Positions 1 through 64,000 of a stretch of DNA of 64,000 bases are shown here, piece by piece. The stretch is taken from assembly GCA_965603825.1 (NCBI GenBank), contig CBFDEM010000009.1:372001-436000 (forward strand), read 5' to 3'. The position numbers and the translations under genes were made by a program. Source of the DNA: Blepharisma stoltei ATCC 30299. Its lineage: Eukaryota; Protista; Ciliophora. The notes beneath the pieces are model-generated. The model saw only the letters and a list, made by a program, of their open reading frames with translations, had not been told where the DNA came from and did not search any database. How positions within the stretch are numbered: position 1 is the first letter of the stretch; each line of letters starts with the position of its first letter.

Positions 1-758
1 GAATTCTTACCTCAAAAACAAACACAAGTCAGAGGCAAAGAAGCTCTTCCAAAGAAATATCTCAGCCTCGGGTAAAAATTAGCAGAAAAGGAAAGATTCC
101 TTCTCTTCCTATTAAAAAAATCACAAAGAATAGGAACTTAGAAGAGCTTTTCAATTTATTTCGAAAGCCAACTCAACGTTATGATTTTATTGACCAAGAA
201 ATGGATAACTTGATGGGCGAAGTAGATGAAATTATCAAGTTTTGTATAGACTTATCAAGAAAATATAATACCGACATAAGGGAAACTGAGTATAGCGACT
301 ATTTGAAAACTCATAAGAGTTCTTCAGAAATACTAGATAATTCCAGTATTTCCTCTGGAAAAATGTATCATTTTGCTAAAAGCAATGAATCGACTAATAG
401 AAAAAGAAACAGAATGAAAACAAGAACTATGAGCTCAAAACAACTCCCAGCTATTGAAGCTAACAATTATTCGGTTATTGTGCAGAATGGCTACCACGAA
501 GAACTTAATAAAATCGAGCAAATTTCGATCCCACCTTTAATTTCAAAATCTTATTTATCAAACAGGAATATGTACATTGTATATGAAATGGTGAAATTTA
601 TTTAGAAAAAAGGAAGGTGCTATGAGTGTGCTGGGACGTGTAAAGAAAAGCATGATGATTCTATGCTGAGCAGGACTTCGAGTAAGAAAAATGTGAAATT
701 AGAAAGGTCGTTTAAAATGAGAAAAAAGCCTGAAATATCTCATAATGTATACTTATAA
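1..758 (+). CDS. Hypothetical protein, 3' part (5' end outside window); 15-nt intron 591-605
   Basis: Frame open from base 3. The TAG at 603-605 is the end of GTGAAATTTATTTAG, and the frame then continues to TAA 756-758. Confidence 0.65.
591..605 (+). other. 15-nt spliceosomal intron
   Basis: GTGAAATTTATTTAG, A at -6; removal deletes an in-frame TAG. Confidence 0.7.
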
Positions 759-1084
759 TTTAATAATCAAGCTAAATTTTTACACTATCTGGAAAAATTT
801 AATTAAAATTTAAATTTACATCGTTTTATATCATAATTAGATAAATTTATAAATTTTATGGCTTTTAATAACCCATGGCTATTTATCCTCATATTTATCC
901 TTTGCCAGGATTATTAATTATTAATCTATCCATTTTCCACAGTCAATTTCTACTCGTAACCAGTTTTTATTACCCACCTAATTCGTTCTATTCAATTTCT
1001 TCCACAAATTTAAACTATTCTTAAATATTTTAAGCTGAAATTACTTACCAATTATAATAAATTAATCCCAGAAACCAATCCAGA

Positions 1085-1963
1085 ATGGCAGGCAAGACCA
1101 ATACGAAATCCTTTAAAAAGCAGCCTCTTAAGCCTCTGAGCCTCAAAAAGCCATCAAAAGTGTCTAATATTGACGTAGAGAGCAACCATGGGAGAGACAA
1201 CGATTCTCTCCCAATACCTAAAGGTGACTCTCCCTATGCCTTAGCCAAACTTGCTGAGTACAAAGAGAGAGATCTTGATAAAGCGGAGTATTACTACAAC
1301 CTCACTATCAAAGCCGGCGATCGCTGCGAAAGTGCTATCAAAGATCTCGCAAGTCTTTTACATCAGCGAGGCAAGACTAAAGAAGCCTGCAACTTACTGG
1401 ACAAGCATAGGAATCTGTTTAAAAACGATGCAGAAAGGTTTGAAAACCTTTACAATACACTAAAAAAGCAAATTGTTACGACAGGTAACTGCTTAAATAA
1501 ACGCTTAAAGCTATCAGGGCTTAAAAAGGATGATGACAGTGATTTTGTTTACTCACTGTTTTCCAATACAATGCGTATTATAAGTGTCGAGCTGAAATAC
1601 GAAGAAATTGGCACCAAAGAAGTGTATTATGCAATACTTGACTTCAGCAGCCACTCTTCAGCTAGAAAAACCTTAGAAGGTTTCCACCACTGGGAAGAGT
1701 ATAAAATCGAATGGATTGACTATAACGGAGAAGTAGCTGGAGACGCTCATTATGCAAGACATAAGATGGAGGAATACAGAAAACACCATCCCACGTTCGA
1801 GTATAAAGTCTTCGACAGAGACCCGAAAGGCTACGTACTCAGTATGCCTATCGATGGAACAGCAATTCAAAATGGAGAAAAACTAAAAGTTGATGGGCTG
1901 GACGTCAAGAATATTTTAGGAGTTTCTCTGTTCTCCACGATTTTTGAGGAGTCAGAGATATAA
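1085..1963 (+). CDS. TPR protein resembling the plant MS5/TDM1/SDI1 N-terminus, followed by an RRM-like domain
   Basis: PKGDSPYALAK...AGDRCESAIKDLA resembles the MS5/SDI1 motif GDSPYVRAK...AGDRVDSALKDMA. LKLSGL...YAILDFSSHSSARKTLE resembles RNP2/RNP1. Confidence 0.7.
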   Translation: MAGKTNTKSFKKQPLKPLSLKKPSKVSNIDVESNHGRDNDSLPIPKGDSPYALAKLAEYKERDLDKAEYYYNLTIKAGDRCESAIKDLASLLHQRGKTKEACNLLDKHRNLFKNDAERFENLYNTLKKQIVTTGNCLNKRLKLSGLKKDDDSDFVYSLFSNTMRIISVELKYEEIGTKEVYYAILDFSSHSSARKTLEGFHHWEEYKIEWIDYNGEVAGDAHYARHKMEEYRKHHPTFEYKVFDRDPKGYVLSMPIDGTAIQNGEKLKVDGLDVKNILGVSLFSTIFEESEI

Positions 1964-1984
1964 CTCTAACATCTTTATTATTAC

Positions 1985-4900
1985 TTAGCTTCGCTGAGCC
2001 TTAATATCTTCAAGGGCTTGGTAAAGTCTGCCAAGCTGATCCATAACACTATGTTGATTTTGCTCTTGGACTTGTCCATTTCTTGCCAACTCATTTTTCA
2101 ATGCATTTTGTACATCAGTTATTTTATTATGCAGGCTATTAATGTGGCTCGCAATTTCTCCAGTCGCTTTTTCTTTTAATTCTTTATCTGCTTGTAATTT
2201 CGCGATGGCTTCATGAAGCTCTTTTACCTCATTTCCAAACGCTTCTACTCTAGTAGCCAAGCTGTTTGATTTTGGCCTTTCTGGCTCTTTGTCATTTAAA
2301 TGGGTTTCTATATGAGTCAGCCTACTTTTTACAGCACCAAGCTCGCTGTTTCTAATTTCTTTTATAGTTTCTTCAATTGCTTCATGAGCTAATGCTAGAT
2401 GTTGATGATTATTCAGCAGATTTTGCTCAGAATTTGTATTTTGTTCTAAAATCTGGACATTTTGGGTTTGGACGTCCACAAGTTTTTGGTTTTGTTCAGC
2501 AATTGCAGTTTGAATTTCGTTTTGGGCTGCAGTAAGAAGAGATTTCAACTGCGAAACTTCATCAAGAAGAAGCTTAATTGAGATAGAGTTATATTGTTTT
2601 TCTGAGCCTTCAAGGTGGCTTAGCATAGAATTTATGATATGGTGGACTTGGAGATCTTCAAGCGACAAAGTGTTTTCGTCAGACTGCTTAAATAGAACTT
2701 CTACCTTATCATCAATTTCTTTGCTTGTGGCTAATATATCTTGTTTCATTGCTTCCAGCTCTTTATTAGTTTTTTCTGCGATTTCTTGTTTTGCGTCTTC
2801 TATTTCTTTTCTAGTAAACATTTCAGTCTCTTTAGCTGCATTCATTAAGGCTTCTTCCATTTTTTCTAGGTTTCTGAACATGATTTGGATATTGTTGTCG
2901 TTATCAATAAGCCCATCTTTCATATCCATAACTTCTACAACTGAAATCATATTTTCTACACAGTCTTTGACAGCGAGTTTTATATTTAGCTGCTGCTTTA
3001 GGTCATCAATTCTTTCTTTTGACTCATTTTCTACGTTTCCAAGGCTTTCACGAAGATTGTCGAAATTGTCTTGGAATTCGTTGTGGAGGTCTTTTATCCA
3101 GTTACCAGTTAAATTTGCAAGGACTGCTTTTTGCCGCTCTATGGTGTTAAGAGTGTAGTCTTCAACGACTGAGTTGATCATGTCTTTTAAGCACCGTTCT
3201 ACTTCGATTCTTTCTCTATTTTCTTTCATTATTTCTTTTAGCTTCTTATGCCCTTTTTTTGATTTTTCTCCCATTTGCTGTCTTTCGTTTGATTCATTTT
3301 TAAAGAAATTTGATGTTTCAGTTCTAAGTTCTTCAGCCACTTTGGATGTGTAGTATTTCATTAAGTCTTCTAGTCCTGAAATTCTGACATTTAGGCTTTT
3401 TAGAATCCCTTCTTCTGAATGGTTACGTTCAGCTATTTCTTGGGTAATTAATGCTCGGCATAAAGCTTTGACTGCTTCAGAGCTTTGTGTTACCCCTTCT
3501 TGAAGCATGTGGCTTAAATTTTCAAGCCTCTCCATAAAATTTTTCGCATTTTTTTCTCTTTCCAATTTTTCACTTGCTATCTGCTCATTCAGAGTGTTTT
3601 TAATTCCATTTGATTCAGCTGTAATAGCTAAAGATGATGCTGCTTGAACTGACTGGATTTCGTTTCTCAGCTCTTCTTTCGCTTTTTCAAGCTCTTTATT
3701 GATATTTTCTCTTTCTACTTCTATTGCAAGCTGCGTTTCTGTATTTATATTCGAAGAAATTTCTGACACATATTCTTGTGTCCATTGTTTTATCGGCTCT
3801 TTTGCGTCTTCTATTTCAGAAAACAGCTGATCTGAGAGTTTCCCAAAATCATTCCTCACATTTTCTACCTCATTCCTCACATTTCCTATCTCATTCTGAT
3901 TTTCCTCAATTTTCCCATTAACTTTTTCAATCTCTTGTTTTGTGTGTTCTATCATTTCTTTTTTGCTATTTTCTAGCTTGTTTTTTAGCACGCCATCTAG
4001 CATCAAAATTTCTTCTTTTCTCTTTTTACTTTCTTCTAAAATCCCATAAAACATATCAGATTTCATGTTTTTCTGCATCTGGTCTAGCCTAGAAGCTAAA
4101 GTTTGAGACTGCTCCAATTGTAAATTTGCTATATTTTTTTCGGTGTCTGTTTTTAATTGATGGAGTTCTTTGTTAATTTGGTCAGACATTTGGTTCATAG
4201 AATTTTTGACCCTTTGTTCAACTACTCCGTCTTCGAAATTTATTTGGCTTTTTACCTGCTCTAGCTGGTTTTCGAACTCTTCTTGGACTCTTTTAAGCTC
4301 CCTTAAATAAAGCTCAGATTTTTCTCGGCCATCTAGGTAGCGCTTATTGCAGTCATTAAAATCGTCTTCTAGCCTTTGATTTATTGAGCTTATCTGGGAA
4401 TCAAGATTTGCCTTGAATTCTTCTTTTCATGCATTTCATGCTTGGTCTCTTTGGTCAGCTTCATTTTGCATGCTAAAAATCAAACTTTTGACCCTGTTTT
4501 CGCTTGACATCATTTGGTTTTCTAATGAAACTGTCTTTTGATCAATGACTTGGGCTATGCTCTGCATGTGGTTGTGAGCAGCAACTTGCTGTTCAACCCT
4601 TAGCTTAGCTTCTTCCTGCAGGGATTCTTCAAGTCCTTCAATTCTGGAGTATAGCCCATCTTTTATGCTTGATATTATTTGTGTTATATCTTTGATATTT
4701 TCAGTCATCATGGTCTGGACTTTTCCAACATGTGCAGTCCCAGTTTCTTTGACTCTGCCAATAATTTCATGTAAAGCAGTCAGGCCTTCTTGCATCATTC
4801 CTAAAATATTTCTTTCTCTATCAGCAATATTTCTCTCATCGTTTCTTATAAATTCTTGCACAAACTGTAATTTTCCTTCAGTCCACTGTCTATACTCCCT

Positions 4901-5788
4901 TTCAATTTGTGTTCTTATCGATGCTTCTTCATCCACTCTTTTCTGCATATTTCCTAAAACACTTTTTATATATTCAGCTTCATTTCTATTTTTTTCTTCC
5001 CTTGTTTGTTCAAGCGCAGTTGCCTGATGTCGACTTCCTTTTTGAGCTTCCATGATATCATCCCTATACTGTTGGAATCTCCTTGCCATTTCTTTTTCTT
5101 GGTTTCTCATTTGTTGATAAAGTTCTTGAATTTGTTTATATGAGTCTTGTTGAGATTGATCTCTTTGTCTTCTTTCTTCTATTAAAGCTTCTTTTAAGCT
5201 TTGGATGTTTAAAGCTACTTCATTAGGCACGCCTTGAGGTTCAGGCGGCATAATTGCTCGTGGCATCTTGCTTAAATGCTCGATTTCTCTTTCAGCTGAA
5301 GAATTCTTTAATTCTAACTGATCCACTTTTCGCCTCATTCCATTCATTTCAATTGACATTTTTTCAAATGAAGTCTGCATGGTATTTTTTATGATCTTTA
5401 TAGCATCTTGCAGCATGAGAAGCTGCTGAGCGTTGTCTTTTCAGAGATGAGTGTCACGTTCTTCTATTATTTTCAGCTCTTTGTGAAGACGATTAGGAAA
5501 ATCATCACCAAAGCCGATAAGTCTTCGCTCAATACTTGCACGGATATCAAGTAGTTGGAGCTCAAGCTCACGGATTCTGCCACGCATTTCGATCATTGGA
5601 GCGTCTTCAGGGATAAAAGTTGCTTTGGGGGTTTCAGCTTGTTCTGCACTAATAAACTCACGAGACCCACGGCTTTGAATATGTGGTAAAAAAGAGTTAC
5701 GGGTTGATAATGACGGAGGAGTAGGCTGGGAGCGGAATATATCAGCGACACCTTCTCGTTGTCGCCGCTGTTCAATTTTTCTTGACAT
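1985..5788 (-). CDS. Long coiled-coil protein (1267 aa), probably cytoskeletal/cortical
   Basis: Three track ORFs lie in one frame, separated only by TGA. E/Q/K-rich heptads throughout. Confidence 0.85.
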
Positions 5789-5926
5789 AATTTAAAATAT
5801 AAGCAATGTGGCGTTTCCCAATTCTTTATATTTTCATATGGAAGGATTTTAATAAGTTTTCTTGTGATAATTCGTATAATAATAAGAATTCAAATTTAGG
5901 CTAATAGATAATGCTTATAAAAAAGA

Positions 5927-7312
5927 ATGGGAAACTGTTGCCTCAATCCAGCCGCTCAGAGTTTGTTGCCAAACCCTACAAATGAGCCAGAGTACCATAA
6001 GCACCAGGTCATCCATATCTATGAAAAAGATAGGTTTGACAGAATAATCGGCAGCCAAGGCGTAAAATTTGAATTACTGGCTCCTATACATCAAGAAACT
6101 TTAATTGCCAGTGCAGCAAAAATTCCTGTGCGTGTTACAGGATGTGTTATTCCTGGACTGGACCCTCGTGGTGAGATTAATAAGGAATGCCAAGATATTT
6201 ATACATTTTTCCAAAAAGAAGATACTATTTTGGCAGTTCTATTTGACGGCCATGGCAAAGAAGGACAAAAAATTGCAAAATTCTGTAAGGATTACATGGT
6301 CACTTTCTTCACTGAAAATTTTTCAAAATTCAACGAAAATCCTATTGACGCTATTGTTGAGTTAGTCCAAGAATGCGACGAAAGTTTAAGCTCAAGCGGA
6401 ATTGCGTCAAACTTATCCGGAGCCACTGCTGTTGTCGTTGTAATTAGTCCTTCCGGAATCCATGCAGGTAGTGTAGGGGACTCTAGAGCTATTTTAGCCA
6501 CTTTACCGAGAGAAAGTGCTGTTATTAAGCCTCAGAATGTCCCCCATAAGATTTCCTCAAAATGGTCTCATAAAGCTCTTCCTATGCGAATTCTGTCACC
6601 AGTCACTATAACAGTTGACCAAAAACCTAATCATGCTGAAGAGCTTAAAAGAATCACCGCATCTGGAGGGGTTGTAGAAAAAATCACTGACGATCAAGGC
6701 AACCCAGTTGGCCCTTATAGAGTGTGGCTTAAAAAAGGAAACTACCCAGGCTTAGCCATGTCAAGATCTATTGGTGACACCATAGCTCACGAAATCGGGG
6801 TCACGTCCACCCCTATTTGTAATAGTTTTGAGCTTTATCCTGAGTGTGACCAGTTTATAGTTTTAGCATCAGATGGGCTATGAGATGTGATGGACAACCA
6901 AGAAGTTTCAAATTTTGTGGAAAAATACAGATCAATCACCAAGCATTTTCCTTCTGATGAATACCCAGCTAAACATACTAATTCTACCATTGCAAGATTG
7001 CTGTGTGAAGAAGCAAGATACAGATGATTTGGAGTTGTTGAAGATGAAGATGTAATGATAGATGATATTTCAGTAATAGTAATAGAATTCACCAGTGTCG
7101 AGCCGATGGCGATTGCCGAAAAATCACCGAGAAATGAGAGAAATATAAAGAAATTCCAAAGCATTTCGTTTGAAAGTGAAATGATTAAGCAGAAAACAAT
7201 TGTGAGGAATGATCCGCATAGAGGAAGTATTACGAAAGGAGAAGAACATAATGAGATTTTGGAAGCTGCAATAGAGGTGATGCATGAAGAAGAAGGCAAT
7301 GATATTAAATAA
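5927..7312 (+). CDS. Protein phosphatase 2C (PPM family), 461 aa, with N-terminal MGNCC acylation motif
   Basis: FDGHG, VGDSR, GLAMSRSIGD, ASDGL[TGA=W]DV, DDISVIVI. Confidence 0.95.
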
Positions 7313-7319
7313 AAAAAAA

Positions 7320-7862
7320 TTATGAATAATTAGGAATTAATAGTCTTTTCAAGGTAGTAATTCTATCATGAAAAGGCTGAAGTGGCGTGTTTGATCGAAA
7401 ATGATTTCTCCTTGAAAGCTTTGATGGTGATGAGCTTTTTGATTGTGACTGCGGTCGAGAAATTAATTCGATTGAATTTGCGGAATTGTTTATAAGTTTA
7501 ATATTTCGAAAGCTTAAAAGGTCAATATTGTCTAAGCTAAACTCGGATTTTGTCCTCATAGATTGAGGGGAGTTAGTACTGTATTTTCTTGGGGATTCTG
7601 AAAAATCTCTAATTCTTTCATAGACTGTATCTATTGTAGGGAACTCTTTGGGTGGGCTGATTGAACTGGCTCTTTGTTTGTTTTTTCGATAGTTTATTAA
7701 GCTTTTGGGAATTTTGATTTTTTGTCCTGCCATGAAATCTCTGATTTGTTTTCTGGATAAAAATTACTTTGGTTTTTCGTTTGAGGCTTTGGGGGTTTTC
7801 TTTTTTTTGGGAATAAAAACAGAGATGTTAGCAGATGTGTCTTCTTTTATTGCAGGAAGCAT
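7320..7862 (-). CDS. Hypothetical basic, Ser-rich protein; 15-nt intron 7753-7767
   Basis: ATG at 7862 is in frame with the track ORF once GTAATTTTTATCCAG is removed. Confidence 0.65.
7753..7767 (-). other. 15-nt intron
   Basis: GTAATTTTTATCCAG, A at -6, contains in-frame TAA. Confidence 0.7.
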
Positions 7863-8188
7863 TTGGGATATTTTTGAAAATTTATTTATTCTTTTGATTC
7901 GTTCAGGCCATTTTTCTTAGAAGAGCTATAATAATTCTCTATGCTTTTTATACTGAGATTGACTCTAATAGAAGGATTAGAAATACTTTATATTTAATGC
8001 TTGGTAAAGCAAATAGGCAATTATTTTTTAAATATTGAGTATAGTAATTTTTAGTTTAAATTATAGCCTCTATATTTTTCACTGTAAATTTCCAAGATAA
8101 CGATAATTATCATAGCAAATAAAAATTAAACATTAATCTTACATAAAGAAATAATATAGCCCATATTTACTAATATATTTTCAACTGC

Positions 8189-8809
8189 ATGTCTGTAAAT
8201 TACAGAAGGCTGAGCTTTATCCTCTTTGCAATACTTTTAAGCTGAGCAAACATCACCTGTGATATCCTTTATGCTTGAAGAATGCAAGGCGCTCCTCTAA
8301 ATGACTGTTTAATTGCTTTTCTAGCTATCCAGCCTTCAATTTATTTAGTTTACTACTGGCTCTATGTAACAATTCCTATCATCTGTAACGAAATGTCTCT
8401 TCCAATATATGGAATCATCATTTCCTATCTTTTCCAAGGCCCAATTTTTGCATTAATTGCAGAGTTCAAGCTGATGCTCACAAAAGCTTATTATCTTACA
8501 CTTGTAGCAGGGCCTGAGTCATATGGTGACAGAATAAAACAAGACTTTCTATCACACTTGATTGTCCACGCGCTATTTCAAAGTGTTCCTATGGGGATTT
8601 TGCAAATAGTTACAAATATTGATCAAGGCGTATGAGATGAAATTACTATAGTGAGCCCGATAATTTCTTTATTGATGGCAGCTACAGGATTTTTTAGCTT
8701 GACTGTTTTTATGAAAATGAACACAGGCGGGCTAGAATGGATACAAAAGAAGAAGAAAACAACAGGTGTATATACTTTATCACCGCTAGACGCTGATCTA
8801 ACTATTTAA
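8189..8809 (+). CDS. Multi-pass membrane protein, possibly XK-related
   Basis: ATG 8189 to TAA 8807-8809 with three TGA=W; several hydrophobic helices; FQSVPMGILQ resembles the XK ExxPQxxLQ motif. Confidence 0.7.
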
Positions 8810-9090
8810 ACATAAGGATTTATATATTGGATATATTTGAATTATGTTAATTTATAACAGTAGGAAAAAATCTAATTTTAAATAGCATATATATTAAATT
8901 ATATTTTGCTGTATATGAAATAAACTTCCTTAATTTTTTAATTTTATATTCAACATAATATTTTATTTTGAAATAACTTGTTTTGAAATTGTTTTTATCT
9001 TAAATTTTTGAAAAACTATTTATTTCTTGATTTTTCTTATTAGTAAAAGCCATTTTGCATTGCGTAATTATTAGTGAAAAATATAAATTA

Positions 9091-12000
9091 ATGACGGAAC
9101 CTGAATTTGGCTATGATAATGGAAACTTTTGAAGTGATTTATGAATGACATGGGTATTTGATTTAATAAGCTATTGAAACCAATCTAAATCCAAAAAGTC
9201 AAATATAGTAGCAATTCCACATCGAATGAAATTCGAGGAATCCTTATTTGTATTAGAAAAAGAATGAGAAATCGAGCGAAAATCCTTAAAGCCAAATTTT
9301 TTTAAGGCCTTAAAGAAGACTTTTTGGTGGGAAATTACAAAATATTCTATATATATAAAGCTTGGACAACTGTTTGGATTACTTCAAGCAGTAATTATGA
9401 TTTTTCTGATAGATTTTTTTACGGATGATAATGCTTTTATTGCAGAAGGAATCATTTTAGTAGCTTGCTTAGCTATACTCTCCTTAATGAGTGTTTCTTT
9501 ATATGCACTCGGCGCATTTCATGTGAGACTTCTTACATTGAAAATAAAATCTATTGTTCCATATATTATTTATAAAAAGGTTTTAAAAACCTCATATGAG
9601 GAAATTTCCAATAGAGATTTCCAAAGTAAACTCCCTAATACCATTGCTGCGGATATGGAAAATTTTAATTATCTTGTGCCTATAGCAATGATGATTGGCT
9701 GCCCATTCATTTTTGCAAGTTCATTTTTTATAATAGGAATTCTTACAGGATGGGCTGGAATTATTGGATTGACTGTTTTATTAGTTCATTATCCTATAGC
9801 GATTGCTTTATCTAGCATCTCAAGTTATTATAGAAAAAGGGTGTCAGAGTTCAGCGATAAAAGGATTATGCTGATCACTAATTTAATAGAAGGCATTAAG
9901 GTTGTAAAACTCTATGGCTGAGAAGACCCATTTTTGAGACTTATATATGGGGAGAGGTCAAAAGAAATAAAAGAGCAGGAAAAGCAGTTTAATATTAGCT
10001 CTGTAAATAATGCTATGGGAGTTTCAGGAATAGGAGCAGTTTTTCTTGTGACATTTGCATTGTACATTCATCTTGGGAATACTTTAGAATTAAGTGCAGT
10101 ATTCTGTGTTGTTGCAGTCATGATGATGGTATATTCTTTATTAATCAAGACAGGTGTAGTTGCAGCATTTAGCATGGCATCAATTTTATTATCAATGGAA
10201 AGGATAACCCAAATTTTATTATTGAATGAAAAGAATTCTAAAAACGAATTTAATGATTGCGATGTATTAGTATCAATGGTAAATGCAAGCTTTTCTTATA
10301 AACCAAAAGATGAAATACAAGATGGAAATATTTTTGAAGAAAATTTAATGAATAATAATAGCGATGAAGATGTTCTCACAGATATAAATTTTCAGCTCAG
10401 AAAAGGTGAGCTAATGATTGTTGTAGGACAAGTAGGAAGTGGAAAAACAAGTTTACTACTAGGATTATTAAATGAAATATTTTTAAAGGAAGGAAATGTC
10501 AATATATCAGGAAAGATTTCATATTCAGGGCAAGATTCCTGAGTTTTGCCAGGGACAATAAAGGAAAACATTCTCATGGGCAATGAATATAACGAATTTC
10601 TATATAAAAATTCTATAAAAATCTGTGGGCTCGACAAAGATCTTGACTACTTCAAATTAAAGGATGAAGCAACTATTGGAGATAACGGAGCAGCATTAAG
10701 TGGAGGGCAAAAAGCTCGGCTAAGCCTTGCAAGAGCTTTATATAGCAATAAAGATATAATGCTTCTTGATGATCCATTAAGTGCCGTTGATGCTAAAGTG
10801 AGCTCCTCTATATTTAAGAATTGCATTAAAGAGTTTCTTAAAGACCATGCAGTTATATTAATCTCACATCATATTCATCTGATACCAGAAGCCGATAAGA
10901 TTTTAGTGCTTAGCCAAGGGAAACAGATATTTTTTGGTGAATATCAAGAGTTTCAAGAACGGCATGACATAAGCCATTATGTTGGAGAATTGAATACCTT
11001 AAAAAATGCAAAGGAGAATTGAGATATTAAAAGCAATAATGAATTAATGATAGAAGAAAAGCCTGAAATGGCTGAAACGGTTATAGAGGAAGAAAACGAT
11101 CTAGCTCCTATTTCATTGAAGACATATTACAAGTATTTTTCATACGGTTTTAACTCATATTGTCTTCTGGGAGGAGCTATTTTGTGATTATTACTATCAC
11201 AACTATCAAGTATAGCTGTATTATATTGACTTACTTTCTGATTCGCACAAGTAGAAACTGAGCAATCAAATTTATATTATGTATGATTTTATGCAATAAT
11301 TATATGCATAAATTACGTAACTACTTTTTTAAGTTCTTTAGTACTGAATTATGGATTGACACTTGCTGGGAAATGCTTGCATAATAAAGCATTAGAAAAT
11401 ATGTGTAAAACTAATATACAGTTTTTTGATAAAAACAGTATCGGAAAAATGATTAATCGGTTTTCTAAAGACACGTTTATGATGGACGAGATATTGCATA
11501 CTGTATTATGCCATTTTATTAGCCAAGTTTTCGATTTATCGGGAATCCTTATATCTATTGCAATTATTGTTCCGCCTGCTGCAGCATTAGTGATATTTTA
11601 TTTCCTAAATACTCTATGGTTTTCTCAATTTATATTTCCAATGATTAAAGATCTCACCACCTTAGCATTAGAGTCAAAAGGTCCAATTCTAAGTCTAGCC
11701 AATGCATCAATACACGGAATAGCAACAATCAGATCACACAATCTCGAGAATAAACTTATAACAGACATGAAAAACAATATAGAGTACAACTGCAGATGTG
11801 AATTGAGCAAAGAAATAATTTTCCGTTTTTATCAATTTTATATGGAAATCTTTACTTCTCTACTATGCATCATGATAGCTATAGTGCTTATCCCATGAAA
11901 AAATTTCATAACCCCTGATCTTGCAGCTATATGCATTTGTTTCTTGATTTTAGCTATGCAAACTTCTATGTCATGGGCAGATTGCATGCTTGAAATTGAT

Positions 12001-12858
12001 ATTTTGATTATTTCTCCACAAAGGCTGATGGAGTATGCTGATCTGCAGCAAGAAGGAAAATTTGACTCAGATGAAGGCTTCAATATTAAATATGGAAAAA
12101 TTGAATTTAAAAATATTTTTATGAAATATGGAGAAAACTATCCTTATGCTTTACATGATTTAAATTTTGCTATATATCCTGGAGAAAAAGTTGGTATTGT
12201 TGGAAGAACTGGATCAGGAAAATCCTCCATAATGAATGTCTTGTTTCGGATTATAAACCCTACATTGGGAACTATATTTATAGATGATCAAGACTATAAA
12301 AGTGCAGGTCTTCATCAATTGCGTAAACAGATGTCAGCCATCACTCAGTCCCCTATAATATTTATGGCAAGCTTCAGAGATAATATTGACCCATATCATG
12401 AATATACAGATGATGAAATATGGCGCACTTGCAAGCAGGCAGATTTATATGATCTAGTCAAATTTTTGCCTAATAAACTTGATACAGTTCTTTTAGGGCC
12501 AGAATGCAGTTTATCAGCTGGGGAAAAACAGTTAGTCTGCCTTGCAAGAGCTTTAATAAGAAATAGTAAAATTGTGATGATGGATGAAGCAACTGCAAAT
12601 GTAGACCCAAAAACTGACAGAATTGTCCATAAAAAAATAAAAACAATGTTTCCTGACAGTACCATGCTTATTATAGCTCATAGACTAAGGACTATAATTA
12701 ATGTTGATTTAGTGATAGTGATGGAAGATGGGACTTGTAAAGAAATAGGTCGTCCAAAGCAGCTTATTAATAACAAGAATTCTTTGTTTAGAAGTTTGAT
12801 TTTACATACTGGGCCTCAAGAATCAGAATATTTATTAGAAAAATTAAAAAATAATTAA
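9091..12858 (+). CDS. ABCC/MRP-type ABC transporter (TMD-NBD-TMD-NBD), 1255 aa
   Basis: GQVGSGKT, LSGGQKARL, LLDD, GRTGSGKS, LSAGEKQL, MMDEATA, IAHRL; VKLYG[TGA]E matches the conserved KLYxWE; single frame. Confidence 0.95.
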
Positions 12859-12882
12859 TTTTCTTTCTGCAATAATTAATAA

Positions 12883-14274
12883 TTATGTAGCTTTATCATC
12901 ATCCGATTCAAAAGCTTTTTTCTTCTCAACTTGAGGCTCTTCAATACAAGATCTAGTGAAAACAAGAATTAGAGCAGTCGGCACTGCAATTGCGCATATA
13001 ATCATTCACATTTTCCAGCATTCTTTTTCATCACCATCCTCAGGACAGTATTCTTCTAATAGCACCCCAGACAGAATTCCTGCAAATAATAAAGAGACGT
13101 TATTGGGAAGCACTAAAAAGGAAAAATAAACCACTTCTTGTCCTAGAGGAGCAACTTTCAATATATAATCATAAAGCCGAGGCTGGAATAAGCTGCACCC
13201 AACTCCATAAAAAATAGCAAAAAAGACACACATTGAATAGCTAGGAGGCAAAGTAAAAAAGTAAAATGATAATGCAGAAATTAAGCAGCCAAAAATAATA
13301 AGAGTATAGCTTGATATCATAAATAAAAAGAACGACAAAGCGACTATAGAAACTATTGTCACAATCGACTGTATAGTAAAAATAGAACCCCAGTTTACGT
13401 CGTCACCGAACTCCCTTGTCATATACTTACCAAGTGATATAGGAAAAGTATTAAAAGCTCCTAATAAAATAGTCAATAATATTAGAAATACAAAATATCT
13501 CATAAAGGTCTTGGTTTTAAACACATCCATAATGTTCAATTTTTTGCCTTCTTGATGCTCAGTCTCTTGCGAATATTTTGGTGGGCCAACAAAGTGTATT
13601 AACCCAGCACTAAGTAATGCAGTAAATGCTGCAGATAAAAACATAGCTCCATATGCATAATCTGCATTATCATTAAATATTTCCCAGAACAAGGAAATGC
13701 CTATACCAATAAAAATAAATGTAACACAAAAAGTGATGACAACGAGGCTGTTTGCGATAATCCTTGATTTTTCAGGGGTGTAAAGAGAGATTGCAAAAAT
13801 TGTCATTGGGACACTTATACTGTTTCCGATAGCTGTTAATGTATAGACTGATACAACGGAAACCAAGAACCACTCTGAGATAGCTATTAAGGTTAAGCCT
13901 GCGCTGAAAATTATTCCTCCAATTGTGATACTTGTTTTTACCCCAAAACGATATGGAAATGAGCCAGTTACCAAAGATGCAATACCCGTCATAAGCCCAT
14001 AAATACCAATAATTATCCCTGATTCAATGTCAGAAGTACCCCACACATCAGTAAAATATGCACATAAAACGCTTAGTACCATTCCAAATGAGTACGAAAC
14101 GAGAAAAAGTTGAGTGTACAATATAACTAGCTCTTTAGGATATTGGACAAATAAAATTATTGCTTCTTGAAAGTGATATAATTGATGAGTCAACGTATTA
14201 ATGGATTCCTTTAACTTCTCGTCCATTAGTGGGGCAGACTCCTCTTTTTGAGGGCTTGAGGATTCGTTTTCCAT
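12883..14274 (-). CDS. MFS transporter (POT-like), 463 aa
   Basis: About 12 hydrophobic segments; reads through TGA at 13006-13008 into a final TM helix; TAA 12883-12885. Confidence 0.85.
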
Positions 14275-14324
14275 TTTAATTTATATATAAACTCGCTTTA
14301 TTTTTTTAAAAAATCTTTTAATCA

Positions 14325-14825
14325 CTATTTTGGCTTCTCCTCAAACATTTCTGAGATCCTTTCTCCAAGTTTGCCTTCACTTTCGACCATTTTGTCAACT
14401 GTTCCGCGAGTCAAGTCTCTTGTTCTCCTTATTGTAGGGAGCTGTGGGGTATCTGGCAAATATTTAGCTAAAATATCAGGTAAATTATCCTGCAAATACT
14501 TAATTTTTTTAGTATAGTAATGTGTAAGAATGTCATAATATTCCATAAGGCCAGGATGGTAAACATGATAATATCTGTCCCAATCATAGTCATATGCAAC
14601 TCTTGTGCCATAATAAATTAGCCAGCCAGATACTAAGTAGAGCCAAAAAGCAATCGTCTTGCTCTTGAACCTTGTTTTATTTGGCTCCACAAAGACTTCG
14701 TCAACTTTTAATTGTTTGGGATTATCTGGGTCTACTTTTTCGAAGTCATAGATGTGATGATTGGTTTTGGGGAGGTTTGTTCGGATACCTCTAAAAATTG
14801 TCCTGAATAATGTGGGAGCCTTCAT
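14325..14825 (-). CDS. Hypothetical single-TM protein, possibly mitochondrial
   Basis: Arg-rich amphipathic N-terminus, one hydrophobic segment, intact 166-aa ORF. Confidence 0.7.
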   Translation of the reverse strand: MKAPTLFRTIFRGIRTNLPKTNHHIYDFEKVDPDNPKQLKVDEVFVEPNKTRFKSKTIAFWLYLVSGWLIYYGTRVAYDYDWDRYYHVYHPGLMEYYDILTHYYTKKIKYLQDNLPDILAKYLPDTPQLPTIRRTRDLTRGTVDKMVESEGKLGERISEMFEEKPK

Positions 14826-15583
14826 AGCAATTTGAAGTTTTATACTTTACTACTAAATTAATATGAGATTTATCATAAGTGCATGTCGTATGATTTAATC
14901 ATCATTTGATCGCAACTGTAATAATATTAATCGGCTTATTAAGGATGATCTTATATAAGTTAAAGCAATATACCGTAATTCCTAACACAAATTTCTGAGA
15001 GGTCAGTTTAGTGTAACTAGTTTAAGATTTTAATATTTCTGATAAGAAATCTGAATTCACTAATCCTAATTCGATTTTTATGATATGATTTTGAATTTTT
15101 AGGTATTTGTATTTAGAGCTATTTTTTAAAAATCAATGAGAGCTCAAGATAAATTTTGATTCAAAGTATACCAAAGATCATACTTACCTACGAAATATTA
15201 CTATGAATTAATATGCATTTCTATTTGATTTGCATGAAAATGAATTTTTGATCATTTTATATAAAATAGACAAAGAAAATTGGGTTATTTTTTATACCGC
15301 TAAAAGGTTTGGAAAGGAAATTTGGTTTGATGATATTCATTGATTTCTTTATTGGATACTATATCTTATAAAAAATTGTCAAATTATATTGATATATTTT
15401 TGCAAAATTAGTTTACATATTAAAATTTATAATTCAAAAAATTATATTGCTTCTTAACAAACTTAAATAATTTTCTGCTTTTCTGAACATTAAATACCTC
15501 CCATGTTTAAATATACCTAAACAATAGCGACACTCCATATGATTTATCGTTAAAATTGCCTAACTGAATTTTATAATATTAAA

Positions 15584-16228
15584 ATGAGCAAAATCCCAAG
15601 AACTACTAACCGAAATTTTAACGCAGAGCCAGACCCCAAAATTCTTGAAAGAATCAATCTTATGTACCAAACTTACATCGAAACCTCCCAAAATCCATTA
15701 AGTCAGCTTGGACCTGAATTCAATGAGTTTTTCAAATCAGAAAGAATCATATCTTTTCGTATAAAAACCCCAAAGGCTTTAAATCAAAAAGGAGAAGCCG
15801 CTCTTCAAGAGCCAAAACTCTGGATCTTATGAATGTTTATTTTATTTTTAGATCAAAGAGACACTTTTAGCAATATTTTGAAGGTTTGTAAGGACGGATT
15901 TGGCTTTGTTAAACAGAAAGATGCTTTAATTGAAGGTCTAAATGTTCTTTTAGGTAAATGCCCTGAATTAGAAGTAAAACCAGAAGATGAAGATGAATTT
16001 GGGAAACTTATAGGAGACAGACCAAGTAAAGCGCCAAAAGAAATACTTGCAGTGTCGAAATGTGGTAAGTATGTATTAGTTAAGCTAGCACAAGACCAAC
16101 AGATGAGGCTTAAATCACAGTTTGCGGTTGCGCCAATAAAAGATATGGAAGTCGATAGCTCAGTTGCAGTATTATCACTGACCAAAATGCTGCAGAGGTC
16201 TAATTATTCATATCACCCATCTCCTTAA
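15584..16228 (+). CDS. Hypothetical protein, 214 aa
   Basis: Two adjacent track ORFs joined by TGA=W at 15830-15832. Confidence 0.75.
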
Positions 16229-16263
16229 ATAATGGATTCTATTAATAGAGAAATGTAATTTAA

Positions 16264-17706
16264 ATGGAAAATAATTGGAAAACCCTTCAAAGCGTGTCAT
16301 TTTCAAATCCCCAACAAACCAAAAAGAGAGCAAAACCTGTTAAGCAATTCAATGATATTTCATCTCTGAAGAAAATGATTGTCCAAGTAATTAAAAATTA
16401 GTACGATAACAAAGTTAAAGTACTTGAATGCAGCCGAAAAGCTTTAGAAAAATCTCACAAGTCATCAAGTGTCAAAAAAGAAAAAATTGAGCCTAAATTA
16501 AAAGAAAAAAGAAATTTAAGCGGAAATTCAAAAATTTCAAAAACATTTTCCGTTAATAAAGAAGGGAGAAGAAAAGTAAAAGCAGTTCATAGAGATCCGG
16601 ACCATCAAAGTCAAGTTTTAAGCTCAATAGAAGATAGTGTGGTTGATAGCATCGTAATTCCAGATGTAAGTGAAAGCTACCTCACTTTTGGTCTTGATTC
16701 ACCTGAGAGTCCTTCAAGCTACGACACAAGAATAAGGAAAATAAGCAGCATCGATATGATCCAAAATAAAGAAAATTATGAAAGAATTGATAAGCTGAAT
16801 ATTTCTTCAAGCGAGCCAAAAATTGAAAACCCTGGAAGTTTCCTTAAGGAAAAGAAGCCTAAAGAAATAAAAGATATATCTATACAATGTGAAGATGGAC
16901 TATTAGAAAATTATAATAAAATTCTCAAAGAAAATGAAAATCTTAAAGCAGATATCAGGAATTCAAAATTTTTACATAAAAACGAACTAGATGCACAAAG
17001 AATAAAATTTGAAGCAGAAGTAAATAAGCTGAAAGACCAAATTTTAGAGATGAAAAAAATTGATTTACAGAAAAATGAAAATTTAAAAGAAAAACAAAAT
17101 ATTATTAATGTATTGGAAGAGCAAAATACCAAAGAAGACTCAAGCGTCGATTCTGATGTTTGTGCTAAATGTGATAAAATGACTGAAAAAATGCTTGAAG
17201 AACAAAAATCAAGACTTTTAAAAGAATTTAAAGAAAATACTGATAATTTAAGAATTTCTCTAGCAGAATCACATGAAAAAGAATATAATGATTTAAGAGA
17301 GCAATTTGTCAAAAGAATCCAAGCTAATGAAAATAGAATAAAACAAAAGCTTGCCAATGAGTTCACAGCTAGCTTAAAAGACCAAACAAAGTCTATAATA
17401 GAAGACTTAAAGTCAGAATGCGAGTCACATATCAGAACATTTAAAATTGACTATGAAAATAAAATAGAAAATTTATTAAGAGAAAATTTGGACTTAAAAA
17501 AAGAAATTGATTTTCTTGAGTCAAAATTTAGTGATCTTGATAGCAGAAGCCCTTTCTTTATAGATGTAGGAGCTTCAGAAGTATCTTCTGCGAACCAAAC
17601 TTTTGATTCAGATAAAATTTATATTGATCTTGTATCAACAAATAAGAAGCTAAAAATGGAAAACACCAATCTCCAAAAGCACTTAAGAAATATTTCTTTC
17701 CATTAA
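16264..17706 (+). CDS. Coiled-coil protein; 15-nt intron 16387-16401
   Basis: ATG 16264 is in frame with the track ORF; the only stop is the TAG ending GTAATTAAAAATTAG. Confidence 0.75.
16387..16401 (+). other. 15-nt intron
   Basis: GTAATTAAAAATTAG, A at -6. Confidence 0.75.
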
Positions 17707-17765
17707 CTGTATTATCAATTTTTTATAAATAATCATTAATATACGATTTTATTTTATCTGTAAAA

Positions 17766-18434
17766 CTATCTTTTTCCAGACAAAAATGTTTCCATTTTTG
17801 AAAATAATTCCCAGAGCTCTGCTCTTGTTTCGTTGAACTCTGGCTTTTTATTAGGCGATTTTATTTTTTCAATCATTTCTATAATTTTATCCAAGTCTCT
17901 ATGGCTATTTTTTTCTTCATTTACTATCTTAATAATTAAACTCCCAACTTTTTCATAATTTTTTATCTTCTCGGCCAAGCCTTCTTTTTCTTTTTCATTT
18001 TTTTTAATATTTCTTTTCAGTTCTTCAATTTCGCTGGATTTATCGTTTTTTAATTTCTTTCATTTATTGAAGTCTTTAAGCTTTTTTTGCATATTAGAAT
18101 AAACTTCAGTTGGTTTTGGGCTTTCTCCTTCAAACTTAAAAGTCCCACTGAAGTTTTTAGATCTTGAAGAAGAGTCGTAGATGGAGTTTCTTGACTTTAT
18201 AGAGCTGGGAAAGTTTTTAATGGATACAGTTTTAAGGAGTTTGGCTTTTGAGGTTTTTGGAATTGACGGTGATAAAATTTTTGTGGTTAAATCATAATCA
18301 ACGATCTCTATATTCTTTTTGGTACGGGACGATTTCGGAAAATATGTAGCATCGCAGGCTAGATCTGAATTTGGCCTTAGAGTTGAAGATTTGATACTTG
18401 TTAAAAAAGGACTTGACTGAGAATAAGATACCAT
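17766..18434 (-). CDS. Hypothetical protein (Ser/Lys-rich N-terminus, coiled-coil C-terminus), 222 aa
   Basis: Two track ORFs joined by TGA at 18060-18062. Confidence 0.7.
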
Positions 18435-18460
18435 AGTGTTAATAATTAAATTACTTTAGA

Positions 18461-19837
18461 TTACAGCTGGCTGACATTTTTTCTTGGTGAAGGTCTTCTG
18501 ATTTCACTCAAAAAACTCGTATGTTTTAGCTGATTTTTCGGCCCTTTTTTTAGCTTATTTTTCACGTTCCCAATTTTTGAGTCAAAACTCCCTGAATGCT
18601 GATTATCTAAATCGTTCAAGCTTCCTTTATTCTTGATTTTTATAATTGATGGCTCATATGGTAAAATACTAGATTTCAGCTTGATATTGCGCCTTTCTGA
18701 GATAAATCCAATTTGTCTTTTTCTATTTATTGATAAATCCATAGGAGTAGGAGTTAAAGAGCTTTTTTTCGCAAAAAGACACGAAAAATCTTCGAGTTTT
18801 AGAAACCCTTTTTCATCTTTATCTAAGCTCATAAATAAAGTTTTAAGCTCTTTTTTAGTCGCGAAAATTGTAAAATTTTCTAACGAAATCAAAAAATCAG
18901 TAAAATTTATTTTGCCATCCTATATAGTTTTTACTTTATCATTATCAAAAAACCTGAAAGCTTGGGAAATCATTCGAAACCTATCAGTTATTTGTAGTGA
19001 CAACTTTTTTATCAATTGGGCTTGCTGGTCTTCTGACCTACTTCTAAGGCTTGCTCTTTCAGGAGATCATAAAGCTTCTTTAACATTTGGCGATAGAAGC
19101 TGAGAGTTATAATATTTTGTGCCTTGTGGTGCGAATTTATAGGCTTCAATGAGATCGTATAGCTGTGACAGTTTGAAATTCCCACCAGGATCAATGCAAT
19201 GGGCAAGCAAATCAGTTCTCAAGTGTTCAGGGATTTTTGAGCCGTAAGAGTTTAAGATATTTTTAAAGGAAGCTGCAGTGGATTTTGGCTTTTGATCTTT
19301 AACAGGCATCATTGAATGAGATTTTATTGCTTCTAAGGTTCTTATGTCTATATGATTTTGTTGCAGCTTCATAAGTAATGAATCAGATACATTATTTTTG
19401 CCCTTATCTAGGCGAGATTCATTGCTGAAAGGCAAATACTTGTGAGAATTTAATAAAAATCCAAGTTGGTTATCTGTGCTTAATTGCTGATTTCTAGCAA
19501 CTGTAGAGAGGAATAGCTTTTCATTGTCCCCTTTATCTATATATCATAAGTATCTACCTTTATCGTGATGAAGTTTAAGCCTTCTCAAAGCTGAGCCATA
19601 ATTAATTTTGTTTTCTTCATCACAATATTTCTGGCTAACTAACTCAAAATCCTCACGTCTAAGAAAAATATTCATCCTATTTAGTTTGTCTTTAAAAGTA
19701 TCCATTGAAATTTTGCCGCTGCAAGCTTCATCTAATGGCTCTATTGAATTTTTTAATAGTCTTCTAATTTTCCTGGCCTTGGTAGTTATATCATTATTTG
19801 TTTCGCTCATTTTTAGTAATGCTATATATATTTTCAT
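18461..19837 (-). CDS. EF-hand protein; 15-nt intron 18920-18934 (start may be the Met at 19810)
   Basis: Single frame with TGA=W. Intron removal creates the canonical loop DNDKDGKINFTDF; second loop DKDEKGFLKLEDF. Confidence 0.85.
18920..18934 (-). other. 15-nt intron
   Basis: GTAAAAACTATATAG splits an EF-hand loop; excision restores it exactly. Confidence 0.9.
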
Positions 19838-20070
19838 AAATAATTCTTAATATGCTGACTTACAAATTTCCTTCTCATTTCTTTCTAGTTTGAACAAAAA
19901 TCTTATAAAAATTAATAACTCTTTTTTGTCTAATTTAATTAATATATTTTTTTTATAATCAATGATTGCTTTGCTATCATATTCAATTCGTTAATAAATT
20001 TTCTTTATTTTAGGCTGGTTTTCTTTAATTTACAAGAAATTTCCTTCATCTAGGTGAACAAATTATAAAT

Positions 20071-21390
20071 ATGGTTCTACGACTTTTCCATATAGGATTG
20101 CTCTTTTTGAGCTTATCCCTAGTTTCTTCAACTGATACTCAAGAGCTTCTAGGCGATACAGATGGCACATGGAGCTATTTCGGCTACCAAGGCTACGCAG
20201 GTGAAGTTACAATGAATGCAATTACAGGCTCCTCCTATTTCTATTGGCTTTTCCAAGCAATTAAAGGTAACATCACAAATCCTGCTGATAAGTTACCTCT
20301 AATAATCTGGATTCAAGGCGGTCCAGGTTGTTCTGGAGAAACTGGGATGTTTTTCGAAAATATTGCCCCGTTCTATATTGATAACAATACAAATCCCCAG
20401 AAAAATCCTTATACATGGACTAATAATTACCATGTTATGACTATTGACCATCCTCTAGGGACTGGATACTCAATAGCTGGCGCTCCATATGATATGAAAA
20501 ATACCACAACTGGTTCATCAATCCAACTTTACAACTTTTTGGTCAAACTTGCCAACAAATACCCAACCTGGTTTTCAAGAGACCTTTATTTCTTTGGAGA
20601 AAGCTTTGGAGGACATTGGATCCCTGGCATTGCCTATCAGATTGTGTCTAACAATCGAAGCCCTAACCCTCCTTTTAAGTTCAACCTGAAAGGTGTAGGA
20701 ATTGGAGACCCATGGACTGACCCTCCAAACCAAAGCCAAACTTATGGAAGTTATGCTTATGCAACTGGGATTATTGACCAAGAAGAGCTTGGGATTGTCC
20801 AGACTTATGAAGACCAAGTTACTAGCGATTTAAATACTGGAAACTGAAATGCAGCATTAAACGACTGGGAAATGTCTTACTCTCTTATTGTTGACTATGC
20901 TGGTGGCATCAATGTCTACAACAGCAGAGACTATAACCCTAATTACAATATGGGCCAAATGCCAGCTTGGCTTAATTTAGCCTCCACTAAGCAGATGATC
21001 CATGTCCCTTCATCTGTAGTATGGACTGAGTGCAATAACAATATTTATAACGCCATGACCCAAGACATTATGACCTCAGCTGCACCTTTAATTCCATATC
21101 TCCTTGACTCCATAAGAGTCCTCATATATAACGGCCAAGACGACTTAATCGTGAATACCCCATCCACTGAACAAATGCTTGCGAACTTAAACTGGCCTTA
21201 CATCAGCAACTTTATAAACTCAAATAAAATCATTTGGAATGTCAATGGAAATGTAGCAGGATATGCCCAAACTTATAACAACTTGAGCTTCGTAGTAGTT
21301 TTGAAATCTGGCCATATGGTTCCTCATGATCAGCCTGTAAATGCATTGAATTTGGTGAACAGATTTATTAACAACCAAGGGTGGCAATAA
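20071..21390 (+). CDS. Serine carboxypeptidase, family S10, 439 aa, secreted/lysosomal
   Basis: Signal peptide, WIQGGPGCS, GESFGG, YNGQDDLIV, SGHMVPHDQP; one TGA=W. Confidence 0.95.
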
Positions 21391-21449
21391 ACTAAGCTAA
21401 GATTATGAGTTAAATTAAGTTTTTTTAAAAATATTTATCAATTACATAA

Positions 21450-22673
21450 TTAAAAGCTTGAATTCCTTTTATGAGTCTAAATATCAATTACCCTAGCTTT
21501 CCCTCTTGGTCTATTCACATTTTTCACCCTCAGTTTAAATTTATCTTGAGGAGAGTGCTTTTGGTTTCCAGTTCCTACACTTTTGGCGAAGTCAGGCTGA
21601 TTTTTGTCGCAGCCTGTTGAGCAGCATTTATTATTGCCTGGATTTCATTTATTGCAGGTTAAACATCTTCATGAGTCATTTTCTCCTCCCAAAGTTGTTG
21701 CTCCTGTCGCAGTAGTTGTAGCTGCTGCTGATGATCTTGCAGATAAGCAGGCATTGCAATATGATTCAGATTCTGGATTTTCCAGGGTGCATCTTGAGCA
21801 TGTCCAATTCATTTCTTTAATTTCTTTCATTTCTTTAAATATCGATAAATTCCCCAGCTCTCCTAAATTTATCAAATCATTGAATACATACAGCTTCAAA
21901 TCTTCTTGGTTTTTAGTCGGGGAAATAGTTGATAGCTCACTATAAGTTTCTGAAATATATTTAGAAAACTCATCATAAGTCATATCTCCTAAATCTTTTG
22001 ATAAATTATGCAGTTTTGTACTCCAGCCTTTAGCTTTTTCCAAGCTCATGCTGCATTTATTTTTTTTCATATCCAAAGCGTTTTGCTGGTCTCTCAAATG
22101 TTTCCTTAACCCTTCAACCAGCTCTTTTTGTCTGCTTACAATCTGTCTAATCGCAACCTCAAAAGCAGAATTTACTCTAGAAATCTGATTTTCATAAAAA
22201 CTTGACAATTTTTTACTCATAACTACATATTCTTGCAATGCTTTTTCTGCGTCCTTTGCCACACTATCTGTCGTATCCGCTAGCTCTTTTATATCTTCTC
22301 TCAGTTTTTCTGTATTTACTTTAAATAGCAGTAACTCATGTCCAGGTCCTGCATGCAAAAGGACGCATTCAGAACACAGACATGTATTGTGAACTCTGCA
22401 TTTATATTTTATTTGCCTTCTGGGGTGGGCTGTACAGCATGTAACTTTTATTAGAGGTTTTGGGAGATTGTGTAAAATATTTAAGCAGAGTGGTAACTTG
22501 TCCAGTGGCGGATGCGGAGTTTGGTCATTTGGACAGGCGGAAAATGTGCAGGAGTATTGGGATATGCACAATTTGCAAAATACGTGGCCACAGGGCAGAG
22601 ACATAGGGGCGCGATTTGAGGAATTAAAAGGAGTTAAGCATATGCTGCATTCGAAAATTGAAGGTTCTGACAT
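21450..22673 (-). CDS. TRIM-like E3 ligase: RING, B-box, coiled coil, two RanBP2-type zinc fingers
   Basis: CSIC...CGHVFCKLC, CTAH...CSEC...H, WTCSRCTLEN...CNAC, [TGA]RCLTCNK[TGA]N. Ends at TAG 21477, or at TAA 21450 if GTAATTGATATTTAG (21477-21491) is spliced. Confidence 0.85.
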
Positions 22674-23275
22674 TTTAAATTTGTGTATGAATTTATATGA
22701 TATGACGGGAAGCTGAATAAAAACTTGATTTTGGGAATAATCGAAAAATTAAGGAATTATGAAGAGATATGTTTTATCTATAAATATTTTGTTTTTGAGT
22801 AGTTAAATTATGGTCATTAAGAATCTTCTTTTGAGATAATCATATAATATATTATTGATCTATAAGGGATAAAACATAGATTTGACTTATTTCACTGCTC
22901 GAGCCATAATATCTATCATATGCAATTGTGAGCTGTATTTAAAGTAAGGAGTGAAAAAACAATGATCCAATCCATGGGATCGGTTAAGCTTTTCAGACTC
23001 CACATCACTGAATGGCATTATATTTTCTAGTGCAAATGCTGGGTTTTCAGGCACAAGTCATGAGAACAATAAAGTGTTTCTTTTTATTAATTTCTTCCTT
23101 ATTATATTGATTTATTTTTTAAATAATTAATATTGTGATATATTTTAGCTCAAAATCAAGCATTTGAAAAGAGCAATATAAATTTTATATTACAAAGAGC
23201 ATGCTAAATGAAAAAAATACGATTAATTATGTTAAAAAAGTGTAATAAATAAGTCCAAAGAAAGATATAATCTAA

Positions 23276-25379
23276 ATGGCAAATCAACAAACTATCAAGA
23301 CTTGGCCAGAATTTTTACGGCTTCAAGGGAGTTATGAAACCAAAATAAACACACTTAGAGCTTCAAATTTATCATATATTAACCCTCAAACCCAAAGACC
23401 TCTGTAATTTTCTAATTAGTGCATGAGTCGCTTTAGTTGACCCACGCTTTGCATCTGAGTGCTTACATTTTTTCCACACAATTAAAAATCAAAAACAAGT
23501 CACTATTTCTGCGAATATCGCAAAACAAATTCGAAAAGAAGCTCCAGAATCATATATAGGAGCATTAAGTGCATTAAAAGGGGAAGAAAAAATTCAAAAA
23601 ATAGTTACAATCCTTAGTATGTTTGTTTCAAAAAGAGCAGATATTGGCTATCACTCTGGGATGAATTTTATTGTTGCTGTGCTTTTAGAAGTTTTTAAAT
23701 TAGAAAGTGACACTTTTGTTATGCTCTGTCATATTATTGAAAAAATTTACCCTGGAGTAAATTATAAATAGGATTATTTTAGCTGCGAAAGCCGAAAATT
23801 AGGACTTCATAGAGAGTTAAGAGTTCTTGTAATGATGGCGTCAAAACTTAGACCAAGATTGGCAGCTACATTAAAAGCAGTTTTTAACCCGAAAAACTCA
23901 AACACAAAAGAAGATGATTTAACACCATTTGTGAGCACAATTAAAAGAATTGGGTTTTCATGATTTTCAACACTATTTGTTCCTAATGTGCTGCCGTTTG
24001 ATTTGCTTAGGATATGAGATAATATGTTGATCCATGGCTTTGAATTTGTTTTGAAGCTTGCCCTAACTCTGTTAAGCAAGTATGAAAAGTTTTTAAGAAA
24101 CACAATTAAAGCAGAGACAAAAGCGATTTCACTTGAAAATTCAGTTGATTCTTTATTAGTTGCAGGAAATTTAACAAGAATGAAGCTCATGCAGAAATTT
24201 GAGAAGCTGCCTATAGAAAAAATGATTAAGAAAGCAATTGTTAAATCAACATATAAAATCCTGAAAAGAGATGAACTATTAGGTCAAGCTGAAAATTTAG
24301 AAAAAAACCACTTGGAAAGGCTTTATAGACTTAGGCAGTCAAAAATGATACTAAGGAACAGAGGCTTGATTTTTTCTTTTAACGAAGCTCTTGATATATA
24401 CCAATCTTTTGATCAATTAAACAAAGAATTTGTGACTAGAGAAGAATTTGTAAAAATCGCAAAAATGAGATTACAGTGATATCCATCCCATGCATTAAAC
24501 ATTTTTAACACTTTTGACCAAGAAGGAAATGACTCAATAGAGATAACTCAAATAAAATCAGGCTTAGCAATCCTTACACAATGCTCAATAGATGAAAAAT
24601 TAACCCTTTGTTTCCAAGCTCATGATAAAGAGCGCTCTGAACATTTATCCCCAGACGATATTTTTAATTTAATTTCTTGTATTGAAAAGTCATTAGATTA
24701 CCGCTCAGAATATTTTAAGACACAATCAACAGGTTTTTTTGAAAGTTTAGATATAAATGATGATGGAAAAATACCATTGGCAGAGTTCATAAGATCTGCA
24801 AAGATTGATCCTTCGTGCACTCCTATTATTGATTTTATTAATGCAGTAGAATCTAATGAATATATCCAAGTCCCAGAGATGAAAATGGCCCAAATCCACC
24901 TAGAAGGGACTTTTAGTGATATTCATTCTCCGATTACCCCTATTTCTGATGCGTCTCCAATGTCTGATATTTCAGGAATCGATGATCTCCCAAATGAAGA
25001 AAATAATTACTATGAGCCAGAAGCTCCTATTGAAATTCCTCAGATAGAAATTAATGAAAATATAGGAGAGATTGTGGAAGAAGTAAAAAATGATACTCCA
25101 AAAATGGAAGAAAAGCAAGAAGACAAGCCAATTTTTGATTTTGGGTTTGAAAAATTTGATAATGGAGGTATTGATGAAGACCAATATGATACAGTTGTGA
25201 GGACTGAGTCTCTGACAGTTGATAATAAAATACCTATTGAATCTATTGAATATCCTGTTTTACATGAATCTTATGATAGTAAAAGAAAAATTGAACTTCC
25301 TGAGCCCGTAATGGTTCCTAAAGAGCCAAGACCAGGGTGTTCTAGATTATGTACAAGAGAGACTTGCTTAATTTTTTAA
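23276..25379 (+). CDS. TBC (Rab-GAP fold) plus EF-hand protein with C-terminal CaaX; introns 23404-23419 and 23757-23771
   Basis: RPLAW, IGYHSGMNFI, WFSTLF, LRIWDNMLIHG, EF loops FDQEGNDSIE and LDINDDGKIP, C-terminal CLIF. Confidence 0.85.
23404..23419 (+). other. 16-nt intron
   Basis: GTAATTTTCTAATTAG; removal restores the TBC reading frame. Confidence 0.85.
23757..23771 (+). other. 15-nt intron
   Basis: GTAAATTATAAATAG; removal gives YPG-DYF. Confidence 0.85.
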
Positions 25380-25529
25380 ATTACAAGAATTATAATAAAT
25401 ATGGTATTTATAAGAAAAGTCTCTTTTAATTTTCTAAATAATATTTAAAATAAAGTATATATTTGCTCTTTGTATTTAAATAGCAGTTCAAAGGGAAATA
25501 TAACATTTTGCATTATAAATCTAGTATAA

Positions 25530-26540
<1,011 letters not shown>

Positions 26541-26800
26541 ATTTAATATTTTTGAAACTAATTTTTGGCCTTCAGAATAATTTTTGATTTGTTGAAAAAA
26601 CAACTAAGCATATCTTCTTTTAAAACAAAACTTTGCAGTTCTTGCAATGGATTAGTCAATTTAATTAATAAATTTGCGTTCTTATTTCGTCAAAAAGAAA
26701 CAGCTAATTTGATAATATTAAAAGCTTATAAAAATTTCAAAGATTTTTAAATAAATATCTTTTTATTTCGTTTTTTTTTCTATTTAATTCTCACAATCAA

Positions 26801-27274
26801 CCAACTGTAGATAAAAGTCAGAAGAGAGACTACGTGGACGGATAGGAGGAGGTTCTAATTTTTATAATCAGGATTTTGCAGAACGCTGTGCAATTCAGAT
26901 CGTGTGCAAGATGATAGAAGATGAAGAGATTTTTGATACTGGATTTAAAGTCTTTTCTTTATGAAAATTTGGGCTATGAAACGCTCTTAACGCGTTACTT
27001 GGCTTATTGCCGCTGCCCTTCAGTTGAAGAAGCTGATAGGAAGTTCTACGAAGGCATAGTGATCTTTAAAGGTTATCATCCTTGCAAGAAAGTTCATCAG
27101 CTTTATGAGAGACTTGCTCGTCTTAATGCTGAAAGTGAAAAAAGCGACAAAATTGCTTTGCATATGCTTTTTGAATATATTACGGATTACAATCATGCAG
27201 ATTTTCCAAAACTCCATTCTCGATTTCTGGGTGAGAGAAGTGGATAAATAACTGAAAAAGAAGCTTATAATCAA
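26801..27274 (+). pseudogene. 474-bp insertion carrying a gene fragment (one frame 26801-27247 with two internal TAG)
   Basis: Absent from duplicate copy 2; flanked by AATCAA at 26795-26800 and 27269-27274; higher GC than its flanks. Confidence 0.65.
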
Positions 27275-27351
27275 TAAATTTATTCCACATATACATTGGG
27301 GGTCTCTTAAAAATTCATTATCTTTTTGTTAAATACATCAAGTTTCGCTTG

Positions 27352-27545
27352 ATGCTCATTAATAATTTTATACTTGAGAATTGGAGCGAAATTGCAAGCT
27401 ATAGCAATGAGAATTATTCAGAAAATTTTATATCTACTGCACTTGAAGGGCTTGCTAGTGTAAACCCAAAAACTCAGTATTTTGGAAGATATCTCCAAGT
27501 ATTTTATGGATTTCATGAAACTTTTCATCATAATTTTTTTTGAAA
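27352..27545 (+). pseudogene. Duplicated 3' fragment of the DUF3050/globin-like gene
   Basis: [25 protein letters not shown] is identical to the upstream gene; no 5' part; indels present. Confidence 0.8.
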
Positions 27546-27856
27546 CTAATTTTTGGCCTTTACAATAATTTTTGATTTTAAAACATAATAAGCATATCTT
27601 CTTTTATAAAACAAAACTTTGCAGTTCTTCCAATGGCTAAGCCAATTTAATGTATTTCGTTAATTCATTTAAATTCTTATTTTGTCAAAAAGAAACAGCT
27701 AATTGCCATAATATTAATAGCTTATAAAAATTTAAAAGATTTTCGAATAAATATCTTTTTGATTCGATTTTTTACTATTTAAATTTATAATCAATAGATT
27801 TATTCCACATATGCATTGGGGTTCTCTTAAAAATTCATTAGCTTTTTGTTAAATAT

Positions 27857-30800
27857 ATGAAGTCTTTTCCTAAGGAGAATTTGATCATAAAACTTTCGAA
27901 CAAAGTTGAGTTGTTCAAGGGAAACTCAGAACCGTCTCACTTTTTCTCACCTGAGCAAGCATCAAGTAAAATAAACCCAAATACAAGCACTCCATGTATT
28001 TGTGGCTGCAACTCTCCAATGCTTATGAACAAGAGAAACTCTAATGTAATACCATCGACCCCTAAAGAAAATTTTCTAGCCCTTTTAAAAGGTTTCCTTG
28101 AAGAATCCAGAATGCCAAAGTATAATTTAAAAGTAATTCCAGATTCCAATTATGACATATATGACCTTTTTCATTGTATATTGAAAGTAAGAAAGCACTT
28201 CGGAAGGATCAGTTGGAAGGCAGTTGGAAAAGTACTTGATGCTCAAAATTCAGGTCGGGAACTCAGAAGATCTCTAAGAGCTTTTTATAAGGATTATTTA
28301 GCAGCCTTTGAGAAATGGATTTATGAAAAGGGACCTGTTACAGTCGGCTGCATAGGAACTCAAATAGTTGTGACGATCTTAAAGGACTTCTTACCAGGCT
28401 GCTCCTCAGCTAGAAAAGAAGCTATATCTCCTAAGGAAACCGAGAGTGCACTAACTTGCGACACCAGCCACGAAGAGGCTAACGATATCCTCCCTCCAGA
28501 GATAGTTGATTTATTAGAAGATTTGATTAAAAAAGTGGAAGAAATAAAGGAAAAAGAAGAAAATGAAGACAAAACCAAAGCAAATGCCGTCATTGAAGAA
28601 GAAATAGCCATAGAAGAAGTTAAAATTGAAGAAAAACCACAAAAAAGACCACATGAAGAGGAGGAAAGTCAAAAATGTGAAGAAGATGTAGTATTTAAGC
28701 AGATGAAAATTGAAGACCATGATAGTCTCCCTGATATTGATGCACCTATTTCATCACCAATTTTTATAATAAAAAAAATTGAAGTGAGTCCTGAAAAAGT
28801 AAATAAAAATATTGCAAAAAAGCATAAAATAGAAGAAAATTTTGAAGAAAAAACTGATGAAAAAGCAGAACAGGTAAAAGAAGAGACAAAAGAAGAAAAA
28901 AAAGATATCGCAAAACCTAAAAAAGCAAAGAATATCGAAATAGTTAAAGAAGAAAAGCCAGAAAGCACTCCTACATCTCCCAAAAAAGAAAGCCCAAAGA
29001 AACAAAAAGCTAAAAAACATGAAGAAATCCCAGTGTGTAACCCCATGACATCCGAATTTCGCACCATCAACCCTGCCGACATCGGTTACCGCACAAACTT
29101 CATAAGTCGCTACCTTCCTATTGAAATGCAAGAAAACCACAAGCGTCAAGAAGAACTCCTTGACCAAGACAAAGAACCAAAACAAGTCAAAGCTGAAAGG
29201 GAATCCAAAGCTCATTTCATCAGAAAAAAGCAATCAGCCGTCAACATCAAAAGATGCTGTGGAGTAACTTACGTTAAACCCACAGAAAGCAAGCAAGAAG
29301 GGGTTTCCGAAGAATTTCCACCTTTGCCTCCTCTTGCTTTTCAAGTAGGCACCGTCGACAGACTTGTCCCCAATGAAGAGCGTCCTGAATATTTTGCATT
29401 AGCCCGAGAATTAATAAAAAATTTATTTGAGAACCAAGGAGTTGTCAGGGTGACGGTGCAGCAGTATTATACTGAAACTGATTTAAAAAGATATGTATTA
29501 GGAGAAATGAAGGATGGAGATGAAGTTTTTGTTGGGGATATGAGAATGATGTGGAGAATGCTCGGAAAAGACAATTTTGTGACGATTCATTTGCAGATGG
29601 ATGAGAAATCACTGCTAGCTCCAGCTTTGCCTGGACAAAGAGGAGATGTGCTGTTAGGATTTTTGGTGAAAAAAGGACTGTGTGGGATGAGATCTGTAAA
29701 AAGATGCTTGGGGCTTGACGAACTAGATACTGACCCACTAAATATATACGCAAGCCAAATAAGACTGGAATTATACCTACAGAAAAAGGCTTGGAAAATG
29801 GCGACTATAAAAACAAGAAAACTTCTATGTTCATTTATATATGAATTTGAAGCTTATATTCAGCGTTTTCTACTAGACTGAAACGCAGCTCGTGAAAAAA
29901 TTTATAAAAATAAAAGCATAGAGCCGATGACAGGGATTTATTCATGGAGCAAGTCTTGCAATTGCGTTTTACCCCAAACCCACGTCACCCCCACATCTAA
30001 TTGGACCTATTCCACAGCCCAGCCTCACTCAATTCTTCATAACTGTCCTGTCTGCAAATCTAACTGTACTACAGTTCTAAGTTTATATGAAAAAGGTCTT
30101 ACTGAAATGATGGACTCAAAAAATCCTCCCAATTGGTTCTATTTAATAAACACCCGCGACTCTTTTTCTTATGATCTCCACGTCAAAAAAACCATTTTAG
30201 AATGAAATGGCAAAAAAATCCTTAAGCGGGAATATTTTTTCAGAAAAAACGATTTGCCTTCAAATTATTATGATTGGGAAAAATGGCTTGAAGGAGACTT
30301 TGTAAGGGTTGGCGCAGTAAGCTACCAAGGGGCATTTACCCAGGAAGAGCTTCTAAAGCTAGAAGAAAGAGCAAGAGAGACTGAAAATGACTTCAGAAAA
30401 GGCCATTTTTTACAGAATACAGCTCAGCCTTCTTATGGAGCTGGCGGGTCTATTAAAAGAACTAAATTTTTCTTCGGAACTCGCTATATGTGGACTGCTC
30501 TTCAGCTCGCCGAAAGACAATCTCGAGTGGCAGCAGGAGTTAGGGTAGACGTAAGCGACACTCCATATTGAATGAGAAAAGAAATTCTCGAACCTTTAGA
30601 AGATTCAGGGATAATTGAAAAAGGCTTCATTAACTCAATTGCTATGAATATTTATCATGATGGAAAAGAAGGCTTAGCGCAGCATTTTGATGATGCTGTC
30701 AGGTTTAAACAGCCAATTTATACAGTAAAACTAGGAAGTGACGCAAGATTGTCATTTGGAAGCCAGTTTTATGGGTATTTAAATGGAGCTTTCTGTATAC

Positions 30801-31105
30801 CTTGCCCAAGGGGCGCTGTATGTGTGATGGAGGAATTTTCATATGCGGCGAATTCAGCGAAACATTGTGTGAGGCCTTGCGATATGAGTGGAAGGTCGAT
30901 TACGCTAATATTGAGACAGATACACCCGTTTATTATGGAGGAGGCGAGAAGATATGATGTTGAAATTGATTTGCCGACGTGGATTTCGACACTCTCACTG
31001 GAGGATAATGCAGTGCCGTATTATAAGCAGAAAGAGATGGAAGCGAGAAGACTTATGCATGAAGATAGTGAAGCTGGAAAAAAGCCAGCGACAGGAGGAT
31101 ATTAG
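27857..31105 (+). CDS. ARID-domain plus ALKBH5-like 2OG-Fe(II) dioxygenase protein, 1082 aa
   Basis: Four track ORFs in one frame joined by three TGA. ARID pattern FLxxLxxF...DIYDLF...WKAVG...LRAFYKDYLAAFE. ALKBH5-like RTKFFFG, PY[W]M, GFINS, HFDD, KHCVRP, RSITLILR. Confidence 0.88.
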
Positions 31106-31478
31106 AGATAAATTATTTAAAGCACTTTTGATTATTTGAATTTTTTGAGTTTATTCTTTATTATAAGAGGATTAAAAGGCTATTTAAATATAAAAATTTC
31201 TTTAATAGCATTGATTATTGGTTTATAATAAAGTTTTCTCTGGTTTCCCTGATTTCTATGAAATGAATATTAATAGATTTATTGATAACATTTAATTAAT
31301 CTAGAATCATATTATTTTCAACATTTTTCTATTGACACTCTTTATTTTATCCAAATCTATGAATTATCTATTTCTCACTATTTACCCTTCAGCTTTCTTA
31401 CCTTAATTCCTTTAAAAACTTAACGCAAATCCTCTTTTCTACTCTTTTCCAATTTAATTTTCAATCAATTCGAGGAGA

Positions 31479-33824
31479 ATGAATAAAATGGACAAATCTA
31501 TATCAATTAGTACCCCTTTAGTTCCTCCTCCGCCACCCCGCAAACAAGGCTGCATTCGATCAATCTTTCGTCTTCTATGCTGCTGCTGTGTCAAAAATAG
31601 CGTAAAATCTACCTAGTTAAGCATCAGAACTGAAAGGAAAAAATTTTGGGTAAAGATCAGAGACCGTCTTCTAAAGAAAAAACACTTTGATCAAGTCTAT
31701 ATCACTCTTTTAAATTTATATTCACACCAGCACGTTATATCAGACCTAGAAAAATGCCAAGTCAGCCCAGATTTCCGCAAGAAAAAACGTGAAGATTTGG
31801 AATTTTACGTCCCACAGCTCTGGTATATTTTTAATATAGTAATTTATTGCTATTTGGATTTCTAGACCACAATGAAGACTTAATCCGTGCTGTTCTTGAG
31901 TTCTGCAAAACTTCTTTTCATTTTTCCCACAGAGTTTACTGATTTTTGAAATCTACCGATTTCAGTTTATTAGATTTGCCTGGAATTGACCCTGACCAGT
32001 AATAATTTATTCAGCTTAATTGAAAGCGTTGAAAAGGTCTCTCAGGAATCACACCCAATTTACCTTGGAAAAGGCACAGAATTGTTCCAACTTATGGTGA
32101 GTATGGGGATGGAGTTCAATTTAAACAGCTCAAAAAAGAGCTTTTCTGACATTTTGGAAGAGGAGCCTGAAGATATTGCGATTTTGAGGGATTTAATTCA
32201 TGAATACAACTTGACTGGGAAGGTGGAAAGTGATATTCCGGATAAGATAAACCCAAAGTATATTCCTTTGAACCCATTTCCTAAAGGAAACATAGTTGAT
32301 GGCTATCATTCTACCCTATGGTTCGTCGAAAAACTTACTCAAATTTCTATAAGAATACTGCACAGTCCTAAAAAGTCAGAAACTCTTAAAGAAGAGCTCA
32401 AAGAACTAAACCAACTCTTACCTGCATGTGCTTATATTCCCTTTAATAATCCTATAGCTAGAAATTGTGCTGTGTTACATATAATTGCTAATGAAGCTAG
32501 AGTTTTCACGACCAAAGAAAGAGCTCCCTATAAGATTTGTGTAGAGATTTTCAGGCCTTATGAAGAACTATTAGTATTAGATCCATCCAAAAGTGCGTCT
32601 GCACTAGATAGAAGATCAGCTTCAGTGCCGTCTGTAAGATCTTTTCATCTAAATAAAACAGTTATAGAAGAAATCAAATCTGAAACTACAGATGACGGCT
32701 TTGATGAAATAATTAAAGCAATTCAAAAAGAGTCAGAAACTAATAGAAAACATAGAGAAACAATCGATGTCGCTCGTTCAAGGCCTCCTGCGCTATCATC
32801 TTCTTATATTCATTACGACAGATTAAGCATATTTGGTCAGCCTGGAAACGGAGATTTAGAAGCTGTATACGGAGGTGAAGAAGAAGATGACCAAACAGAC
32901 AAAGAAGAGTCTATAGACGAAACCAATAAAAGAGCTATTTTTAAAGAAAGCTTCAAAGAAATGGCCGAAAGAATCAGGTCCAAATCGCCTTTTGGCAAGC
33001 TGAAGACATGAGATTTATTACACATTATAGTAAAAAGTGGCGACGACCTTAGACAAGAGCAGCTAGCAATGCAGCTCATCTCCTTTTTCCAACAAACCTG
33101 AAGGGAAAAAAAGCTTGATTTGTGGCTTTATGCTTACGATATTATTGCAACTGGAGAAGGCTGTGGGATCTTAGAATGCGTCCCAGACGCCATCTCTATA
33201 GATGGGCTTAAAAAAGACCTCCCAACTGACCAAAAGACCCTTCATCATTTTTTCCAAATGCAGTTCGGCGGTGAAAAAAGCAAGCGCTCTAAAAGGGCCA
33301 AACGAGAATTCATGAAAAGCCTCGCTGGGTATAGCCTTTTATGTTATATTTTACAAATAAAAGATAGGCATAATGGGAATATTCTGATTGACAGACATGG
33401 ACATTTAATTCACATAGATTTCGGCTTCATGTTTAGCAACTCCCCAGGAGGGAACATTAATTTTGAAAAAGCCCCATTTAAGCTGACTGATGAGTTTGAA
33501 AGGGTGTTAGGAGGCAGAAGGTCTAAGCTGTTTATAGAATTTAGGTCACTTTGTGTGAAAGGGTTTATTGCACTTAAAGAAAAGGCTGAACAGATTGTGT
33601 TGTTGGTAGAAATGATGAGGTTTGGGAGTGGAGCAAGCTTAGGGTGCTTTGTGGGAGGAGAAGAAGTGACAAGAGGGCTGAGAGAAAGACTGCTGCCTAG
33701 AGAGTCGATGTCAGAAGGAGATTGTAAGGAATATATCAATTTGCTGATAGATGAGAGCTTGGATAACTGGACTACAAGATGCTATGATAGGTTTCAGTAT
33801 TGTTGTCAAAATATCTTTTATTAA
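31479..33824 (+). CDS. PI4KB: Phosphatidylinositol 4-kinase type III beta-like; introns 31602-31616, 31823-31839, 31999-32014
   Basis: FYVPQLC, TKERAPY, VKSGDDLRQE, SLAGYSLLCYILQIKDRHNGN, HIDFG, FEKAPFKLT. Confidence 0.92.
31602..31616 (+). other. 15-nt intron
   Basis: GTAAAATCTACCTAG, A at -6, in-frame TAG. Confidence 0.8.
31823..31839 (+). other. 17-nt intron
   Basis: GTATATTTTTAATATAG; removal gives FYVPQLCNLL. Confidence 0.8.
31999..32014 (+). other. 16-nt intron
   Basis: GTAATAATTTATTCAG; together with the 17-nt intron (33 nt total) it restores the frame into the kinase ORF. Confidence 0.8.
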
Positions 33825-35348
33825 TTAATTGCTTTCTAGAGTATGCTCTTGAAGTTCTTCAGAATTAAGGTCTGATTGAGGAGCATTTTGGCTAGCTTCT
33901 GGCTGAGGGTTTTCTAGAGGATTTTGTTGAATAAGACTATCCTGTTGAGCGTTATTTCTTCTTAAATGTATAAAATTGTGTGTGTTCTCGATTTCTTCCC
34001 ACTCAAAGCTCCTTAAAAGATCTCGCAACTTCGCCATCGCTTCTGCTTTAGGCTCAGGCTTCACATTTATCAAATTGCTGCATAATATTTACTTAACAGT
34101 TTCAACCGAAATAGTCGCGTTCCCTCTTATCATTTTATTAATTGCCTCTCCAACAGCTGCTGAAGACGCTCCTCCTATTATAACTCTATCAAAAATATTT
34201 TTAAATCTGCTTTTCCCTGCAATTGTAGTCAAATTTTCCATAATTGGGTAGATTTTTATATCAAATTTCTGAAAAGCAGGCAAAAAGCTTTGGCCTTGGA
34301 AATCTAAGTCAGTTTCAGGGACTGGGTCTTCTTGTTTGATTTCTTCGCCTGCCCAGTATTTTTTATATAAAATTGATTTATCTTTTTCTGGAGGAAAATG
34401 GTAATCTTGAAGAGTTTCCAGCCTTGTGATGATTCTTGTCATGTTAAATTCACTTATATCGATTGAGTTCTATATATAATTTACATGGATTCTATCCTGA
34501 TTTCCGATTTTATTCAAAATTTTGTTGCAGTCTTCACAGCAGAACACATCAGTCCCAAATGCCCAATAAGGACTCATTAAAATATCTCCCCAATAGCCTC
34601 TTACAAGCACACTGTCCCGGGTTTTTTTCTTCTGCCCAGGGATATACCCTGACATTGTCCTATTAGGACTTATATAAGTAGCCAGACGTATGTCATAAGC
34701 CACCCCGCTTTGTCTTCATTCTTTATAGTGTCTAAAAGTAACCTGTGGGGCGTATTTTTTAAACTCCCATTGATAATCCCAGTCAATTAAATTCGCTCGA
34801 TGGTCATATCTGTCTTTATAATGATACCTCAGCCTTTGATCCCTTAGCGATCCCATATCAAAAGGTGCATCTACATGCCAAGCCCTTAAAGTTTCTTCTA
34901 ATTCGTCTCTTTCCTTAAATTTCAAGCAGGAAAAATCGAAAAATTTTTTAATTTCTGACGCATTTCTATGCTGGGTAAGAATTTTTATCAGTTCTTGGGC
35001 TCGTAATGATATATAATTTGCAGTTCTTTCTCTTGTTAAAGCATTAGCATAAATATCGTAAAATAGTTCTACTCTTTCTCGTATAGGGAGCTGGACTTCA
35101 TTGATTAAATATAACAACAAAATATCCCGGGCAAGGACTTCTTTATCAGGCTCTTGGATGTAAAAATTTATTTTTGTGAAGCGGTCATGGGTGCATTCTT
35201 CAGAAAGGCTTAATAAAAGGTGCCGGATATCGCCAGAGCCTGAGATAAGGACGTTAAGTTCTGAAGATTCAGGAGAAAGAGAGAAAAGATTGAGGGCGGG
35301 AGTGAAACCCCAAAAATGGATAAATCCAATACCTTCAGCGATTTCCAT
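33825..35348 (-). CDS. DNAAF3: Dynein axonemal assembly factor 3 (PF22); introns 34470-34484 and 34078-34092
   Basis: GFIHFWGFTPALNL, GDIRHLL, LKFKERD, DQRLRYHYKDRYD, DWDY, E[TGA]RQSGVAY, RGYWGDILMSPY. Confidence 0.92.
34078..34092 (-). other. 15-nt intron
   Basis: GTAAATATTATGCAG, in-frame TAA. Confidence 0.8.
34470..34484 (-). other. 15-nt intron
   Basis: GTAAATTATATATAG, in-frame TAG. Confidence 0.85.
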
Positions 35349-35356
35349 TTTATTAA

Positions 35357-36658
35357 TTACAAAGGCTTTATAGCCCTTCCTATTTGGTTTTCCAAAGCTC
35401 TTAGCAGCTGAACTTCTTGTGAGTTTCTTAAAATTATAACAGAAATGGCATTTTTTACAGGTGAGCTGCAGCATGCTATTCTTTGGTCGTATTCTACTGC
35501 ATCAGGAGTCATCCCATCACTGCTTGGTACCCCAAGCATTATAACAACCCCTACCCCTGCCGGTTGATATTTCCTCAAAAGTGTATTTCCACACATAAGT
35601 ACCCTGATTTCTCCATCCTTAAATGCTTTTAATTTTTCATATATACTCGTTTCCTCATCCCTCATTGAGTTTACAGCATCAATAGCAGTCCCATAGCTAC
35701 TAAAAATTTCTGAAATACTTTTAAATTCTTCTTCACTATTACAAAACACTAACATCCCGCCTGCTAAAGGAAAATGGTCTTCATGGCTGATAATCTTTCG
35801 GATAGTGCCCATAAAATCGAGATTTAGCAGTTCTGTGTAAAATTGGTCAATTGTTTGGATTAGGCTTATAGGGTAGGTGATGTGGATAGGGTTCAAGCCT
35901 TTTAGGTATTGTTTGCAGAAATTTGCTTCGACTTCGTTTGTGAATTTTATTACTGCTTCGTCTGGGTAGTTTTGAGTAAAATAGATTACTGGGATGTTTT
36001 CCAGCTGGTGCTGGAGGATGTGGAGGATCACAGAAACTCCTAAAAAGGCTCTGTTTTGTTTAGAGTTGAGAATTTCTTCAGCATCGTCAATGATAAGCAT
36101 TTTAATTTGTGAGGCTTGTGATTGTGTTTGCAAAAGCGTGCTTAATCTTTTTTTTATCTGTTCTCTATCAAGACAAACAGTCATTATATCTGGCTGTCCA
36201 GCATATATATCAGAGGCTACCTCTATATTTCTACATATAATTTCTATCCAATGTTTAAGCTGCATTGCCCGAAAATGAGAGCTAACAACTCACAGAACTT
36301 TGACAGTTCTTGAAGTCGGATTCCGAGAATTTGCTTGAAGGACTGTGATTACTGATAAAATTGCTAACCCTAAGCTTTTCCCTGATCCTGGATGAGCAGT
36401 TATTGTATAAAGTCTATTCTCTGCAGTCAGTTTTTCAAAAATCTTTTCCTGCACAGCTGTCATGAATGTGGAATTTGTGACAGACTGGACTCCTTCTAAA
36501 ATTGGCTGCAAATATTCAACATCAGATCAAAAAGCCCTACATTTTTCTATATCAGATCAGTCGTCTTGGTTTCTGACTGTTTGTGGATCTTGTAAAATAG
36601 AATCAAACATTTCATTGTTTCTACCGCTTTTTTGAGGAGCTAAAGTAAGATAAGACAT
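35357..36658 (-). CDS. Divergent DEAD-box helicase-like protein (DBP5/eIF4A-like), probably inactive, 433 aa
   Basis: TAVQ, AHPGSGKS, IIDDAEE, LVFCN, AFKDGEIRVL; motif VI reads YDQRIACCS. Confidence 0.8.
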
Positions 36659-36728
36659 TTTAAATAAATTAAATATAAATTTGTATTAAAAATAGCAATC
36701 TCGAAGAATTTTTTATTAAAAATGAAGA

Positions 36729-37799
36729 TTAAGCAATAGGATATGATGGAGTCATATTGATACCACAAACTCCTTTCCCGTCAGATATAGCGATATAGAT
36801 ATAGCCTTGATCTCCCCATCCAGTTCCCCAAGAGTTCTTCACAATTCAGTTTCCTGGATGACTAGTAGTGTCAAATCCTACAATAAGTACAGCATGGTCA
36901 AGATTGGTACCGCAGTCACTTGTAACGATTCCTCCAGTGTAATGCTGCCATAAGGTCTGATCAGCTTGCACAGCTACTGAAACGGGTTTGGTAAGCACTG
37001 CCTGCATAAGAGCCTTTGGATTATTAGCAGGGACAATTGAATAGCTTGAAATTGTGGCAGTGGCTTGGGATTCAAGAGAAGTTTGACATTGTCCGCTTTT
37101 TGCTGAGTAAGGATAGATAGCCTCAGTGGTAAGTCCATATTTCATGGCAAATTTGAAAACATTCGTGACTAGGCCACCATTGCAGCCACTATTGCCATAA
37201 GAAGTTGAGCAGTCAACTAATTCTTGTTCTGAGAGGGATACAAGGGTGTGTCCTGCTAAAAACCAAGTTCCTTCAACTGCACCAGTAGCAGAGAAAGCCC
37301 AGCCTGATCCGCTGCATTGTCCTTGATTTTCGACTGGGGTTACTGCGCCTTTAGTTCTCCAATCAAATATTTGGGAGATAGCTTTGATTGGAGTATCGTC
37401 TTGGATCATTTCTTCATCGCTAGGGACATATTCATATTGATTAGGTGTATAAAGAGCTTTGAATTCATCATGGGTAAGGTCAGCGAACTGGGTTACACCA
37501 AGAATGTAGGTTTTACCAAGAGTGTTGTGGACTCGGGCATATGCAGCGTTATCTCTGAAAATTCTGAAACGAGCATTAAATTCATCAATGCTTTTGTATA
37601 GCTTATTAAATTTGGCAGTGAATTTCAAAAATTCTTGCTCCTCAATCTCATATTGGTTGAGAGCAAATTTATTTGAGTCTTTTGAGTTAATAGCTATACT
37701 GAAAACTACTCATATAGCAGCTAGAAGAATTAAAATTCCAGCAAACACTTTATTTCTGATAATGGGTTTTGGTTTATAACTGAAGTACAGATTTTCTAT
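36729..37799 (-). CDS. Papain-family (C1A) cathepsin L-like copy 1; catalytic Cys replaced by Gly; ATA at the paralogous start position (possible pseudogene)
   Basis: I29 prodomain, [14 protein letters not shown], [TGA]IVKNSWG. N-terminus is [10 protein letters not shown] versus [10 protein letters not shown] in copy 2; in-frame TAA just upstream. Confidence 0.8.
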
Positions 37800-38072
37800 T
37801 GTATTTTATGTCCAATAGTTTTGAATGGGTTTTATTCTTTATAAGAAATGGTAAGCAATAATTTAGCTAGTAAAATGATTTAATAAGAAATAGAAGACAA
37901 TGAGTTTAATTTATTATTAATTAGAGCCCTAAAAATATCTCACAAATTAAATTAATTATTTCACCATCTCTATTTATTTTTAATAAGGCATTTTTGAATA
38001 AAGAAATATAGCAAATAGCAATATTGACATCTTATATATTTTAGCTAAACGCAACAGCTTAAATGATTAAGT

Positions 38073-38120
38073 TTAAGCAATAGAATACGATGGATTCATA
38101 TTGCATCCGCAAACCCCTTT
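38073..38120 (-). pseudogene. Cathepsin C-terminal remnant
   Basis: Translates KGVCGCNMNPSYSIA*, with a 3' flank similar to copy 3. Confidence 0.8.
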
Positions 38121-38633
38121 TTTGAAAATATTTTATAAGGATAAAATTATTTTAGCTACACATTTAGCCTTAAGATCTAATACATAAAGAATTGCTTCAA
38201 TCTTAATTCTAAACCCTAAGAATTTAAGCCAAATCAAGAAATAAATTGCATTTTATATTAACAAACATATTTTTTTGGCAGTCAAAGATCATGCTATTTA
38301 AAATTCTTTACTGAAGAAAGATAAAGCGATTCATTTGAATTAAATGTGAATACTTAATACCAAATAAAGGCATTTAAGAGTAATAATCTTACTTAAATAT
38401 TTTACTTGCTAGCTATTATAGCTATATTATTGTAAAAATAACAGCTTTTATTGAGAAGAAACAGGAAAAACTTTAATATCTGATACTTCAAAAGGATGCA
38501 AAATTTTATTTTATAAATATTAAATGGCTTGCTGCTTTCACAGACTGGTTAATGAGAATGATGTAAAATACAAGCATCATTAAAAGTGATGGCCTTTAAT
38601 AAATTTAAATAAAGTAAGGCTAAGTGATTAAGC

Positions 38634-39692
38634 TTAAACAATAGGGTATGATGCATACATATTGATGCCACATACTCCATTGCCATTAGAAGCAGCGATC
38701 CTAATGTATCCTTGCTCTCCCCAGTTTGTTCCCCAAGAGTTCTTCACAATCCAATATTGTGGCTTGGCAGCCATATCATACCCAACAACGAGGACAGCAT
38801 GATTAACTCCGGTTCCGCAATCACTTGATACAATCCCTGAAACATAGTGTTGCCATGCTGGCTGATCGGCTTGTACAAGAACTGAAACTGGCCTTGCCGC
38901 AACTGCTTGCATAAGGGTACTTGATGAATTAGGAGAAACATATCCGTAATTACTGATTTTGGCTGCAACTTTTGCTTCAAGAGAAGTTTGACATTGTCCT
39001 ACTGATCCTGTATAAGGATAGTTGCTTTCAGTGGTAAGTCCATTATCAATAACGAAGTCAAAAGCGTAGTCCATTACACCGCCATTGCATCCTAAATTGC
39101 CATATGAAGATGAACAGTCAACTAACTCTTGTTCAGAAAGCGATATAAGGGAACGTTTAGCTATAGCCCAAGCTCCTTCAACAGCTCCAGTCGTTGAAAA
39201 GGCCCAACATGAGCCACATTGTCCTTGATCTTTAACTGGAGTGACTGCACGCTGGGTTCTCCAATCATATTTTGAATAGACAACTTCGAGTGGAGAGTCA
39301 TCAGTAGTTGGTCTTTGCTCTCTAGGAGTATATGAGCTAGTATAAAGAGCTTTGAACTCTTCATGGGTGAGGTCAGAGAATTTGGTTTGGCCTAGTATAT
39401 AGCTTTTTCCAAGGGTATTGTGGATTCTTGCATAGGCGATATTATCCCTGAAAATCTTAAAGCGAGCATTGAACTCTTCTACACTTTCGTATACTTTGCT
39501 ATATTTAGCAATGAATCCTTGAAACTCTTGCTCCTCGATTTCATACTGTTGGAGAAGAATATTTTTTGAGTTGCTTGAATTAGCAGACAATGTTGCAACA
39601 ACTCCTAAAATAGCTATAAGAGCTAAAGCTCCAAGAATAACCTTCTTTTTGCTGCTGGTTTCTGGTTTATGACTGAAGTACAGGCTTTCCAT
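38634..39692 (-). CDS. Cathepsin L-like cysteine protease copy 2 (catalytic residues intact)
   Basis: [21 protein letters not shown]; N-terminal TM segment and I29 prodomain. Confidence 0.95.
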
Positions 39693-40460
39693 ATTATTAT
39701 AGCCATAATTTGTCAATGGCTCTTATGCATGTAAAAATGCTTTTAATCTTAGCAAACAAAATTAAATTGATCAAAATTTGACTTATAATAAGGCGAAATG
39801 ACAGATTGCAAAAACAAAGAAAAAGTGCTTATATTTTTATTCATAAACCAGGTTAAATACAGGACAAAATACTTATGTTTTTATATATATTTAGCTAATA
39901 GGTCGAAATCTTGCAACAGTTACAGATTCTAATTCAAAGATTTTAAGCTCAGCTAATTACTATAAAAAATTACTTTAGTCTAGGGATAATTAATTTACTT
40001 ATCCAAAAAGCAAGGCCTTATTTGATTCGTAATTTCAAAAATAAAAATAATCTTAGATTATCCTCATTTTATCATCCATTTATATTGATATATTTAATTA
40101 AAGAATCTTCTTTAAGCTATCAACTTCAAAAATACAACAAAAATCAATATCTTTTAAGATTTAATTTAAATCGAATAGTAATTTAACCTATTAAATAATA
40201 AATTGATGACGAATGCTATTAATGTCTTTTATTTGAATAAATAATTTATGCTTTTTGATTCTTTCAAACTTTATATCTGAATCATAAAGAGCTTATTAGG
40301 GATGGCTACTTAAATTCGCATATCCAAACATAAAAGTAGGACAATCAATTATCAGTTTTATAATCTCTTATTAAAGCTCGGTATGAGTAGAAAATCTAAT
40401 AATATTAAGCTTTAATTTTTTGTAATTTTAGAATCTATGTAGAAGGGAATCTCGAAAGGA

Positions 40461-40557
40461 AATAGCTAAAAGCAAATAGTCTAGGGCTGCTTTAGACTGC
40501 CCTTGGCTGTTAAACTACCATCCAAGTGGTAGAGTCCGCACTCGGGCAATTACAACT
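40461..40557 (+). ncRNA. Candidate structured RNA (H/ACA-like architecture)
   Basis: GC-rich island. Stems AATAGCTAA/TTGGCTGTT and TAGTCTA/TAGACTG with G-U pairs, then AAACTA (ANANNA), a second hairpin and ACA. Confidence 0.3.
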
Positions 40558-40703
40558 AGTATAGCTATATTTTTGTAAAAATAGCTGCTTTTATTATTTT
40601 CTGAAAAGAAACGGGAAAAAATCTTTAATATCTGAGGCTTCAAAAGGATGCAAATTTTATTCTTTACAATCCAATATTGTGGCTTGGCAGACATATCATA
40701 ACC
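40555..40703 (-). pseudogene. Remnant duplicate of cathepsin copy 2 and its 3' flank
   Basis: 40661-40703 encodes [14 protein letters not shown]; 40555-40660 repeats 38415-38512. Confidence 0.8.
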
Positions 40704-40885
40704 AAAAATTGATTGCAGAGACTTGAGATTATTAATCATAGCATTCTGAACTAAATATATAAATTAAAATTAGTTCTGAAGGGCAAGTTCTACTTAGAGT
40801 AAATTCTAAATGCTCATAAATCTATCTTTCTATCTAAAGAAATCGCAATTTTTAATGAAAACGTCATAAGTTTAAATGATTAAGC

Positions 40886-41947
40886 TTAAGCAATAGGATA
40901 TGATGGATTCATATTGATACCGCAAACTCCATCTCCTTTACTAATGGCAATTCTGATGTATCCTTGCTCTCCCCAGGATGGGCCCCAAGAGTTCTTCACA
41001 ATCCAGTATGGTGGAGAGTTAGTGTTATCGTAGCCAACAATAAGTACACCATGGTCAAGGGCGGTTCCGCAATTGCTTGATACAATTCCTCCAACATAGC
41101 TTTGCCATGCAGCTTGATCGGCTTCTACAGCTACAGAAACTGGCTTAGTAGCAACTGCTGCCATAAGGGCATTTGAATTCTTAGCAGCTACAATTGCATA
41201 GCTTGAAATTTTGGCTGCGACATTCTTTTCAAGGGTAGTATTGCATTCTCCATTTTCAGCCTTGTAAGGGTAGTTGCTTTCAGTGGTAAGTCCTTTTTGC
41301 ACAACAAATTTAAAAGCGCTAGTCATCAAACCACCGTCACATCCTTTGTTGCCATAAGAGGTTGAACAGTCCATTAATTCTTGTTCAGAGAGGGACACAA
41401 GGGTGTGGCCAGCTAAGAACCAAGTTCCTTCAACAGCGCCTGTGGTTGAGAAAGACCAGCATGAGCCGCATTGTCCTTGATTTTTGACTGCGGTAACTGC
41501 ACCTTTGGTTCTCCAATCAACGCTTGATGGAGCAGCCATATCTGGGTTATAGTCAGCAACTGGACCGTCTTCATTAGGGACATATGCGTTAGGGGTGTAA
41601 CGAGACTTGAATTCATCGTGGGTGAGGTCAGAGAACTGAGTTATCCCGAGCCAGTAGGTTTTTCCAAGGGTGTTGTGGACTCTGGCGAAGGCAATGTTGT
41701 CTCTGAAAATTTTGAAGCGGGCGTTGAACTCATCAATGCTGTCATAGACCTTGTTGTATTTAGCAATGAATCCGAAAAACTCTTGTTCGTCAATTTCATA
41801 TTGTCTGAGGGCATAGTTTGTTGAGTTGCTTGAATAAAGAGCTACAGTTGCGACGACTCCTACAATAGCTACAAGAGCTAAAGCTCCCAAAACAACCTTT
41901 TTCTTGTTGGAGGTTTCTGGCTTGTCACTGAAGTACACTCTTTCCAT
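40886..41947 (-). CDS. Cathepsin L-like cysteine protease copy 3 (catalytic residues intact)
   Basis: [21 protein letters not shown]. Confidence 0.95.
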   Translation of the reverse strand: MERVYFSDKPETSNKKKVVLGALALVAIVGVVATVALYSSNSTNYALRQYEIDEQEFFGFIAKYNKVYDSIDEFNARFKIFRDNIAFARVHNTLGKTYWLGITQFSDLTHDEFKSRYTPNAYVPNEDGPVADYNPDMAAPSSVDWRTKGAVTAVKNQGQCGSCWSFSTTGAVEGTWFLAGHTLVSLSEQELMDCSTSYGNKGCDGGLMTSAFKFVVQKGLTTESNYPYKAENGECNTTLEKNVAAKISSYAIVAAKNSNALMAAVATKPVSVAVEADQAAWQSYVGGIVSSNCGTALDHGVLIVGYDNTNSPPYWIVKNSWGPSWGEQGYIRIAISKGDGVCGINMNPSYPIA

Positions 41948-42425
41948 TTTATTATAACCAATAACTCCTGCCTAGCTTTTATGCATGACATAAAATGGTC
42001 AACAAGTATTTGGCGAATTTAAGTGACTTAAGCAAGCATTCACAAGATGTTTAATTTTTATATATAATTATAATAAAAAAGACAGTATTTTTTCAAAAAG
42101 CCTTTGATTAGCAAAAGTTGAATTTTTTATAAGTATTTGTATGAAATTCTTTGCTGATATTCAAGATCGGGCAGGCAGGTATAGGCAGGCTTATTGAGTC
42201 TGTATCTAGATGGCAGTTGTTTGATATTTTTGTTCATCGAGAAGGTGATTTAGGATATTGCATCAGCGAGACAAAGTATTCTCGAGAAAAGTGGCTCCTT
42301 CTGTGCTGATTAGAGTTTGTCCATCGAGCCTTTAATGCTGCTCCCTAATCCAACATGTTCTAGCTTTTCTTTCAAGCCTTCAATTTTCCCTTTATTAACA
42401 CATAATTAATACCTATCTGAATAAA

Positions 42426-43490
42426 TTAACGAACAGGATAAGCAGGGTACAAATTAATCCCGCAAACACCTTCTCCAGAGGTAATAGCGATTCTCAAGTA
42501 TCCTGATTCTCCCCAGCTTGGTCCATAGGAGTTCTTAACAATCCAATAAGGAGGATTATTAGTATTATCAAACCCAACAATCAAAACTGAGTGGTCTACA
42601 TCAGTTCCGCAATCTTGGCTAATGATGCCTCCAGTGTACATTCTCCAGGCTGCCTGGTTTGATTGGACAACAACTGTAATTGGCTGCTGAACTACAAGTC
42701 CCATTAAATTGTTAGGTGCATTAGCCTCTGCAGTTTGATAGCTAATAATGTTAGCAACTGGCTGGTTTTGAGCTTTAGTTGTGCACTTGCCTTTGGTTCC
42801 TTTATATGGGTAATTAGTATTGCTGGTAAGTCCATGGGCCATTGCAAACTGGAAAGAGTTAGTTGGCAAGCCACCGTTGCACCCTTCATTTCCAAATCTA
42901 GTTGAGCAGTCCACGATTTCTTGTTCAGAAAGAGCTACAAGGGTGTGGTTTGTGATAAACCAAATTCCTTCTACGGCTCCTGCAGCTGCAAAAGCATATC
43001 CGTCTCCACATTGCAATTGGTTACCTACTGGGGTCACAGCGCCTTTTGCTCTCCAGTCCCAGCTTGTGACATTGGTGGCGTTTTTAAGGTTTCCTGACAG
43101 GTTTTTCCTTTCAGGGAGCTGGTACTTGTAAGGAGCGTAAATGCTGGAGAATTCTTCTTGGGTCATGTCAATGAATTGGGTGATTCCTAAACGATAGGAA
43201 CGGCCAAGGGTGTTGTGGACTCTGGCATAGGCATAATTGTCCCTGAAAATTTTAAGGCGTGCCTGGTATTCTTCTTCATTGGCGTAGGCTTTGTTGTACT
43301 TGGCCATAAAGCCCTGGAATTCTTGTTCTTCAATAGCGAATTGCTGAAGGGTGTAATTGGTTGAAGGGGTACTGGAAAGAGTGGCAAAAGCAGCGACGAC
43401 TCCAACAAGGGCGACTACTCCGAGAGCACAAAGCACAATTTTCTTTTTGTTGCTGGGTTCTGGCTTATCGCTGAAGTAAAGCTTGTCCAT
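42426..43490 (-). CDS. Cathepsin L-like copy 4, non-peptidase homologue
   Basis: QLQCGDGYAF (Cys to Gly), VDHSV, KNSYG. Confidence 0.9.
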   Translation of the reverse strand: MDKLYFSDKPEPSNKKKIVLCALGVVALVGVVAAFATLSSTPSTNYTLQQFAIEEQEFQGFMAKYNKAYANEEEYQARLKIFRDNYAYARVHNTLGRSYRLGITQFIDMTQEEFSSIYAPYKYQLPERKNLSGNLKNATNVTSWDWRAKGAVTPVGNQLQCGDGYAFAAAGAVEGIWFITNHTLVALSEQEIVDCSTRFGNEGCNGGLPTNSFQFAMAHGLTSNTNYPYKGTKGKCTTKAQNQPVANIISYQTAEANAPNNLMGLVVQQPITVVVQSNQAAWRMYTGGIISQDCGTDVDHSVLIVGFDNTNNPPYWIVKNSYGPSWGESGYLRIAITSGEGVCGINLYPAYPVR

Positions 43491-44197
43491 TTTAAGTTAA
43501 TTATTTCACCTATGGATGTTAATATGGGGCAGTTTAGATATAAGAGAAGTAGGTGAAATAATGAAATAAGAAAGGCAGATGGAGATAATAAAGGTAAATA
43601 GGGGAATTCTTTGAGGCGAGAAAGGAGGATAATATGGATTTTTTGATTTATTTTGAAAATGAGGAAGAAGAGTTAATGGAAAATTGTGAGGATTTTTAAT
43701 TAAGGCGTTTTATATAAAATAAAAACGTCTGATTAAAAATTTTTATATCTTATAGATAAAATTAATAATATGAATTTTCTATCATATTTTTGGCTTATTT
43801 TTCTCAAAAGTAATTAATTGATATATAAAATTTATAATTTTCGCAAAAAATTACTATACAACAGATAGAAATAGCTCTGAAAATGATATAAGTGAATATG
43901 CTATAAGCTCGCTTATTCCAGAATCTCCCAAAGGAATTGAAGAATTGGTTTTTCAACAAATGCTGTAAAAAATCAAGGAAGAGAAATCTGAATTATTAAA
44001 GGGACGTACCATTATTTAAGTTAGTTTTCTCAGCATTTGTTATAAAGCTAACCATCAAACTTCCTCAGGAGATTTCTTGAACATATCAAGCTAACAATGA
44101 CCTAACACTATAACTGAAATTTATGTGGAGTTAATTTATATTTTAAATTAAATTCTCACAATATTCAACAAATGTTAAGAATCAAGAGAATTTATAT

Positions 44198-45268
44198 TTA
44201 ATAAATAGGATAGGTAGGGACCATATTAATCCCACAAATGCCATCTCCACTTGAAATGGCTATTCTGATGTACCCATTTTCTCCCCAGCTAGGTCCCCAT
44301 GAGTTCTTAACAATCCAATACGGAGGATTATTTGTATTGTCATACCCCACAATAAGCACACTGTTATCAAGATTAACCCCACAGTTACTTGTAATAATCC
44401 CAGTCCTATAGAACTGCCAAGCAGCTTGATTTGATTCTACCACAACTGTAACAGGCCACTGAGCGACGATTGCCATAAGTGAATTAGGTGAATTTGGAGG
44501 GACTGTCTCATAAGAAGTTATTTTGGCAACACCTTGTGCTTGTTTAGACGTATTGCATTTCCCTTTAACACCTTTATAAGGATAGTTAGTCTCACTTGTA
44601 ATCCCATTAGCCATCACAAATTTAAAAGCTTGTGATGCCAAGCCGCCACTGCAGCCATTGGTGCCAAAAGAGCTTGAACAGTCTAGTAATTCTTGTTCTG
44701 ACAATGAAAGCAATTTATTATTGTTAATAAACCAAATTCCTTCAATAGCGCCTGTCGCTGCAAATGCCCACCCACATGCACATTGTAGCTGATTTTTAAC
44801 TGGGGTCACTGCTCCTTTTGTTCTTCAGTCAACTTGTTGAGGAATATCGCCATATGACACTTCTTGTTGCTTAATTTCTTCATTCGTTATTTCATACTTT
44901 ATTGGAGTCATAAATCTTTGAAATTCTTCATGGGTGAGATCAGAAAACTGATTTACACCTAAAAGATAAGAGTTTCCAAGGGAGTTGTGAAATTTTATAT
45001 AAGCAAGATTGGTAAGAAATATGCTGAGGCGGTTTTGATATTCTTCAGGAGTTTTATATGCTTTGTTGTAATGGGAAACAAAATTTAAGAATTCTTGATT
45101 TTCTAGTTCAATTTGTTGGAGTGAATAATAATTCTTATGCAGTGGGATATTATAGAATACTCCAATTATTGAAAGCATGGCTAGCACAAAGATAGCTGCT
45201 GGTGTTCAGAGCCAACTTTTGGTTCTTGAATTAGCTTCTTCTCTGTAGCTAATATAAAAGTTGTCCAT
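44198..45268 (-). CDS. Cathepsin L-like copy 5, non-peptidase homologue
   Basis: ATG 45268; VD[TGA]RTKGAV; QLQCACGWAF (Cys to Gly); LDNSV (His to Asn). Confidence 0.9.
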
Positions 45269-45477
45269 ATAAATGGAAAGTTAAGATATATTGTCTCAAC
45301 TTGAAAATGGAGAATTAATTACTGAAATATTTTAAATTTGCAGTCAATATTACTTATTAATTTTTCACTAGTCATCAAAAAATGCAATTTAGTTAATAAA
45401 AAATATTAATTTATTGTGAAATCATATTTTCTGATGTTGACTTACCACAGTTTCAGCTATCTAATAATCTCAATTAA

Positions 45478-46149
45478 ATGGAAAGAAAATTGAAATATTT
45501 ATGAATCGGAAATCAGCAAACAAGAGAACCACTATTCAAATTTTCATGAAACAATGAATTAGCTGACCAAACTTACCAACAATTTTTAGAAATTCTCAAT
45601 AAAGAATCCTTTTCCAATAATCTTAAAATTATAATTTCAGATTTTGATGAATGATATGGAAAAGTTACAGACAATTTTCTTTTCATAATTTTAACAGATC
45701 AAAATAGTGAATTTGCCTTTATGTGTAAAATATTCGGAAAATTGGAAAGGCTATTCCGCGCTTATCAATATGAATCTGATTTAGACATTTCTAATCAAAA
45801 CTGGATAAGAGACTTGTGAAGGCTGAAGGAGAAATATGAAACTGAAAATAAACCTGAAACCATTGCAGTAATAGATATGAAACTAATAGAAGTTAACTTG
45901 CTCAGAGAAATCAATATTGAAAGACCTTATCTAGATGATTTGAGTGAAAGTCTAGAATACAATTATGATAGAATAAATAGGATTGATGAAGTCTCATTCG
46001 ATACAGAAATTTACATAAATCAAAATCAGAATAGGCTTTGGAAAGAATTAATGCCAATTGCTATTGGAGTCATAGTATTTTTATCTATATTAGGCTTAAT
46101 GCTTGCTGCATCAGCTTCTTTTAAGCCAGAAAGCAGTCATGGATTATAG
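45478..46149 (+). CDS. Tail-anchored protein, possibly longin-domain/SNARE-related, 223 aa
   Basis: ATG 45478 in frame with four TGA=W; alpha/beta N-terminal region; single C-terminal TM. Confidence 0.6.
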
Positions 46150-46182
46150 CTTTATACGATTTCCAAATTAAATTTATTTATT

Positions 46183-47250
46183 TTAATTTAAATAAAGAAT
46201 AGGCATTCTTTCACTATATTCCATTTGAGTTGCCAAAGCTTGCTCTATCATCCCATATGTAATTGGATTTATATCAAAAAGGTACAAAAACAGCACTTGT
46301 CTTCACGAGTAAGGGTGAATTCTATCAGTGGCTGCTATAACTTCTAGTCGATTAATTTTAGGGTCATGGCTTTCTCAGTCTAAATCTCATATATAACATT
46401 TAAGGACTGACCAGTGGCAGATTTCGTTTTTTCTCATGATTTTTTTGTCAAGCTTAAATAGTGTGTAGCCTTCTAGAGTTTGTAAAGATCCGTCAAATTT
46501 AGCTCGGAGCATTACTTCTATATTTCCAGTCCTTATTTGGCAGTCTATTGAGCAGTTGCTGTCTTTTCAGATCAAAACGTCAGGATTGAGGCCGTGCACA
46601 TAAGAACCTGATTTATTGTAAAAGGTTATACCGTCTCTTGGAAAAGGCCACTGAGAAAAATAGACCCAAGATAAGCCTTCGTTGTTTGCAGAGACTCATG
46701 GGAGTCTTTGAAATTGATAATTAGTTCTATTTGTGCTTGTATCAATTTCCTCCAATTTAGTCTTCAAATAAGTCAGTCTATCTTCTGCCTTAATATCACA
46801 GAGATTTTGCCGTTCCCAAAGCTGGATATCTTGAATAAAAATGGTATTCGAGTCTTGGTTAAATATACAGTCAAGTATTATAAAGTCATCATCAAGGTCA
46901 TCAACAGGGAAAAACGACTGAAAATGCATAATTAAGAACCCTGAATACCCGTATAGATACGTTCTACCGTTTTTTGTCACTAATAAACATTTCTCTCCTA
47001 GAGGACGTGGCATTACTAAGAAATTTATGCCATCAATATAATCAAGCGACGTCAAATAGTCTTCCGTCATTATTTGGTTACAATAGAAGACAGAGTTTTC
47101 ATCAGAAAATTCTCCTAAGCCTTGATTTTTCTCCCGAAATTTTTCCCTTTGGTCATTCCTAAGTTTTCTTGCAAAATTGAATCTTCGGTTGCTGTCTTTT
47201 TCATTATAATTTGGATTTGGGATAAAAGCTCGATTAGGTCTAAAACTCAT
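46183..47250 (-). CDS. SNUPN: Snurportin-1 (m3G-cap snRNP import adaptor), 355 aa
   Basis: IBB-like basic N-terminus, YCNQIMTEDYL, PRPLGEKCLLV, ILDCIF, RDGITFYNK...GLNPDVLIWKD; TAA 46183-46185. Confidence 0.85.
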
Positions 47251-47462
47251 TTATTATTGTAAGATTAACTATTGCATGGAGTTTTATTGCTTAAAATTAT
47301 AAAAATTACGAAAAGATGGCCTTGGCATTATTCAAGTAGCTACTTGTCCTCAAGTCCTCGAAAAATCTGATATTTGGTGCAGTTTTTACAGCCCTGCCAT
47401 ATTGAAGCTCCTAATATTTAAGAAATCAAAATAATTGAGACACCCCCCTCATAATAATTATT

Positions 47463-49799
47463 ATGGAACTCAGTGTTGCAAGACGTCCAAACACCTGCTC
47501 TATCGGAACTGTGATTCCCATCTGCGCAAACTTCTTTCGGTTCAACACCGCTTCAAACGTTGACTTTATGCAAAAATACAGTGTTGCTTTCGAGCCAGAT
47601 ATCCCTGCCAGCTTATTTAAGCAACGTGAAAGACTTTTAAGAAAAGTTTCAAGCCAACTTATTCCTCAAATTGGGAAGTATGTGTTCGCTAATACCGCAG
47701 TCTACTGCATCCATTCAGCTTCACAAGGACTCAGCGGAAGTATCACTGTGACAACCAATTTCGATAACGTTGACTACTCAATTACCCTCACTCCTACAGG
47801 CAGAGTAGAAAGCACCGAAGAAAAAAAGCATTTTTTCAACAGATTCTTCAACTCAGTCCAAGGAAAGCTTGACCTCATCATGATTGGCAGAAAATTCTAC
47901 GACCCCACTAATTCAAAAGATCTTCCTCAGCACCACATTTCTATCTGGCCAGGATACTATACCTCAGTCGGCTCCTATGCTGAAGGCTGCCTTGTCAATA
48001 TAGACATTTCCCATCGTTGTCTACGTACCATCACTGTCTATGACCAAATCAAAGAAATCAGAACTCGCTCTAACAATGACTATGCCCAAAACTCCTTAAA
48101 GCTTTTACTAAACGCCACAGTCCTTACTCTTTACAACAAGAAAACTTATAAAGTCGTCGACATTGATTTCGACTCCACAGCTGAGTCCACCTTCCAAGAT
48201 TCTACTGGAAAAGTCCAAACTTATAAAGAGTATTATGAAAAAAGATGGCAAAAAAATATTGAGCACAATGAACAACCATTATTAAAGGCAACTACCAATA
48301 AAAACCCTAACCCTTGCTATCTGATTCCTGAATTCTGTGTACTCACAGGCCTTACTGATGAAATGAGGGCTGATTTTAATATCATGAAAGATATGGCTAA
48401 TGCGACAAAAAAGGAGCCACAGGAAAGACTGCAAAAATCAGCGGGACTTATCAATACAGTTAACTCGAACAGTAAAACTAGAAGTGAAATTGACCAATGG
48501 AGGATTTCTTTGTCACCTGATCCAGTCACTATTGAAGGAAGAGTGCTCCCAATGGGAGGAATTATGCTGGCAAATAACCAGACTTTTAATATTGGACAGA
48601 GCGGAAGTTTTGATAGAGAGTCGCAAGGAGCTATGTTTGAGCAGCCACCTATGAATAACTGGGCTATTTTACATTGCGAAAACGATAAAAGACTTGTGGA
48701 TACCTTTATTAGTATGCTGCAAGTGGTTATAAAAACTTATAATGTAGCCTGCAGCCGGCCTGTTGTGATATCATTGAGGAGTGATAGATGGGATGAATGG
48801 GAAAGAACACTTAGCAACCCTAATAACAATTCTCAACTCATTGTATGTGTGCTTCCAGGACAAAGAGGAAAATCAAGACTTTATGACGACCTTAAAAGGT
48901 ATGTACTTGCAGTAAAACCGATCCCTGTCCAAGCAGTTCTAACTGGCACTTTAAAAAGAGAAAAAGGCTTAAGGTCAGTCGTAAACAAGGTCATGATGCA
49001 GATGACAGCTAAGCTTGGCGGAATCCCATGGGCCCTCAACCAGCTCCCTTACTCTGACGTAAAAACCATGATCGTTGGGATTGATGCCTACCAAAAAAGA
49101 GGCCAATTCAGTATTCTTGGCTTCTGTGCTTCCATTGACCGCAACTTCGGAAAATACGTAACAGTTCCCCAAGTAAATAGCAAAGGCGAACAAGACATTT
49201 CTAAGCTTACCGACAGCATGTACTCAGCCCTGCTTCAATTTAAAGCTGCAAATAACGAAGAATTCCCCAAAAGAATCGCAATTTTCAGGGACGGGATTTC
49301 AGAGGGCCAAAAAAGGGTGGTCTTAGATAGAGAAATCCCTATGATATTGGAAGCTTTTAACAGATGCAGAAACCAAGGACTGACTGAAGACCCAAAACTT
49401 ATTTATACCCTTGTCAATAAAAGAACTAATTCAAGATTCTACCAAATGCAAGGGAAAAATATATCAAATCCGCCTATTGGGACTGTTATTGATAAAGCCG
49501 TTGTGTCTGATGATGGGTATGACTTTTATATTTTACCAGCCAGAGCTACCCAGGGGGCTATGACTCCTACGCATTTTATTGTAATTTTTGATAATACAGG
49601 CTGCAGATGTGAAGAAATCCAAGGGCTTGCCTTCAAGCTGTGCTTTTCATATTACAACTGGAGTGGGTCAATCAGAGTGCCGGCACCTTGCCAGTATGCC
49701 CACAAGCTTGCCTATCTTTATGGAGAAAGAGCTACCAACCAAGGGCCACCTATTCCTCATGGTGATTGGACTCGGTCAAGATCTCTTTACTTTTTATAA
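47463..49799 (+). CDS. PIWI: Piwi-clade Argonaute, 778 aa
   Basis: N, PAZ (LIPEFC) and MID/PIWI domains: KLGGIPW, MIVGID, FRDGISEGQ, YYNWSGSIRVPAPCQYAHKLA, LYFL terminus. Confidence 0.97.
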   Translation: MELSVARRPNTCSIGTVIPICANFFRFNTASNVDFMQKYSVAFEPDIPASLFKQRERLLRKVSSQLIPQIGKYVFANTAVYCIHSASQGLSGSITVTTNFDNVDYSITLTPTGRVESTEEKKHFFNRFFNSVQGKLDLIMIGRKFYDPTNSKDLPQHHISIWPGYYTSVGSYAEGCLVNIDISHRCLRTITVYDQIKEIRTRSNNDYAQNSLKLLLNATVLTLYNKKTYKVVDIDFDSTAESTFQDSTGKVQTYKEYYEKRWQKNIEHNEQPLLKATTNKNPNPCYLIPEFCVLTGLTDEMRADFNIMKDMANATKKEPQERLQKSAGLINTVNSNSKTRSEIDQWRISLSPDPVTIEGRVLPMGGIMLANNQTFNIGQSGSFDRESQGAMFEQPPMNNWAILHCENDKRLVDTFISMLQVVIKTYNVACSRPVVISLRSDRWDEWERTLSNPNNNSQLIVCVLPGQRGKSRLYDDLKRYVLAVKPIPVQAVLTGTLKREKGLRSVVNKVMMQMTAKLGGIPWALNQLPYSDVKTMIVGIDAYQKRGQFSILGFCASIDRNFGKYVTVPQVNSKGEQDISKLTDSMYSALLQFKAANNEEFPKRIAIFRDGISEGQKRVVLDREIPMILEAFNRCRNQGLTEDPKLIYTLVNKRTNSRFYQMQGKNISNPPIGTVIDKAVVSDDGYDFYILPARATQGAMTPTHFIVIFDNTGCRCEEIQGLAFKLCFSYYNWSGSIRVPAPCQYAHKLAYLYGERATNQGPPIPHGDWTRSRSLYFL

Positions 49800-50079
49800 G
49801 GGTAATAAGCTTCTTTAATGATTAGTTTTTATTTTATATATTATTTTATATTTTGATATAAAAGAGAATAATTGATGATTCTGTATTAGAAAGAGTAGCA
49901 GAGATCTGATGGAATAGGTAGAGAGAAAGAAAGATGTATCAGTGAATAAAATACAATTTATAAGAGCCAATCTATTTTAATTAGTATACATTTCGAAAAT
50001 ATTAACTAAATAATCTTATTTTGGATTAGGTTATAGTATATTTTTGAGAAAATTATTTAGCTGTAAAATTATCATTAAT

Positions 50080-50793
50080 ATGGTCGAGCTAGAGCAGAAA
50101 GGAGGCGTTTTTATTCTCTCCATCCCTCACGTCTTCACAGTTCCTTTAATTCAAGAAGTTCATAGAGCCCTTGACACTGTAGAAAAGCATGACGGTCCCA
50201 CTGCTCTTGTATTCCGCTCCACACATCCAAATATTTTCCACGCAGGAATGAATATTAAACTACTACAAAAAGAAGGCCCTGAGGAATTTTTCAGAATTTA
50301 TGAAAATCTTCAAAAACTATGTGCAAGACTCCTCAGTATTGGTCTCCCTACAATAGCAGCTTGTAATGGCCCTGTAGTCGCAGGAGGGTTCATTTTCTTG
50401 GGAGCAATAAGTTATGTGGTATCCTCCCCTACTGCATTTTTCTCTATGACAGAATTGAAACTAGGTATGGTTGTTGAGAAGAGCGGCTATATGATTTTAA
50501 GAAGTAAAATGGATGAGAGAACAATTAGGGATATTGCACTTTTTGGTAGAAGAATAGAGGCTGAAGAAGGTTTAAGACGAAAAATTATTGATGAAATTGT
50601 GCCAAAAGAAAAAGTCTTAGAAAGAGCAATAGAACTAGCTAATGAATTAGCACCTCTTGGAGAAAGAAGAGAAGTCCACCAATGCATAAAGCAAAGCATG
50701 TATAAAGACATTATAGAGTCTGGCGTGCATGCTTCTTACCCTGACGAATTCAAAGTTCATGTAAGAAATGCATTTAATCTCCCAAAATTATAA
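50080..50793 (+). CDS. Enoyl-CoA hydratase/delta-isomerase (crotonase family)
   Basis: FHAGMNI, PTIAACNGPVVAGG, TELKLG; true ATG at 50080. Confidence 0.9.
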   Translation: MVELEQKGGVFILSIPHVFTVPLIQEVHRALDTVEKHDGPTALVFRSTHPNIFHAGMNIKLLQKEGPEEFFRIYENLQKLCARLLSIGLPTIAACNGPVVAGGFIFLGAISYVVSSPTAFFSMTELKLGMVVEKSGYMILRSKMDERTIRDIALFGRRIEAEEGLRRKIIDEIVPKEKVLERAIELANELAPLGERREVHQCIKQSMYKDIIESGVHASYPDEFKVHVRNAFNLPKL

Positions 50794-50997
50794 CAATTCT
50801 TATTATTTTTCAAAAAATCTGATTTTATTTCCTTATATTATCATCTTTAAATTCATATCATTTATCCTTGATTTCTATTTTTTCTTATTTTTTACACACT
50901 TAATCCTCTCTTATCATATAAGATATTATTCTATATACATCCCTGATATCTTCACAAGCTTTATAAAATATGAAAAAAACCTAGGCTATATTTTAAT

Positions 50998-53556
50998 ATG
51001 GAATCATTAGACCAGATTTGGGAAGAGCTTCACAGCCATAATGCCGCTGAAATGATTATCCCTTTAGACTCTCCAATAATGCTACCAAACCCCTACTCCA
51101 ACGAAGAATATTCCCTCACACATTATTTTCAACAATCCACAAATGCTTTTATAGGAAAAGACCTCGGAAACAACCAATTTCACATAAAAATTTTACCATG
51201 CTCTTCTTTTGACCATGTAAAAATTATCCATCACAACCTTAAGCTGCTGCGGCAAAACAGCCAGGCATTAAAACTGGTAGAAATCAAAGACATTTTTGAG
51301 TACAAAGAAGAAGGATATTGAATGGTAATCATCGTTAACGAGCTATTAGACGGTTATTCATTAGATGAGTTCACTAATTTAATAGCTCAGCATGAAATCC
51401 AAAGCTCTTTATCTAAAGACACCTGCATATGAGTATTCCTTACTATTCTAGATATAATAGAAGAAGCCGATAAAGTTGGGATTTTACTAGGAAGTTTGCT
51501 ACCAGACAGTATCATTATTTATAAAAATCCTGATGAAAAAAATAACCCTTATGGAGTAAAAATTTCTGTGACTAGCAAGCATCCTTTATTTTGCGGAAAA
51601 TCAAAATTGGAGCATTTGTACCCGCCTCAAGCCAAAAGAAATTTAATTGATGGAGAAATTTGGGGTGCTGGAATTTCATTGTATACACTTATAGGGGTAA
51701 AAAAACTTAATGAAATTCCGCCACTGAGAGAGCTAGATGAAGAAGCTAGGTCTGGGCAGTTACCGATAAAATTTAACGACCCAGCACTAGAACACATATT
51801 AAAAAGGACTTTTAAAGATTCTAACGCCCAATCAATTTTCACACACAGCTTTGTAAAAGTCTGAAAAGGGCTTTTTAACAATGACCCAAGCCTAATCGAG
51901 CCTATTTCTTTTAATGAGCTTCACGTCCTTAATTCTGGCCTATTATTTGATTCAGAGCTAGCTCGGTCTCTCAGCATTAAAAAAATCCTTGAAATCGGAA
52001 TTGAAAACAGTTCTCAAACCTGCCAGTATCTTAATAAATACGAAATCCTCAACCATTTCTTAAAACTCTGCATAAGTTTTGACTGAAGCAACCATTTAAA
52101 TCTGCTTGACTCTCTTTTTCTGATATCTGGGAACAAGCTATCAAGCCAGACCTTTAAAGAATTTTTGACAGAAATCGGCTTTCTTTCCTTAATGCCTTTA
52201 ACAATGGCTCAGGAAGTCAACCAATACACAATTAGCAAGTTTGTAGAAAATTTCATAGGAAATAACACCCTGACAATGCTGCAAATAATAAAAGACTGCA
52301 GGATGGCTGATAAGATTTTGACCAAAGCTACATGGAGAAGAGAAAATCCAAAGCATGAAGAAGACGAAAAATTCATTAGGTCGACCATGCCTTTTTATGG
52401 ACCAAACTCTATTGAAATTATTGAGTCTGCGTACAATATTTTGGGAATGAACGAAATTGCGACTATTGAAGCTCTACATGAAGTCCCTTTTTATTTTAAG
52501 CTGGAAAACTGTGAAGCACTTATAAAAATGCTGCATGGAGTTGTGAAAAGAGGCTTGAAAAACCAAAAAAATCAAGAAAATATTACCTATATGCTGAAAG
52601 AGGTTGTACTTATATTAGGAGAAATTTTAATCCTGCCGAGTTTACTGCAAAATCACCATGTGAAAGGAGCATGCATAAGCCATGATAAAGAAAAATATTT
52701 TTCGTATTTAGGGAAAAATCCTTTACTTTTAGAATGCTTAGAGTGTGGAGGGTCTTATTGCACAATTTGTTATTTAATTTGTCATAAAAACCATAGGCGG
52801 CGTTTTTTACATTATAACCAGCCTCATTTTAGGTGTTCTTGCACACAAGAGCATGAAGGAAATAACATTGACCCAGCCCAATTTATTTTGCCTGTATATC
52901 GGCAGCAGTTTTCATTTGAGTTATCAGATGGTACAACCCAGACCACAAATAATTTTAAATCAGATGGACATCTAGAAATTAAAACAGCTGAGCCAATTGC
53001 AAATAATTGGAATGAACTGCATAGAGGCGTTGTTGCTTATTTTGAGGTAAAAATATTGAAAGCAGGGAGCAATGAAGATATTACTATAGAGCTTAAAGGT
53101 TCAGGGTTTGCTTATCATAGCTTGACTGGAGTTATTACTAAAGACTCTATAGAAATATCTAAAGGGCCAAGATTTGGGTCATATGATACTGTAGGAATGG
53201 GACTGACGAGCCATCATAAATTATTTGTGACCTTTAATGGGCTTATTGTGCACCCTCTGCTAGATTTTGATAGCATTGTGGAGATCAGGCCATTGGTTGT
53301 TATAAATGGGACAGGGTATGAGATAGAAATTAAGCTAAGAAATTGAATGTTTTGCTCAGCAGAAAATGTAGGGCAAGAAGGATATTCTAATGAACTGTTT
53401 AAGCTGTGTGAGCCGACATTGGAGATGCTTTGTAAACAAATCAATAGATTGAAGAAGAAAAATAGTGATAGCGGCACAGTAACGCTTCATGAAATGTTTA
53501 GAGAAGTTTTGGAGACTTTAAAGAGACCTGCTCTATTGAAAAAATTGAAAAAATAA
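50998..53556 (+). CDS. Pseudokinase-like, helical region, UBR-type zinc finger and SPRY domain protein, 852 aa
   Basis: One frame with five TGA. Kinase-like remnants (IKIL, LYPPQ, EIWGAGISLY); CLEC..CTIC..CH..H..FRCSC; YFEVKI, GPRFGSYDTVGMG, FVTFNG. Confidence 0.8.
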
Positions 53557-53675
53557 TAATTGATAACTTTGGAACTTTAATAATTCTTTATTTTAAAGAT
53601 AGACTAGGTTTTTACAAAAAATGCATTAAATAATAGATTTCATTTAAAAATTAATATCTATTTAATTTAGATACA

Positions 53676-54950
53676 ATGAAAGCAACAATCGGAGTCCCTG
53701 CATTTGCAAAATTCGGCCTTCTCCCAGAGCTCTGTGAGTGCTTAGAGTTGCACGGGATCAAACTTCCTACCCCAATTCAGTCCCAAGTAATCCCGTCAAT
53801 GCTTAAGTTTACAGATCATCACTTAATTGCAGCCCAGACAGGCACAGGCAAAACCCTTGCATATCTTTTACCAATTTTCAATCTTTTAAAGGAACAAGAA
53901 CTTGCCAAACAAAGCATCTTGACTCAGCCCTGCGCTCCAAGAGCTCTTATTGTGGTGCCAAACAGAGAATTGACCAAACAATGTGTCGATGTCATGGGGA
54001 TGCTAAAACACCATGCTAGGCTTAAGGTATTTGGCGTTCACAATGGAAATGCCATGAAAACAGAAAAAAGAGAGCTTAGTGATGGTATTGATATATGTGT
54101 AGGAACTCCTGATAGGCTTGATAAACATTTGCGTATGCGGACATTAGATTTTAGGTACCTAAGTCACATTGTGATTGACGAAGCGGATACTATGGTAGAT
54201 GGAGGGTATGTAGATTTTATTGACCAATACGCCCAAGAAATCAAAAGAACACAAGGAAAAATGAGCTTTGTAGCTGCGACCTTGCCAAGGCTCTTAGAAA
54301 CTGTAATTTCTAAGCATTTTTCTTTTAAGCCAGATGGAAGGCTGCCTTTTATTAAGAAAATCATTGAAGAAAAAACCCATATGAACTTAACACATCTCAG
54401 GCATGAATTTATCCACCTTGGAGAATTCAATAAAAACCCAACCTTGCTCAAGCATGTAGCTGATATTTATCCCTATTTAAAATCAGGTGGCTGTATGGTA
54501 TTTTGCAATACCATCCAAAGCGCGAGGGCTACAGAGTACACCTTAACTGAAAGCGGTTTTAAAGCAGTATCTCTACATGGAGATATCCCACCTAAGAAAC
54601 GTAACGAATTTATCGAGAAATTCAAAGCAAGAGAAGTCCCTATTTTAGTCTGCACAGATTTAGCTTCAAGAGGGCTTGATTTTCCATTTCTCAACTATGT
54701 AATCCAGTATGATTTTCCTCGAACTATCAGTGACTATGTCCACAGAGCAGGGCGAGCTGGAAGAGGTGGAAAACCAGGGACAGTCCTTACCTTTTACCGT
54801 AATAAAGACTATGAAGTCATAAAAGAGCTCCAAAAAAGCTACGACACCAACACCCCACTGAGCATCACAACTTCAGCCTACTCGTTTACTAATAAAGAAG
54901 ATATGAAAAAATTCCCAATTGAGAGGTTTAAAAACACAATTAAGAAATAA
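53676..54950 (+). CDS. DEAD-box RNA helicase (DDX28/RH39-like), 424 aa
   Basis: PTPIQ, AQTGTGKT, PNREL, DEAD, AAT, SRGLD, HRAGRAGR. Confidence 0.93.
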   Translation: MKATIGVPAFAKFGLLPELCECLELHGIKLPTPIQSQVIPSMLKFTDHHLIAAQTGTGKTLAYLLPIFNLLKEQELAKQSILTQPCAPRALIVVPNRELTKQCVDVMGMLKHHARLKVFGVHNGNAMKTEKRELSDGIDICVGTPDRLDKHLRMRTLDFRYLSHIVIDEADTMVDGGYVDFIDQYAQEIKRTQGKMSFVAATLPRLLETVISKHFSFKPDGRLPFIKKIIEEKTHMNLTHLRHEFIHLGEFNKNPTLLKHVADIYPYLKSGGCMVFCNTIQSARATEYTLTESGFKAVSLHGDIPPKKRNEFIEKFKAREVPILVCTDLASRGLDFPFLNYVIQYDFPRTISDYVHRAGRAGRGGKPGTVLTFYRNKDYEVIKELQKSYDTNTPLSITTSAYSFTNKEDMKKFPIERFKNTIKK

Positions 54951-54972
54951 TCATTCAAATATAGTGAATTAC

Positions 54973-55590
54973 TTAACTTTTAATGGCTTGGAAAAGGTTG
55001 GTCCAGTCACCAGGAGTTTCACAGGTTGTTGCGTCAGGGGACCAAATTCCATTGATTAAGTACTGAGGAGTTCCAGTGATACCTCTTGTGAATGCATAAG
55101 TGGTTGAGACTCCAAGATCGTAATAGTAAGCATTGTTGTTTAAGGCGTTGGCAACTTGACCAAATGGAGCACCTGTGGCGGTTTGGGTATCTGTAGCGAG
55201 GTTGCTTTTAATTGTGGCAAGGTTCCAGTAGAGGGCAGTGTCAAGGTACTTGTCTTGGTGGACAAACATCCAGGTTACAAAATCAGTGAAGTTTTGTGGG
55301 TAGTTTAGTTGAATAAATCTTCCTGCTACACCAACAATAAAGGCATAATAATGGTATGGGAGAGGGTGGATGTGAATGACCAGCTGTAGCCAATCTTTAT
55401 TTTGCTGCCAATATTGGAAAAGTCCTGGCCATGCTGCTGCAGAATCTGAACAAAGATGATCATAGAATACTTCAAGAGTATAATTGGTGGTTGTTGGACC
55501 CATAGCAAAGCCATCTGGAGGGGTAGCTATTGGCACCCATTGGGTTGCAGACGCACAAGCAATGATAGTGACTGCTAGAAGCAACTTCAT
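54973..55590 (-). CDS. Secreted DsbA/thioredoxin-fold protein (CxxS)
   Basis: Signal peptide, EVFYDHLCSDS, HPLPYH, GITGTP.YLING. Confidence 0.85.
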   Translation of the reverse strand: MKLLLAVTIIACASATQWVPIATPPDGFAMGPTTTNYTLEVFYDHLCSDSAAAWPGLFQYWQQNKDWLQLVIHIHPLPYHYYAFIVGVAGRFIQLNYPQNFTDFVTWMFVHQDKYLDTALYWNLATIKSNLATDTQTATGAPFGQVANALNNNAYYYDLGVSTTYAFTRGITGTPQYLINGIWSPDATTCETPGDWTNLFQAIKS

Positions 55591-56332
55591 ATTTATTCAC
55601 CATTTCAAGAAGGCGAAAAGTTATATGAAAATTGTGTGGGAGTTAACTAATTTTATCTTAATTTCTTATTAGGTAAGTTTTAATTGTTAGCTGATATTGA
55701 TTTGCATAAAATTTTTGCTTGTAAATTTTATTTATATAAGAATTATTTGAATTTTTCTCTTGACACTTTTAGAAATCCAGGTTTATTAATTTTACTAGTT
55801 TTTTCAGCATATCGTAATATAAAAGTCGAAAAATTTGCGTTTTTGGCTAATTTATATGAAACCTTTTATAGGTTTCCAAGCCTATTCATTTAATTTCTTT
55901 AACGCTCTTTCTTGACATCCTTTTTAAAACCGCAATTGATGCTCTCTATCTTTGCCATTCTTATCAAAACCCAAATACTTTATTAGTCTTCAATATTTGA
56001 TTTTAAAATTTGTTTTAAATCCCTGATTTTGGCAGATAATTAAATTTCTAGCACCTTTGATATCTCGCACATTCTATAAACAAGTTTTTTAACACTCTGA
56101 TACATTGATAACACTTCTTGGCTAAGCTGGAGTATTTTCCATTATTAGAGTTTCAATATATGAAGTCACGATAAGATTTTATACTTATAAATGGCTTCAA
56201 TCTTGGGGTCATTCTATAATTATCCATTATCAGTTTGGCTTTATACAAAAATAAGAACTAATATCTTAACGTTTAGCTATACTGATTATATTTACTTATC
56301 GATTTTAAGCATCTATAACTTGTTGATTAAAA

Positions 56333-58105
56333 ATGGAGAGGTTTAAGAAAAATAGCTATAAAGTTGTATCCGCTAGCGCAGCAGCTATTGAAAATGTAGC
56401 TAAACCTGCCGCAAAGCACTCGACAAAAATAATGATTGAAGGCGCCCAACAGATATTTACAGGAATCAACGGATTCTTTGAAGAAGTCGATAGAGGGACA
56501 CATCGGAAGTTATCATGGCTGTTTAATGGGTTGAAAAAGATGAACCGGGGTGTAGAAAAGCTGACAACCTACAGTCTTGTCGCAAATTACCAAGATACCA
56601 TGAACAATTTAAACATTGTAGAAAGAGGACTCAATGCCCAACAAGAAGATATGGAAAAATACTTTAAAAAAGTTGGCATTGGCATTGATAAAAGTTGGGC
56701 TTTTTCTATTGAAAACAGAGAAACCATTCGAGAAATTTCTGAATTTATTAAGGAAAGCACGAAGGAGTGTAAAAATATTCCATACCATAAAATTTGGCAA
56801 TACTTTATGGCATTCGTTATTGTACAGGAGCGAGCAAGGCATTTATTGTGGAAAGCTGTTATCGTCCCAAGGACTCCTGATATGGCAGCTTCTTTAGAAG
56901 AAATGGCTTATTACAGCCGATATGCAACTGCTATATATGGCAAATATCTTATCAACATTCTGATGGAGAAAAAAGTCCTTGATTTGTTCAAAAAAATAAA
57001 TGATGACCAAATCTTTTTAAGATACTCCAATACAAGCCAACAAGACCTTGCATACTCCCATATAAAATCCCAAAGGTTTTTTCCAGGACATACAATATGT
57101 TTAAACCATACCAGAAAATCCATAATTTTATGCATCAGAGGTACAATGTCAGTTTTTGACTGTATGACTGATCTCAAAGGTGAATATACGTCTCATGACT
57201 ACACTGACCCATTTACAGGCGAAATTAAAGCGACAGGCTCTGTTCATATGGGCATCATGGAATGTGCCAAAAATTTAGCCACCAATCTCAAGCCTCTAAT
57301 TATAGAACAACTTGAAAAATTCCCTGACTACTCCTTAGTAATAGCTGGACATAGTCTAGGAGCTGGCTCCACCGCTTTATTAAGCCTAATCTGGATGTCA
57401 GACCCTGACATTATGAGAAAAGGGTTCAAAGCTTTTGCTTATGCCCCTCCTGCAGTTGTATCAGAAAATCTCAACCATTATCTAAAACAATGTGTCATGA
57501 GCTGCTCACATGGCAATGACCTAGTCGTCAGATGCTCTTTTGGAGCCATAAAAGACGCAGTTGGGATGATCGAGGCGTTTCATAGAAGAGACCGGACTGC
57601 AGGAATAAAAGCTTCTCATATCGTCAATAAAGAAATTTTCAAAGGAACTTATACTGATACAGAAATTTTAGCTGTTTATGAGGACATAAAATCAAATTTC
57701 ACCAACTATAAGCTGCAGCCTCCTGGGCATATTTTTCAGATTTATCATAGGTTAAGGCATAGTGACGCCCAAATTTTGTATGAGACACAAAATTTGGAAA
57801 ATTTGTATGTAGGGGAATTTGTGGAACCGGAGCTGTATTATGAAATTGTGTATGCCAGGACAATGCTGAGTGACCATATGCCGGATTTGTATGAAAAAGG
57901 GCTGAATTTTTTGGTGTATGGGGATGAAAAAAGACAGGAAATTGAGTGTGGGGAGGCCAGTCCTTCGGAAGAGACTCAGGAACCGAATGAAAATGAAGCG
58001 GTTGTGAGTGATGATGAAAGCAATTATCTTGAAGCAGAAAATGAAGAAGTGCAAGTGCAGAGCCAGGAGGAGGCAAAAATTAATGATGACCCTTATTTGA
58101 TGTAA
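56333..58105 (+). CDS. Class 3 lipase (diacylglycerol-lipase-like), 590 aa
   Basis: IRGTMSVFDCMTDL, VHMG, GHSLGAG, NDLVVR, SDHMP. Confidence 0.92.
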   Translation: MERFKKNSYKVVSASAAAIENVAKPAAKHSTKIMIEGAQQIFTGINGFFEEVDRGTHRKLSWLFNGLKKMNRGVEKLTTYSLVANYQDTMNNLNIVERGLNAQQEDMEKYFKKVGIGIDKSWAFSIENRETIREISEFIKESTKECKNIPYHKIWQYFMAFVIVQERARHLLWKAVIVPRTPDMAASLEEMAYYSRYATAIYGKYLINILMEKKVLDLFKKINDDQIFLRYSNTSQQDLAYSHIKSQRFFPGHTICLNHTRKSIILCIRGTMSVFDCMTDLKGEYTSHDYTDPFTGEIKATGSVHMGIMECAKNLATNLKPLIIEQLEKFPDYSLVIAGHSLGAGSTALLSLIWMSDPDIMRKGFKAFAYAPPAVVSENLNHYLKQCVMSCSHGNDLVVRCSFGAIKDAVGMIEAFHRRDRTAGIKASHIVNKEIFKGTYTDTEILAVYEDIKSNFTNYKLQPPGHIFQIYHRLRHSDAQILYETQNLENLYVGEFVEPELYYEIVYARTMLSDHMPDLYEKGLNFLVYGDEKRQEIECGEASPSEETQEPNENEAVVSDDESNYLEAENEEVQVQSQEEAKINDDPYLM

Positions 58106-58217
58106 GTGGTTTCTTTACTTTGATGGAATAATTTATTATTTTTCAATAATTTCTTCAAATTTTTTATTAAAAATCAATTATTTTTTAAAAACCTCTATAT
58201 ATTTATAAGAAAAACTT

Positions 58218-60386
58218 ATGGAAGTCTATACAGGTCATCTCTTTAGGTCTCAGCCTCCTATAGTCAGAATGGGAGGCTACTCTCCACCCAAAATCTCAGT
58301 TAAATCTAAAACAACAGCCCACAGTCTTGCCAGTACAATAGAAGATTCCTCATTTATTGGTCCATTAAAAATCGTAAGAGTTTCCTCTACATCAGGAGAT
58401 CGTCCAATCGCCATAGTTCCTGAAAACCTTGGTCGGACCCAAAGAATCCCAGTACTTTTCAAAGATTTCAAAAAAATCAAACAATTTAAACCTCCTACAA
58501 ACCAGCCAAACGTAATTTTAAGTGAAATAACAGCTGATTTGACCTCATGGAAAAGCTCAACAACACAGCCAAAATTAATCAGACCTAATACAGTCAAATC
58601 AAATTCTGTATCTAAATTTTGCACTGCGAGATTATCTTTAGACAGTCCTCGCTCTAGTACTTTTAAACGCCTAACAATTAGAAGTTCATCATCTACCAAA
58701 AAAGATTTATCTAAAAAAACAAGCAGACTTATCTGAAATCCATCACAACTTCATATGAAACTTCAAAGAGACGGCGAAAACGGCCCAGCTGCACTATTAA
58801 ACACCCAAGCCTTAGAAGAGAAGCTCTATGAAGAATTTCCAGAAAAATTAAATATTTTGCATTATAAAGGAGGATATAGGTCAGGCCAAAGAGAAGGGAC
58901 AGGAAAAATTGAATACGAAAATGGAGACTGGTATGAAGGAAATTGGATGGGGAACATGCGAAACGGAAAAGGGACTTATTTTTATAGTGCTATGCAAGCA
59001 CATTATACAGGATGCTGAAAAGACAATTTAAAGCATGGCCCAGGCGCAATGAAACTCAGAAGTGGCCATGAAATTGAAGGGGACTGAAAAGATGACGTCC
59101 TTCAAGGAGATTTTGTGACTATTTTGTATGCAGAAGGAGGAAAGTACCAAGGATCCATTGTAAATGGTAAAAGAGAAGGAAGAGGGGTTATGATTTATCA
59201 AGGCGCGGCAAGATATGAAGGAGAATGGGTTGCTGATATGAGACAAGGGCTAGGAATGCTGATTTTCCCTAATAAATCTTGATTTGAAGGGAAATTCTAT
59301 ATGGATTATACATGTGGACAAGGCGTTTATGTGATCCCTGAATTCATGCCTAAAGATCAATCAAAGCCACCTCCACCTCCTCCTCCACCCCCTCCTCCCA
59401 AACGCAAAGTTTTTGTATATAATAACAGAAAAGAGCCCCCTCCAGTTGTAATTGACTATGAAGCCCAAAAAAATAAAGCTTTAACACAATATAAATACAG
59501 AATTTTCGGCAAAAAAACAGGCCTGCCGACCTTTGATAATTATCAAATAACCAGCTCTGATGTCATTTTTATGTCTTCTAAAAGTGGAGAAAACATCGGC
59601 GAGTTTCGCTCAGGAAAACTTAATGGCTATGGGATTGCCTTTTATGGTAAATATGCATTATATGAAGGAAATTTCCAAGATGGGCTGAAAAATGGCCCAG
59701 GAAAAATCAGTTATACAGACCCTGACCATGAAGTTTCATGGCTGCCTGAATTTGAAGCTGATTATGAAGGGGAATGGAAAAATGATTTACGAAACGGAAA
59801 AGGGACTATAAGTTGGCCAAATGGAATAAAATATGTAGGAAATTTTAAAAGTGATAGAAGACACAATGTCCTAGGTACGCTTTATTTTTTAAATGGGGAT
59901 ATTTATGAAGGAGAATGGATGGAAGAGCTTATGCATGGCAGAGGAAAATTTACCACACCTGATAAGAGAGAATATAGAGGACGTTTTTTGAACGGGGAGT
60001 TTGGAGGAGAAGGATTTTTGATTTTCCCTAATGGAGATAAATATGAAGGGGAAGTAAAAACAATGCTACCAGAAGGGAGAGGAAAATTATATTTGTTAAA
60101 TGGAAATAAATATAATGGGCAGTTTCATAATGGAATTATGGACGGAAATGGACATATGGAATACACAAATGGAGATGAATATATTGGAGAATGGAATCAA
60201 AACCAAAGAAACGGATTTGGATTGATGAAATACAAAGAAACTGAAGAAGTCTATGAAGGATGGTGGATCCAGGATAAAAGACAAGGACAAGGGACTTTGT
60301 ATAACCACAAAAAAGAAGTCAGGTTTTCAGGCAATTGGTTTGATGACAAAAAGGAAGGAGAAGGTGAAATGATTTTGCAGCTTTAA
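58218..60386 (+). CDS. MORN-repeat protein with a poly-proline linker, 722 aa
   Basis: Many YxGxW/F...GxG repeats, some with TGA at the W position; single frame. Confidence 0.92.
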
Positions 60387-60478
60387 AAAATTAATAATTT
60401 TTATGTATATATAAAAAGAAAAAACTCAATACTTTATTAAATTGTGGGTATAAACAGATATTTTCTATTATAAATATA

Positions 60479-62155
60479 TTAAACAGTGTTAATAAAGCTT
60501 TTCGACTCCCCTTTTATGTCTTTTATGTCTTTTATGTTTTTTCCGTCTTTAACATTTTGCTTCAAAATCCAAATAACTTTATAAATGCTAAAAAAAATAA
60601 TAAAAATCAGCAAAAGAGCAATACCCATTACACAAAAAAGCAGCATGTTTGAAGCCTTCATTTTTATCAAATTACTCCCTGACCATTCGCTAGCATTATG
60701 ATTTACCACAACTGTCCCTTGATCATAAAGAATCATCATCGTTTTATTGTCAAGTTTTTCTGGATAAATGCTAGCATTATATGAAATTACTGAATTTGTG
60801 GCTGAATTATTTTTTTGCCTATAAACTTGGAGGTTCATTGTGATAAATGCATCATCAAAAGGAGAAAAATTGAAGATTGCTCTGAGAGAGATAGTGGTAT
60901 TGGTGTTGTTTATTTGGTATTGATAAGGCTTCATAGGGTCGTTTATGCTTGACGGGTCTTTTAATGTACCTTCTAGATACAAGAAGTTACTGAGCTTCAT
61001 AGTATAGGCTGCAGAATTTGAATTTGAAAATTGGATCTCAAATACAATGTTTCGAGCCACAGTTAGCCCAGAGTTTATGATTTCTACTTCAAAATCAATG
61101 TAAGCAAAGTCGTTCTTTGGGTCGCATTTTGTGGGATCAGAGCTGCAAGCGTACACAGTCCCACCCATATATGCTTCTAAATAAAATGTAGCAGTTTCCA
61201 TTAGAAACTTGGCTGCATTTCATTGTGAAAATATATAAGTATGCATAATTTTTGGATCATTCTGTATTTTCGGCCCAATCCCAACTTCCATTGAAAACAT
61301 TCCTTGTGATACTGCATAGTCTATGAGTGAGCCATCTCCATATATCCCATAAATATCTTTATAAGTCCCAAAATTTACTTGATTTACATACATAGCGTCC
61401 TGAAAAATAGAATACGCAAAGCTAGCACCATTCTTAACAGCATTATAATTTTCTGCTTTATAAGGATGCACATAATTATTCCCATAATTTTCATAATGAA
61501 TTCATGTAGTAATATTTTTATTTTTCACAAATTCTTTTATCAGCTGGGTTTCTACCTCAGAAAAAGGGGAAGCTCCTCGATAATTTTCGTTACAAAAATC
61601 ATTAGAAGACCCATTTTTGGTTTCTCCTCAGGCAAAATCTCAGTTTTTATCTAAATTTACCCCATTGCTAGCCTGATTAGAGCAATTGAAAAATCGGGAA
61701 TTTTTTGTGAAGTTTTTATTTAGAAAAAGACTATCTTCTGAAAGCTTATATGCGTCTACATTAATAACAGGGATAAATCATATATTAGATGACTGTAAAA
61801 TATAGGTCTCGCTGCCTGTTACATTATAATTTTTCGAAAGGCGGTTGATAAGGTAGATTATTTGAACTGTGTTTATAGGGTACAATGCAGTTTGGCTTGC
61901 TGACAATAAAATTCCACCTTTTTCGCTACTAGGCAGTCCAGGTGCTGATAATTTTATAAAATATATTGGTATCCCAGCAGTACTATTCCCAATAGTTCCA
62001 AAACTGGCTAAATTCGGAAATTTATTTGCGGTAAAATTCAGATTTTCTTTTATATCATGCAAACTCGGATAATTATCATATGATTCCCCACTCAGTGTCC
62101 AATTTCAGCTTTTTACAGTCAAAATTAATGCTAAGAATGCTATATATTTTGCCAT
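60479..62155 (-). CDS. M14 zinc-carboxypeptidase-like type I membrane protein with degenerate active site, 558 aa
   Basis: Signal peptide, IGNSTAG, WFIPVINVDAY, GVNLDKNW, YRGASPFSEVET, C-terminal TM. Confidence 0.85.
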
Positions 62156-62167
62156 TTTTGCTTATAA

Positions 62168-64000
62168 TTAAAGTTTGGTATATTTTTTAATTTTAGATAA
62201 AGCAACGTTTCTGCCTGTAAAATACTGATATTGATAATAAGCTTGATATACAAACATTGTGAGGGCACTTATTCTTAATGAGCCAGCAATTGTAGCTTGT
62301 CTTGATATGTAGGTTTCTGGAGGAAAATAGGCAGCTTCTAAAATAACTGTGGCTGGATTTAGCCAGGGGAGGTCAACTTCTGCGATTCCTGGCAGCGTAC
62401 TTATGATTAGCTCAGCGCCACTTGCCAAATTTAAATTTGTAGTTTTATTAGGCCAGTTTATGCCTTGTAGCCTTGCTTCTGATCTATTCCATATCCATAT
62501 TTCTCTAACTTTCAGCTTCCTTAATGCATATAATGCTGCTTTGCAAGTCCCTCCAGCTCCTAAAATCACAGCTTTCTCAAATTTTCTACCCAGCTCGACA
62601 ATTGGACAATAAATTCCAAGCCAATCAGTATTATCCCCTATCAGTTTTCCATTATGCTTCATTAGCGTATTAACAGCTCCTAATTCTTTTGCATCATCAG
62701 TCAAAAAATCTAAATACTGCATTATTTCTTCTTTAAATGGAATAGTGACTGAGCCTCCTAAGCACTCTCTGCTTTTTATCATATGAATAATTGGCTCTAA
62801 TGCCTGGGTTTCCATAACTGAGTAATTATAAGGAATTTTTTTTTCTTCAAAAATCGAATTAAATAGAAAAGGGCTTGGCGATTTTTTTACATCATTTCCA
62901 ATTACGTAAAATTTAAATAGACTAGGAGAAATATTAAGCGAAAATTGAAAATTTTGGATTTCTTCAAATGTAAGCTGACCTTCTGCAAGTTTTTCGGATA
63001 ATGATACATAATTGGTAGAGGCGTTTTGGACTCTGGTGATGATATTTTCTTTTCCCATTGTAAAATGGATTGTTCTTTGGAAGCCTGGGGAGGGGAGTTT
63101 TTCAAAGCTTGGGGAGATGAATTTGAGGATGTCTGGTTTGGTTTGGGTCATCATATAGTGGATTTCTTTTAAGTTTTCTGTATTATGGCTATGATAAGAA
63201 AGGATTATTCGAGGGGATATGCATTTTTGTAGGAATTCATTATAATTGTGTTTTCAATCTATAGTTGGGGCGAATTCTACGTCAATAAAGTCTGGGGACC
63301 ATGATATAATTTTATGAAGAATTTTCCAATAGTCGTTTCCATTATATTTTCCACCTTGCTGGGCTGTCCTTAAGGTTAGGATAATTTGGAGAGAGTCTGA
63401 TATTTCTCTGATGCAGCTTAATAGCTGTAAAGCTTCTTTTAAGCTAGATAAACAGTCAATGCGTATCTCATAGCCTGCTATATTGCTATTATTTCTGATA
63501 TATTCAGAAAGCTTACCATTGCTAAAGCTTGATATGCAGCCAAAGTAGCTAAAATCATTAGGAAGTGGGGCTTTTTCTTCTAAAATTCTTTTGGTGAATG
63601 TTAAAAATGACCCAAAAACCTCGTCTATGTCCCTAAAAAAATAATAGAATTTAAAGTCATGGACTTGCTTGTATAATGGTTTCCTAAATGCATAAGTTTC
63701 TTCTATATCTCCTGAAATTCTATTTAGATTTTCGTCGTTTTCTATATTTTCAGCGATATTGCTGATGCTTGATTTCATTCATATAACAGGATAAAAAGCT
63801 TTTAAAAGGGTTAAAGATTTAGGATTCTCAATAATCCCACCTCCAGTAGAAATGATGACTCTTTCTTTTCTGATGATTTTACTTAAAGTGGCAAATTCTA
63901 GCTCTCTGAATGCTAGAATTCCATGATTATAAATCCAGTCCCTTAGGCTTTCAACTTTCAAATCATTTGCAATAATTGTATCAATATCAAGGAATTCCCA
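62168..64000 (-). CDS. ARO1: AROM-type multifunctional shikimate-pathway enzyme, 3' part (shikimate kinase, type I dehydroquinase, shikimate dehydrogenase)
   Basis: FLDID, FRELE, STGGG; LTLRTAQQGG, IILSYH, DILK; SVTIPFK, GAVNT, GDNTDWLG, LGAGGT. One frame with TGA=W, open at the window edge. Confidence 0.9.

What the first reader, a model, noticed from the sequence alone, without database searches (positions are those of the whole stretch)
27857..31105. ARID DNA-binding domain fused to an intact ALKBH5-like dioxygenase: candidate chromatin-targeted N6-methyladenine eraser
Seen: with TGA=Trp, four ORFs form one 1082-aa protein. It has an ARID-like domain (about 28060-28320), a charged linker, an unassigned globular and Cys/His-rich region (CNC...H...HNCPVC..C), and a C-terminal domain (about 30300-30930). 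That domain tracks ALKBH5 block by block (FTQEEL..LE, RTKFFFG.RY, PYW, GFINS..NIY, HFDD, SDARLSFG, PRG, HCVRP.D, RSITLILR), with the HxD..H iron triad and RxxxxxR motif intact. Known: animal ALKBH5 is an m6A RNA demethylase without ARID; ARID binds DNA, often AT-rich; ciliate macronuclei carry abundant ApT 6mA. Inference: this may be a DNA 6mA or nascent-RNA m6A demethylase with built-in chromatin targeting. I do not know this architecture from characterised proteins, and standard-code annotation would hide the fusion.
Basis: partly seen in the sequence, partly recalled or inferred. Interest (0 to 1): 0.88.

Follow-up and report, generated by a model that had tools for sequence, protein, structure and literature searches.

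The report
Ciliate DNA-methyl eraser with ARID domain
This gene is most likely the Blepharisma version of DMT3, a recently described Tetrahymena enzyme that removes methyl marks from adenines in DNA. Unlike the Tetrahymena enzyme it carries its own DNA-binding (ARID) domain, and it shares with its whole family a large folded domain that matches no solved structure.

The parts
27857..31105 (+). Complete CDS, 1082 aa, no introns, code 4 (UGA=Trp); probable orthologue of Tetrahymena DMT3/TtALKBH5
27822..31122 (+). Extent of overlapping RNA-like contigs (approximate transcript, short UTRs); one unitig, 28177-30664, spans the end of the ARID through all three TGAs into the AlkB domain
   Evidence: 4 runs, one study; RNA status is the tool's guess, supported by intergenic gaps and a spliced 17-nt intron in the next gene
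27995..28009 (+). CxCGC motif (C47, C49, C51) just before the ARID; possible metal site (inference)
   Evidence: Cys at all three positions in every homologue that covers them
28064..28321 (+). ARID/BRIGHT domain (aa 70-155), divergent: lacks the usual GG after helix 3, basic H4-L2-H5
28397..29029 (+). Charged low-complexity linker (aa 181-391; 22% E, 19% K), mostly disordered
29030..29188 (+). Conserved NPMT..FR..YLP segment, shared with other ciliates
29198..29926 (+). Core of the clade-wide uncharacterised alpha/beta domain (aa 448-690); not AlkB, not GNAT; no solved structural match
29957..30055 (+). C-x-C...C-x-x-C probable zinc knuckle (C701, C703, C730, C733), detected only in the ARID-bearing clade
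   Evidence: zinc binding inferred
30134..30298 (+). TRDSFSYDL beta-hairpin and GR..K.EYFF segment; the most conserved non-AlkB element in the clade (R767 73/74, D768 71/73)
30302..30922 (+). ALKBH5-type Fe(II)/2OG dioxygenase. R868/K870/Y877 = human R130/K132/Y139; N931/Y933; H943/D945/H1003; K958 at human S219; S969 at C230; C1004 = C267; S1014 at R277; R1020 = R283
   Evidence: dN/dS 0.04
29879..29881 (+). TGA = Trp675 (invariant Trp)
30203..30205 (+). TGA = Trp783 (variable site; TGA also in the paralogue)
30569..30571 (+). TGA = Trp905 (invariant Trp of PxW)

Best explanation
This is the Blepharisma orthologue (one of two paralogues) of DMT3, an Fe(II)/2-oxoglutarate dioxygenase that removes N6-methyladenine from double-stranded ApT sites in macronuclear DNA and opposes the MTA1/AMT1 writer. 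Shown here: one gene; domain order ARID - linker - clade domain - C2C2 knuckle - ALKBH5; intact iron triad and N6-recognition residues; DMT3 signature residues; a writer in the same genome. Inferred from orthology: the methyl-adenine is flipped into the pocket and hydroxylated to 6hmA, formaldehyde is released through the K870/Y877 shuttle, and Ser969 with the shortened flip3 admits dsDNA. Inferred from covariation: K958 replaces the lost Arg277 in holding the 2OG C5 carboxylate. Inferred and untested: the ARID, on a flexible linker, tethers the enzyme to accessible, AT-rich promoter DNA, a job Tetrahymena does without an ARID; the middle domain is a structural or DNA-binding partner of the catalytic domain.
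For: Tree: a ciliate clade (100/96) splits into an ARID-bearing group holding the window protein (100/99) and a group with Tetrahymena, Ichthyophthirius, Paramecium and Furgasonia (98/90). T. malaccensis P0193 has Asn at the first Arg position, as described for DMT3. S969, C1004 and the 4-residue flip3 deletion match the published signature. The middle domain is shared with P0193. An MTA1-like writer is at G000:C23 (2e-86 to 7F4L), and Blepharisma MAC DNA carries 6mA (59.4% hemi; PMC11441545). dN/dS is 0.04 in AlkB and 0.15-0.23 in the ARID. Of 135 rows, 127 have K/R at 958 and no Arg at 1014; the one row with Arg at 1014 has Ser at 958, as human ALKBH5 does. PHD, zf-CW, CXXC, Myb and ARID occur on other clade members.
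Against: No activity data exist for any heterotrich member, and DMT3 itself has no in vitro proof. T. thermophila DMT3 was not retrieved; orthology rests on T. malaccensis P0193 and the published motif description. The tree has no animal or plant ALKBH5 outgroup. DMT3 reaches TSSs without a detectable ARID, and one ARID-clade member (P0013) seems to lack it, so the ARID is dispensable in some lineages. The ARID is divergent and its loop 1 is poorly conserved. Arabidopsis ALKBH9B has the same C230S change yet demethylates RNA. The covariation counts are not phylogenetically independent.
Confidence: 0.78

Rival explanations
1. A DMT3-type 6mA DNA demethylase whose ARID is not the targeting device but a protein-interaction or general-affinity module, with targeting done by the middle domain or by partner proteins.
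For: Tetrahymena and Paramecium orthologues lack the ARID, yet DMT3 is TSS-enriched. The ARID is divergent and less constrained than the middle domain.
Against: The ARID fold is retained under purifying selection with a basic recognition helix across nearly the whole subclade, and DNA or chromatin readers are recruited repeatedly elsewhere in the clade.
Confidence: 0.3
2. An RNA m6A demethylase acting on nascent transcripts, tethered to chromatin by the ARID.
For: The closest solved relative is ALKBH5, and its substrate residues are conserved. Plant ALKBH9B with C230S works on RNA.
Against: DMT3 loss or mutation does not change RNA m6A. The two MT-A70 genes found in the genome look like the DNA writer MTA1 and a ZZ-finger AMT2/5 type (that search gives a lower bound).
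Confidence: 0.1
3. A catalytically weak or inactive scaffold (Arg277 lost), or an alkylation-repair enzyme (1mA/3mC).
For: The canonical 2OG-binding Arg is replaced by Ser1014. No in vitro activity has been shown for the clade.
Against: The triad is invariant and dN/dS is 0.04; a probable compensating Lys is present; Tetrahymena mutants in the same motifs fail to rescue.
Confidence: 0.08

Closest known systems
Tetrahymena DMT3 / TtALKBH5 (Niu et al. 2026, PMC12974511)
   Same: ALKBH5 clade, long unicellular form, HxD...H, NxY, first Arg of Rx5R replaced, C230 to Ser with C267 kept, divergent flip3, co-occurrence with AMT1/MTA1; the middle domain is shared with the T. malaccensis orthologue.
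   Different: N-terminal CxCGC + ARID (none detected in T. malaccensis or Paramecium); Ser rather than Asn at Arg277; a C2C2 knuckle; far more compact (middle domain + AlkB span ~600 aa versus ~1100 aa); only one AlkB domain detected; two paralogues.
Human/zebrafish ALKBH5 (m6A ssRNA demethylase)
   Same: Catalytic domain; R130, K132, Y139, N193, Y195, H204, D206, H266, C267 and R283 equivalents.
   Different: C230 is Ser, R277 is Ser, S219 is Lys, flip3 is 4 residues shorter; about 800 extra N-terminal residues.
ALKBH5-clade fusions with PHD or AT-hook (Iyer, Zhang, Aravind 2016, PMC4738411)
   Same: Chromatin or DNA reader fused to ALKBH5, predicted to demethylate DNA 6mA.
KDM5/JARID1 histone demethylases
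   Different: The catalytic domain is AlkB-type, not JmjC, and acts on a nucleobase; no homology outside the ARID.

Membership tests
ALKBH5 clade | ALKBH5 is the closest characterised relative | tested here: met
   only PDB hits, E 2e-19
ALKBH5 clade | HxD...H iron triad and NxY | tested here: met
   H943/D945/H1003, N931/Y933
ALKBH5 clade | R130/K132/Y139 N6-methyl recognition and proton shuttle | tested here: met
   R868/K870/Y877
Animal ALKBH5 (RNA type) | Canonical Rx5R (R277...R283) | tested here: not met
   S1014...R1020
Animal ALKBH5 (RNA type) | C230-C267 disulfide pair | tested here: not met
   S969 / C1004
DMT3 subclade | C230 to Ser, C267 kept, divergent flip3 | tested here: met
DMT3 subclade | First Arg of the 2OG motif replaced | tested here: met
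   Ser here, Asn in Tetrahymena
DMT3 subclade | Groups with the Tetrahymena orthologue | tested here: met
   ciliate clade 100/96; T. malaccensis used as proxy, no animal outgroup
DMT3 subclade | Long protein; AMT1/MTA1 pathway in the same genome | tested here: met
   1082 aa; MTA1-like E 2e-86
DMT3 subclade | Two AlkB-like domains (most members, per the paper; not universal) | tested here: not met
   one AlkB hit per protein, P0193 included; the middle domain has no AlkB match by hhalign (0.8%) or by fold
DMT3 subclade | Macronuclear, TSS-enriched, removes ApT 6mA in vivo | not testable with these tools
   needs knockdown, SMRT sequencing and ChIP
ARID domain | Profile match above the curated cut-off | tested here: met
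   26 vs 24.1 bits; the paralogue is 20.1 in hmmscan and above cut-off
ARID domain | Helical ARID fold | tested here: met
   nine of the top ten VIA rows are ARID-containing chains
ARID domain | DNA binding or AT preference | not testable with these tools
   basic H5 conserved, L1 divergent; KDM5A's ARID binds CCGCCC (reference title in PMC9077328), so an AT preference cannot be assumed
GNAT acetyltransferase (middle domain) | GNAT fold | tested here: not met

The most novel reading that the evidence does not exclude
DNA-6mA erasers of protists and algae are defined by a previously unnamed ~370-aa domain of new fold that works with the ALKBH5 core to engage double-stranded or nucleosomal DNA, while lineages attach interchangeable targeting readers (ARID in this ciliate subclade; PHD, CW, CXXC, Myb or ARID elsewhere). 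The compact Blepharisma-type protein would give the first in vitro-active eukaryotic ApT-6mA demethylase and show that its ARID selects promoters.
Probability: 0.3. Interest if true: 0.75.

Novelty: new variant of a known kind. Interest (0 to 1): 0.52.

Why it matters
Two questions remain open for the only genetically supported ciliate 6mA eraser. Its activity has not been shown in vitro, because full-length and truncated DMT3 could not be purified (stated in PMC12974511), and the paper's text names no mechanism for how it finds transcription start sites. This orthologue bears on both. Its conserved core is a compact ~600 aa, which suggests construct boundaries (start near aa 445, not at the AlkB domain), and it carries a separable DNA-binding domain whose role can be tested by deletion. 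The clade-wide middle domain is a good structure target. The basic function, however, is already published for the orthologue.

Full report
Organism and code. The assembly has 41,464,486 bases in 64 contigs, and the nearest named protein is from Blepharisma stoltei. This matches the published 41 Mbp, 64-sequence macronuclear genome that reads UGA as Trp (PMC9942806). Code 4 gives long gene-like ORFs across the window.

The gene. 27857-31105 is one 1082-aa frame with TGA at aa 675, 783 and 905. Four public runs from one study give overlapping contigs from 27822 to about 31122; a 2488-nt unitig (28177-30664) crosses all three TGAs with no gaps or changes. The tool only guesses these runs are RNA, but the contigs skip intergenic DNA and lack a 17-nt intron in the next gene. 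A paralogue on contig C41 (= P0002, 1052 aa, 71% identical) has the same layout. Against it dS is about 1.5, and dN/dS is 0.04 in AlkB, 0.06 in the hairpin, 0.10 in the middle domain and 0.15-0.23 in the ARID; eight Trp sites are TGG in one copy and TGA in the other. About 20 full-length homologues of 860-1100 aa share the layout.

Catalytic domain. ALKBH5 is the only solved relative found by sequence. Human R130, K132 and Y139, needed for m6A binding and formaldehyde release (PMC9023255), align to R868, K870 and Y877. N931/Y933, H943/D945/H1003 and R1020 are intact. Across 135 clade rows, 127 have Lys or Arg at the position of human Ser219 (K958 here) and Ser, Asn or Thr at Arg277; the single row with Arg restored has Ser at 958. 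I infer a compensating swap between neighbouring strands. The rows are related and I had no coordinates, so this is not proven.

What it is. PMC12974511 identifies Tetrahymena DMT3 (TtALKBH5) as a macronuclear 6mA demethylase. [quoted passage not shown] The window protein has S969, C1004, a 4-residue flip3 deletion and the Arg replaced. T. malaccensis P0193 has the Asn and serves as my DMT3 proxy; T. thermophila DMT3 itself was not retrieved. A maximum-likelihood tree of the catalytic domain (54 rows; long branches and near-duplicates left out; no animal outgroup) gives a ciliate clade at 100/96. It splits into the ARID-bearing group (100/99) and a Tetrahymena-Ichthyophthirius-Paramecium-Furgasonia group (98/90), which resembles the deepest ciliate split (own knowledge). 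Most ARID-group rows are unnamed metagenome proteins, so calling them heterotrichs is an inference from compact, intron-poor contigs and kinship with Blepharisma. The genome encodes an MTA1-like writer (2e-86 to 7F4L) and a ZZ-finger MT-A70, and Blepharisma MAC DNA carries 6mA (PMC11441545).

Distribution of the ARID. It is present in every member of the subclade with a complete N-terminus except P0013. It is absent from the Tetrahymena, Ichthyophthirius, Paramecium and Furgasonia proteins, and from six frames of the T. malaccensis locus. A canonical ARID (1e-15) with two PHD fingers occurs in P0204, which nests among green-algal proteins, and a weak one (6e-5) in P0199; other members carry PHD, zf-CW, CXXC, Myb or SAM domains. 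Whether the ARIDs share one origin or were gained separately is unresolved. Literature searches found no ARID-ALKBH5 fusion; PHD and AT-hook fusions were noted in PMC4738411. I could not see either paper's figures or supplements.

Mechanism. Most likely a macronuclear dsDNA 6mA demethylase that keeps promoters free of marks laid by MTA1 (0.78, by orthology). The ARID on its flexible linker probably adds promoter or accessible-DNA binding (about even odds); intergenic DNA here is 22-27% GC against 35-42% over most of the coding sequence, so even a mild AT bias would favour promoters. The middle domain is probably a needed partner of the catalytic domain (inference from clade-wide co-conservation), which might explain why truncated DMT3 failed in vitro.

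Limits. The window protein was searched in pieces between TGAs, and folds were made on the paralogue.

Verdict. Real and correctly read in outline; the function is largely anticipated by DMT3. The ARID variant, the unnamed clade domain and the Lys-for-Arg swap appear undescribed. New variant of a known kind, interest 0.52.

Noticed in passing
window 26340-27863: Imperfect tandem duplication with about 1 kb spacing (3' end of the DUF3050 gene and downstream DNA), plus a 79-nt, 92%-identical copy of this gene's 5' UTR and start region at 27265-27343; broken ORF fragments lie between, with weak RNA-like contigs.
   Followed up: partly
window 31485-33828 and G000:C41 ~434760-437100: The downstream PI3/PI4-kinase-family gene also has a 79.6%-identical copy near the paralogue on C41, in the same order: a two-gene duplicated block.
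   Followed up: partly
window 31823-31839: 17-nt GT-AG intron spliced out in contigs of two runs, slightly longer than the usual 15-16 nt.
   Followed up: partly
window 34470-47250: Array of about seven ~360-aa ORFs on the minus strand; five share a ~180-nt stretch that also matches C41. Family not identified.
   Followed up: no
window 25530-26540: ORF matching Pfam DUF3050 (2e-7); from my own knowledge a mostly bacterial family, so its origin may be worth checking.
   Followed up: no
G000:C25:364800-366126: The only other ARID gene found in the genome: a canonical ARID followed by a helical region, probably an ARID1/ARID2-type SWI/SNF subunit.
   Followed up: partly
G000:C23:258009-258506 and C43:365955-366494: MTA1/AMT1-like and ZZ-finger AMT2/5-like MT-A70 writers.
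   Followed up: partly
G000:C53:718327, C37:485526, C53:349678: Other AlkB genes: by inspection two ALKBH8-like (one with a methyltransferase domain) and one ALKBH6-like.
   Followed up: no
P0204 (metagenome contig, green-algal clade): ARID + clade domain + ALKBH5 + two PHD fingers, a KDM5-like reader set on a DNA demethylase.
   Followed up: partly
P0207, P0209 (Coccomyxa): The ALKBH5-clade protein appears joined to starch synthase domains; probably merged gene models.
   Followed up: no
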